From NCBI GenBank assembly GCA_001938485.1, contig MQRK01221289.1, positions 1 through 64,000 of the forward strand: DNA of 64,000 nucleotides. The letters are read 5' to 3'. This DNA comes from Girardia tigrina (taxonomy: Eukaryota). The notes beneath the pieces were generated by a model. It was not told the origin of the DNA and searched no databases. It saw only the letters and a list, made by a program, of their open reading frames with translations. Position 1 is the stretch's first letter. Each line of letters opens with the position of its first letter. Positions 1-64,000 of this stretch are shown one piece after another. Position numbers and translations under genes: made by a program.

Positions 1-36
<36 letters not shown>
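1..36. repeat. (AT)n microsatellite
   Basis: Direct reading of the sequence. Confidence 0.95.
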
Positions 37-42
<6 letters not shown>

Positions 43-106
43 GAGTCTTGTGAACGTAAGTTTAATATTTTGAAAATAAAATTTGATTAAAGCTTTTTAT
101 ATAATT

Positions 107-148
107 ATTGGACATGTTTCGATGTTTATATACATCATCATCATCAAT
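107..148 (-). ncRNA. Minimal type I hammerhead motif in pLTR (core variant AUGAUGA)
   Basis: Minus strand AUUG-AUGAUGAU-GAUGU-auauaa-ACAUC-GAAA-CAUG-UC-CAAU; partner of 4519-4560. Confidence 0.6.
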
Positions 149-518
149 TTTAATACAATTTTAACAGATACATTAACTTTAAAAGGTATATTACGAATTA
201 AATATTATCATTTATTAAGGTATTATTGAATAATTATGGCAAAAATATTTTAATTAAAAATTTTAAGTATAGAAATAACTTTAGTTTGTCCATTCTGAAT
301 GTTAATTGAGGGTTTTTAGTGTTTTATTAGTAGAGATTCACAAAACTGTCGTTCGTAATGTGAATCAAATCCCTTTTGTAGAACAGAAAACTCATCTTTT
401 GAAATGGATGAGGTTCTATCCTTACAACATAACCAATGATCAAGAGCCTTACTTGATCGACTCATTTGCGAGTGCTCGCTAATCCGGGTTTTGAGATGAC
501 GATTTGTCTCTCCTATGT

Positions 519-3500
519 GGGCCTCCCCCATCTCTGTAATGGTATTGAGCCTAAGGGCTCTTTGGATGGTCCACCCAAACTAAAGTCCTTAAGGGCCCCC
601 GATAGGCCTCCTACGGGGTCAGTGGCCTTCCGCCTCTGAGCAGTCGGCTTGCCAGTAACGAACGACCAACCATGGAACTTGGTACCATGGCCGTACATGC
701 CGTTGGCTGTTACGGTGGACGCGTAACAACCGCGAAATGGACACTTGAATTGTCCTCTTGCAGTCTTGTAATCGGCTGGCAGTCGGTATTGTAGGTGCGT
801 CTCTTCGGAATCGTCGTTCGGCTGTATTCTCGGCATACTCACAGTTGCGTCTCGCAACTGAGGATTGGATTGGTTTGATGTCGGCTCTTCCTCGTTCTCT
901 TCTTCCAAGTTTTCTTCTCTCTGGGCGTTGGATGTTGGCGTTTCTTGATGATTCTTCTGAATATGAATCCTTAGAAAACCAGTGGCCTTGTATTCCCCCG
1001 GACAGTGTTGACATTGATATTTTCCTTTCTTCTGACGTGGCTGGGCTTTCTTCTCTCTCTTCTTCCGCGGGATTGGCTCTGCTCCTTCGTGATCTTTTCT
1101 GAGATGCCTATTTAACTCCTTCACTTACGCATATTGTTTGCAACAGGCACCCATCGGGCAGCTGTGTTCTTTCAGTCGAGGTAGCACCAGTCTTATTGTT
1201 TGCTCGTCCCCGCTTCTTTGAATTCTCTTCAGTCGGAATACTTTCTCGATCTTTCCATCTATCTTCAGTAAGTTTTCCTGCAGAACGTTTCTTTTAAATT
1301 CACCGAAACTGTACTCGGCTCCAAAGAGCCAGTGAGCATCCACTCTGAGACATTCTACCAGATGTTGCTTTCTCCGACTGCTGATCTTCTTTCCTCCGAT
1401 GAGTTCGCATCCACTNATCTGCTTGACGTTCTCCGGGCATTCTCCTAAATCGACCTTGGTATTGTGTACGATTCTTCTCCGCGCGATGATATCCATTGGG
1501 CTTTGCAGTCCAATTGATATCTCATCCATCCTGATCCTTTCGGCTTTCAAAATCCCCAAAGTTCGCCGAGTACATAGATTGTGAAATACTTTTAGCTTTT
1601 TCACGTGTACTTCATTTGTCCTCCAATTTTCACAGCTGTAGTAAACCACCGGGAATACACAGCTGCTAATTATGTTCTTCTTAGAGACAATTTTTTCTTC
1701 TGGAGAGACAATTGGTTGTTTTTCAATACTGGTGTGATCGTCCGTAATTTCGCTGCTCCTTTCTGAATTCTGGCTTTGATGTCCGCACCTGAGCTTCCTC
1801 CACTTTCAATTATCGATCCCAGGTAGCAGAAGTCGTCCACCCATTCTATTCCGGCATTCAGCTCGTCTCTTTCCGTAATGTGCTTTGCTCCATTGAGATT
1901 CAGGATCTTTGTTTTCCCAATGTTGATTTTAAGCCCCACATTCAAGAACACAGTGTCGAGATACGTGAGATTCCGTTCGATATTTCCATAGTCTTCGTCC
2001 AGTAAGCACAGGTCATATGCATAAGCAAGTCTGTTCACGGTCAGCTCTTCCCCATTATATTTTAGTTTCACACCACCTGATAGTCCTTCTTTGATCGCGG
2101 TCTTAATTGCATGATCAAAAACAAGATTGAATAGTAGAGGACCCAATACGCAACCCTGACGGACTCCTTTGTCCATACTGAATTTATCCTTTCCAATGCT
2201 TCCCGTGAAACCTTCATAAAATTTCATGATGATACTTAGCATCCGATCCTGTATTCCAATTCCTTGAAGGCAATCTCAGAGAACTTTCCTGGGTACGCTG
2301 TCAAATGCCTTTTCAAGGTCGATAAAAATAGCAAATACGTTTATGTTCCGGTATCTGGCCTCTTCTTGTATCTTTCGTAAGATACCAATCGCGTACGCTG
2401 TGCTTTTGTTTGGTCTGAAACCAAATTGCCAGTCGTCCAGTATCCTTTCGAGATGTGGCAATAATCTATTTGCAATGATTCGGGCCATGATCTTTCCTCC
2501 TACATCAAGTAGGAATATGCCTCTATAATTATTCGATTCCTTCTTGGAACCCTTTCCTTTGTATAGGATCACCACTTTCACCGTTTTCCAAGCCTCTGGG
2601 AATTCTGCTCTTTCCTCCCATATGTCCACGAAACATTGCTGTATCTTCTCAGTCAACTAGACACCGCCCCATTTATATAGTTCTGGAATGATACCATTGT
2701 TTCCAGCAGCTGTACCGTCCTTTAGTTGTCCAAAAGTGATACCTACTTCTTCTACGTCCAGTGAGTGGTCTATTTCGAGTGCTTGACTCTGTTCGATTTC
2801 CACGAGATAGTCTCTTTCGCTTTTTCAGAATAGATGTGAGAAGTGCTCTGCTAACACTTCGTCCTTCACACTGCTTTGTACAGTACAGAGAGAGGATTCC
2901 TTCGTTTCACTATTGCAGAGGACTCTGAGCTCCGTGTATAACTCAGAAGTCTTGCCCATACATTCTTTATTGAGAATTCCTTCTAGTTCTTGTCCAATTC
3001 CCTCAGTCCTCTCTCATTTCCATTTCCTGAGATGCCACAAGGTGTTCAGTCTTGCAGCCTTCCACGTCGAATATGTTCTTTCACATCTATTCTAAATGTA
3101 TGCTTTCCTTCGCTTCCATTTCTCCTGCAGTAGGGGTTTCAGCTCTTCTAGGTGTCCGTGTAGTCACCTCTGATAAAGCGCGACTTTTTTCTTTCTGTAT
3201 CTTTCTGAGGTCTTCAAAATGACCTTCTCCACATCATTCCAGGTCTCGACATTCGGACAAGCCTGTCCTATGTCACTACTGATGGCCACTTTGTTGTTCT
3301 CCAAGGAGAATCTGTCAATTTTTCTTTTTCTTTTCTTTCTTCTATCATTCGCCAACTTGAGTACCTTATTGTTGTTGGTGATCCATATCGTTAACACGAC
3401 TAAGTCGTGCACAGAGCCGCAGTCAAAATTCGGGTAGCTTTTGACATTGCTTATCCTGTTGCATCTGCTCTTTTGCGACAGGAATAAGTCCAGTAGTAGT

Positions 3501-4376
3501 CTTTTTCTCGTTGCCGGGTGTGTCCAGCTAGTTCTCTGCACCAACTTATGTTTGTAGAAATTGTTCTCTACTCGTAAGTTGCACGCGTCAGCAAGATCTA
3601 TTAAAAGATCTCCGTTTTCTGATGTTACTGTTGAACTAGTGTAACACCCGACAGTCTTTCCGTTTTCCTCCGTCCGATTAAGTCGACAGTTGAAGTCGCC
3701 TCCAACTATCTGTTCGTGTTTCCTCTTTTCAGCCTTAGTCGTCGCCCTTTGGACATGTTCTTGCAGTAATGCGAAGAACTCTTCCTTTTCCTCACTTGAG
3801 TGTCCGCTGTCAGTCGGAACGTATACCCCCACCATTGTGATCGACCTTTTGAGTATATGATAGAGGAACACTCTCTCACTGATCGCTTCGAATGCGATGT
3901 TCAATGAATCCCCAGATTTTACAATCATGGCTACGCATTTTTCCCTTATGCTACTCGTACTGCCACTATGATGGATCCTCCAATCCCCGAAAGATGCAAT
4001 GTCGGTTCCGATCCAGTGCGTCTCTGTGAGTATACACATATCAATTTTCAGTTTTTCGAAGATACTGACAAGGTTTAGTATCTTTTCATCGGTTAAGCCT
4101 CGAACATTCCAAGTTCCAACCCTCAGTCCACTGCAAGTGGAATCCTTAACGAGGTATCCCCCTCTCGGGAGCTTAATGACTTCGGGTCCTTCGACACCCC
4201 TTGTTTGAGTTTTAGAAGCTATGTCTTAGCGAAGGATAAGATTGCTAGCCCGTCGATCAGTCCACTCATTTAGCCTAGATCAAGGACCTTTCTATTTCTA
4301 GAAAGGGAGGAGACCCTCTTTCTAGTTCCCAGGATACACCATGGGGAGGCGAGCGACATTGTATCCCGTACATATC
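519..4376 (-). mobile_element. Full-length RTE-like non-LTR retrotransposon (APE endonuclease + RT + three C-terminal C2H2 fingers), degenerate
   Basis: APE motifs GTWNVRG, ILTETHW, VYVPT, GGDFN. RT motifs [41 protein letters not shown] (YADD mutated), FCYLGSII. Several stops and frameshifts. Exact 12-bp TSD TCTCTCCTATGT at 507-518 and 4377-4388. Confidence 0.93.
4260..4367 (-). ncRNA. HDV-like self-cleaving ribozyme at the LINE 5' end
   Basis: Minus-strand RNA: P1 GGGAUAC/GUAUCCU (G1-U wobble), P2 GUCGCUC/GAGUGGAC (one bulge), P3 GCC/GGU, L3 UCCCCAU, P1.1 CC/GG, P4 CUAGA...UCUAG enclosing CCUUUCUA-GAAA-UAGAAAGG, J4/2 GCUAAAU with the catalytic-position C at 4273. Confidence 0.9.
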
Positions 4377-4518
4377 TCTCTCCTATGTACGAGTTTTGAC
4401 AACCGTGACAATTAAATTTATATACCATATTAGCTTGCAAACCACAAACTGTTTTCGATTTGTTTGAGAGGAAACTTTGAACTTTGAAAGTTAATATATC
4501 TATTAAAATTGTATTAAA

Positions 4519-4560
4519 ATTGCTGATAATGATGTCTATAAACATCGAAACATGTCCAAT
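4519..4560 (+). ncRNA. Minimal type I hammerhead motif in pLTR (core variant CUGAUAA)
   Basis: AUUG-CUGAUAAU-GAUGU-cuauaa-ACAUC-GAAA-CAUG-UC-CAAU: stem I AUUG/CAAU, stem II GAUGU/ACAUC, palindromic CAUG loop III. Confidence 0.65.
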
Positions 4561-4732
4561 AATTATATAAAAAAAGCTTTAATCAAATCATATTTTCCTT
4601 TTAATATTAAAATTAAATTTACCTTCTGTTTTTACTTTTATAAATAATTGTTTTTAAAAGAAAAAATATTTAAGAAACGAAAATTTATTTAAAAACGAAA
4701 CCGAACAACAGGGTTTCATTTAATCCTTTTAA

Positions 4733-4803
4733 CCATTTGAACGCGTTAAACATTATTAAACATTAAATCCGGGCGATTATAGTCGATTTACGCGTTCAAA
4801 GGG
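4733..4803. mobile_element. 71-bp piggyBac-type MITE
   Basis: TTAA on both sides (4729-4732, 4804-4807). Termini CCATTTGAACGCGT and ACGCGTTCAAAGGG. Confidence 0.75.
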
Positions 4804-5668
4804 TTAAAATTTAATTTAATCCCTTTAAATTTATAATTTTGACAATTTTATGGTAAATTTCATTGTGAAACTTTATCTGTGTATTGTTTTTTGAATAAAT
4901 TCTATTTTATTTTTCGTTTTACTTTTACAAATGCAGTTTTTTCCATGTGCGCTTTTTTACCTATGAGGTACTTTCCGTGAGCGCTTTTATCCGTGAACCG
5001 TATTTAAGTATGATCTGATCTAATATTGCGCATTCATTTTAAATATGTTATTTTTTAAAAAAAATTCTGGAATTATAATTTATAAATTATTTATTGCATG
5101 TCTTTTAAATATAAAAAATAAGTAAGTTGTTGGTTTTCATGGATACGTATTTGTGTGAATGTTTATTGTTTCTATCTTTTCCAAAAAAAGTGTAAAGAAC
5201 CATAATACAGTGCAAACACTCTCAATTTTGATTGATAAATTTTTCTTGTATGTTAGTATTTCTTACTAAAATAAATTTAAGAACCGCCTAAACTGTTAAC
5301 AATGTAACCGAAATTCGAAGCCTAAGCGTGGCCACGCTTTGAAAGCTCGCATCCGAAGCCGTATGAGAGGATCATAATACTTTGTATTAGTCGAATGGTT
5401 TCTAGCCAATACAGAGTCTATGATTTACTACCATATGTGCCAATGCTGAGTATTATTTTTAATACACAGTTATCTGACTCAGTTTGGAGAGGCTTATATA
5501 CATGGTGTTAACAATTTTCAAGTTCAATAATTTTTCATGAATTCCCAAATCCTAATACGATATAGAGAATAAGTGGTGTTAACTTTGAAAGAAAGTATAG
5601 CATAAATTAATATTTAGGGAAAAAAAGCAAAAGAAATTATTCTTAAAAAATCTAACAATATAAATATG

Positions 5669-7507
5669 TCAGTCAAAGAAATTCACAGTCAAACCCGGCG
5701 TTACCTGAACTGCACTTTTCCCGCTTGATTTTTTTGAAAGTTTTTTCAACAGATGTTTAAATGTCGGGAATACTGGTTTTGGTGTTGATATAAAAAATTC
5801 TCTGATTGTGTCGGGAACTTTAAATAAAAATACGTTATGTCGATTAAAATCTTTTGTCTTAAAGCATTCCATGTTTTCTAATAGTTCCAATTCAATATGT
5901 TTTACAACTCGCTTTCTCGTGAATTTATAAATTATTTTTTCTTTTACGTAATTTTCTGATCTGATTTTCCGCGGACGAAAAATAGATGCAAGAAACTCCA
6001 TTAATTCTCTGTAAGCCGATCCACCTGCATTTATTAGTCCTTGGTAAATGTAAGACTGATAAAACTTTTGCCGGCCGACCAAATGAACCAGAAATTCTTC
6101 ATGACTCGAATGAGGAATTTCCGATAAAGTATCACCATCTATCAAATCAGGATCAAATATATCAAAACCTCGAAAAAGAAGATTTATCGAAACTATACCA
6201 GCCGACCATGTGTCAGTGAGAAATGTCGGTTTAAACGTTTCTTCGTCAAAATTAATGCCCGGCGCATCAAAAAGCTTTCTATTTTTCTTTATTTCATCAA
6301 AAAGTGGATGGGCTTCCCAATCCATTTGCAAAAGATTGACTTCAAAATCTTTGTAATACTGCGTTCCTTCAACATTAGCTTTATAATTACTACTTTCTAC
6401 TTTATCGAGATCACTGTGTCGCACGAGTAACTTGTTCGTTTTTCTATGAATCGTTCTTGTCCGATAAACTAACCCAAAATCTCCAATTTTCAAATGTAAA
6501 GTCTCAGAAATCATCAAATTATCGGGTTTAATGTCCTGGTGAATGATGTTTGATTGGACAAGAAAGTCCAGCCCACAAAAAATTTCAAAGATATACATCA
6601 ACGACACATTTAAAACATTAACTTCTCCATCAAGATTTTGAATGAGTTCAAATTCGTTTTTTTCGAGTCTTCTAGAGATATCTGAATAATCTTCGACAGT
6701 AATGTTGGAAATATAGGAATACAATTCTCCGATACAATATTCGAAAAATAGAAACAAACCACCGACATAACTCAGTTGCAATGAATGATAGAATTTCACA
6801 ACAAATGGACTACTCATCGCTCTAATGACAGAATCCCGCTCGGTTATGTAATTTAAAATCTGTTTACAATGGTCTAAAAAATCTTCCGATTGGGCAGAAA
6901 TATATTTGATTGCGTATACCTTTAACGTTTTAGGATCTTTTCCACGATAAACCTTTCCATACGCTCCTTTTCCAAGTAATGTAATGTCTTCGAATTTCTC
7001 GAAATATGATGAGCTCAAATCTTGTCTGTTGTATTTGAGAATATTCTTCATTTGATTATTATCCTTTTTTGTGCTATTTAACAGAAGAAGAGTGTTATCA
7101 TAAAAGAACTGTTCACTCATATTGACCACCCAAACGACAATATCGATGTACGAATCGGAAACTTCTAATGCCGTTTTCAAATTACCTTCGGATATTTTCA
7201 GAGGATTTACTGTGGTTTCGGTGGTCGGAGAATACGCAGCAAACGTGCTCGACCATGCGGAACCTATACTGTTTCTTGATAAACTTTGAAAGTCGTCGAA
7301 TCGCGCTTTTTTATTGCAAGGTGATAATAATGCATTTTTGTTACTGCGAGGCGAAAATACTTTCATTTTATCAATTAATAATTCGGTTATTTCATTTTCT
7401 ATGTTGGTTTCTATAGACGGGGGTAAGTTGATTTCCGAGTGTCCATTTAAATTACTGAAAATTATATTTTCCGGTAATTTTGGAGGCAGAAAATTATCAA
7501 GATTCAT
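5669..7507 (-). CDS. Intronless divergent Ser/Thr protein kinase (612 aa, non-RD)
   Basis: Uninterrupted ORF with LGKGAYGKVY, YAIK, HQDIKPDN, DFG, GTQYY and DTWSAG motifs. Confidence 0.88.
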   Translation of the reverse strand: MNLDNFLPPKLPENIIFSNLNGHSEINLPPSIETNIENEITELLIDKMKVFSPRSNKNALLSPCNKKARFDDFQSLSRNSIGSAWSSTFAAYSPTTETTVNPLKISEGNLKTALEVSDSYIDIVVWVVNMSEQFFYDNTLLLLNSTKKDNNQMKNILKYNRQDLSSSYFEKFEDITLLGKGAYGKVYRGKDPKTLKVYAIKYISAQSEDFLDHCKQILNYITERDSVIRAMSSPFVVKFYHSLQLSYVGGLFLFFEYCIGELYSYISNITVEDYSDISRRLEKNEFELIQNLDGEVNVLNVSLMYIFEIFCGLDFLVQSNIIHQDIKPDNLMISETLHLKIGDFGLVYRTRTIHRKTNKLLVRHSDLDKVESSNYKANVEGTQYYKDFEVNLLQMDWEAHPLFDEIKKNRKLFDAPGINFDEETFKPTFLTDTWSAGIVSINLLFRGFDIFDPDLIDGDTLSEIPHSSHEEFLVHLVGRQKFYQSYIYQGLINAGGSAYRELMEFLASIFRPRKIRSENYVKEKIIYKFTRKRVVKHIELELLENMECFKTKDFNRHNVFLFKVPDTIREFFISTPKPVFPTFKHLLKKLSKKSSGKSAVQVTPGLTVNFFD

Positions 7508-7824
7508 AATTTATCGATTTAATTATTAAATATGTAATCGATTGATGTAATTAATGAAATAAGAAATGTTTAAATTATTTGCTTTATATTGTACTAAAAA
7601 AAAATTTTGGTTCCCAAGTAATTGAGTAATGGGACAATTGCGTAAAATTTAATATTATTATAATATATACTCAATATCAATTGTTGCTTACAACATACAG
7701 ATAATTGTTAGTAAATTGTATTTTTTAAATTTTTTATAATGTAGCTGTAGTTTTTAAAACTCATTTGGAGTATTCAAAAACTCAAAAGAATATATTGTGA
7801 ATAAAATGAAATCTAACTCTTACA

Positions 7825-8865
7825 GATGGATGTTCTGACAACATTTTTCTGAAAAGCACTATGCATTCATGAGAGTGAGAAATGGTGAGCTTCTTGATGA
7901 GTCAACTGGCTATTTTCATAGATTATGTCCCAAAAAGGTATGGTTAATATTGCCATATCCAAAATGAAGGAACTAATGGGTGGAATTGGTACCAATCCAG
8001 GGAATTGAATTGCCACTGTGCTTTCAGATATGAACCTGAGCATGTTGTCCTTGCAAACATACGAAAACAAACGTCCATAAAAAGAACTTTAAACAGAGTA
8101 AAAGCAGCAAATCACACACTCATGCCTCCACACTCGGGTTTTCAATACCATAGAAGTATCAAGTTATGATACTTCATTATTCTGGATAAGACGATCCAGA
8201 CAGAATATTGGTAATTGACGAGAGAAAGCTTCTGACAGAGCTAAACAAACACACAATATTTGTGGATGGTACTTTTAACAAAACAACATATATGTCCTTT
8301 CAGTTGTTACATGTAAAAGTTGGAAATTCATACAAACCTTTCATTTATTTTCTTCTTCTGAGAAAAAAATCAAGAGACATAAGTTTGGAAGCAGGTCTTT
8401 CAGTATAATAAGCATGTTTCTATGTCTCTTCAGAAACTCCTCATTGACTTTGAAAGAGCTTTTAAATTAACAGCACAAGAAGCATTTCCAACTACTTAAG
8501 TGAAATGATGTTACTTTCACCTGGGGAAAAGTCTTGTAAGGAAGATTGGATCAGTTGGAATGAAAACATATTTTGATTCTGATCATGATGTCAAAGTCAG
8601 AATCAAATCACTGACTGATCTTACATTTGTTCCACCAAATGATGCTGTCCATTTCTACAGACAACTTATGCTAAAGTTTCCTGATGAAGATGGTTACAAT
8701 GATATCCTCAGCTACTTTCTACCATCTCCATTGATGGTTCAGGTGGAAGAAATCCTTTATTTCCAATTGCATTTTTTAACCACTTTGATGCTGCAGCAGA
8801 TGGTTCACCAAAAACAACTAACTGCTGTGAGGGCTTTCATAATGCTCTTAATGTAATCTTCAACT
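7825..8865 (+). mobile_element. Degenerate MULE/Mutator transposase
   Basis: IFVDGTFNK, KPFIYFLL, IDFE, xYFHLG and EGFHN-like motifs spread across frames with stops. Confidence 0.8.
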
Positions 8866-8869
8866 GCTT

Positions 8870-9910
8870 TGAGGTTCTAGATATTCGTAGTGGACAAATA
8901 AGACATCTTCGTTTTTTTAGTTGAGGTTTCGATTTTTCGCTCAACGTAGGGCTATTGTTGTTTTCATTGCGAAGTAGCTCTTTGAAGAAGGATTGCTACT
9001 CATTCCTAAGGCTTCCGGGAGAGTTTACATGCAGTTTGTAAATTTTCCCAAATTACGTATGTAGCGATTCCTAAAATATCGATTCTTTATTGGTAAAACA
9101 CTATGGATCATCTATTTTTCTTTCGTCAGACTGTATAATTATGTTCCCTTTGGTCCAGCGTGCCAACTCCACCTTTAGTTTTATTGTAGAACAAATTAAT
9201 TTCAGACTACTTTTCGTTATTTTCATTCATTGTATTTGTATTATATTTTTTGATAATAAAATAATAGTACGATTATTTTTTGGAACATGTTATACCATAG
9301 TAATATGTTTCCAAAAACCAGAACAGTTTTATAGTTGTAAGTGGTTATTTTGAAGCAAGAAATTGTTGGGTATAGAGTGTTTGTTTTTTCGCAATGTATC
9401 AATAGTTGTCACCCATGTGACTAAAAATTATTCTAGCGTAAAAAATTGTCGAATGCTATGTTTTGCCTTGTCCCAAAATAAGGTTCACATGGCTTTTCTG
9501 AAACATTTTGAGTCAAGTTTTGGAATCTAAGTAAGTCTTCTTTACCTAAATAAGATATTCCATGAAGAGGATAGTTGGTATTATTATTACAGATCCACAA
9601 CATTTTCAAACCGTATTTATCTGGTTCGCTTGAAATTTATGGTTTGAATGATAAATTACCTCAACATGGGACAAACTGTTCATCGATTGTTAGATTTGAA
9701 CATGACATGTAATGCTTCTTCAAATTTTGTTATTATTTTCTCATGCATTCAGAATTGGAGCTAGTTTCTCTCTAGCTCTTCTTTCGGATCTGGTTTCCCT
9801 GTCGTCAAATATTAAAAAACGAAGAATTAGTTTAAGTCGGTTTTTGCACATTGTTGCTCGAAATATTGAGCTTCCAAAAGGAGGGTGCCAACATGCAGTT
9901 CTTTTGACAG
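8870..9910 (-). mobile_element. Degenerate piggyBac transposase
   Basis: Minus-strand translations IFRATMCKNRLKLILRFLIFDD, TIDEQ, KYGLK, FDNFFT, YNKTKGGVGTLDQ and C-terminal KRRCLICP. Confidence 0.8.
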
Positions 9911-12900
9911 CTGGAACCAATAAACAAAGTCAAGTCAATATAGGTCCAATAAAAAGTGTGAGCTCCGATCCCGGACAGTTCGTTGTCATCCAATGAGGCG
10001 GTCATCGATAAAATAAATTTGATTTATAAAAGTACAAAAAGTCGGTGAAAAACAATTCAAGCGGTTTCGAAATTTATTTTTTCAAAAAACAAACTGTCGC
10101 GTTCCCATCTCTCAACAACATTTTCGTGGACTCTGAGCCACCTTCCGTTTTTAGAGTTCAACGGCAACTCCGATATATACTCTACACCTCTCCGTATTAA
10201 CGCTTGCTCACACTTAGGGAGCAGACGCGCCTCCTCCGCGCACATCAACGAGTTGTGTGTGCTTCAGAGCACCTTCGGGTTCGAACCAGCAACGGGTATT
10301 GCCCGGCTGGTGGTCTCGGCTTCCGAGAGGTTGATATTATTGTTCATGATCATTTGGAAGATTTTAACGTTAGTTACATCGAACGAAGAGAGCCTCAAAG
10401 AAATAAGAGACGATCGAACCACGTGCCCCTATGCATTCTGTGGCCGACCGGCGCCATCTCCAAAAAGTTCTTCGCCTTAGTCAAAGACTCAATTATTACT
10501 CATAATTTATATTTATTTCGTAAATACACTTGACTATATTTAGTTGGATGATATGTAACGATACTTTATTACGCTTGATAGTTTTTTATATTTGATTAGT
10601 TTCGATAGCTCTTTAGGTTTGACCGTACTCTTTTATCTTTACGAATTATTAAACCGAGAGATCGGAAGAACAAACAATCCAATCTCCTTTATCTGTCAAT
10701 TTTCTAACTCCTTCAACGACTTAGCTTTATACAATTTATATTTATCTAGATTTCATTTATTCTCCAGTCTGACGCCAATATTGTAGTTTAATGAGTCCTA
10801 TACTCGATCTCCATCTGAAGGTCTCGTCATTATTACTTGACTAACACCGAACTCAAAAGTGCTTCTCGTCTCAACATTAGGACTCAATTAACACAACAGC
10901 GAGACTTTAATAGAGGTTAGCTATGTAATCTCATTGACAGGAACGACAGGTGTACTAGAATCGGGTTAAGATTATATATCCCATTATTGAACACCTAATT
11001 CTATTCTTCTAACGAAAATATTTAGCGCTTTTCACCATATGAAATGACGACAGGTTATTGTTTAAACAATGAACAAGAATTATTTTAAATAAGGAACCAT
11101 TAGTCTATTATAAATCTTTACTCAAAGGTTTCTCAAGCAAAATAATAATAATAAAATAACCATTCGAAAGATGAAATAAAATTTTCAAGTTTTCCATACT
11201 ATATTTATTTATAAAATTACCATTATATAATTATCCATTCTAAAATAACTGAAATGATTCGAAATATTTTAGAAACATCCCTTTTAAATTTATGTTAAGA
11301 ATATTAAGAATAAATTTTTATTACACAATTACTTATTACAAAAAACACAAAATTCGAATTCTATACAAGAACAACATTTTTTACTTAAACTGTAACTATG
11401 TATTTGTTCATATTAAAAGCAGATGGAAAGAAATTATTTTACAAAAAAAAGAAAATATTTTTATGTCAATCTAACTTTATTCCGAAGTCTCGGAACAAAA
11501 AAAACAGTCATTAAAATTATTCTCAAGAAATAATTTTTAATTACATTGTCAGATTTGATCGAATATTTTATCTTTACAATTGTCCTAGTTTGAAATAAAT
11601 ATGAAATTATCTCAGATCACCTCTGACATTTTGTTACTAGAGAAATTTATTATAACGATTCTATTACATGAATGACAAACGTTATTTACAATTTTATTTA
11701 CAGCAAATGTAGGGGTTAATTAAAGAAATTCGATAAAATTTACTAGAGGAATTTATTATAAGATTACTTGACAGTACAACAAGAAACGGAATAATTGAAA
11801 TTCACATATCGATACGTATTTAAACTCATAAAGTGACTAAGCAAAATATTAGAGTAAGATGAAAGAAATAAATAAGTCAGACAAAAGGTTTCATTACACA
11901 AATGGTTATAACTGACCAACTTCATTAACATTCATAAAGTCGCAGTAATCAGGGTTCTCTTTGATTCAGCGGTTACTTCCGCCAATAAATATCATTATTA
12001 TGGCACCATTGCTTTCGTTAGCTTTTCACCATGAACACAATCAATCCTATATTATTCTGATTTACATCCTGCTTTGCGTTACAGCGTTTATTACCTCCGT
12101 ACTCTCATTATCTACCATTAAGACTTTCCTCAACAACGTTATCTAGATTTTCCAACAGTATCGTAACGCCGATACTAATAGTAATTGATTATTCCAGTTT
12201 CATTTGTTGTACAACCATTGAATCAAAGAATTGCCTCTGTGAGTAGGAATAGTTACATAATAAATATTGTAAATAAATATTATAAATACATACATAATAA
12301 ATACATTATAAATATTATAAATACTACCTGAAATAACTAAGATTACTTAGATAATAATTGTTGTGTGATTGCTGATGACATTGATTGTGTAAAGTCAGTT
12401 GTGATGATACAATAAAATGGGTTACTTGTCTGATGTTCAATGTATGCTGAATGTATGTTGATAGTATATGTTTGAGAGTGTAAACCAATGAAAAGGCTTT
12501 GAAAATGTGAATCATTATAACATCACTATTTTCCCCATTAAATAGTCGAGATTATGGATATTGTGTTATAATTAATAAATCTTAGAATCTGAATTAGTCA
12601 TTTTATTTTAAATGGATAACAGCCTCAACGAAGTATTTGATAATCAATTTCATTATTTAATTTCCTAAATCAATGCCTCGTCTCAACAAAATTTGATATT
12701 TAATGACAACGATTGCAACTATTTACAGTAAGGGAAATTGGAAATTAATATTTAAACTTAGAAGAAACTTATAAGGAATAAAATAAAAGAAAATACATAT
12801 GAAAGGAATGGACCAGCATGATATCTATATACTATTTACCAGGGGCTAACCGAACTACATTCCAACGAGTAATCTACTGCCTGGTCCAAGATGGTATCGG

Positions 12901-13245
12901 AGACCAGCTCTTACGACTTTCCTTTCTTTTAAAACTCTGTCACTAACCGATGACTCTCTCTGTCTGTTTAAAATTAAGTCGGTTAGCCTGGATAATTCGG
13001 CATCCATTGAAATATAATAAACAACTGACCCGCGGTAATATGTAGCTCTGGAGTAGTTCATGCCTTCCACCATAATTAAATATTATCTATTAAACTATGT
13101 ATTAAATGTAGCATAGTTATAACAAAATTATATAAATGATACCACAAATATATACATCAATAAATATTTACTAATTAACATTAACCCGTACCTGTAGAAT
13201 TAAAGAAATCTTCTTGAAATCGTGTAAAACGTAAATTAAAATAGT

Positions 13246-14300
13246 TGTAGAAATGGTAATTTGGCGTTTTGCCGTATAATTGTTATGCGAGAAAATTCGT
13301 TTTAATAAATATCGTCAAATAAATAAGACTGATTGGTGTGTCGTATTTTTGCAACTAGTTAAAATTGTCTGTCTTTTAACTAAGGATGTGCCGGGTATTT
13401 ATACCCGATTGGGTGCATGCGTTGTCCGAGGCGTTCAGGCATTCTGTGTGCGTACATTGAAATTAACTAAGGGCAAGATAGGAAAGGGTTATTGGATGAT
13501 AATAATCATTATAATAATTTCGCAATTTTTTATCTGGGTTATCTGATTGCAGGATATGGCGTGATTGCAATCAATCAGTTGTTTATGGCATTTACCATTC
13601 CGAAACGGGTGACATGCCTAGAGTAATTCGGGAGGCAGTTTAATTAGCTTATGCGGCGGCTTCACTATCCTCGTACCGGATGTTCAACTGGTGTTACTGT
13701 NNNNNNNNNNNNNNNNNNNNNNCCCTTTAGATATGTAAATCGTTTATTTATTTTAGGATATGCTGCATCCTACAATTCAAATCAGCGTCTGGTCTGTCGT
13801 CCTGTCGCTTGCTCTGCTCCAATTAGGTTGATTGCTGATTATACTGGGTTCTTGATGTTTACGTGTAAAGCATGCCTACCATTAATATACCATTTCTGTC
13901 TATCTATCTTCTTATTGAATATCATTTCAACCGGGTTCCTGTCAATTGTTTTTGAAGTGTCAAATTCAACGTGAATTCCACCTCTGAGAGCATATCTGAT
14001 CAAGTCGTCTCTTTCCTTTCTTTTAAACTTGCCTGTATATGCTCGCGTATAGTACGAAATTGTCCTTCCACCATGTCGTTTGTATTAAGTTGGTACGGGC
14101 TCGAGAATACTAATTGCATACATTCTTTAATATTTAATTCTTCTATCGCCTGCGATTCAAAACTTTTCCAGCAGATCACACGTATTTCTTTGGGAGAGCT
14201 AAATTTTAATATCCATTTTGTCAATATTGTTCGCAAAATCGTATGCTGATCTTGTCATTTGATTGCTGTCAAAATGATATGTTTGCTGGCCATTATATAC
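13246..14300 (-). mobile_element. Gypsy-type LTR retrotransposon 3' remnant (integrase fragment, PPT, putative 3' LTR)
   Basis: rve-like WILKFSSPKEI...SSPYQLNTNDMVEGQFRTI. Purine run before the gap at about 13725. Segment 13246-13700 has CCAAT, TATAAA and ATTAAA and ends in ...TACA. Confidence 0.65.
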
Positions 14301-14651
14301 TTTTCTTTAAATGAACATACGTATTCCTCGTTTGATTTTAATCTAATGGTTGGACCTGACCTAGATGTTCGAAAAAGCTTTCTCATAAAACAAATATAAA
14401 TAATCCATTAAATATAACAATTATTGAAGTTTATTTCTATTTCAAAATCCATGATAATGATTATCTCCAAATTTTTATAAAGATTTGAAGATACAAATTC
14501 AAACTGAAATAAATATTCTAATTTAGATGAATAATTAACAATATAAATACAAAAAACGGAAATATTGACGTACATATATTAAATTACGAAAATTGACCAG
14601 CAAAACTAAAATTAAAAAATTGTCGATATAGAAAACAACTATTCCTGCTTC

Positions 14652-14768
14652 CTATAACTTTGGCTTTAGTTTACCAACTACCGGTTTTTTCAGAAATTCT
14701 TTCCAATATTGAGGACGCTCAAATACATTTTTAGTTTCCAGCATTGCTTGATATAAATGCTCGTACAC
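14652..14768 (-). CDS. ACOX3: ACOX3 exon 13 (terminal)
   Basis: [38 protein letters not shown] followed by stop. Confidence 0.9.
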   Translation of the reverse strand: MYEHLYQAMLETKNVFERPQYWKEFLKKPVVGKLKPKL

Positions 14769-17700
14769 CTTTAAAATAAATTTGATTATTTCACATTATA
14801 TCTTTAATGAGAGATTCGAAACTATCTTTCTTAAAATATGGATCGTGAATTTCAGAACTACGGAAAATAATAAATGGATACAAAAAGATAAAAAACAGAT
14901 TTAAAATCATTTTAAATCCATTTAATTTATTAAAAAATAGTTTTTAGTAATATAATGTAAATCTTTTTATATTTTTTTAATAATTTTTTTGATAAAATAA
15001 TTTTAACTACCGTGTTTCCCCGAAAGTAAGACAGTATCTTACTTTCTTTTTATCCCTAAAAGCCCCACTATGTCTTACTTTCGGGGTATGTCTTATATTG
15101 GGAAAAAATTGTCAAATTTTTTGTTTTAACCATAAAATTAACATTTATTAACAACCTGAATAGTATTGTATTCACTACAAAATAGGTTAATAAAAGGAAG
15201 TGCCAAGAATGTCTTGTTACAACATTGCATAACATGTAAAAACAATGAAAAATGGTAAGAACGAACAGTGGAATACTGGAAGATAAAACAGATTTATTCT
15301 ATGACAACCATGTCATCATTCTCTGGGATATCATCATAAACATCCGCACTCTTAGGTTCCTGTGGATTTTCTTGGGACTCTCGGGACGACATTTCTTGGC
15401 GAATCATTGGCCAATATTTCTCATGAGTAGCAACGGCACTGTCCTGAAATGAGCAGGCTTTGTCCAGGTAGCCAGCTCGCAGTGCATTTGCAACGCAGGT
15501 GTTTGTGATCTTATTCCAAGAATTCTTTACCAAGTTAACAATCTCTGGCAGTCTGGGCTTCACAAAGTTCCCACATACATTTCTCTCCATTCGGTTTTCA
15601 ATGTAGTCATTGATTTCCACACGCAGATAGTCCTTGAACGGCTTGTTAATGGCGATATCGAGAGTCTGAAGATAAGCCGTCATCCCTGCAGGAATCATGA
15701 TTTGGTCAATTCTCCACTCATGAAGGAAGTTTTTCATGGTTTTAGCACGGTGTGTGCTGGCTGCATCCCAGATCAGCATCCCTCTTTTGTTCCCGCGCAT
15801 TACAAGCGACAACATTAAATCAAGCCACTTTCTTATAACATCGTGTGTGGCCCAGGCTTTTTCAGTTTCCAGCAAATAAATGCCAGAAACCCGCTCAATC
15901 TTCTCCTTCTTGCCCTTTGCAATGAGTAGCGGTGTTGCTTTAGTGCCATCCAGACGAATCGTCAAAATGCAGGTGAAACGTGTACTTTCATAAGCGGTGG
16001 AGGGAACGTACACTGAGGAGGTACCTCGTTGATCAATGGTGGTTTGTGCCGCTTGGCCCATGAACACGGCAGTTTCATCCATGGCGATCATGTTGCAAAG
16101 ACNNNNNNNNNNNNNNNNNNNNNNNNNNNNNNNNNNNNNNNNNNNNNNNNNNTCATCCATGGCGATCATGTTGCAAAGACTGTATTTAGAGAAGTCAATG
16201 TCATCCACAAACTTCTTGTAGGCTAATGCACGTTTAACAATCTCAGCATCTTCCAATCTAAAGAGGGTTGTAGATCTTCTCAAAGACAGGTCATTGCGTT
16301 CAAGAAAGTTATCCACCCAGTGCTGTGATACCTTGAATTGTTCAGGAGAAATGTCAAACTGTGGCAACACTGCAAGGGCATATTCCTGAATCTGAGCCCT
16401 GGTCACCACCAATGTCTTTGCTCTCCTGTCTGCAACCCACTCAGAGACCAGGCTTTCCAGCTATGTATACATTGGTTGCCGACCACATCCAATCTTGCAG
16501 TTTTTAGCCATTCCGCTCTCCACTTTTTCACTCAGGTTAGTGTGTTCTGCACGCCATTTTTGGACCAGTCGGTGATCCAACATTTTCTCCTTGCAGAACT
16601 GCACTACATTTTGCCCCAAGATTCTTCAACAATCGCTTTTTTATACTCCACTGTGTAACTCTTCCTTTTACCATTGGAACCGGAAGCGCTCATGTCTAGG
16701 GGCTAAAATATAAAACATATGGTATAAGCACTGCTTGTGGTTCCGTATCACAGTCTCCAATAAGGTTACAGCCCCATACAGTATCCCACACAGCGTGTTT
16801 TGTATGTTGTCCGGTAACACCCCCAAACATCGCCCCCGCATTTTTGGAGGGAAGTTTGGCGGGAAAATTAGGAGGAATTTTGGCGGGAATGATAACAATT
16901 TAAAAAAATTATGCAAAAAATTGTAAAATAAACATAGTGAAAAAAATAGAAAAAATTTTAATTAAAAATAGAAGCAATAATATTTCATTAAAAAATACAA
17001 AAAATAAAAATTAATTAAAAATATATAATGCATTAAAAAACGAACAATCTTTTAAAGAAACGAATTTCATATATAAAATAGTTTTAAAATATATATATTC
17101 ATTGAAAATATAAAAAGATAAATATAAACAAAGTAAAATTAAAGATAGCGATACTTGTTTGAAAAAANNNNNNNNNNNNNNNNNNNNNNNNNNNNNNNNN
17201 NNNNNNNNNNNNNNNNNNNNNNNNNNNNNNNNNNNNNNNNNNNNNNNNNNNNNNNNNNNNNNNNNNNNNNNNNNNNNNNNNNNNNNNNNNNNNNNNNNAA
17301 AAATTGAATTTATCAAATGCAGTGGAATTTAAATCTAATCATTTTTAATGTAAGAATGGCTTGGAAAAACTAGTAATTTTACTTTTTATATATAAATAAT
17401 TTATTTTGCACCTCACTCTATTTTCGCTACCTTGTTCTTTCGCATGTTTTTAATTTTTTTTCTGTAATATATTGTAAATAAATGTATTTTAACATACCAT
17501 TCAAACATTTCATTTATATTATTTATTTTTGTTCTGTGAATTGTTACTTTTTTGCGTTCGATTTTTAAATTGGATGTTGTGGTTGTATCTTGCAAAATAA
17601 TGTTTTATATATTACTTCTTTTTTTTCAATTTTTTTTATAAAACAATGATTTGCCTTACTTTTTTAGAGTAATGTGTTTTTAATTGAATGTTTTTTCATT

Positions 17701-20700
17701 ATTTATTTTAATTAAGTATTTTTCATTATATTTTTAATCATATAATATTTTTCCATTTTATTTTTAATTTAAATCTTTTTTTTATATTTTTTCATTGATT
17801 TTTCTCATACATTATTTGCACATTTTGTTTTTTTCAACACGTTGTTTTTTTATTGATTTTTCATTCTTATCATTCCCGCCAAATCTCCCTCCAATCTTCC
17901 CACCAAAAATGCGTGGGCGATGTTTGGGGGGGTTACAGTTGACCATGATCCTGATGGACCACGGAAAACATTATTGCTGCTCCAGCAGAGGAGAACTGTA
18001 AGCCCACACAGCCCGGTATGTTGGGACTTGTAGTCCTCCTCAGCTGCATCTTGCGGTTACAATAAGAGCTGCAGAGAATCTCTTCACNNNNNNNNNNNNN
18101 NNNNNNNNNNNNNNNNNNNNNNNNNNNNNNNNNNNNNNNNNNNNNNNNNNNNNNNNNNNNNNNNNNNNNNNNNNNNNNNNNNNNNNNNNNNNNNNNNNNN
18201 NNNNNNNNNNNNNNNNNNNNNNNNNNNNNNNNNNNNNNNNNNNNNNNNNNNNNNNNNNCAGCCCCACTCTTTGTACCGCACGTCACTGGAGGCAAATCCC
18301 CCCGTGTTTCCCCGAAAGTAAGACATATGTCTTACTTTCGGGGTACGGCTTATATTAGCTGACCCTTCTGAAACTCCCGATACGTCTTACAATCGTGGGT
18401 GTCTTACTATCTGGGAAACACGGTATTATTTATTATTTTTGAATCTTATTATAAACAATAAAAATTATTTAAGTTTTTATTTAAACTTTTTATTATTATT
18501 TTTATAAATCTCTTTTAATTTCTAAAAATAAATTTTTATTATTAATAAAGAAACTATTAAAGTATTGTTAAAAAAATTTTTAAATTTAAAAATAAAAAAA
18601 AGATTTACAACAAAATATATTTACAATTTTAATAAAATTATACATAAAAAATAATAAAAATTTTAATAAAATATATTATTATGAATTAATTTAATCTCGT
18701 AAACGCTAGTTTGATTTCGTTTACAAACAATTTGATTAAAGCACTTTTTATTATTCCGGACATGTTTTGATGTATTTTCATATCATTTCCAGTGATTTTT
18801 AATTGTAATCTTAAATTTCCTATAATTGGAAACATAATTTAATTTTACTCTAAATTTAAATGATATTATGCTTTTAATTTACTATAATTTACTTTAAAAG
18901 TTACTATAAATGGTAACAAAATTTAAATTATTTAAATTTAAAAGATATTGGTCAAAATTTCGAATTTTAAATTTATTAAAGATATTTAAAATTGAGGTGG
19001 CTTTACTTTTTGAATGTTCCTTATTGGATAAACAATTCGCAGCCGAGTCGATCGAGTAAAGTTCTTGATCATTGCATATGTTGTAAGGATAGAAGCTCAC
19101 CGATTACGAGAGATGAGATCTCCATTTTACAGACAAATTTTGATTCACACTACGAACTGCAGTTTTGTGAATCATTGTTGAATAAATAGTAATTAAACAA
19201 ATAACACAAAACAGTATAATCAATTTCAAATCAGTTAAATTTATTATTATTAAAATGCGGGATTTTTGAAAGAAATAACCGCTATATTGTAAGACTGTAA
19301 CATATATTTTATGAGTGATTAATAGAATTGACAAATAGATTTGTTAGATTGAGTTGAAAACTATTGTGATTCCAATTTTTATTCTACAAAAGAAAAATCG
19401 AGCTGAAAATAAAAGGTGTCATATTGCTTAATCTAATGCAAATGGAATGAAATTTTAAAGAAAACGCTACTTAAAAAGTTGAAGACGATTTATTTTTGTA
19501 GTATGAGCACTTATGAAGAAAAGACTTACCTATTTCTGTACCAATATTTCAAAGAAAAGCATTGGAAATTTAGTTCTACACAGAATGAGAAAATTCAGAA
19601 TATCTTGTCAGTAATGGATTGTAGAAAAAACAGAAATTTTTATAGAAGAAATTTTTTGAAAGCAGTTGTAGAACAATCTGCGATGGGACCGCTTAAAAAT
19701 AAAAGATGCTCATTAGAAAAAGTTTTGCATAAAAGAAAAGTAAAAAACGAGTCCCAATCTCGGCTTGTAAAAATTAAACTGACAACCACGACTGGCAATG
19801 GGAGTAGAGGGTCGCATATTAAGCATGATAATGGATTTTCATGAAGGATTTATAGGAAGTGTTGGTAAGAGCATTTTCACAATGGAGAAAGGATTCCGAC
19901 AAGGTTGCGTACTCGGTCCGTTACTATTCAACCTAGTATTCGACTGTGCAATCAAAACTGCTATCCAAGAAGGATTAAGTAGAGGCGTGAACGTCAAATG
20001 AAAAGACGGAGAAACACTAACTATAAACAGTCTGGCATATGCTGACGATCTTTGTTTACTGGACGAGGATAACGGAAACATAGAGAAAAACCTAACATGC
20101 CTAAATACTGTGTTTCTGAGAATCGGGCTGAAGATCAACATTGGGAAGACGAATATCCTTAATCTCAATGGAGCCAGATATGCAACGGCAGGGAAAGAAA
20201 TGAGTGCAGGTGTAGAATGGGTGGACGAGTTCTGCTACCTAGGTTCGATCATCGAGAAGGGAGGAGGATCAGGAGCAGACATCAAAGCAAGAATCAAGAA
20301 AGGAACGATAAAGCTGAGAACGATCAGACCAATATTGAAGAACAACAAGTTGTCCCTCCGAAACAAAAAGAACATCATCGCAAGTTGTGTATTCCTTGTC
20401 GTATACTACAGCTGTGAAAACTGGAGGACAAATGTAGAGCACGCAAAGAAGCTTAAAGCATTTCACAATTAGTGTACCAGAAGAACGCTGGGAATATCGA
20501 AAGTGGAGAGGATTAAAATGGACGAGTTATCCATTGGACTACCGAATCCAATTGATATACTATCAAGAAGAAGAATTATTCACAATGTGAAGATCGAGAA
20601 GAATGAATGTTCAATAATGGTATAGCAAATCTACGAATGCGAACTTATCGGAGGGAAAAATATAAGCGGACGACGGAAGCAACATCTGGATGAATGTCTC

Positions 20701-23700
20701 AGGGTGGATATGCACTGGTTCTTCGGAGACCAGTATAGCATTAATGATTTTTGTAGAGTCATTCAGAAGGAGAACTTACTAACAACAGAGGCAAGAATAG
20801 AGAAAGACATCAAGCTAAAGAAAGTGGAGAGAAGAGGAGATGAGAACACGATGCAATTAATTCTCCCACGACTCAAAGAACACAGCTGCCCGATGGAAGA
20901 CTGCTATCGTCAATTCGCGGAGATCAAAGAATTGAACAGACATCTCCGATGGGATCATATCGGAGCAGAGCCAATACCGAGAAAACAGAGACAGAAGACA
21001 GCCCAGTCACGACAGAAGGAGTATACAAGTGCTTTCACTGCCCAAAAGAATACAACTGTGCAGGATTGCTGAAGAACCACTTACAGAAGAATCGCCGAGA
21101 AGAACCAGAGCAATCCAACATCTAGAGAGACGATAACTTGGTAAGAGAGGAAGAGGAAAATCCGACAACAATCCAATCGAACCCTCAGTTTCTGGACGCA
21201 ACTGTGGGTATGCCGGGGACGCAGAACAACACTGGAGAAACACATAGAGACTACCGATTACCTGACATGAAAGCAAAAGGAAAATTTCAGTGTACATTTC
21301 GCGGTTGTTACGCGTCTACAGTAACAGCTAAAGGCATGTATGGCCAAGGTACCAAGTTCCATGGTTGGTCATTCTTCACTGGAAAGCCGACTGCTCAGAG
21401 GTGGAAAGCCAGTGACCTCGTAGGAGGCCTATCGGGGGGCCCTCAAGGACTTTAGCTTGGGTGGACCCTCTAAAGAGCTTTAGGCTCAATACCATTGAAA
21501 GAGATGGGAGGCCCACCCCGACAAAATGCGCTAAAGGGGATTGCATGTTTTTGAAATATTTTTATAATTAATTCGTTAATGATAAAAACATTTTTGAAAT
21601 ATAAATTTAATATAATGGACCGAAAGATAAAAAAAACAAATTTATTATCAATTTAACAATTATCTAACAGGCACAATCTAAATTCCACTAAATATACGAC
21701 TTATAGTTTGCTCTGTCAAGTCATGTTCACGATGGAAATGATCGACCAATGTGTAAATGGTAGGATGGATAACAAGCAACAGATGACTGAAATACATTAT
21801 GTCAACCTTCAACTGAATTATTTTCAAAAACATTTATTTTACAATTACTTTTAGCATTAACGAATTAATAATAAAAAAATTTCCAAAAAATGTATGCAAT
21901 CCCCTTTTAGCTCATTTGTACCGGCGCACATTTGTCGAATCACCGATAAATTCAAATACTTTCTAATTTTTTGTTTTTCATTTTTTTTTATTTAAATCAG
22001 AAATAACACATTCAAAATAAATCTTCTAATTCATCATAATCAGTTATATACTGTGGATAAATCGGTTTTTTACATAATTTATCAATATATTTTTCATCAT
22101 CAAAATATTTTTAATACTCTGATGTATCATCAGCATCGAAAAAATCTTTTTCAAAACTGATATATCGTGTACCATCATCTTCAATTTCTTTAATTATAAA
22201 CTGTTCTTCATATATTAAAACGTTTTACACGTGTTTTGGATGGGATGTTCCTTCAATATTTTTTGGTCTTTAACATACGTGGTGTGCCCAATAAGTACCC
22301 GGACTATCTATGATAGAATATTTTTTGATAAATATTTTTGTTATCATGACTTGTATAAATAATGATAGGTTATTGGTATATTTTTTGTTTTATTGAATTA
22401 TTCTTTATTTGTTTTGCAGAGGGTCATTTCAAAATGTTACCCGAGTCATGCTACATCTAGTAGAATATCGTAGTGTAATAAAATTCTTCATTTTCCGAGG
22501 TGAGAAGAATGAAAAAAAATTAACTCAGTTGATGGAAACTTATGGGAATACTTGCCCTTCACGCACTGCCATCTACCATTGGATTAGTCAGTTTAGACAT
22601 GGACGAGAATCAGTGTTTGATGATGAAAATTGTGGGCGCCCATGTGAAATTTCTAACGAAAAGAAAGGGAAGTGTGCCAGGATTGTGAGGGAGGAGCGAT
22701 GAATTATCACAAGAAAGCTATCGGATATATTGAATGTAAGTAAAGGAAGCGTGGGAACTATTTTGAGTGATTTTGGAATTCGGAAATTGACATCCAGATT
22801 TGTTCCATGCTTCCTAACCATGGATATGTGTCAAAACAGCCTGGAATGCTGCTCCACAAATTTTCGCTTCTTTGATGAGCATGGAGATAATTTCTTGAAG
22901 AATATTATTAGCACTGAGGATGAAACACCACTGTCATTGTATCTTCCAGAGTCTAAAAGAGAATCGGCCGAATGGAAATTTCCCGGTGAATCTGTTTCCA
23001 AGAAGCTCCGATCTGGCACATCCTATCGGAAATCCATGATGCTGAGCATTTTTTGGGATTACACTGGTGTCTTATTAGTCGATTTTGCTGGAAAAGGTAT
23101 TCACATAAACTCCACGTAGTATAGTGATCTTATTCAGAAGTGTAGGCGTGCTCGACGAAAGCCACGTGACTATTACAAAATAATGCTCCTATTCACAAAA
23201 GTGCTGAAACAATGGAAACAATTTCGAAAAGTGGATTTGTGTCGCTGGATCACCCTCCATACAGTCCGGATCTCACACCAAGTGATTTTTACCTATTTAG
23301 TAACATGAAAAGACATTTGAGAGGCTAAAAGTTTGAAAATGCTGATGATCTGCGTCAGTGCGTGGACGATTTCTTGAAGGAGCAGCCACCAATTTTCTAC
23401 AAAAATGTTTTGTTGGAACATGTTTATCGTTGGAAGAAGTGTGTAGCTAATGAAGGGTCTTATGTTGAGAAATAGTACCTTCATATGATTAGTGTTCCTG
23501 TGTTGTAATATGAGGCTCTTGTTATTTTGCTTTCTTACTTAGTCCAGGTACTTATTGGACACACCACGTACATTACAAATTGTAAGATAAAATTAGAAAA
23601 AAATGAAATTTTAAATGATATGAATTATGTTTTTTATTTTTCAAATATATATAGCAAAGTGAATTGCTAAAATCTATTAAATATTTTTGTTCGAAATAAT

Positions 23701-25863
23701 TTACATCATCGTTGTAATCTTTAATTTTCTATATTCTTATTTATTATTCTGAATTGCAGTATATTCTTTTCTTGGTACCGGAAGAATGATTTCATGTTAA
23801 GAAGTTCTTTTGTGCTGGCTTGTGGAATGTTGATCTTTATAAATGTGAAGTTGCTGAATATTTTTTTACAAACATCGCATAAAACTTTTTGCTTGTTTTA
23901 TAAGGGTTTTGATGAACGCTTCGCAATTAATGGTTCATCAAAAGGAATAGTTTTTTTGCTAAAAAAATTCTACCGCTCATTTTTTGTATGAAACTTTTAA
24001 AGTTTTAAAAAATTAATAACACTAAATATCGACATTTTAAAACTTTTAAAATAAAATTTCTTAATTCTTTATTAAATTTTATAATTTTAAAAGTTATAAA
24101 AATATTAGACCATCATTAATGTTTTTTTGCATTAAAAAAACTTAAACATGTTATTGATTAATGTAAGGTACTAACTGAATATGTTACAAGTTTAAAAGTT
24201 AAAAAAGAGGGTTAATCGATTTTAAATCAAATTTTAAATAAGTGACCTAATCACTTTTATTTTGAATTAACTTAGTTTAATTTATTCCCTTAAAGTAATT
24301 TCTCAAAATAAATATCGAATATAAATATTATTTTAATATCTTATTATATTAAAAAATAAACAAAGACTAAATATATTCCTTAAGAAGATTCTAAAAGACA
24401 ACTTCTTCCTAATAGTAAACAAAATATATGTTACTTTTAATATTCAATAAATTGGTTTTACCTGACCATCAGAAATTCCCAAAGGAGAATTTATCATGAA
24501 ATCAGTGAAGCCAAATGAATCGACCAATGAAACAGCATCAACTTTAATGTCAAAGCATAGCTGAAGAATAGCCTTTTTTATCATTTCAGCTGGTTGAGGA
24601 CCATGAATGTAACCATCTAGGAACAAAAAGTTGGAGAGTAACATTTAATAAGATTATTGAATACGTTGATATAGAAAAGCTGAATGTTTATTCAAGCTCC
24701 ATAATCCATATAGAGCACTTAGACGCTGCAAAACTGGGGCCAATTCTTCAGGAACATTTGGTAAATGAACAAAACGATCAAATTTTTGAATAATATATCT
24801 CTGAGAACAAAAATAATTTTAATGATAAATTGAGAGTTTGAATGATACGGGAAGCAAAAATTAATTAATAAGAAAAATATTAGTTAAATTTATTTTTTTA
24901 ATAATTCATTTTTATAATGCTCTAATTGTCTGCTATATATTTTTTCCGATTATATTTCTCAAGCGCCTCATTGTCCGATTGAACTAAAAAATTGCAAACT
25001 TATTAATCTTCGATTACATTGTATAAATCAATTAAAAGATTAACGAACTAATTGATTATTTAGTCATTTTCTGCAAAAAATGTTTTACGATTATCCTAAA
25101 ATGTTTTTTATAAATTAAATAAAAATAAATGTTCTAATTTTATGAATTATTAGTTTTTAGGCTGATGCATCAATTTCATATGATTTAGAGAGTAATCCAC
25201 ATAATAGTATAAAGTTATTAGTTAACCCAGTGTATCGCAAACTGTGTGCCGCGTCAAATTTTCGGTGTACCGCCGAGAGATTCCGGAATTCACTATTTTT
25301 CTAGTATGAGATTTTTTAAGCCTCTCCCGACTGTTACGGATAACTGTGTATTATAATAGTATCAGATTACCTTACTCATGCTTAATATTTCAGTTTTTAG
25401 AATTCGAATTTCCGGTTCTTAGTTTAAATAAAAATATAACAAGAGCTTCAATGACTCAGCGATTTGTTGAGTTTTTCATCGATGTTAACATATCACATAG
25501 TTTTTTGAGTTTAGCCCATGTAAGGCCTGTGAATATCTTCAATTGTTCTTCTGATAATGAGTGGTCTCTAATTTTAACAATTAAAGATGAATCACTATCA
25601 ATAGCCAGTTATCCGAGTAATTTATCTATATTCAAACCTTCAATCTAAAAGATGCAACATGTGACTTTTTGAACTGACAGAATGTAAAAATCAGAAAACA
25701 ACCAAAGTTCATGTGATTAAATTATTAAATCAAAAACTTCAGTCGATCGATTAAAAATGATAAGCAAGAGATAAAGAAGTAAAAGAAGACAAACAAGAAA
25801 AAAACTGAATTTCTAACTTAAAGGATTTTGATTCGTTATCGAAAATCTTGTTAATAAATACAT

Positions 25864-25912
<49 letters not shown>

Positions 25913-28900
25913 TGGACATAAGCCATTGGGCTGTTGGTGCCCAAATTATGCACAAGCATTATGGCTTAGTTTTGCATATTTTTGAGTGAATCAGTAGGCA
26001 AGTAACCTGGTGGAATCTATCTCTTCTCCAATTATGAATAGCCGTTGGTTCTAAAGAGCTCATCCGCCCTTTGCTAGGTGTTGTTTTTCATTCTGTTGGA
26101 TGTCCACACACCCTCTTCACCCATGTTGCTCTTGATGAGGAGTCGGTTTAGTCGCCAACCATTCGACCATGAGACAATTGGCACAGGTGCACATGGTACC
26201 TTATGCTGGCATGATTGTCTGACCTGACCCGAATAGTCAATGGACCCGAGTATTCCCAATCGTTACCCATTTAAGTACTAAGACGGCCGTCGGTTGTTTA
26301 ATTTCGGAGATCAGAATAATTTAATGTACCCAATCGCGGCAATTGACTATCTACAATAAATAAATAAAAAATATATAATAAATATGTATCTCGAGAAATC
26401 AGGTAGTATATTATCTATAGAAATTGGATAACATTTCGATTATTAAAATTAAACTATTAGATTTTTGTTTGAATATGATTCGACAGTTTTATGCACTTTT
26501 TTAAATATTGTACATCAAATAAATTATCCAATTCCCGATATTTGTCTTTTATTTTATAATCAACTCTTAGAAAAATGCTTCCAAATGCAATAATTTTTCA
26601 TCACTAAATTCACAATTGCCTAATTTATTCATTAATAGAAATTTCAGTATACTTCAGCTTTGAAACCACTGAATTGAATATTTCATCAACATGTTCCTGT
26701 ATATTTAATTTTACTACAAATTATTTGTCAGCGAAATTAGTGAACTTCGTGAACATTAAGAGGTTGATAAAGGTTTTCATTTGAAAAAGTGAATATGTTT
26801 TGATGAATTTAAAATCCAATTTAAATAAATGAATGACAGAAAAAGAAATTTAATAACTATTTTCTGATTAATTATAATGACCATCAATTTTGTTTTTAAA
26901 CTTCAATAAAAGATTAATGCATAATAGAAATTTCAGTAAAAAGTCAAACCTCAATATAGGCAATTGATAAATCACGACAAAAGAAAATCTGACTGTTATT
27001 ACGGGCATCAAATTTATTATGACCAACTTTAATTTGTTCAATAACTTTATTATCTGATTCTATCACAAGTTTCGACACCAACCAGTCATAGGCTTTCGTC
27101 CATTCTAAATGTTAATGAAGTCATTACCATTAACCAGTGACTTTGATGAAAAATTTACAAATTGCAAAAACGTAAAGAAAAATCTTTGTTCATCTAATTG
27201 ACATAAATGGAAGAAAATATAAATATAATATAAACTAGAGTATTTCAAACATTTTTGGCTCCAAATGTCAATAAAAATGTTAAATTCAGTTATCTATATA
27301 TAAAATCTATAGAATAATCTACAAGGTAACCACAGTCTTTAGACAAGTAAAAAATTAAATTTCAATTGATGTAGGAAAATGGTGAAAGGTTAAAATAATA
27401 AAAAGTGAATCTTTAAATATTTATTCAAGTTAAATGAAAGTTTATATGTACGTTTTACGAATGATTTTTAAAATATATTCAATTCTCGTCTATGTTCTCT
27501 TTAACAGGCTTTTTTCAGTGGTCTACACAGCGGTATTAACCCTTTTATTATAATTATGTTTTTTATTTTGATAGGGACACGGAATATTTCCAATAACCTT
27601 CAAGAATGATTCTCCGAAAGAACTCATCTCTTCCTAATCAACGATTTGGAAATATTTATTTAAAAATTAACAGAGATTTTTTTCAATAGTTAGGTTGCGC
27701 GTCATCTTCCAGAAATATAACATTCAGCTATAGTTTTTTTAGTTGTGATAAAATGAAATCTCTTCGAGTTTAAAAGTAAATATCAACTACTATTATTTTT
27801 ACGGATAAAAAATGATCAAGTAAATTAGTTGCATGTCAAGTTCGATTTCTCTAGTAACGAGCAAGGCTTTCATATTCCATAATTTATTGCATTATGCATG
27901 TTAATATTTCCAAACACAATAAAAGTTGCCTCATCGATAAATCAAATGTGACTGAGAAAGAGGTTATCATTTTGGATTTTTTTCCAGAATTTGAAGCACA
28001 AAGTTCTTTTGTTTTGGCTTCTCATCAATTTAATTGATTTCAGTAATTGAATCTTATTAGTAATAAGTCTTCGATTGCATGGACGACTTTGAATTATTTA
28101 TTTTGTTTTTGCATTTGTTATTAAACAAAAGCAACATGCATGTATTTTTTTGGACTAAAACAGTGGTTCTCAATCTTTTTTGACTCGTGCCCCCCTCCAA
28201 AATATATTTGCACGTGTGGCCCCCTTCCTAATTTAAAAAAGTATTTATTTTATAATTTTTATACAATATTCATAGAGAAAACAAATGTACAGTATAAAGA
28301 GTTTTTATTCTATAAAATTTCTGAAGGATCTCATTAAGGAGTTTTACTTAGTAAGTTCCTTGCACCTGATGTACACTAAACAATTTTCACTAAACAATTT
28401 TAGTCACTAAAATAAAACACCATACATGGTTTCATTTTTGAAAATGACTCAGTTTAAGTATTTCAATACAGCGATAAAAATATTGCATTAAATTACAGTT
28501 AATTAATAAAAACGATGAGTGAGGCAAAATTTTTACAGGATAAAATAATTTCTTTTTTTAGCAAATATGTATATTATACAAAAGCTTTATAAATGTGATA
28601 AGTACATTCATCAATTCCAAACCTTACGAAGATTATCTACTGGTACATTTCTGAGTGTGATTTTAAAATGTACTTTATGAGTCACAGTAATTTAGTGCAA
28701 ATTAAGTTCAAAAGTTCTGACTTCACTCCAAATATTACTTTTTCCATTGTTAAATATCGTTCCCCTAACTACTTTATTGCATATACTCCCAGCAATACAT
28801 CTAAATTCTCCGGTAACTTATCCATAACTAAAGAACCAAATTTTATCTTTTTATTCCCACAATTGATACCTACAATACAAGACCCCACAGTAATCTCCTA

Positions 28901-31900
28901 CTCATTTCTTTGGGTCCTAACCTTGTTGAGGTTCCTTGATCATAAAAATATAACAAAGAATATAATAATAAATAATTATTAAACCAAATAACGGAATATA
29001 AAAATATAAACAAATAAATAATAATAAAATAAAATATGGATCATTGCATTGTTTCCTGGTCATCCATGGCTTCGACATAAAGTTCATGGGCGATGAGTAG
29101 AGTCGTAAAACAATTATTTTCAATTATAATAAAAAACTATGTCAACTATCAATAACAATATAAATAACATATGGAAACAATGATACAATTATACAAAAAT
29201 ATTAGATTTTTTTCCAATCATTTTCATTTCTGTTATAGTTACTTAAGGGCTGATTTTCAAATTATAACTTCTTTTTCTTTTGATAATGTAACAAAATGTA
29301 ACGTTGCTCATTAATTTTTACTGAAATATTAGTTTATATAGAATAGATAAATTCAAAAAAACACAAATAGTTTCTATTTATCGGATGGTGAAGCAAATTG
29401 CTAGAAGATCGGATATTCCAATATGGAAAGCAGTATTTGATAAAATGTGTGGCAGAGGGGCTCACATTCCGATAAATTGGTCCCACAGAATCCATATATA
29501 GTTATGATTTTGGATTACCAGTGATGAGGAATGAGGTTCTGAAATCAGGTTACAGTGAATGGAAAGTTGGAGATAAGGTGTTCGCGCAATCTAGTCTACA
29601 TGTAAGATATATCAGGATTTGTAATTAGAATGGTAAGCGACAAGTTCTTTGATATCGATGGGGCACCGATATATATGTAGAACATACGACAGAGACACGA
29701 ACCAAACGACAGACAGGTGGATATTGCCGATCTCGAACAAAACGAAAATCAATATCAGATGAGCATCAGTAGCAGTAGTAACGAAGCCGAATGTGACAAA
29801 CCAGAAGAAGGAGAAACTAGTGTCCCAAGGTCGAATTGAATACGGAAGGGACCTCACTGGCTGAATGACTATGTGAACTAGATTTCAAGTGGGGATCTTA
29901 ATTATATTTGATGGAAATTAACTAATGTATTCGTCGAAACTGAAGTCGATTTTAGAAGTGGCGTGGTTATTTTGAATGTTAATATATTGTTTGATAAAGA
30001 ACGTTTGTTTTTTCTTTTGATTGAGTCAGAAATTTTTTTCGAAACTACATATGTCTAAGTCACACGGTTCAGATTGCTTCATTTTTTTTAATTTTTTGCA
30101 GTAATCTGTCATTTTGATAACATCAAATCCCCTTGATATTTCATTTATGTACTGACGAAGATGTTAGCCTCACACTTAACTAAAACCTACCAGATTACCA
30201 GGTAAGAAATACGAATTCAATAAGTGTTCTTTGGTACTTAGATATTGAGTTATATTACAGCCCACGTCTTTAAATTTTTCCAATATATTACTGACTATAT
30301 CTCTGTAGCATTGATTCTTATGGTAACTTAGAAACTGCGAAATAACTTATTTGAATTAGATCAAAACTTTACGTTCTTTGTCACAAACTAAAAATCTGAT
30401 GACAATTTTCTTATAAGCAGTCCAATAAAAAAATCCTTCTTAAAGTTAGAAATTTCATGCACAAATATTGAAAACATTTCCCATTCTTTAGCATAACTTT
30501 AACAAACTGCTTCATGAACCAAAGATTAATGTGATGAGAGGGCAATAAGATTTTGGTGGGTCTACTGGAATGTTTTCTTTCCCTCCTATTATACAAAATC
30601 ATAAGTTTTTCTTTCCCAAAAATTCAACAATGTTTCCAAATTGTCATGCGCGTGATTCACTATTGATTATTTGTCATTCTTATGATTAACCGATACTGAT
30701 ATTCATCCTTCGTATCGAAACTAATCTCAAATTACACGCAAAAATCTAATGTCGTGATAATATCCAAGCTCGTAAATTTGCCTCAATTCTCAATTTCGAT
30801 CTGATAGTATTTAAAAAATCTTGGTGTCATCTCTATGGGTTTTACAGAACATTTATTACATTCACATTTCTTGTCATCTTTATGATGATCAATAGTATTG
30901 CTTTCACTATAATCCATCACTCAATTTTCAATATCTCTCATTATAATCTGAACTATACTTGAGAAAATTATTTTATTAAAAAATATTTAATTTAAATTTT
31001 ATTGGCTTAAATAAAATATTTCTATAGTTATTTTTAAACATTAATTTGATTGTAATTATTTAAAAATTTACAAAAATAAAATCAATAAAATTATTTAAAA
31101 GTTGCAATAATAAAAATTAAAAATTTGGATATTAAATCTAAATTTAAATAAATTAGTTTTAGATTATAAGAATTAAAATATTGATCCTCCATCTGATTAG
31201 GAGAGGCACAATCCCAAATCAACACACAACATTTAAACATGCAAACACTACAAAAAACAATTACACACCCCATATTCCTCACACAAGTGATCATGTTACC
31301 CTTTCGATTTACGCCAGCAATGTATTTTTATTTATGAAATATTTAGAAAAAAATTTTTACGTATAATTAAAATCAATATACTTTTTTGAAAAGAACATTC
31401 GTATTCATAATATTAATTTAACATAGAAAAAAAAGCAGTTCGACTTCAGTGACTCATCTAAACTGTACTTGTTTAAACCTATTCAAAGTCAACATGTCAA
31501 TTCATTATAACAAATATTATGTTTTTTTTATAAATGAATATAAAATATTTTTAATTAGCTTTTGTAACATAAATATATTTTTTAGAATTAATTAAAAACC
31601 TCTTGAAGAAATAAGTTCCATTTCTGAAGATGATTGAAATTTCAAACCAAGATTATCATCTATTTTGTAAAGGAAGTCCATCGAGTTAAAAGGGAAAACT
31701 AATTCAACAGATTCTGTGCTTTTATTACGTATTGTTTTAAAGCATTGTAGAATGTAATTGCTTGTTTGCTGAAGAATGACACTATTATCCCCCTCGTAAG
31801 TACAGTTGGCATCATTATCATTACTGAATTAATAAATTGTATTATACATCATATGATCAATAAAACTAGTTACCGTATTTGACCAAGGCGACTACAAAGC

Positions 31901-34900
31901 AAATATCCATGACCGCCACATGCTTCACGACATTCCTGAGCACAATTCTGAGCTGTCCATGTTGAAATTGCTTTGGAAGCACAACTCAATGCATGCATTT
32001 CTTTCCCACGATCATTTTGATCTTTTTTCATACCAGCTTGCAAATCAGCTTGAAATTTGATCATTTCTAACATGATAAATTCAGCGAAATGATTTATGGC
32101 ATATGTAGCAGCAAGATAGGGTATCAATCTGTATTGCTGAATAAAAATATTTGATATAACCTTAAGATATTTCAAGTGGTGCGTTCAATAATTACCCGGC
32201 CTAAGGTAAAAAAATGTAAAAGCAAATTTTAGTTCCTTTGTGTGATTAAATAAATTAATATAGGTTTTAATTTCCGTAATAGGAAATCGGTAACTCAGAT
32301 TTGTTACCGAGCGATTATTACCTCTTCAGGCACCTACAGAAGCTTTTAAGAGGCATCCAGTTCGACCCAGAGACAATTTGAAGGTTGATGTGGAGGATTT
32401 CTTCACCGAATGCCACCCATAAATTTTCAAAAGGCGTTTTCTGAGTTGATTATTTGTTGGCGGAAGTGTGTGGAGCGAAATGTACATTATTTTGAAAAAT
32501 GATGCATACATACGCTAAGCTTGTTGTGTCATAAAAGTGGCTCTTTTTAGAATTCGTTTTCTTTGTTAGGTCGGATACTTATTAAACTCACCATGTATAT
32601 TGAATTCATAACCAAATTAAAACAACTAATATAACCCTTTCGCTGATCTAAACATATATACTCGTTAAAATGTATTTCCTATAGGCTCTGATTGAGCCTT
32701 TTCGCGTCTAGTTTAAAATAATTGCTATCTGATCTACAAGAACAAATTAGCTGCTTCTAAATCCGTCAAATTGATAAACAAGAAAAAACACGCAACCACT
32801 GAAATATGTGCAAATAGTGAAATAGTGAGCTCGAAATTTCAAAACGTTTTGCACAGTGGAAATGCTCAAGTGAATTCAACTTTAGTTTGATTTATTTTTA
32901 TCACAGTAAAATGAGTGGATAATTAGTTCATTTTATTCGAAATCTATTCCGTAAACGGACTATGTTTACCATCATTTACATCTAATATTCAAATTATTTT
33001 CTTCGTCAATGGTAATTAAACTTTTTCTAGGGAGGGTCATATTGAAAACATTATGCCAACTTTAATTATAATTTACTAAGGATGGCAATATGAATTAATG
33101 ATAGCTGTGAGGAATATTTTAAATTTGGTATGTTGAAATTGGTTTGTTGAATTTTGTATGTTGAGTTTAGTATTTGGAAATGTGTTTCTCCCACCCAGAT
33201 GGAAAATTGATATTTTNNNNNNNNNNNNNNNNNNNNNNNNNNNNNNNNNNNNNNNNNNNNNNNNNNNNNNNNNNNNNNNNNNNNNNNNNNNNNNNNNNNN
33301 NNNNNNNNNNNNNNNNNNNNNNNNNNNNNNNNNNNNNNNNNNAATTATCAATTTAGAACGATGTCGAATGACGAGAGTTTTGCTGAGAGTTGTCCAAAAG
33401 ACAATTCTGATTGTAATGAAAATAAAAGTTTGAAAAGCCATGTTGGTGTTCTTAATAATAGCAAATATAACTAATTACTGTTATTTATTTTACATACACT
33501 AACAAACATATTCTACATTGAATAGGCCTTAAATATTTTCAAATTTGAAACTAAAATTTTACAATACAATTATTACAAATTAACATTTATTGTTACTTAT
33601 CATTCGAAGACGAAATTTACTTTGAATACAAAATAAACAAAAGAACAATTATGATTAATGAGAAGTTAATAATTGTTCACCATTTTGGATATTGTTACTA
33701 GTTGCCGATGTGAAACTAGTTTGCCGATTGTCATTTCACATGATTACATTCAAATTCCTGTCAGTCACCATCGATCTTAGACTTATTTATATTTAGATAG
33801 GAAAATGTTTGTTCTCAGATTCATGTTAATCAAAATAGTAACAAAGGTTTAGCAGCAATTTTTTAAGTGTGGAAAAGTTGCTTCAGACAACAATCCATAG
33901 CAATTCATCAAAAGAACTGATTTTAGCTTCGCCTCTATGTCATAATTTGCTTGTAAGTTAAGTAGCTCTAACTGTATGTTTTAAGGGACTGAATTGGCTT
34001 TTGCTTTAAATGACGAACTGTGAGTATTGGAGAGTGGTTCCAAGTTCTTGAAATCTTGAAAACGTTTCTCGAATTGCACAACCAATACATCCAATTAAGC
34101 CTCATACCTTTCAGTCAATCATCAGAAATCGTTTTCTGTTTCAGTAAAGGGAAATGACTAAACCTATAAGTATTTGCTTGTCTGGAAAACATCATATTTT
34201 AAAGTTTGCACTATTTCTTATTGTACCCTAGACTTTGCTAACACTTCTTTTTATGACTTGTTTATACCTTTTAATCTTTATTGTCCTAATAATGAAATTT
34301 TTATTTTTCATTTTTATTGTACCCGCAACTAAAAATTGATCAGATAGTAACCATTTATTATAGAAATAGGATTTTGTATCTACTTATTACAAATGGCAGA
34401 CACTCCAGCATACAATACATTAAAAACACAAACTTGACTAAGTATGTTTTACGGTTAACAGTCTATCTAGTACAAAACTGTATTGTACAAATTGATAATT
34501 GCAATACAGTTGCGAGAATTCAGAAGTTTCATGTTATTATTTCAAAATTTAATTCTTCATTCATAATCCAAGGGTAATAAGATTAGTAAGAAACATGGAA
34601 GTTTATTATCACTCAAATAAGATGATATCGAGACAGAGAGAACATTCTTTGCGATTACCTTTAAGCAACGTTTTCCGAATTCCGCCATTCCCAAATAATG
34701 CAAATCAATGGTCATTCAGTACATAATTGTATAATGAACGAAAAATTTTAAAAAATATTTTGAAGTTAAAAATAATTAAAATATAGAAAAAATATAAATA
34801 TAGATAAAATATAAAACTAACCTGTGTTTGATATTCAATTATTGGATACTCAGTCGAATCATTTTCTGGTCCAAATTGTCGCCGGACGGCTGAATATCTT

Positions 34901-37900
34901 ATTGCAATGGTAATAAGTAACTTTAAATTATTGGCACCAATTCCAGTAATACCAGCTCTTCCTATTGATAAAATTCCAAGACTAGCACCAAGACGTTTTG
35001 ATGAGTCCTATAAATTTTAATTTGAAATTATTTTTCCATAAAATTCTTACAGAAGTTTATTAATTATTATTATAGTATCAAAATATTTTTTAATGCTGAC
35101 TTATTGGAAACTAAATTAATATTATATATAGAGTGGCAAAGAATTAACTGTCGAAAATTAATTCACGAAAAAGAAACAACATATGAGAAGTTTTTTTTAT
35201 TGTAAATGTAAAACGTGGGGATGATAAAAAATGAATGAGCTAAAGTTTCAAAATGCCAGCCGAAAGAGTTGATTCTGGAAGCAATTCTTTTTGCCCATCA
35301 TGACAAATTCTCAGTCTTGTTAGACATCAATGTAGCAAGTATATTTTATTCATAAAATATTTCAGTTGTTATTATGACCCGGAAACAATATCTCTACCAT
35401 CTCAGTTTTCATGAGTTTTATATATAGTTTTTGGTGACATTAAACCTAGGTCTTCCATGTTATATAAAATTTATTCTTATAAAATGAAATAGATTTTCAA
35501 GAAAAAAATTTACTACTCAAAAAGTTATTTTAATTTATATTCCAAAATTAACTTCATTTTAAAGTCTTTCGACTGTTGACCGTAGAATTCCTGAGGATTA
35601 TGTTATACCAAAAAAGGTAACCCTAGAAAGTATTATATTGAATTATAAAAGTGAATTAAAAATGATGGAAAGATCCTCGCAAAAATCCATCGAGTTTGAA
35701 CTACTCAGAGTCAAATAATTTTCAATATTCAAATGGATGAATTTAACTGCATGACAACAATTAAAGTATTCAGTACGATTAAATAGACCTATAACTTATA
35801 AAAAAATAATCAAAACACTTTAAAAAATTTTCATATTTGTTGACGTTAAAAATTTTCTTAAATCATTTATAAATATTAATAAAATTAAATTAAAGAATAA
35901 AGTAATTGTAAATGATGAGCGTTAATTATTTAATTATTAATTAATTAAATTTTAAGACAATTTCCAAAAATATTAATGATTTTGAAGAGTTTGCATTTAA
36001 AAAGCATACATTTACAGCAAACATTTCATACAGACATTTATAATTTTAGTCATACCTTACACACCGAATTATAAATCAATTGCATAAATAACTACTTTAA
36101 CAATAATACGTAGAAAAAATATTAAAAAATCGTCTACATTGTATATAACATTGGGTGCACTAGTCAACAATGTTTAACTACGCATCAGCCCTGGTGTATA
36201 CTTGATTATTTAAATGGTGATTAATCAACCGCTAGATAAACTATCCGACCTAGTTGAAAATCCCAACTTAAACAGATTAAACAGCTGAAATAATAAGATA
36301 AACCTGTTTTAAATACCCACTTATAAATTTATAATATACAGTTTATTTGCATGACATCAATGAAACTACTCGAAATTGATATAAAATGACGATTAACACG
36401 ATTAACAGAAATTATGTGAATCAAAAATGTATACGATAATGATGTACCAAATATTTATTATGATAATCAATAATATACATTATTAAACTAGTTGAATATA
36501 ATTAATAAAATTAGTAAATATTTTTCATTAATAAATTAGTTTAAATTGCAATCAAATCATAAAATTTAAAATAAAATTTTAATAATGGAGAAACAAGAGA
36601 AATACCGGAGAAAAGTGAGAATAAATAGTAATTGTTTGGAAATTAAAATACGAATTAATTTATTTTAAATACTGATTTATTAACTCCTACAGGAAAGAGG
36701 ATCCAAAGTTTACTATCCCAAAATGCATTTAGTAGATTCAAAATTTTATGTCAGTTGTACAAAGCAATATCAGATGAACAATTTATTTTTATTGTACATC
36801 CTAAATAAAAAATAAAATAGTTGTTTTTCTAATTATTATTTTACTTATATGATATAAAACTGTTTGACGAAAAATCAAAGAAAAACATTAAGTTTTACAA
36901 GCAATTGAATATTTAAATTAATTAATTCATATCAAAACTATACAAGAAATAATATAATCATACCAAAAAAGTTTTTGGTGTACAAGCTTTTATAATTTGT
37001 CATATGTTTGCGGTTCTGTATCTATTTCACCCACTTCCCACATTTTTTGACTGAATTATCAAAGCCTACTAGGCAAAAACCCGCTTTCTATTTGCATTTA
37101 GATGTAGCAAATTTCAAAGCCTACTACTGAGGAAAACATGAGAACGACACTTTAATTACTTTTTGTGGCCAAACTAAAGGCGGTAGATGAGCAGTGACAG
37201 TGAAAAAGTGTATTGTCACCTAGAATACATCAGTCCTGAAAGTTTCATGTCGCTAGGTTAACGGGAAGTGTGTGAATTTTCGATCGCAAGATTTGATGCA
37301 TCCGACAGACAAACAAATGAAACGTAATAAAAGCTTGTAAAAAAGGCGTTTTTTTCGTTTTGGTCTTTAATAACTCCGTTTTTCCTTGAAACTTCTGAAC
37401 TACAAATAAAACATTCTTGACTTCAGTTTATCAATCAATGTAATAACAGTAATTTACCTTTTACATTTCTTTGGTTTCAATGATTCTTCGTTACCAGTTT
37501 GATATTCGGATAAAATCGTAAGATTTAATTATAATTTAAGTTATTAAGCAAAATTTACTTCCTTTAGATAAATTTTATTTTAAAAATGAAATTTTGAAGA
37601 AATTTTTATAAAAACACAACCCTTAATATGTCAAAATTATATAAAGACATTAAGACTTACTCATAAACAAAAATTGGAAATCAATCCAGCAGGAAATTTC
37701 AAAATAAACCCAGCAGAAAATGTTAGTTTATAGTTCTAATGCTCACATTATTCGCTACTTTAAAGAAATATTTCAAAATATTTTTTTTAATATTCATTTT
37801 TTTGATATTTGAGCAAACTGCCATTAATAATGATATTGTACCCAATAAGTGGTACCTAGACAGCTAATACTGTATTAAATCAAGTGAATGGTTTTTTGAG

Positions 37901-40900
37901 TGCTCACACGACACGGGAAAGATTTAATTTATCATACAATATTCAAACCAGCGTAAAAAATTTAATAAAAAAATAGTATAAATTATGTAGTGCCAAGCTT
38001 GTAACAGTTAAACGGTAAATATAAAATTTGATGTGTGAAATTATTATTCTAAAACTACTAAACTGTTAATTAATTACTTTAATTATTTGATTGTATAATA
38101 AATCTTTCTAAAAATAATAATAAAATTAATATACAAAATGAATCTATTATTATTATTATAAAAACTTGAATCCAAAAGAAATACAATAAACAATTTCAAG
38201 AAAATTCATTTAAAAAAATAAACTCACAGTGTAAGGAGTTTTGTAGATTCCGTCGGCAAGAATATCTCCATTCTTTTTGAACAAGGCATTCTTTGGAATT
38301 CGATAATTGTTAAATTGTACAAATCTAAGTGAAGAAATCTTAAAAGTAATAAAAAGTGCTATCAAAGTCATAACCCATTGTCTAAACCATTTAAACCAAT
38401 TTTTGGACCCATATCACCAATCAAAACACCAGTATATGTCTTCATATTACTTGAAGATCGGAGAGGAGTGAGAAACATATGAATTCCATGATCATTGCCT
38501 ATACTGTCGATCAATCTTGCAAACACTATACCATGCGTTGCTGTTTTTCCGAGATTTCCCGACCAAACTTTTAGTGCTTCTAGGTCTGGTGTATTGAGTA
38601 TAAATTCCTAAAATAAAAATTAAGTGAAAAATATTATTTTCATATTCTTTTATTCAAGTCAGAGGTTTTTATAAAAATAATTACAAATATGTAAATCAGT
38701 TTAATTGCTTATATTTGGTTCATTATTTATGGTATCTTAGAATTTGCAACCTTTCCAAAATTTTGCGTGAAAAACTTCATTACAAAAAAGTTTGCTCTGT
38801 TTGGGTCCCTCACGAACTTTCTGCTGCTAATAAACAACAACGCATTAACACTGCAAAGCATATACGCTATGTAATTTCACAGATGGGTGATGAAGCATAT
38901 TCCAACATAGCGATCGAGGATGAGACATGGGTCTTTTTCCAAGGTAGAGGAAAGAAAGAAGATCACAAAGTTTGGATTCCTTCTAATGCTGTTCCACCAA
39001 AAGTGATAAAGCCATCGTCAATGACTGATAAAAAATCTCTTGTTTTCGTAACTTTTACCTGCAACAAAAGGTTTAATGTAAAAGCACTGCCATATGGTAC
39101 CAAGATTGATTCCGAGGCGTATGTGAACTTTGTTCATGATACTGGTGAAAAATGGCGGAAGCTTAGATCTAACAGCATCAAGCTAAAGGAACTTAAGTGG
39201 TGGCATGATAATGCAAGACCTCATTCTAGCAAAGAAACAACTCTTTTTTTTGAAAGAAGAAAAATTGAAAAAAAATTTTCAATCGCCCTATAGTCCAGAT
39301 TTTAATCTGTGTGACAGATTCTAGTTTTCAAAAATGAAGAAAAGTTTTAAAATCATGTTTTCAAATCACATGTAGAAATTGAAGAAGCTTGTAAATTCTT
39401 TTTTAATTCTTTATCACCAGAAACATTAAAAAATCAACTAGATAAACTTTTTAACTATTGTCAGTTGGTTATTGACAACAATAGTGAATGAACGTTGACA
39501 TGATGGATGCAATACGTTGACATGATATATGCATGACGATATCTCCATGGATACGGTCATGTTTTGAATGGTTGTTACGATATTGGTTATTACCATAGTA
39601 TTATATCATAATATAATACATACCTATAATATTTGCACACATAATGTGCATATCTTCGAAAAAGCACTACGTATTGATTTTTTAAAAATCTAAGATCCTA
39701 TTCTGACTATTCATATATGAATTACTCCCTAGGGCTCCATGTGTTCAAACAGATTTTTCATATTTTGCTTTCTTCACCTTATATACCCTATGAAGTTTCT
39801 CTCTCACTTTACGCTATAAAACACAACATCTCAATAAAGCACTATGCATTGATTTTTTCGAGAATCTAAGATCATATTCCGTCTATTTACCTATGGGTTC
39901 CTATCCATGTGTTCAGACAGATTTTCGATATTTTGCTTGCTTCACCTTATATACCCTATGAGAGTTCTGCCCCACTTTAAACTATATTATATTAAAACAT
40001 GAATATATTACACTTTGTACAATTGTGAACTTATTGATTTTGCACACTTGTACTAAGCTTAATCAGGCTGCACATGTGCAGCCTAGGCAGCCTAGGCAGC
40101 CTGCCTAGGCTTAGTGCAGTATTGATTAGCACATGTGGAGTATTGATTTTGGCACTTTTTTGTGTAATTTTGTTGGTTTTTACATGTTTTCGATGATTTG
40201 TAAAGTGTTTTTCATGGTTTTAGAGATAACAGTGATGGTTTCTAAGGTGTTTTCGACTAACTATATATATATATATATATATAATATTAAAATGTTATTT
40301 ATCATGGTTACGGTAACCATGATACTTTGATAGGTGATGGTTAGGCTGAGGTACATTAGATGATTATACAGATGTTATGTATTATATTGATGCATGCTTG
40401 AAGTACAGAAGGAGTTTTACATGTAGATTTTACATGTAAAATAAAATGTTATGTATCTTGGTTACGGTAACTGTGAAGGACTCATATGAAAAATAATCCT
40501 TTAAATTTTTGAATAAATAATTTTTTATAAATAATATTTGAAATAAGTAAATATTTAAAATAAAAAGTTTTTCTAATAATGTAAAAAATATCGCAATTAA
40601 TTTTAAAAAGTTATTTTCGAGAATAATCGAATTTTATTTGTAGTGTAAAAAAAACTTAAAATGAAATTAATTGGGAAATAATGGATTTTTAAATAATTGA
40701 TTAAAAAAAAAATATATATATATAAATACAATGATAAAATAGGTTGTAATAATTTTAAAAGTTATTCTAAATAATGTTGTAAAAAAATTTTAATTAAGAC
40801 TTTTATCATTAACGTATCATAAAAATAATAAAATTTGTAAATATTGAAAAAAATAAAACATTAAAATCTTTATTAATTAGAAATGTTTCAATAAAAAAGA

Positions 40901-43900
40901 GAAATAACATTAAACTAATTCTAAAATAATAAAATATCATTATGATTAATTTAGTAAAAAATATGACTACAAACTTATCAGTTATTTATATTTATAATTT
41001 CATATTTTTATATAAGAATCTGGTCATTAAGAAAACGATAGAAAGTTCCTCTACAAAAATTTTTATTAAAAACAACAATTTCTATTACAACAAAAATTGT
41101 TTGAATAATTTTTAATTGTGTTATTAATAAATTTTTGGTGTTATGAATTCTAATATTGATCAAGAACCCAACAGTAACCACGGTACTTGTGATTATACTT
41201 GTGTACATTAGGAGATTCATGGTGTATTGTTTGATGGTCAATAACACACATATATCATAGAGGTTTCATATATATACGAAAATATAGATTTTTGAGCACT
41301 TTTTTGATAATTTCAGAAATGTTCGAAAAAATCGATTTATCAGCATTTTCTCGAAAATGTTGATATGGAATCTGAATGTACGTATATGGGTTACTATTCA
41401 AGTGCATGAGTACATTTTTGATATTCTGCTTCCTTGTGCATCTAAAATTGATGTGAATTTTGTGTAAATTTGCACATTATGCTAATTATAGGAAAAATTA
41501 ATCAATATATGAAATTTCTAATTGCACATTCAGATAGAGAATCAAAATGTGTATCAAGCACATGATATTGATTTTTGACAGTAGTACTTTTAAAAAATTT
41601 TGTATTGATTTTTGCACTTTTGCATATATGCAACTTAAATAGCACTGTGCTAGCACATTAGAAATGTGCGGCATAATGTGCACTATCGATTATCACTTAA
41701 AAAATATCAATTAGCATATCTGGGCACTGTGCAGCAATCGATTAGCACTTTTCTACGGTCCTTAGTGATAGGGTCACGATTGCTATGGATATGGTAACCG
41801 TTACTATGGTTACAACCGCCTAGAACCACTGTATCCTTTGCTAATGAAAAACGTCCCTTGGTTACCGTTGCTATGGTAACGAAGACCATGGTTACCGTCA
41901 CAAAGTGACCGGAACTGTTGCTATGGTAACTGGAACCGTTGCTAAGGTATCAGGAGCCAATCAGAACCGTTGCTAAGGAACCGGGAACCAATCAGAAGCG
42001 TTTCCAAGTGAACCGGACCCGTTGCTATGACAACTGCGACCGTTGCTATGGTAACCGCGATCGTTGCTATGGTAACCGCGACCGTTGCCATGGCAACAGG
42101 CTACCCCCTGGGAGTGGGGTCTTGTGGGTCGAATGCCCATTTTTCCCCTACTTTCATCTTTCTTTATCACACCATTATTTGATTCTAAGACATTATTTTT
42201 GCTTGGTAATCCTGACGCAAATCCTTCATACCAACCCTGATGTTTTGTGTACCACTCTTTTTCGAAATATTGAAGGAATCGGTTAATTGTATTGTCCTTT
42301 AAATCATTCCACTTTTTCTTAAACAACTGGAATCATTTGTCGAATATCTCTTTAGATTCGGATAGCTGTAGAATAGAGATATCATAACGCAAAAGAGTTT
42401 TATTGTCTTTGTCGATCGCTTTGAATGGTGATTTGGATTGTGAGTCTGATCCCTCGTACGCCTTTTTCATGTGGGACCAACACATTACTGTCTTTTTTTA
42501 AGGAATTTTCACCAAATCCTGATTTGAATGCAATGGTCATTGCGTCTGTGACATCTGCTATTAAAGTGTCAGCTTCATAATAAAAATTGTCAAATTGTTT
42601 GGCACATGTCTTAATTGATTTGAATATGAATTAGAAATATTGGTTGCGTTCATTTGTGCAAATTGCTGTACCGAACGGATGAAAGCTTTTCTTTTTATCT
42701 GTTGTTTCAACCATTAACACTGGATATCCTTGATAAATCAGTTTGTATGTTGTATCGGCACAAAGGTGTTTTGATTTTTTGCATAATGAGGTCAATCGTC
42801 TTGTTGTTATCCAGATATTGAACTTGGGTGCCATTTTACCTGTTGATGGGTTCACTTCACTGCCACATTGATGCCTTACGTAAATATGATTCAAACATTG
42901 GTTGTCTTGGATTTGGCTTCTCGCACTGCACCATTCATCTAATTCTGCTAAATTAATGCATGTTTTGGATCCATTTTTTTTCTTGATTGTCTGGGTGAAG
43001 TTGCGTATTTGAATCCAATTAGCAATCTATTAGGAAAGTTATTTTCCAGTTTTTCTTTATTTGAGTTGGCTTTTGAAAGTCCACAAATATGGCCTCAATC
43101 GCTTCTTTTATCTCATGTGGTATTCCACGATTGTTTAGCTTCACATGCTCATTATGGTTTGCCTCTGATCGATACACTGGCACGCTTTCTTTGTCGTGGT
43201 GAAAAATCATGAACATTTTGGCTGGGCATCCACAAGAAGCTTTGAATTTACATTTGTAGAATTGCTTCATTCCTTCAGTTTGGCAGTCCTGAAGATCTGA
43301 TTTCACCCATAAATTGTCTTGCATTGCACAGTCTTTAGCATCGTCTTTATCACTAAATGTTTTTATCTTTTCGTGTGTTGTATTTTTTCCACGCTTATTG
43401 TTGGATCTTGTATTATTTTTATTTACTTGCTGAGATGTTTTTGGTTGTTTTGGGATTTCGATGAATTCTTCTTCACTGGAATCATCTTGATCCGGTAATT
43501 TGAAATTTTTTAAGTTCATGGCTTTTTGATTAAAATTCTATTTAAAAATAATAGTAATACAATTTATTTTACCTTTTTTAATTTTAAATTTAAATTAAAA
43601 CTTTAATTTTAAAATTTAAAACAAAAACATTTATCTTCAGTTTTAATTTATTTATCTGCTGGTATAATTCAAAAACATTATCTTCTACTTTAATTCATTT
43701 ATATTCTAGAATCATTTTTTTATCTTCTAGAATAATACATTTATCTTCTAAAATAATTTATTCCCTATATATAATTTACAATTTAACAGAGTAACAGAAG
43801 ATAGCCTATTACAACACGTATGCAGTGATTGGAGCAATAATATAAGTATTGTACCTTACAGTCTATTTTACTTTTCTCTAAACAAGGTCTCGGTTCGATG

Positions 43901-46900
43901 GTTGTTGGAATTTGATTTCTTTATTAAAGATTTCTTTGATTTTTTAGGTGATAAAAATCCTCTTCCTTTAGTCGAAAAGAAAGTTTAACACACTATCTCG
44001 ATACAAAGTTTATATTGGTGGAGTGAATCCTCTAGGAAAAAGTTTGGAAATAAATAATTATTTCCTTTGCAATAATCTTTAGAAACGTTTGGTAATTAAT
44101 TTCTCTTAATAATTCTTAAAGATTGATTTCTTTAAAATTTATCTCAAATATATATTTAATTTAATAGAGATATCAGACTTTTATATGTTCAAGCTTTTAA
44201 GCGATACTATCAATCATTTTATAATGTGCCATCAATCGATTTTCGACCTCCAGAGCGACCGATAAATGAATGATTCTCCAGCGATGAATTCGAAAGACGA
44301 ATTCCCTGCATTGGAAAATAAAATGTCATGAATATTATTTTTTGAGAAATTATATTATTTGATTTTTTTGGTTTAGCATGTGAATCGATTTTTTTCTGTA
44401 GTGATAAATTGTATTTATAAAATAGAAAAACAATATAACAAAATGTTTATTACTTGAGTCTTAGAATCGAAGGTAGCGGTTGTGCGGATGGCTTTGGCAT
44501 TGCTTCCGTGACTCATTTCTGTTAGTGCAAAGCATCCAATAATCTATTTAAAAACAATCTCACTTAATTTCTTAACGAAAACAAAAATAATTTAAATAGA
44601 ATTCATTTTTTTTGGTGTTATTATATTTAATTAGAATAAAGTTTGATCATCTTTAATATTTTACATATATATCAACTTTCCCACCAAATACCGATATATT
44701 ATTTAAACGAAGGATGTCCCAATTTCTGGACTTATAGGTTAATTATGGAGATTAATAACTAATAGCGGGCTACATGGTTTATTGACATATCTTTTATTTC
44801 TGAATAATCAAATTCACAAAACTGTAGAATGTCCAGAATCTACATGTAATTAAATATAAACAAATATATACTAAGCAGTAGTATATACCGGATGAACGTG
44901 GTTGGAACATTAAGTATCCTGACTATTATTAGTGACAAGTCATAGGCATTTTATTTTTTTCAAAAGCAAACAACTAACTTACATACATAAGTTTACTTTT
45001 CAATTTAAGAATCGGCTATTGAGTATACAAATCTATCAGCGTACTACTAATCCTGAAAACGGCATTAGAAGAATTGAAGTCACATTCCATTTAGCAAAAA
45101 AATCATGACGTCGGCTGAAAATGTTTCATGCAAATTAAACTTCTTGTTCTGAATCAACTCTTTTAGGTGTTAGAATATTCGAAAGTCAGTGGGCGCTAAG
45201 TCTGGGTTACTCAATATATTAGGTGTACAAGTATCAAATGCGGATTAAATTTTGAAAAGAAATACGTTAAAAACAAAAGAACGATAAAAAAAGCTTTATT
45301 CAAACTATGCTCCATTACTAATGATACATTTGTCCCATCTATATCTCAAATTGTGGATACCTCGCCAGTAAAAGTCTTCCTTTTTTTCCATGAACCCTTC
45401 ATCGACCCATTTTTGCACATTTTCGTAAGAATCAAAGCGCTGCTGAGCAAGTGCGTGACCCATCGATGCAAACAAATGGTAATCTGAAGGAGCCAAGTCT
45501 GGTGAATAAGCCGCATGAGGTAAAATCTCCCAATTCATTTCCTCCAACATGGCGCGAACCGGTTTTGATGTATGTGACGAAGCGTTGTCATGGAGAAGAA
45601 TAACCTTGTGTTGCCTTTTGAGGTATTCAAGTCTTTTTTGAAGCAGNNNNNNNNNNNNNNNNNNNNNNNNNNNNNNNNNNNNNNNNNNNNNNNNNNNNNN
45701 NNNNNNNNNNNNNNNNNNNNNNNNNNNNNNNNNNNNNNNNNNNNNNNNNNNNNNNNNNNNNNNNNNNNNNNNNNNNNNNNNNNNNNNNNNNNNNNNNNNN
45801 NNNNNNNNNNNNNNNNNNNNNNNNNNNNNNNNNNNNNNNNNNNNNNNNNNNNNNNNNNNNNNNNNNNNNNNNNNNNNNNNNNNNNNNNNNNNNNNNNNNN
45901 NNNNNNNNNNNNNNNNNNNNNNNNNNNNNNNNNNNNNNNNNNNNNNNNNNNNNNNNNNNNNNNNNNNNNNNNNNNNNNNNNNNNNNNNNNNNNNNNNNNN
46001 NNNNNNNNNNNNNNNNNNNNNNNNNNNNNNNNNNNNNNNNNNNNNNNNNNNNNNNNNNNNNNNNNNNNNNNNNNNNNNNNNNNNNNNNNNNNNNNNNNNN
46101 NNNNNNNNNNNNNNNNNNNNNNNNNNNNNNNNNNNNNNNNNNNNNNNNNNNNNNNNNNNNNNNNNNNNNNNNNNNNNNNNNNNNNNNNNNNNNNNNNNNN
46201 NNNNNNNNNNNNNNNNNNNNNNNNNNNNNNNNNNNNNNNNNNNNNNNNNNNNNNNNNNNNNNNNNNNNNNNNNNNNNNNNNNNNNNNNNNNNNNNNNNNN
46301 NNNNNNNNNNNNNNNNNNNNNNNNNNNNNNNNNNNNNNNNNNNNNNNNNNNNNNNNNNNNNNNNNNNNNNNNNNNNNNNNNNNNNNNNNNNNNNNNNNNN
46401 NNNNNNNNNNNNNNNNNNNNNNNNNNNNNNNNNNNNNNNNNNNNNNNNNNNNNNNNNNNNNNNNNNNNNNNNNNNNNNNNNNNNNNNNNNNNNNNNNNNN
46501 NNNNNNTACGTATGAGACACTACATAATTACTCAATATTATGACATCATTGTCTAACCATTGACCTACTTTTTGCATTGTGTACAATCCGTTTTCTGAAA
46601 TCCGCATTTCATACTTGTACACCTATAGTTGTTTTGTAGCCAAAATCCAGTTTTATAAGAATAAGTGTCCAAAAACACAATCAACATGAAGAATCTTTGA
46701 TAGATTGTCTCAGATTTTATTTTTGGTGCTGATTTATCATGTGAATGCCGCCATTCTGATGAATCTCGAGTAAATTGAGACAGAGGGATCTCATCTACAG
46801 TGACAAAGTTGAATAGAAACTGTTATCCAATATCTCTGAGGATAAAAAACATGGCACAAATCTGCACGTCAGCATTTTTATATCAAGGAATCGCAACACT

Positions 46901-49900
46901 TGACAGGCATTTTCTTTTTTGACATTCACAGTTATCCCTGTTTTGATGAGTTCCTTGCAACGTTTTTTCTAAATTTCTGTGATCACTTATCTTCCAGGAC
47001 AATCCACATAAAAAATGTCAATCATTCCACGTTTAAATTGAGTAATCCAATCGTAAAATACTGTTTTGCAGGGAAATTTTAAGTCATAAATATCTTGTAA
47101 TTCATAGATAATTTCCTGGCTGTCTATCTTTCGTACTACATGAAATTTGAATAAACTGCGATGCTGAATAATCTACGATGTAATTCAGTTATCATTTTTT
47201 TTCTTTGACCCTCCTAGACCTGATTTATTATAACTTTGAAAATTATAAGGGTTATCAAGTCTTCTTTTTTGAATTGCTGCTAAGATTCTTAAGATTTTTC
47301 ATTAGGGTTATAACTTTTAGTATTAAATTCAAAGAATTCCAAAGTACTAAATTGATTTACATATAAAAACATCATCAGATATTTCTAGTAAAAAGTTTTA
47401 TACTTCGTAATTAAAAATGTTAGCATCACGTCCAAACACCGAACTAGAGAAAAGGAATAGAACAAAACGCAGTCTACATAAATTACGTGTGTAAGAAAGC
47501 CGCAAGATATTAACGTTGTTCAAAATAATATCGAAAACAAAAACGCCGTCTTTAAGGATAAACAGATAGAGATAAGTATAGTTAGAAGGAGGTAAATATA
47601 AAGATTATAATTTGACAAATTGGATTTTGTTTACCCATTCATTAAAAAAATATAAGGATGTAGCCATCTTTGTGCAAATGAGGCATTTATTCAAAGCATT
47701 TCTAACATGTTTTCTCGTTCTTCACTCGATCCTGAGTGCAAATGAATCAAATAAATACAAATTGGTGATTATCTTACTGGCCTGATAAGTATTCCAAGGC
47801 CTTTCTGACCAAAAATCAATATAAATAAATACTGATAAATTAAAATTTTAGATTTGAAGTTCTATTCGAACAGTCTGGATCATAAAACACTGAAAATTAT
47901 CAATCCGACCTTCTTGGTAAGAAACATACAATACCAAAACAACATTGAAAATAAAACATACTTAAGGTTTCGAAATATTCCTCAAAATATGTGTCTTGTC
48001 AGTCTCTGAGTTGCCTCAGGGAATCGTCGTAAAGAAAGAGATGCTTGGACCATAATTCAATGTTTTTGATTTTGTGACATTTTGAAGACGACATAATCAG
48101 TTTAGTTTATTATATTTAGGAATATACCGGTTTTCGGCTCTGGCTCCGGAAAACCGGCTATCCAGCTATTTTTATAAAATCCGGTATCGGCTTCGGCTAC
48201 GGCGAAATTCTACCGATTGTGATGCGGGTTTTTTTCAAAACATCTTCATTTTAGAAATATTTTAATTATAAATTTTCTATTTAATCGTTAGACATATTTT
48301 TTTTAATCCTAAACTAACCTTTTCATTATAATTTTAAATTTTTATAAAATTACTTACCGGAAAAACAAAATCGTTTACCGGTATTACCGTATTATATTTT
48401 GCATTTACCGGTATAAATATCATTTTTTTTGTTTTTTAATGTGTTTCTTAATGCTTTTTTCTTTTATATTCTTCAGTAGCCGTTCTTTGAATGTGATTGA
48501 TTCATTCGGATTACTTTAGCTAACGTCTTGAATATCACTCTCAACATTTCTTTTGTGTCAATATTTGTATTTTTTTTGAAACTCATTTAAAATTTGAATA
48601 ATTGTATTTATTATTTGTGTTTTGCTTGGTATCAATAAAAAATCCGAATCGAACAGATATAATCCATCCAAAAAGTCCCGATTATTTAAAAAATGAATTA
48701 TATCAGAATATATTGTTCTCTGTTCCTCTACCCCTTTAATAATTTCATAATGTAATTTGCTTGATATTTCATTATCCTGTTTTTTTATTTCACCATTTCA
48801 ACATGTATTTAATAAAATAACAATTGAATTTCAAATGATAACGAAACTCAAAATCTGATTTTTTATGATTTAAAAAAAGGAAAATTTTAATGAAATAATA
48901 CTTATATTTTAGAAAAATTGTAATAATATTAAATTCTAAAAGTATATTTTGCAAGTTATATTCATGCAAAACATTTTTTTAACAAAATATTTTTTGTTAA
49001 TATTTTTCGGTAATTTGCCGTTATATAAAATCATTTTACAGGTAAAACCGTTAAAAACTTTACCGATTATTACCTGTAACGGTATTACCGTTGAACTCCC
49101 TATTTGTTTTATATTTAGATAAAAGTTACAAAATATTTTTTTAGTTTATTTATTATCATTTCCAGTATTAAATATGACGTTTTACATAGAATTAAAAATT
49201 TACTTTATTAATAAATCTGTTTATGGATTTTTCGTTAAACCTTAAAAAATCTACCTTAAAATTTATTGAAATATTAATTAATTTTTTTCGCTATTTTGTG
49301 AAAATCTTATTTTAACATAATCTATAGATCTACTTTTCGAAATATAATTATTTCATTATTAAATTGATTAAATTTTAAATTCAAAAATTTTATGAACTCA
49401 CCAAAGCTCCTAACAAGGCTTTTAAATATTTTTTTTCATTTTGAAAATCAATTTTTTTTATGTCTTATACCCGGGATCCGGTCAAATGACCGAGATTATT
49501 ACAAAATTATTTTTATAAATCAAATAAGGGTTCTTTTCATTTAAAATCGAGATTCTTTATTTTAAAATGAAATTTCTTCCTTTTAAATTGAGACTTTTTC
49601 ATTTAAGATTGAGAATGTTTCATTTTCTTTATTTTTATTATTTTTATTATTTTTTAAAATCTGAATTTTAATTGAAAAAACTCATTTTAAAATAAAAAAA
49701 TTTCGGAATTATGTCATTTGACACAAACCCCATATATCCATTTTTCAGAATCTAGAAATAATCGAAAGAGTATATGTTTTTCTAAAAGATAATATTTTCC
49801 AAATAGTCTCTAAATATTTATATAAAAATTTTAATTTTATCTTAAAATAATCAAAACTTATTTTAAAAATTTTTTATTAAAGTATTGTTCTTTAGAACAA

Positions 49901-52900
49901 TGAAAATAAAAGTTCTTTAAAAATAATGAAAATAAAAGTTCTTTTAAAATAATGTTCTTTAGAACAATGAAAATAAAAGCATTTTTTGTCCATTTTTGCT
50001 ATGAAACCATAACTAAATTACATAAACCCATGTAAAAGATGTACACTATCCAAGTAATCTTCGGAGACCGGAAAAAAAGAGACCAACGAAAAAAGTATAT
50101 TTTAGAAAATTAATTAAATTCAAGTAAATATATAGAAAAATTATTAAATTCAAGTAAATTTTAGAAAAATTCAAATAAAATTGACTTTTTTGTGATTTAA
50201 ATACAATAAAAAGTAAATACTATTTTCTTCTTATTTTTTTCTTCTTGATATGATTAAAAATTTCTAAGCAGAAAAATAAAAATATCTGGTAAAAATAATT
50301 ATGTAAATCTCTTTTGTGGTCTCAATCGTGCAAAAAATGTAATTAATTGTGATTATGTTCATTTATTATTAGAGTTTATTTAAAATACTTACTAATTACT
50401 GAAATGTCTCAGTAACTATTTCATTTTTCAAAAATTTAATAGATTTTTTTTATTTTCTAAAATTTACTGGAAATTTTCATTAGTGTAAATTTTATTTGAA
50501 TTTTACTAAAATTTACTTGAATTTTTTAATTTTTCTAAATTTTACTGATAAATTTAAAATACAATTTACAATTTTTATATGTTCAGCAATATTACTATTA
50601 CCCCTTAGATGTCCATGCTCACGAACCAGTTTACAGAGATGACGGACTGTCTCATCAATGTATGTGGCGTTGCACCCTTTTAAACTCAAATTTATTCACA
50701 AGATCCGAGCATAAACTCAAAGGAGTTTTCGATTTATTACTTGAACATATTCTGAATTTTATATGTTTTTGAAACTATTTTTAAATTCAAAAACATATAG
50801 AATTTAGAATATGTTCAAGTAATAAATCGAAAACTCCTTTAAGTTTATGCTCTGATCTCGTGTATAAATTTGAGTTTAAAAGGGTGCAACGCCACGAGCA
50901 TTGGAGAGACAGTTCGTCATCTCTGTAAACGTGTTCGTAAGCATAGACATCTAAGGGGTAGTAGTAATATTGCTGAACATAAAAAAACATTGTAAATCGT
51001 CCGTTAATATAATTAATTTTAAAGTTTTATGTAGCAATTTTAAAAATTATTGGGAGTGTCGTGTGAGGCATTAATAATTAAACCGGTTAATCCAGCAATT
51101 AATGTCCAATCAAATGACACAAACTTTATTAAAAGTTTTTGAGTGAAACAGTAATTACATAATTGATTACACAATAACCATTTTAACATATATTAGGTTG
51201 GTCGAAAAATAATGGCGGTTTTTGAGCTTTATACTTTGTTTATCTACTTTGATATGCACATAAGTTTAAATGCAAAATCAAATCTTATGCCCAGCTGTAT
51301 ATTCATATAGCCATTATTAACATATTGCTGTTATTTTTTAGAATATTTACGGTGCTAAATTAATAATGGAAAAAATTAAAATTCGAGCAATTTTCTTGNN
51401 NNNNNNNNNNNNNNNNNNNNNNNNNNNNNNNNNNNNNNNNNNNNNNNNNNNNNNNNNNNNNNNNNNNNNNNNNNNNNNNNNNNNNNNNNNNNNNNNNNNN
51501 NNNNNNNNNNNNNNNNNNNNNNNNNNNNNNNNNNNNNNNNNNNNNNNNNNNNNNNNNNNNNNNNNNNNNNNNNNNNNNNNNNNNNNNNNNNNNNNNNNNN
51601 NNNNNNNNNNNNNNNNNNNNNNNNNNNNNNNNNNNNNNNNNNNNNNNNNNNNNNNNNNNNNNNNNNNNNNNNNNNNNNNNNNNNNNNNNNNNNNNNNNNN
51701 NNNATAAAAACGATCCATTTCTTGATCGTATTGTTACCTGTGATGAGAAATGGATCCTGTATGATAACCGACGTCGATCTGCACAGTGGTTGGACAAAGA
51801 TGAAGTACCGAAACTAACACCCGGTAAGATTTTGGTGACAGTTTGGTGGTGTGATGCTGGAATCATCCACTATAGTTTCTTGAATCCAGGTGAAACAATC
51901 ACAGCGGAGAGGTAATGTCATGAAATTGATGAAATGCATAAAAAATTGAAAACCCTTTGTCCGGGATTGGTCCATCGAAAGAGTCCCATCCTTCTTCATG
52001 ATAACGCTAGACATCATATTTCAAAAGTGACTCTTCAAAAGCTTAATGAGTTGGGCTATGAAACCCTGCTTCATCCACCATATTTACCAGACCTCTCGCC
52101 AACGGACTTCTACTTTTTCAGGCATTTGTACAACTTCCTACGTGAAAAAATTTTCAAAAACCAAAAGGATGCTCAAAATGCCTTCTAAGAATTCGTCGCT
52201 TCGAGAACCGATGCATTTTATGCTGATGGAATAAAACAACTTGTTTCTCGTTGGCAAAAATGTATTGATGGCAACGCTTCATACTTTGATTAATAAACTT
52301 TTGTTTCTGTGAATTTGCACGTCTTTGAAGTTTGTTTCCCAAAACCGCCATTATTTTTCGACCAACCTAATATAAGCTCAACAGCTAGACTCAGAATCGC
52401 CTGATGATGACAGATATTCCGTCGAAATATGTTGCGTTAATAAAGAAATATTTATTAATTACTGAAATATCTCAGTATTATTCCAACTGTATTCTAAAAT
52501 GGCGTTTTCTAATTTCTAAATTTTACTTGAATGTAATTAGTTTTCTAAAATATTAATAATTTTATGCGGTCTCTTTGTCCGGGAATCGTAATCCTCGACA
52601 TTAGTCGAAACGACCGGACACCTTAAATTTATGTACTCAAACTTTAATCATTTCCAAATTATTATAATTTGTCAGCGAAAGAAATTTAACCAACTCCTCA
52701 CACAAATAATTAATAGATATTAGAAACATTTCAGAACGTCAAAAAATAAGAAAATCATTAAAAACAAATCGATTAAACCGAACATCGAAAGCATTGAGCT
52801 TCTCGAAATACTCGAAATGGTCGTCAGAACCGCTCATGATGCACGTGGTGCCGAACAACTGCCGTAACGAGACACATGACTCATCAAAGTGCACAGAAAC

Positions 52901-53336
52901 GTGTTACCTCATCGTTGATCGACCTCTTGGACGACAGCGCCCAGTCGTACAAGCCGATCGTCAACAGATAATCGATCGCTCTAAACGGATACTCGAAGTA
53001 TTCCATCAGAGTCATAAAATTGTATTCGGACAATTTCTTAAAACGCAAGAATGTCAGTTCTCTCATCTTTTCCAAACTCGAAACGTTATTATCGTGAGCG
53101 AATAACGGATCGGATTCAAACGATTTGTACAAAGCGTTCTGTGATCGATTATTATTATTATGTTGTCATTGGATGAAGAAATAAAAATCGATATTATTTC
53201 TTTTTACTTTAAATTTGATTCGATTTACGCCTTCTAAAAACATGATCATATTTTTCCAATTGAAAGACGAGTGCTTTCGATATTCATCTAATGGTCCGCA
53301 TTTGAAATTCGGTAAAAGATCGGAAGCGCTTTCCAT
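14652..53336 (-). CDS. ACOX3: Peroxisomal acyl-CoA oxidase 3 (pristanoyl-CoA oxidase-like), 13 exons, 696 aa
   Basis: All introns are GT-AG and phase-consistent; exon lengths sum to 2091 nt. Motifs [62 protein letters not shown]-terminal PTS1-like PKL. Confidence 0.95.
15010..18423 (-). mobile_element. pogo-superfamily DNA transposon (DD35D, Tc2/Passer-like)
   Basis: TA TSD. TIRs CCGTGTTTCCCCGAAAGTAAGACA and CCGTGTTTCCCAGATAGTAAGACA, with internal subterminal copies. Transposase 16693-15294 with CENP-B-like HTH and AMDET, WDAASTH, LQTLD (35 residues between second and third D); frameshifted N-terminus. Confidence 0.92.
16813..17937. mobile_element. Non-autonomous foldback/MITE inserted in the pogo element
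   Basis: About 70-80 bp GC-rich inverted ends (GTAACACCCCCAAACATCGCCC.../...GGGCGATGTTTGGGGGGGTTAC) around an A-rich/T-rich interior. Possible TSD GTTGTCC/GTTGACC. Confidence 0.75.
18730..19260 (+). mobile_element. Second PLE remnant (inverted pLTR piece plus GIY-YIG C-terminus)
   Basis: [48 protein letters not shown] is homologous to 316-500. 18730-18795 resembles the pLTR/hammerhead segment at 81-145. Confidence 0.75.
19797..21515 (+). mobile_element. 5'-truncated copy of the same RTE-like LINE family
   Basis: [26 protein letters not shown], the same three C2H2-like motifs and the same 3' terminus ...GGGAGGCCCA. Confidence 0.9.
21516..21944. mobile_element. MITE-like element with about 70-bp imperfect inverted ends
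   Basis: ACAAAATGCGCTAAAGGGGATTGCATG...TTCGTTAATG is mirrored by CATTAACGAA...ATGCAATCCCCTTTTAGCTCATTTGT. Confidence 0.6.
22278..23568 (+). mobile_element. Full-length defective mariner (irritans-like TIR)
   Basis: TA TSD; TIR CGTGGTGTGCCCAATAAGTACCCGGACTA; 1291 bp; TEDET and [13 protein letters not shown] motifs with stops and frameshifts. Confidence 0.92.
24462..24616 (-). CDS. ACOX3: ACOX3 exon 12
   Basis: GYIHGPQ...[26 protein letters not shown]. Confidence 0.92.
24665..24800 (-). CDS. ACOX3: ACOX3 exon 11
   Basis: RYIIQKF...[23 protein letters not shown]. Confidence 0.92.
25330..25680 (-). mobile_element. PIF/Harbinger (ISL2EU-like) transposase fragment
   Basis: [15 protein letters not shown]...[16 protein letters not shown], an HTH region typical of this group. 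Confidence 0.55.
25868..26352 (-). mobile_element. 5S rRNA-derived SINE (SINE3-like) with (AT)n tail
   Basis: Head 26347-26235 aligns by eye to 5S rRNA (CTGATCTCCGAAATTAAAC...TTAGTACTTAAATGGGTAACGATTGGGAATAC) and retains helix I. About 325-nt body with a 3' stem-loop, then (AT)n at 25868-25906. Confidence 0.75.
26950..27104 (-). CDS. ACOX3: ACOX3 exon 10
   Basis: [12 protein letters not shown]...[21 protein letters not shown]. Confidence 0.9.
28161..28400 (+). mobile_element. hAT (Charlie/Buster-like) terminus fragment
   Basis: CAGTGGTTCTCAATCTTTTTTGACTCGTGCCCCC terminal motif; partner end not found. Confidence 0.4.
29330..29895 (+). mobile_element. Gypsy-like pol 3' end relic
   Basis: Terminal [20 protein letters not shown] motif followed by a purine tract GTGGGGA; highly decayed. 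Confidence 0.35.
30090..30800 (-). mobile_element. Decayed DNA-transposase fragment (Sola-like)
   Basis: [20 protein letters not shown]...[11 protein letters not shown] and later KYQG...DYC resemble the PPLHIKLGLMKQFVKA and RYQG-DYC motifs. Confidence 0.5.
31600..31823 (-). CDS. ACOX3: ACOX3 exon 9
   Basis: [25 protein letters not shown]... Confidence 0.92.
31874..32136 (-). CDS. ACOX3: ACOX3 exon 8
   Basis: [13 protein letters not shown]...[12 protein letters not shown]. Confidence 0.94.
32174..32595 (+). mobile_element. Internally deleted mariner
   Basis: Degenerate TIRs (GGTGCGTTCAATAATTACCCGGCCTAA / TTAGGTCGGATACTTATTAAACTCACC) and SDYYLFRHL...WRKCVE. Confidence 0.65.
33106..33461. repeat. 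Dispersed repeat, copy A (partner at 60875-61418)
   Basis: About 110 bp identical to 60875-60985 before the gap, and a similar, diverged segment to 61299-61418 after it. Confidence 0.8.
33740..34190 (-). mobile_element. hAT (SPIN/GTF2IRD2-like) transposase C-terminal fragment
   Basis: QFEKRFQDF...[11 protein letters not shown]...FPHLK...[13 protein letters not shown]. Confidence 0.65.
34822..35007 (-). CDS. ACOX3: ACOX3 exon 7
   Basis: [17 protein letters not shown]...[21 protein letters not shown]. Confidence 0.93.
36981..37339 (+). mobile_element. Helentron-associated (HINE/DINE-like) non-autonomous element
   Basis: 13-bp inverted ends TACAAGCTTTTAT/ATAAAAGCTTGTA; internal GAAAGTTTCAT...AACGGGAAGT core and ACAGACAAACA motif. 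Confidence 0.5.
38228..38324 (-). CDS. ACOX3: ACOX3 exon 6
   Basis: [32 protein letters not shown]. Confidence 0.92.
38375..38607 (-). CDS. ACOX3: ACOX3 exon 5
   Basis: [25 protein letters not shown]...GLNGLDNG. Confidence 0.93.
38740..39490 (+). mobile_element. mariner transposase fragment
   Basis: [20 protein letters not shown] and frameshifted [10 protein letters not shown]. Confidence 0.85.
39490..42125. repeat. Unclassified repeat-rich element with about 180-bp direct repeats, palindromes and a terminal X-box array
   Basis: Direct repeats at about 39660-39820 and 39836-39980; CCTAGGCAG repeats at 40080-40110; CATGGTTACGGTAACCATG palindrome near 40302; GTTGCTATGGTAAC array at 41867-42097. 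Confidence 0.55.
42130..43519 (-). mobile_element. Degenerate MULE/Mutator transposase
   Basis: WRKY-like [12 protein letters not shown]...[27 protein letters not shown] and NNVLESNN motifs; truncated at about 42130. Confidence 0.85.
44454..44543 (-). CDS. ACOX3: ACOX3 exon 4
   Basis: [30 protein letters not shown]. Confidence 0.93.
44896..47240 (-). mobile_element. Old mariner relic split by a younger mariner
   Basis: FVTVDE...MLIVFLD (46800-46660) and [11 protein letters not shown] (45205-45175) flank the 45219-46625 element. TIR-like CGTGGTTGGAACATTAAGTATCCTGACTA at 44896. Confidence 0.55.
45219..46625 (-). mobile_element. mariner, mauritiana (Mos1-like) subfamily, with an assembly gap inside
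   Basis: TIR TAGGTGTACAAGTAT(C/G)AAATGCGGATT; TA flanks; LHDNASSH and [16 protein letters not shown]. Confidence 0.9.
50565..50996. repeat. Long near-perfect palindrome (about 205-bp arms, about 12-nt spacer)
   Basis: 50565-50773 is the reverse complement of 50786-50996 with scattered substitutions. Confidence 0.92.
51193..52370 (+). mobile_element. mariner, cecropia (Hsmar1-like) subfamily
   Basis: TA TSD; TIR TTAGGTTGGTCGAAAAATAATGGCGGTTTT; [46 protein letters not shown]; stops present. Confidence 0.92.
52398..52436 (+). ncRNA. Minimal type I hammerhead ribozyme motif (PLE pLTR type)
   Basis: CGC-CUGAUGAU-GACAGA-uau-UCCGUC-GAAA-UAUG-UU-GCG, followed by AATAAA at 52439. Confidence 0.7.
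52784..52858 (-). CDS. ACOX3: ACOX3 exon 3
   Basis: [25 protein letters not shown]; cag/gttcgg boundaries. Confidence 0.88.
52908..53138 (-). CDS. ACOX3: ACOX3 exon 2
   Basis: [15 protein letters not shown]...SINDE; cag/gtaaca boundaries. Confidence 0.92.
53208..53336 (-). CDS. ACOX3: ACOX3 exon 1
   Basis: [43 protein letters not shown], then donor gtaaaa. Confidence 0.9.
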
Positions 53337-54116
53337 GATTTTTCAAAGTATGTAGTAATTTAATTGAAATATAAATATTCCGGCATTCGATGGGCCTTGA
53401 ATTTCGATTTTGATTCGTTTAAACAACGAATGGCAATTTTTTCTTCTGGAAAAGTTAAAAATTATTTTAAAAATAGAAAATGTGAAAATTAGTAATTTAA
53501 CTAAGAATTCTGAATAATTATTTGTATAAAAATTTTTAAGTAAAATGAAATTTCATTGATCATGTCGGCAGAATGATATTCAAATTAATGGAAAATACGT
53601 ACCAGATCACATGGTGTTTTTTAAGCAAAACCTAATGGGTGACCCAAAGCAAGAAAACAAATGATTAGGTGGCCCATAGAAAATGACTGCGTATCCCAAG
53701 CACTGGTAGTCTAAACTGTCTAGAAAATAATTTAGGCGTAAGTTACTGATATGCCGTATTGAGATAGTAATGATCTACAAATACAAATATAAAATTATTT
53801 AACAAGAATACAATAATATATACATTTAATTCCAAATTTATCTCCGTAAAAAATAGAATATAATTAAAGAATATGAAGTGATAGAGAAAAAACATGACAG
53901 AAGGTATTGTTTGGGTTCCTGTAAATAAAGTGAATTCTTTACCTTATTTTCATTTTGAATTTTGTATTTTCTTGCTTTATTTTTATTTTGTATTTTGTTG
54001 TGATATTTTTGTTATTTTTATGAATGTTTATTTATTATTTATAATTTTATATAAAATAATTTAATTTTAATATGATATTATTTATCGATTCTAAAATTAT
54101 TATTATTATTATATTA

Positions 54117-54345
54117 CGTCTTCACGCATAGTGCGTTTTCATTTCGCGTGGCCGCACATACTTTATTTTGTTTAAATTTAAACCACGCACTCTTCTCACG
54201 TGTGCTTTTACTTTGTTTCGTCGTAAAAAATTTAAGCCACGCATCCTTCTCACGCGTGCTGCGTTCACAAAAATAGCCACGCGATTTTTGTATACGATTA
54301 TACGATTTTCTTTTGTTGCGCACAGCACGACTACGCAAACTACGG
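54117..54345. repeat. CpG-rich degenerate tandem repeat
   Basis: Recurring CCACGCA(C/T)..TTCTCACG(T/C)GTGCT units at about 54-bp spacing. Confidence 0.5.
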
Positions 54346-54919
54346 ATAATATAAAAACTATAACGAGAACTATACAAGACGTGTTAGTCTATATTTTCTT
54401 ATAGCACTGTTTTACTTGGCGAAAATTCCAACTTCAATCATTTGGCGATAGACCTTTGGATCTTGCTTTCGACTGTTCCGTGGCTAAAGATTTCCAATTT
54501 CAATCACTAGGTGATAGACCTTGGATCTTGATTTCGATTGTTGACCGTGTGGAGATATTTGATTGATACGTCGGAGATAGAAATTTCCTTTCTCATCTGT
54601 GAAGGTTATACTTAAATATTTAAAATATTTCCTTTCTTAAATTAATATATTTTAAACTTTATAAAATCTAGAATTGATAATATAATATATTAATAATTTT
54701 TATTTATACAATTCTGAAAAAATCCCTGGTAACTGGAGAACGGTATTTCCCAGTTCCATAATATTCTTACATTACTCACAGGGATATTATTATATTTTCT
54801 TTCTTAATTAAATTGTAAATTCTAAAAAAAATTTTATAAACATTTTAATAAATATTTTAAAAAGAAGTTTCGCGTTATTATTTCATTTATTCTATTGATT
54901 GATTTATAAATTCTAAATT

Positions 54920-55130
54920 ACATAAGTCGATTGTCAGGAGAATTATTTATTAACAAGTTATTTATTAACGACGTTTGGGAAATATCAAAGTGACCCTTGT
55001 ACGTAACAGTTTAAACTAATAAATAAAGATGGAAGAATTTTAGATCGAAACGTGGAAAAATTGAGAAAATTCTTAAAAAAGGGGGACATGAGGGGTTAGT
55101 TAAAATTTGCATTTCGCCAAAATAGTTAAT
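54920..55130 (+). mobile_element. Gypsy integrase 3' end with PPT
   Basis: KLINKDGRILDRNVEKLRKF followed by AAAAAAGGGGGA and TG. Confidence 0.45.
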
Positions 55131-55529
55131 TATTTTTTTAATTTGAAAATTAAAAAAAAATAAATTAAAAATTGAAAAGTAAAGAAAAATATCATAAAAA
55201 TTAAATACTTATTTAAATTATGCTTGCAGTCATAACAATTGATATATTTTAATAAAGATTGTGGTGTTAAATTATGAGTACTGAATTTGATGATAATCGA
55301 ATATGAATAGGTATACTGAAGCCTATGTAAGAAACCCATTAGCCAAAAATTTCGAAGATAAATTTCTAGGACCATACCCCATAAAGTATGTACAGAATAG
55401 CACACCAACACTTGACATAAAGCACAACAATAAAACAATCAATTCACGCCATGCCAAATTAAGGCAATAGCATTTTTTTTACACAAGCTCCGCTTTTATT
55501 GGGTGGGGGCTATTGTAATATATCAACTA

Positions 55530-56778
55530 AAGTTAATATATTATAGTGTGATCGCTTTTCGTTTGTGAATGCTCGACCATATGCGGTTTTTGAGTGCTTT
55601 GTATTTTGTGTGACATGTCTATGTTTGGTTTATGGCTTTTATTTGTGGTGATATTGGTATGAATTGTGTGTTATGGGCAATTGTAAACCCTTTGTTGGAG
55701 TTGAACAGGGTTATCAGTGCGATTTGGAGTGTACACGTCAATGCGTCACATTTTTTTGAAATAATTCAATGTAGAGAGATGTCAATCTTACAAGAATTAT
55801 ATTTACAGGTGGAAACAAAAGTAAATCGAAAAAGAAATCCACCAACTTATTGTCGTTTAAGAATGAATTTCTCTGATTTATTGATATCTTTCATTTGCAA
55901 TTTCAATTTACTCATTTCATTGTTCAACGAAGTATTTATACTGATTTGCTCATGTTATTATTTTGTTCTCGAATTCGAGCATTTTGTTTGATCTTCCAAA
56001 TCTTTGTTTTCTTTCTCAATTCGTTTCAATCTGTCGTTTTTTTTTGATTTTTAGTCTTGTTCATTTCATCATTAAATAACATTTTATTTAAAATATGTTT
56101 AGTTAATGTCAATTCAATTTCCTTTATTTTCTCCTTCAATTCTTTATTTATAAAATATAAAGTTAATTTAAAAAAATAAACGATGGAAAAAATCGTTAAA
56201 TTTAATAAATTATTATAATTGCAATTGGAGTTTGAGACCGGCATGCAGCTTCCTGAAACGAATGTGTTACGATGAAAAATGTAAAGATTTTGACGAAAAG
56301 TTTGGAAATAGACAAGCTCGTCTATTTCCGTTATTTTTAAATAACCCCACCTAACACGATTAAGAGAACCATGAAGCTCCCCACCATCGCGTCAGATGAG
56401 GGTGCAGTCCAAGTCTTTAACGAACTCTCAGTAGATCGAAACCCTTTCGTTGATTGTTCTCGTAAAGAACCCTAGATGGATTATTTAATTAAATAAAACA
56501 TAAAAAATTCATACAAAACTTACAATTTCGGAAAAAAATCAATTTAGTGATGGTCCGTTGACCCTCCACCTGTCCGTGACTGATCGGGTAGGAAGTGCTG
56601 TTGAAAGGATCTACAATAAAAAAACTAAAATAAAAAAGAGTAGGAAGGAATGAATACCATTACAAGCATACAGTCCCCCGTATAGATGCCGGTCCTACAA
56701 CAGAATTGTATTAAAAATAAATACAATAATAATAAGTTACTTACAGGTTGAGCGCATCCTTCGGTACGCGCAACAAAC
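55530..56778 (-). pseudogene. Spliced minus-strand unit encoding a hydrophobic N-terminus plus coiled-coil protein, with premature stops
   Basis: Candidate exons 56778-56745, 56694-56672, 56610-56524, 56471-56351 and 56252 onward, with GT-AG introns of 50, 61, 52 and 98 nt. ATG 56387 splices in frame into ORF 56244-56026. Confidence 0.45.
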
Positions 56779-58222
56779 CTGATGTTGGGGATGTGTTTTT
56801 GGTGTTTTTATTTTATGTTTNNNNNNNNNNNNNNNNNNNNNNNNNNNNNNNNNNNNNNNNNNNNNNNNNNNNNNNNNNNNNNNNNNNNNNNNNNNNNNNN
56901 NNNNNNNNNNNNNNNNNNNNNNNNNNNNNNNNNNNNNNNNNNNNNNNNNNNNNNNNNNNNNNNNNNNNNNNNNNNNNNNNNNNNNNNNNNNNNNNNNNNN
57001 NNNNNNNNNNNNNNNNNNNNNNNNNNNNNNNNNNNNNNNNNNNNNNNNNNNNNNNNNNNNNNNNNNNNNNNNNNNNNNNNNNNNNNNNNNNNNNNNNNNN
57101 NNNNNNNNNNNNNNNNNNNNNNNNNNNNNNNNNNNNNNNNNNNNNNNNNNNNNNNNNNNNNNNNNNNNNNNNNNNNNNNNNNNNNNNNNNNNNNNNNNNN
57201 NNNNNNNNNNNNNNNNNNNNNNNNNNNNNNNNNNNNNNNNNNNNNNNNNNNNNNNNNNNNNNNNNNNNNNNNNNNNNNNNNNNNNNNNNNNNNNNNNNNN
57301 NNNNNNNNNNNNNNNNNNNNNNNNNNNNNNNNNNNNNNNNNNNNNNNNNNNNNNNNNNNNNNNNNNNNNNNNNNNNNNNNNNNNNNNNNNNNNNNNNNNN
57401 NNNNNNNNNNNNNNNNNNNNNNNNNNNNNNNNNNNNNTTTGTGGTCTGCAGTCGATGCATTGTGACCACCTCCAAAATCCCACATTACACATTAGGGACA
57501 TTTGAATTACGTTGTAAAATCTTATTTGTAATTATTGTATATTTTAATAAATCTATTTGAAAAATATTTTCTTGTGTTGTCATTTAGTTATTAAATCNTA
57601 TAATCTAATTTAATCATTTTTAAATTTTAGTGGAAGGTTTAATTTATTATATCTTCCTTTTCTGATATATTTCTACGGAGGTTGAGAATATCGTCGACCC
57701 CCCTCGAGACGTATCACTGGTGACGCCGCGGGCTCGGGCCGCATGTGCGGTTAAAAAATATAAATACCCACACAAAACAACACGAAAACATTAATCCTGA
57801 AAGTAAACCACACATTTCTTTTGACAGTTTTGATATTAGAAGCTCACATAAAACATTTGAAAATTATTTTGTTTCTCACACGTTTATTGCTGCATACAAT
57901 ATTTATTAATCGATTCCAAGTCGAAATTAATTGACACCTAACAATCTATTTTGATCGGACCGGACCGTATATTTCATCGCAAGTACGGTTTTATTTTACG
58001 TTTTCTTTTGTTATTTGCCATTTTATTTTATATGATTATTTGTTATTTGGGATAGTTTTAATAAACATTATTCAATAATTGGTTTATTTCTCGGTTTAAA
58101 CTAGTAAATGCTATTTTAATAAATATCAATCAATAATTAGTTTCGTAGTTCGACTTATTTTATTATTCAATAGCTTATTGGGGAAACGACTCATGATTTC
58201 ATATCCTGATCTATTGATAGTT

Positions 58223-58400
58223 AAGGGGAAATGTAGCCGAGGTTGGGTGCGCCGCGATAGATTTAATTTACCCGATTCGTCTCAACGTCCCCGGGACATG
58301 CACCATTTCATTTGACCCCGATGCATAGTTCGGGCTCCGCTTTCCGTTGTGTAAATAGACCGGAGATAGATGGTAGCAGATATGTTTTGAGATTATTTTG
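58223..58400 (+). mobile_element. Putative PPT and LTR start
   Basis: AAGGGGAAA followed by TGTAGCCG and a GC-rich block. Confidence 0.3.
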
Positions 58401-59636
58401 TATTATAGAGTTTAACACCTTAATATAATCGAAATTGTGATATTAATAGTAAAACCTTTATTTAGTGTTGAATTGAAATTTCAATTTCATCATTTATTTT
58501 AGTTTTCATCAACCAATTTAGTAATTGTTTTCCCAATCAATTTTTGTTAATAAATTTGGTAATTATTTTATGAATATAATAATTTCGTAGACTGACTTAA
58601 CTATTTATTTTATTAATCAATTATCGGTCAAAATTTATGTAAATTAATTCCGGAATCTGATTTAGTCTTATTGAATTTTCGTATTTCCTAAATTAATAGA
58701 TTTATTGGAAGTCCGGGAGACCATAAGTTTGTTATAGTGTTGCGGAGTGAGGACTGTAGCCCTTATTTGTATATGGTGTAGTTTAGGGGAGGAGTTTAAC
58801 AAAGGAGTTTTGGTAAGGGGAATTATTTGATAAATCGGTTGTAAATAAATAGTGCTGTTTTGGTTGGGGTTAACCAAACAAAAAATCGCTATAAATATTT
58901 TAATAGAATATTTTAATTCAGTTATTAATTTACTGATCGTGGAAAGACAATTCTTTAATGAACTAAACTCAATTAACAGTAAATCGAAGAATCCTCTCTC
59001 GAATATTGATCTGGTGATAAGGTAATCGAAAGTTAATGATTGTCCGAGCAATAAAAATAAATATCTTTTTTTTATAATGCAACCAGAGTTAAAAAATATA
59101 TTAATCGCCAATTAACTCTCAATGACAATAATAAATTAACCAGTAAAAGACAAATACATATCATGATCTCCAAAACCAATTAGTGCACACAATGTACGCA
59201 GTCCGAATGGTATCAATATTCAACAGTCACTGTTTAATAAAATCTTTACTTGGGAAGAATTTTGTAATAGATAATATTTTTGTTATGATTATATACACAG
59301 CCGGTAAACCGAAAGTTGCAACTCCAATGGCACGAATATTCGACAGTTAACGTCCAATACAATTATCAGTCAGATCAACTCCCGAAATAGACAATATTTT
59401 GGCTATAAATTGACACAAAACCGACAATAAAAATCCGATTTTTTTGATGATTATTTTAATTAGATATGTTTCAGGTACCGGAACCATAAAGCTGAATATA
59501 GCCTACAATCATCTTTCATTTCAGGCAATACCAAACCCAGAATATCGAACGGACGTTTGTTTTTATAGTAAGTGTCGCATGTATGATGATGGAGTAATGG
59601 AAGAGTAAGTTCAACCCAACACCCTCTCAACTCGAA

Positions 59637-60667
59637 ATGATGAACCAGATTCGTATATTCATTAATAGGGATGGCAAAAGAGTATTTTCCGTTACATTTA
59701 TGATAAATTTTATCACAATGATTCCGAAATCCACACGTCAAGAAGTGCATTACAACAGCTCACAATACGGTTGGATATTCGATATCAACTATCAAGATAA
59801 CTTGAGGAATATTGAAATCACTCGTACTAATTTAGTAACGGAAGAACAAATTGTTACGAAACATCCAGCTAGTTATCGCATAACCGAGGAGAATGCGATA
59901 TTCTCTAGATTAGTGATGATCGAAGCATCATTAAACATCTTTTCCTTTATTACACAATCAAATAAGTACTCATTTAAGATATGTGATAAAACGACATGTA
60001 AGATGATACCTTTTTTTATCAATTTGCACGCACAGAGATAGATCTCACTATTCCTTCTGAAATAAGAATCAAAGCCTATCAACAGAACCAATTGCAATCA
60101 CAATTTGTCATAAAGATTATCCAGATACATGAAAAGTACATTAAATCAATATGCAACGATCAAAAAATCTATACAAATTTAACATTTTACATAACACATG
60201 AGTGTAAGCCTTCATTATTATTTTCTGTTTTTAATTCCACTTCCGATGATAAATTTCAAGCCGACCCGACACAATATCACATTAGTTTTACATTTGTCCC
60301 TTACGCCTTGATAACTGATATAGGTATTAATCTTGATTATTCCTTTCATTTCTGTTTTGAGATATGTACACCACAATTCGATGAACAATTTAACACAATA
60401 CCCTTCAAGAACATAACTACATTATTGAACTTTCTAATTTATCAGTCGTCTGACTTAGTATTGTCGCTAAAATTGGTATGGACATACAACAAATCATCAT
60501 CTATACCAGGTAAAGATATGCATGTACAACAAATTGAGTATGCACCATGGAAGATATTCATTATTTCGAACGACATTTGTGATAAATTTGATGTATATCA
60601 ATATTCTATCCAGCATAAGAAATCATACAAAAACATGTATACACCTAAAACAACTCGAAAGGGCTAG
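59637..60667 (+). pseudogene. Interrupted ORF pair of unknown function
   Basis: 134-aa and 191-aa ORFs in tandem with coding-like composition; no motif recognised. Confidence 0.3.
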
Positions 60668-60874
60668 TATACAATAGAACGCCCAGTCAACAAGAAGAAT
60701 TACATAAATGGCCATTTATCATTTATGGTATAGGTATTTTCGGATTAATTTTCCTGTTAATATTCTCTTTAATTAAAATACGTAAAGAATATCAGAAAAA
60801 GATAATGACTTTAAACTTATATCATACATCCTTGGGGCAATACCTGCCAGGGGTGTACGTGAATGTAACACAGG

Positions 60875-61418
60875 TGTGAGGAATATTTTAAATTTGGTAT
60901 GTTGAAATTGGTTTGTTGAATTTTGTATGTTGAGTTTAGTATTTGGAAATGTGTTTCTCCCACCCAGATGGAAAATTGATATTTTAGATGTTCACGATAC
61001 ATAATTATTTGAGTATAATTTATATTTTAAAGTACAGCATAAGATATGTAAAAACATTAAAAATATTAAATCTTTTCAAATCTTCATATTAAAATTTAAA
61101 TAAAATAAATAGTTTTAACNNNNNNNNNNNNNNNNNNNNNNNNNNNNNNNNNNNNNNNNNNNNNNNNNNNNNNNNNNNNNNNNNNNNNNNNNNNNNNNNN
61201 NNNNNNNNNNNNNNNNNNNNNNNNNNNNNNTAAAAATAAAATCTGAAAATAATGAAAAATTTGTTCGAATAATTGTTTATTAACAAACATTAACAAAAAA
61301 TTATCAATTTAGAACGATGTCGAATAACGAGAGTTTTTCTGAGAATTGTTCAAAAGACAATTCTGACTGTATTGAAAATAAAAGTTTGAAAACCAATATT
61401 GGTGTTCTTAATAACAGG
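60875..61418. repeat. Dispersed repeat, copy B (partner at 33106-33461)
   Basis: See copy A. Confidence 0.8.
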
Positions 61419-62363
61419 TATAAAAATATTATTTCATAATAACGCAAGACAAAATAAAATATATATTAAAATGACATTTATTTATATTATAATTATTTTA
61501 TTTTTAAAGACAAATTTAAACCCTCTTATACCATTCCAGATGGCAAATCAACAACCCAATAAAACAATGTCTCAGTCCGAAGCGATGAGACATGTCAAGC
61601 CTACTCAGTCCGACGCGCTGAGGCCTCACCACCAAGAGCAAAGGGGAACTCACAGCTTACCATCTTTCAACGCCCTTCAAGATAGGTTATTAGAGGCTAA
61701 CCACCGTGAGAGTCACTTAGCTTTCCATGAACGCGATACTCGGACACAAAAGTATTGGCACGAAACTAAGCGAATACAAGCCTTATAGGATGATAAACAT
61801 GCCAGAATAGAACGAGTAAAGCATCAATATATGGCAACAGCAGTACCACTCCCCTCAGAATGGCACCCTTCTAAGCCTATTAACTTGGACGTTACCAAAA
61901 CTTTTTAATATAGTAGTCTCTCCGCATCATTACCCAAATGCATTCTACAAATTAATGCAGTATGACCTTAACGGTAACAAACCCGTAGTCATAAAACGAC
62001 TTAGCGACGCAACCTACTACCCAAATAAGCTTGTTTATAACAATTATAACAAGCGCATGACGATAGTTAAACGTAATATTTCGGGACGCATGAGAATATC
62101 TGACGTCATGGGGATATATAGGCATTCATGCCCAACCACGTTTAACCGTCCATTTTACTTAATCCAAGCTGCATACATTCACGCAGCATCTATGCCCCAA
62201 CTAATCTCAGATGGGAACGAAAATATAAGTCTCCCTGAAAAACGTTCAATTGAACTACAACTTTTTAATATGTCAGATATTGACGAAATAGAGCAACCAT
62301 ATCATCTTCAGATGATGTTGGTATCTTTGCTGTGGAATTTATATATGAAAATGATAGACCTAA

Positions 62364-63293
62364 CCCCTTTTTAGATATGTCATACTTAATAATAGAATCG
62401 AATGCCGCGATATCAGAAAAAATAAAGGTTCATTTCTTCGTAGACCACTACTTCCAGAAGAAATACGTAACCGTATACGCGTCCTTGATGGAGAATACGC
62501 GATCGATAAGGAAAAGAAGCATTATCTAGTATCCGTCGCAATTTTAAATTACCACGGGGAAACGTTAATGCATACGTTAGTTAAGCCCAGAGCCCGCATA
62601 GAAAACTTCTCATCCTTTTGTCACGGTATCGCAGATGCTGATGTGCGTGGACAATTGGATGAATATAAAGCAATCGACCAAATCCACAGACATCTACATG
62701 GAAATATTTTGTTAGGTCATGATGTCCAATTGGACATCAAAGCATGTGCAATTCCAGTACAATCATTAATGGGAATAAGAGATACGTCGGCAGCGCAAGT
62801 CTTCTACGACAAATATCAATTGGAACATCGGAATCAATTCCTTTCCCTAAAAACCTTAGCCCGAATTGTGTTGAAAAGGGAAGTACAACAGGGATATCAT
62901 TCCGCAAAGGAGGACGTCGACACTATATTGGCTATTTATAAGACAGTTGAGAAAGAATGGACTGATTCCATCTCCACTCAAGATAGCCAGAAACTTTTGG
63001 GACCCCAGAAAAATGCACCAATTTTACGTAAATCGCGACAGAACACAGTTGTCTCCCATTACCCTCCGTCAGTTACAACAGACGCCTGGTTATCTGATTC
63101 AGATATCCTCTCTGTGATGAAACATGAACCTATATCACGGGTTGAGAATACAACAAATTGGGTTCAACAAATGCCCACACCAATACCGTCTAAATCGGCT
63201 CGTCTATCGCTTGAGCATTATAAAAACAACCAATGCACTGGTATTAGTCAACTTGATTGTTTTTATATTTTTTATAGCTTTTTAGAGTATTAG
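62364..63293 (+). CDS. DEDDh 3'-5' exonuclease (REXO4/ISG20-like, DnaQ fold), probably part of a longer disrupted or spliced ORF from about 61540
   Basis: Open frame 62364-63293 with ExoI VLDGEY (D codon at 62487, upstream of the listed ATG), ExoII LLGHDVQLD, IRDTS, SLKTLA and ExoIII HSAKED. Confidence 0.8.
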   Translation, partial: PLFRYVILNNRIECRDIRKNKGSFLRRPLLPEEIRNRIRVLDGEYAIDKEKKHYLVSVAILNYHGETLMHTLVKPRARIENFSSFCHGIADADVRGQLDEYKAIDQIHRHLHGNILLGHDVQLDIKACAIPVQSLMGIRDTSAAQVFYDKYQLEHRNQFLSLKTLARIVLKREVQQGYHSAKEDVDTILAIYKTVEKEWTDSISTQDSQKLLGPQKNAPILRKSRQNTVVSHYPPSVTTDAWLSDSDILSVMKHEPISRVENTTNWVQQMPTPIPSKSARLSLEHYKNNQCTGISQLDCFYIFYSFLEY

Positions 63294-64000
63294 TCCAGAA
63301 GCGAATAAACTAAGTTGACTAAAATATGTCTCTTAGTGAACCTAGTTGTATTCTTTTGTAATTTAAACCGAAAACAAAATAAAATCAGACAAATACAGAT
63401 TAAACCTTTTTAATATTATTGCTATAACAAATCAACAAAATAGAGAATAAAGTACCGTACGAATGTCAAAATTAGTTCAAAAAACAAACTGTCCAAATAA
63501 TAAATTAAGTAGAATTAGTTCCGTATTCTTCGTTGGTTAGGCCAAAAATTTTACTATGTTTATTTAAAATTTTATTGATTTTGTAAATCAATATGAATTT
63601 TAAATTTTAATTAACCATAGCAAAATATGATTATAATATAATTTCCTTTTCGTCTTCCATTGTGACCTTCTTATTAATTTCTTTACTGGGACTCCCTCTT
63701 TTACTTTCTGACTTCACCATTTTGTAAAAAAANNNNAAAAATACATAAAAACAAAGTAATGCCAAAAATAAAAACAAAACAAATGAACGAAAGTACATGA
63801 AGCAAGGAACACACATGTAAAAATAAAATACACATCGTTAGGTTGAAAGTAAAAAAAAAATAAATATTAATTTAGCCAGTGGACTATTACAAGCATACTT
63901 CCCCTACCGTCAAAAATTTAGTCAACGATTCCGACTCTTACTTTACTGAAGAGGAGGATCTTGACCTATTAGTACCCATTGACTTGGATCTGATTAACCC

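Follow-up and report, generated by a model that had tools for sequence, protein, structure and literature searches.

The window, a stretch of 64,000 nucleotides from Girardia tigrina (contig MQRK01221289.1, positions 1 to 64,000), carries a full-length, decayed LINE on the minus strand, lodged between the two parts of a Penelope-like element. The features of the locus are:

60..506, minus strand: Penelope-like host after the insertion, comprising the rest of the GIY-YIG domain and the 3' end
116..147, minus strand: hammerhead-like core with one mismatch in the host 3' end, with a second at 4523-4551, plus strand (both from a motif scan only)
507..518, minus strand: downstream copy of the target-site duplication
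519..4367, minus strand: full-length LINE of 3849 nt with a single decayed ORF (AP-endonuclease (APE), reverse transcriptase (RT), C-terminal C2H2-like fingers)
519..560, minus strand: 3' terminal hairpin and tail, common to families A, B and C and weaker in S1 (approximate limits)
672..1160, minus strand: three zinc-finger motifs of C2H2-like type close to the C terminus (approximate limits)
1670..2656, minus strand: RT part of the ORF (RVT_1)
3164..4225, minus strand: APE part of the ORF, with no in-frame AUG ahead of its first motif
4260..4367, minus strand: HDV-like ribozyme head of LINE family A, with G1 at 4367 as the family 5' end
4273, minus strand: predicted catalytic cytosine, the C75 equivalent in J4/2 GCUAAA
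4342, minus strand: L3 position 6, the G25 equivalent, A here and G in the family; likely disabling (effect from PMC13635239)
4368..4376, minus strand: 9-nt junction filler private to the window copy, outside the family
4377..4388, minus strand: 12-bp target-site duplication, upstream copy, covering the YIGE codons of the Penelope nuclease
4389..4486, minus strand: Penelope-like host before the insertion, reading ...VYKFNCHGCQNS up to the Tyr codon
4482..4597, plus strand: inverted copy of the host 3' end, lying ahead of the truncated host on its upstream side, with arms 94-185/4482-4573 and 72-103/4566-4597

The host and its surroundings

Joined across the LINE, the flanks read ...VYKFNCHGCQNS-Y|IGETNRHLKTRISEH..., which is the GIY-YIG domain found behind the RT of a Penelope-like element. 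The host protein has an RT (Pfam) followed by this C-terminal nuclease domain, in which the signature CxxC...YIGET..R..EH is legible; the half domain of the window matches Pfam GIY-YIG with an E-value of 0.091. The insertion point is T|AC, within the Tyr codon of the YIGET motif, and the 12-bp duplication at 4377-4388 and 507-518 that the earlier note recognized around the LINE is real.

Minimal hammerhead cores have been linked to Penelope elements (PMC7761336), and the window has two one-mismatch cores, one in the host 3' end and one in its inverted copy; the Rfam hammerhead models gave no match in the window. Empty sites and the boundaries of the LINE tails assign the hammerhead-like sequence to the host and not to the LINE. 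Two further observations concern the neighborhood: an uninterrupted 613-codon frame with a protein kinase domain (5669-7510, minus strand; Pkinase E-value 2.7e-24) precedes the Penelope remnant by 1.1 kb in the same orientation and could supply read-through, and an 83-nt inverted repeat with 23-nt arms of 91% identity (4727-4809) resembles a small MITE.

The LINE ORF and its affinities

The LINE codes for a single protein with an APE and an RT domain, without an ORF1 or an RNase H domain, which is the architecture of the RTE clade. From this and from the RT motifs, which we take to look RTE-like, we infer that the label RTE applies. In the RT tree the order of branching is A/P0002, D, B/C, then E/F, then P0100, the deeper links being without support; families A, B and C are 61-63% identical in the RT. 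The next-best protein matches carry a DUF6451 domain, and the tree does not join the LINE group to the DUF6451 proteins with support. Tx1 elements have an ORF1 plus an ORF2 with an L1-type C-terminal zinc region: the LINE has no ORF1 and gives no zf-RVT match, its C-terminal matches being to C2H2 fingers instead. Vingi and Ingi have C2H2 fingers; their RTs group with that of the I group, and Ingi has an RNase H, for which the LINE ORF gave no match. The element combines an APE domain with a Penelope target, rather than the restriction-like endonuclease and 28S rDNA target of the R2 clade.

The earlier note had called the ORF dead. This is accurate for the window copy, which has eight stops and a frameshift relative to an intact relative, and does not extend to the family, in which intact 1145-aa ORFs exist; public assemblies hold intact ORFs of 1145-1188 aa for families A and B. 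The start of translation is unusual: about 255 nt of 5' UTR precede the first APE motif, an in-frame Met before APE motif I is absent in 48 of 53 heads (two B heads have one), and in most A copies a stop lies 36 codons ahead of that motif. A short frame (window 4270-4226, minus strand) starts from an AUG that overlaps the ribozyme end; in most A copies its stop codon is in frame with the main ORF, a configuration with which read-through or re-initiation would be possible.

The ESM Atlas yielded generic APE-RT clusters only, and a metagenome scan recovered one near-full relative (L168), which is 33% identical, breaks off short of the 3' end and gave no HDV match. Its structured 5' region (L168:370-460) looks twister-like by eye and has no match in Rfam.

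An HDV-like fold at the 5' end

The 5' terminal region displays the nested double pseudoknot that defines HDV-like ribozymes, with P1, P2, P3, P1.1 and P4 in order on the minus strand; in agreement with the earlier note, each element reads at its place. P1 is formed by GGGAUAC (4367-4361) and GUAUCCU (4337-4331), 7 bp with a G1-U wobble; P2 is bulged (4357-4351/4267-4260); P3 is GCC/GGU; L3 is the 7-nt UCCCCAU (4347-4341); P1.1 is provided by GG (4330-4329); and P4 (4325-4275) includes a GAAA-capped hairpin. J4/2 is GCUAAA, with the candidate catalytic C at 4273, and a C occupies this position in 62 of 65 family A rows, a count partly fixed by the anchor used in picking them.

A descriptor search, which the note had proposed and for which we wrote a descriptor, returned this site (G1 4367, C 4273) as its only match in the 64-kb window, against one match in 60 dinucleotide shuffles of the window and none in 1000 shuffles of the element. 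The two HDV models of Rfam, which represent the viral forms and one bacterial form, both stay below their gathering scores at the window head: RF00094 reaches 33.4 bits (E-value 0.065) against 50, and RF02682 reaches 24 bits (E-value 0.4) against 44. Plain minimum-free-energy folding of the head, which leaves pseudoknots aside, gives an ordinary energy (z -0.82). For P4, the short alternative hairpin aligned by Rfam was rejected: it would omit the catalytic C and has -10.7 kcal/mol, as opposed to -17 to -22 kcal/mol for the long P4.

The term canonical, which the note had used for this ribozyme, suits the family better than the window copy. U20 and G25 of L3 are present family-wide (29 of 29 other copies fetched with the window query, judged by eye), whereas the window copy has A at 4342 in place of G25, that is, at L3 position 6; it also lacks 4-5 nt of P4. 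In the C. briggsae ribozyme the change G25A left no visible cleavage within 60 s (PMC13635239). Hence, because of this substitution, the window copy is probably catalytically impaired or does not cleave at all.

Four related head families and their covariation

Beyond family A, three related families of heads were recovered: B, which heads a related LINE, and S1 and S2, which head ORF-less elements, about 300-410 nt long, that have HDV-like heads and are flanked by duplications of their own (S1 loci L137, L078, L116 and L132; S2 loci L115, L118, L127, L128, L135 and L070). The S1 and S2 heads are a lineage apart from the A/B heads and not simple deletions of family A. Genome-wide, the short-P4 pattern has 772 exact matches and the A/B core pattern 507; Rfam gave no HDV match on three short-element loci.

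Covariation in the paired regions, a test that the note had suggested, is uninformative within family A since its copies are about 92% alike, and turns out positive in P1, P2, P3 and P1.1 when the four families are compared. Thus, P1 positions 6-7 are A-U/C-G in A and C-G/U-G in B; positions 1-2 are G-U/G-C in A and C-G/A-U in S1; and positions 4-5 are A-U/U-A in A and G-C/G-C in both S1 and S2. P3 position 3 changes from C-G to U-A in S1 (23 of 23), as does P1.1 position 2 (21 of 23), and two-sided pair changes between the families also occur in P2, whose pairs hold in 47 of 48 cases in family B. The fraction of paired positions is 0.91-0.98 within A, S1 and S2, and drops to 0.51-0.71 when A strands are matched with S1 or S2 strands. 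One exception is a U-U mismatch at P3 position 1 in all 8 family B copies. A C at position 1 and a U-A pair in P1.1, as seen in S1, occur in an active ribozyme (PMC13635239). The counts for P4, P2 and C75, and for G25 at loci found with the A/B core pattern, lean on the anchors used to pick the copies; hence, invariant P4 pairs and anchor-chosen positions were not counted as evidence, and the basis of the comparison is four head families that are themselves related.

Judged by these sequences, the HDV-like fold is real, with the covariation backing it. The sub-threshold Rfam scores and the G25A of the window copy would also be expected if the fold were a vestige and starts at G1 had another cause, such as a transcription start; we deem this very improbable in view of the compensatory pair changes that separate the families in P1, P2, P3 and P1.1, and of five head types (the fifth, from lineage E, is described below) that all start at P1 position 1 though their first bases differ.

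Two observations on head variants are recorded here. A subfamily of A has a distinct P4/P2 variant (L213, L214, L215, L219, L221, L230, L231, L236 and L238); it is off target in 9 of 9 sampled heads, several of them at T|AT, and may have lost or changed its specificity. Directly behind the ribozyme lies the motif GGGCUAGCAAUC (window 4252-4238, minus strand), which recurs slightly changed in A, B, S1, S2 and E and is possibly a protein-binding or translation signal.

The 5' boundary and its junctions

A head search of the 1.43-Gb genome gave 1160 candidates, 40 of which were scored. Alignments of 27 of the 39 other scored copies begin at exactly G1, and none begins at 4376, the position that had been proposed as the 5' boundary; 4368-4376 is instead filler private to the window copy. 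A second sample was drawn from the first 30 places of the core pattern without the 5' strand of P1, two of which were set aside as other: among the remaining 28 A/B heads, 17 start at +1, eight at +2, one at +3, and two are shorter. The ribozyme is thus borne out as the 5' head of a single-ORF APE-RT LINE, 25 of these 28 heads starting at +1 or +2.

A T at -1 is seen in 15 of 16 off-target heads, and in several two-ended copies it is part of the duplication, while most on-target junctions are without it. A family 5' boundary one base before G1 could be an alternative reading of this T; on the grounds just given, we read it as a priming bias and not as element sequence. Variable 5' junctions of this kind are known from R2 elements with self-cleavage at the first base of the element (PMC3774820). 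Some automatic duplication calls (for example L037, L091, L124 and L341) were chance matches and were left out.

A recurrent target in the catalytic motif of Penelope nucleases

The main feature of the locus, which the earlier note overlooked, is that the insertion site is a recurrent target inside the Penelope nuclease gene. Across the whole genome, 118 of 328 exact A heads have the upstream 10-mer of the host within 25 nt, 234 of 786 exact A tails continue for 16 letters into the host, and 908 of 2234 main-family host sites read as empty by exact match. The exact on-target counts are lower bounds of the share, since any mutation breaks a match, and all counts are inflated by duplicated contigs of the assembly; the samples are first-in-order or best-scoring rather than random. 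The first 30 host sites in contig order comprise 15 empty, 14 filled and one unclassified; among the 14 fillers, family A supplies one full copy and five truncated ones, each with its own breakpoint, while three are B, one is C and four are S1 elements. Thirty on-target A head loci have 20 different junction strings of nine lengths in 32 matches.

The site is struck in other host families as well, at the homologous codon: L060, L092, L148, L163 and L165 document this from the 3' side and L125 from the 5' side, the flank of L163 reading as P0077, which is 41% identical to the main host segment. Hence, a repeated target has received independent insertions at one and the same base, alongside empty sites, as in other target-specific non-LTR elements, and the preference is partial: it holds for at least 36% of the heads, and 16 of 28 sampled heads and 57 of 98 sampled tails lie off the main-family site.

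A single old insertion in Penelope, amplified as a composite by the Penelope machinery, by duplication or by assembly redundancy, would explain why neighboring contigs with identical junctions are visible duplicates, and why two copies (L095 and L102) have host DNA downstream and not upstream. Yet at one base we find four families, truncation at eight different points and junctions of nine lengths, next to 15 empty sites, and different host families are struck. The differing families, breakpoints and junctions rule out the spread of one composite as the main cause; this explanation is largely refuted by the survey of 30 sites and their fillers and junctions, and we consider what is left of it scarcely credible.

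Several loci have a more complex structure. In L138, L039, L260 and L101, LINE tails, S1 units and full LINE heads are arrayed head to tail and share one duplicated spacer, an arrangement that may result from serial insertion or template jumping. At L084:1611-2250 a 5'-truncated A copy is directly preceded by the sequence of a tRNA-Lys(TTT) gene, which brings along a few bases of its flanks; the fusion sits at the Penelope target within one duplication and is likely the product of a template jump. The full-length heads of L095 and L102 have unrelated DNA upstream and host DNA downstream: they could derive from a ribozyme-cut RNA of LINE plus host copied as a unit, or from scaffold joins across gaps.

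A bipartite recognition motif

Off-target duplications likewise start at T|AC: in 57 off-target 3' flanks the first base is A in 55, followed by C in 51, with weak preference beyond. Upstream of this, GTG-N10-TA is found in 16 of 42 off-target junction zones as against 12 of 329 control zones; a spacer of 10 is the peak among spacers of 6-14, the others giving 0-5 occurrences, and 26 of the 42 off-target heads are without the motif. Read against the host gene, TAC encodes the Tyr, and GTG falls across the Gly-Cys codons of the CxxC; the window host has T instead of the first G of GTG. The short elements differ in their on-target share, which is 9 of 20 flanks for S1 and 1 of 9 for S2, where the motif is present.

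The bare GTG-N10-TAC is common, with 10 occurrences in 64 kb, and by our own scaling the 2234 main host sites make up about 1% of motif sites, yet they account for at least 36% of heads. Since the host sites are over-used relative to so common a motif, something more must act: either the protein makes wider contacts, or read-through RNA pairs with the nicked strand. The Penelope site could be a self-reinforcing hotspot, in which a modest preference for GTG-N10-TAC is combined with read-through host sequence steering the next insertion back. Consistent with this, over half of the sampled copies are off target, many with the short motif only; the motif itself is common; copies stack behind one another with target-like duplications; and a B copy has entered a related LINE at a chance motif match (L231). 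However, divergent host families are struck at the homologous codon though their downstream DNA differs, three LINE families with 61-63% RT identity keep the same site, and the motif lies on conserved Cys and Tyr codons of the host nuclease. We accordingly regard the hotspot as a possible but rather unlikely account, and prefer recurrent targeting of the YIGET codons.

The sister lineage E

Lineage E, an abundant sister to A-D with 51% RT identity, has none of its 16 distinct tails (25 loci) on the Penelope nuclease. Its heads start at GGGAUC and have an HDV-like fold with a 6-bp P1 (four heads at three places, none on the host). These heads (L354, L362, L371 and L372) show a long P2, a 5' J1/2 insert and no clear P4, making them candidate minimal HDV-like ribozymes; Rfam gave no HDV match on them. 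Since a lineage without targeting has such a head too, the ribozyme is independent of Penelope targeting and no sign of it. The ribozyme seems to be older than the targeting.

A proposed life cycle and the source of the transcript

Taken together, we consider it probable that the locus is a decayed LINE with a predicted self-cleaving head, of a family that repeatedly targets one base in the YIGET codons of Penelope GIY-YIG nucleases by the following mechanism. The LINE would be transcribed by read-through from upstream DNA, which in intact hosts would be the Penelope transcript; the ribozyme would then cut before G1 and free a unit-length, uncapped RNA, to be translated, in family A, without a standard start codon. 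Insertion would likely proceed by sequence-directed target-primed reverse transcription: the LINE protein (its APE, perhaps aided by the C-terminal fingers) would read GTG at -14 to -12 and nick the strand opposite T|AC, and reverse transcription would start from the shared 3' hairpin, with pairing between the 3' read-through RNA and the target perhaps adding the remaining specificity. Second-strand priming by microhomology would give rise to the duplications of 8-15 bp and the variable filler. S1 and S2 would use the same LINE machinery. Each on-target insertion splits the host nuclease at its catalytic motif.

Contigs from RNA libraries contain the LINE head and the host, and give no reading of ends, strand or level; a dip beside G1 in the RNA-library data falls on a local duplication of the reference. 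Most of the hosts seen, including that of the window, are 5'-truncated, which leaves a host promoter hypothetical. The earlier note had the family use self-cleavage instead of an internal promoter, an opposition that is not entailed, because L1Tc combines a promoter and a ribozyme in the same 77 nt (PMC3383444). With that precedent, the head could be a ribozyme plus an internal promoter, with no need of upstream Penelope transcription: many full-length copies are off target, lineage E thrives without Penelope, and the motif directly behind the ribozyme is common to all families. The variable junctions from G1 match the self-5'-cleavage pattern of R2 (PMC3774820), and ribozyme-bearing RTE elements are described as promoterless (PMC6765202), though both are compatible with a promoter here. 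On balance we judge such a promoter improbable, and favor read-through transcription.

Comparison with known systems

In the sources cited, HDV-like ribozyme heads are described for RTE, R1, R2, R4, Ingi/L1Tc and LOA LINEs (PMC5786205; PMC6765202; PMC3774820); ribozyme-headed RTE LINEs are thus known, and the ribozyme class itself is nothing new. The described elements resemble those reported here in the double-pseudoknot head, the predicted cut at the first base, the variable 5' junctions and the single ORF without a clear start codon. What differs is that four to five diverged heads in one clade here give covariation, and that the window copy has G25A.

Three groups of systems bear on the targeting and the protein. 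The closest precedent is Tx1L in Tx1D, together with SINEU-3 and its Tx1 partner in Mariner-N4_AMi (PMC4494074): here too an APE-type LINE and a short dependent element prefer one site in another transposon family, with SINEU families showing site preferences of 13-90% according to the same source. Those are Tx1-clade elements whose targets are non-autonomous DNA transposons (PMC4494074), whereas the present LINE has a single ORF, C2H2-like fingers and a ribozyme head, and its target is the catalytic motif of a retrotransposon nuclease across divergent families. The second is that of R2 and the R2/R1 SIDEs in 28S rDNA (PMC3414825). The likeness lies in a ribozyme head, predicted in our case, that frees the element from a host co-transcript, in short ribozyme-headed non-autonomous partners, in several lineages occupying one site, and in a tRNA fused to the 5' end by a template jump, as at L084. 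R2 uses a restriction-like endonuclease on a cellular multicopy gene with near-complete specificity (PMC3414825); the present LINE has an APE, a transposon target, a specificity of roughly 35-50% and a presumed co-transcription. The third comprises RTE-2_OV, an RTE-clade LINE with a C2H2 finger and, likewise, a single APE-RT-C2H2 ORF of about 1100-1190 aa (PMC9115989), and the bipartite ORF-less RTE derivatives (PMC5786205), which, as do S1 and S2, consist of a head and a tail in a short element. They differ in that the portions of PMC9115989 and PMC5786205 considered here report no target specificity.

Our literature search, which did not extend to Repbase or to most subscription papers, turned up no LINE that targets Penelope. 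What appears to be new, from sequence comparison, is a group of ribozyme-headed RTE-like LINEs with short partners that prefer the active-site codons of Penelope nucleases.

Implications

Target-specific LINEs are found mainly in the early-branched, Tx1 and R1 groups (PMC4640811; PMC3706591). The targeting described here would add an RTE-like group to the few groups of LINEs that choose their sites, and would extend their targets to a new kind, the codons for the active site of another retrotransposon. It also provides a natural setting in which to test how specificity arises in an APE-type LINE, since the targeted families A, B and C and the untargeted lineage E share a genome, a bipartite motif is visible and intact ORFs are public. 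Insertion tools are a further point of interest, as the LINE is compact, has a single ORF and a defined target, and makes an RNA that is predicted to process itself.

For the biology of these elements, the LINE is likely a parasite of another genetic parasite, Penelope. A more far-reaching reading, to which we give no more credence than to its denial, is that an RTE-like clade and its short partners have evolved to read the Cys and Tyr codons of the Penelope nuclease in the manner of homing endonucleases; they would thereby track many host families, ride on their transcripts, free themselves and break the nuclease, leading an R2-like life on a retrotransposon. Since roughly one in two of the main-family Penelope sites sampled is occupied, the LINE may limit the spread of its host.
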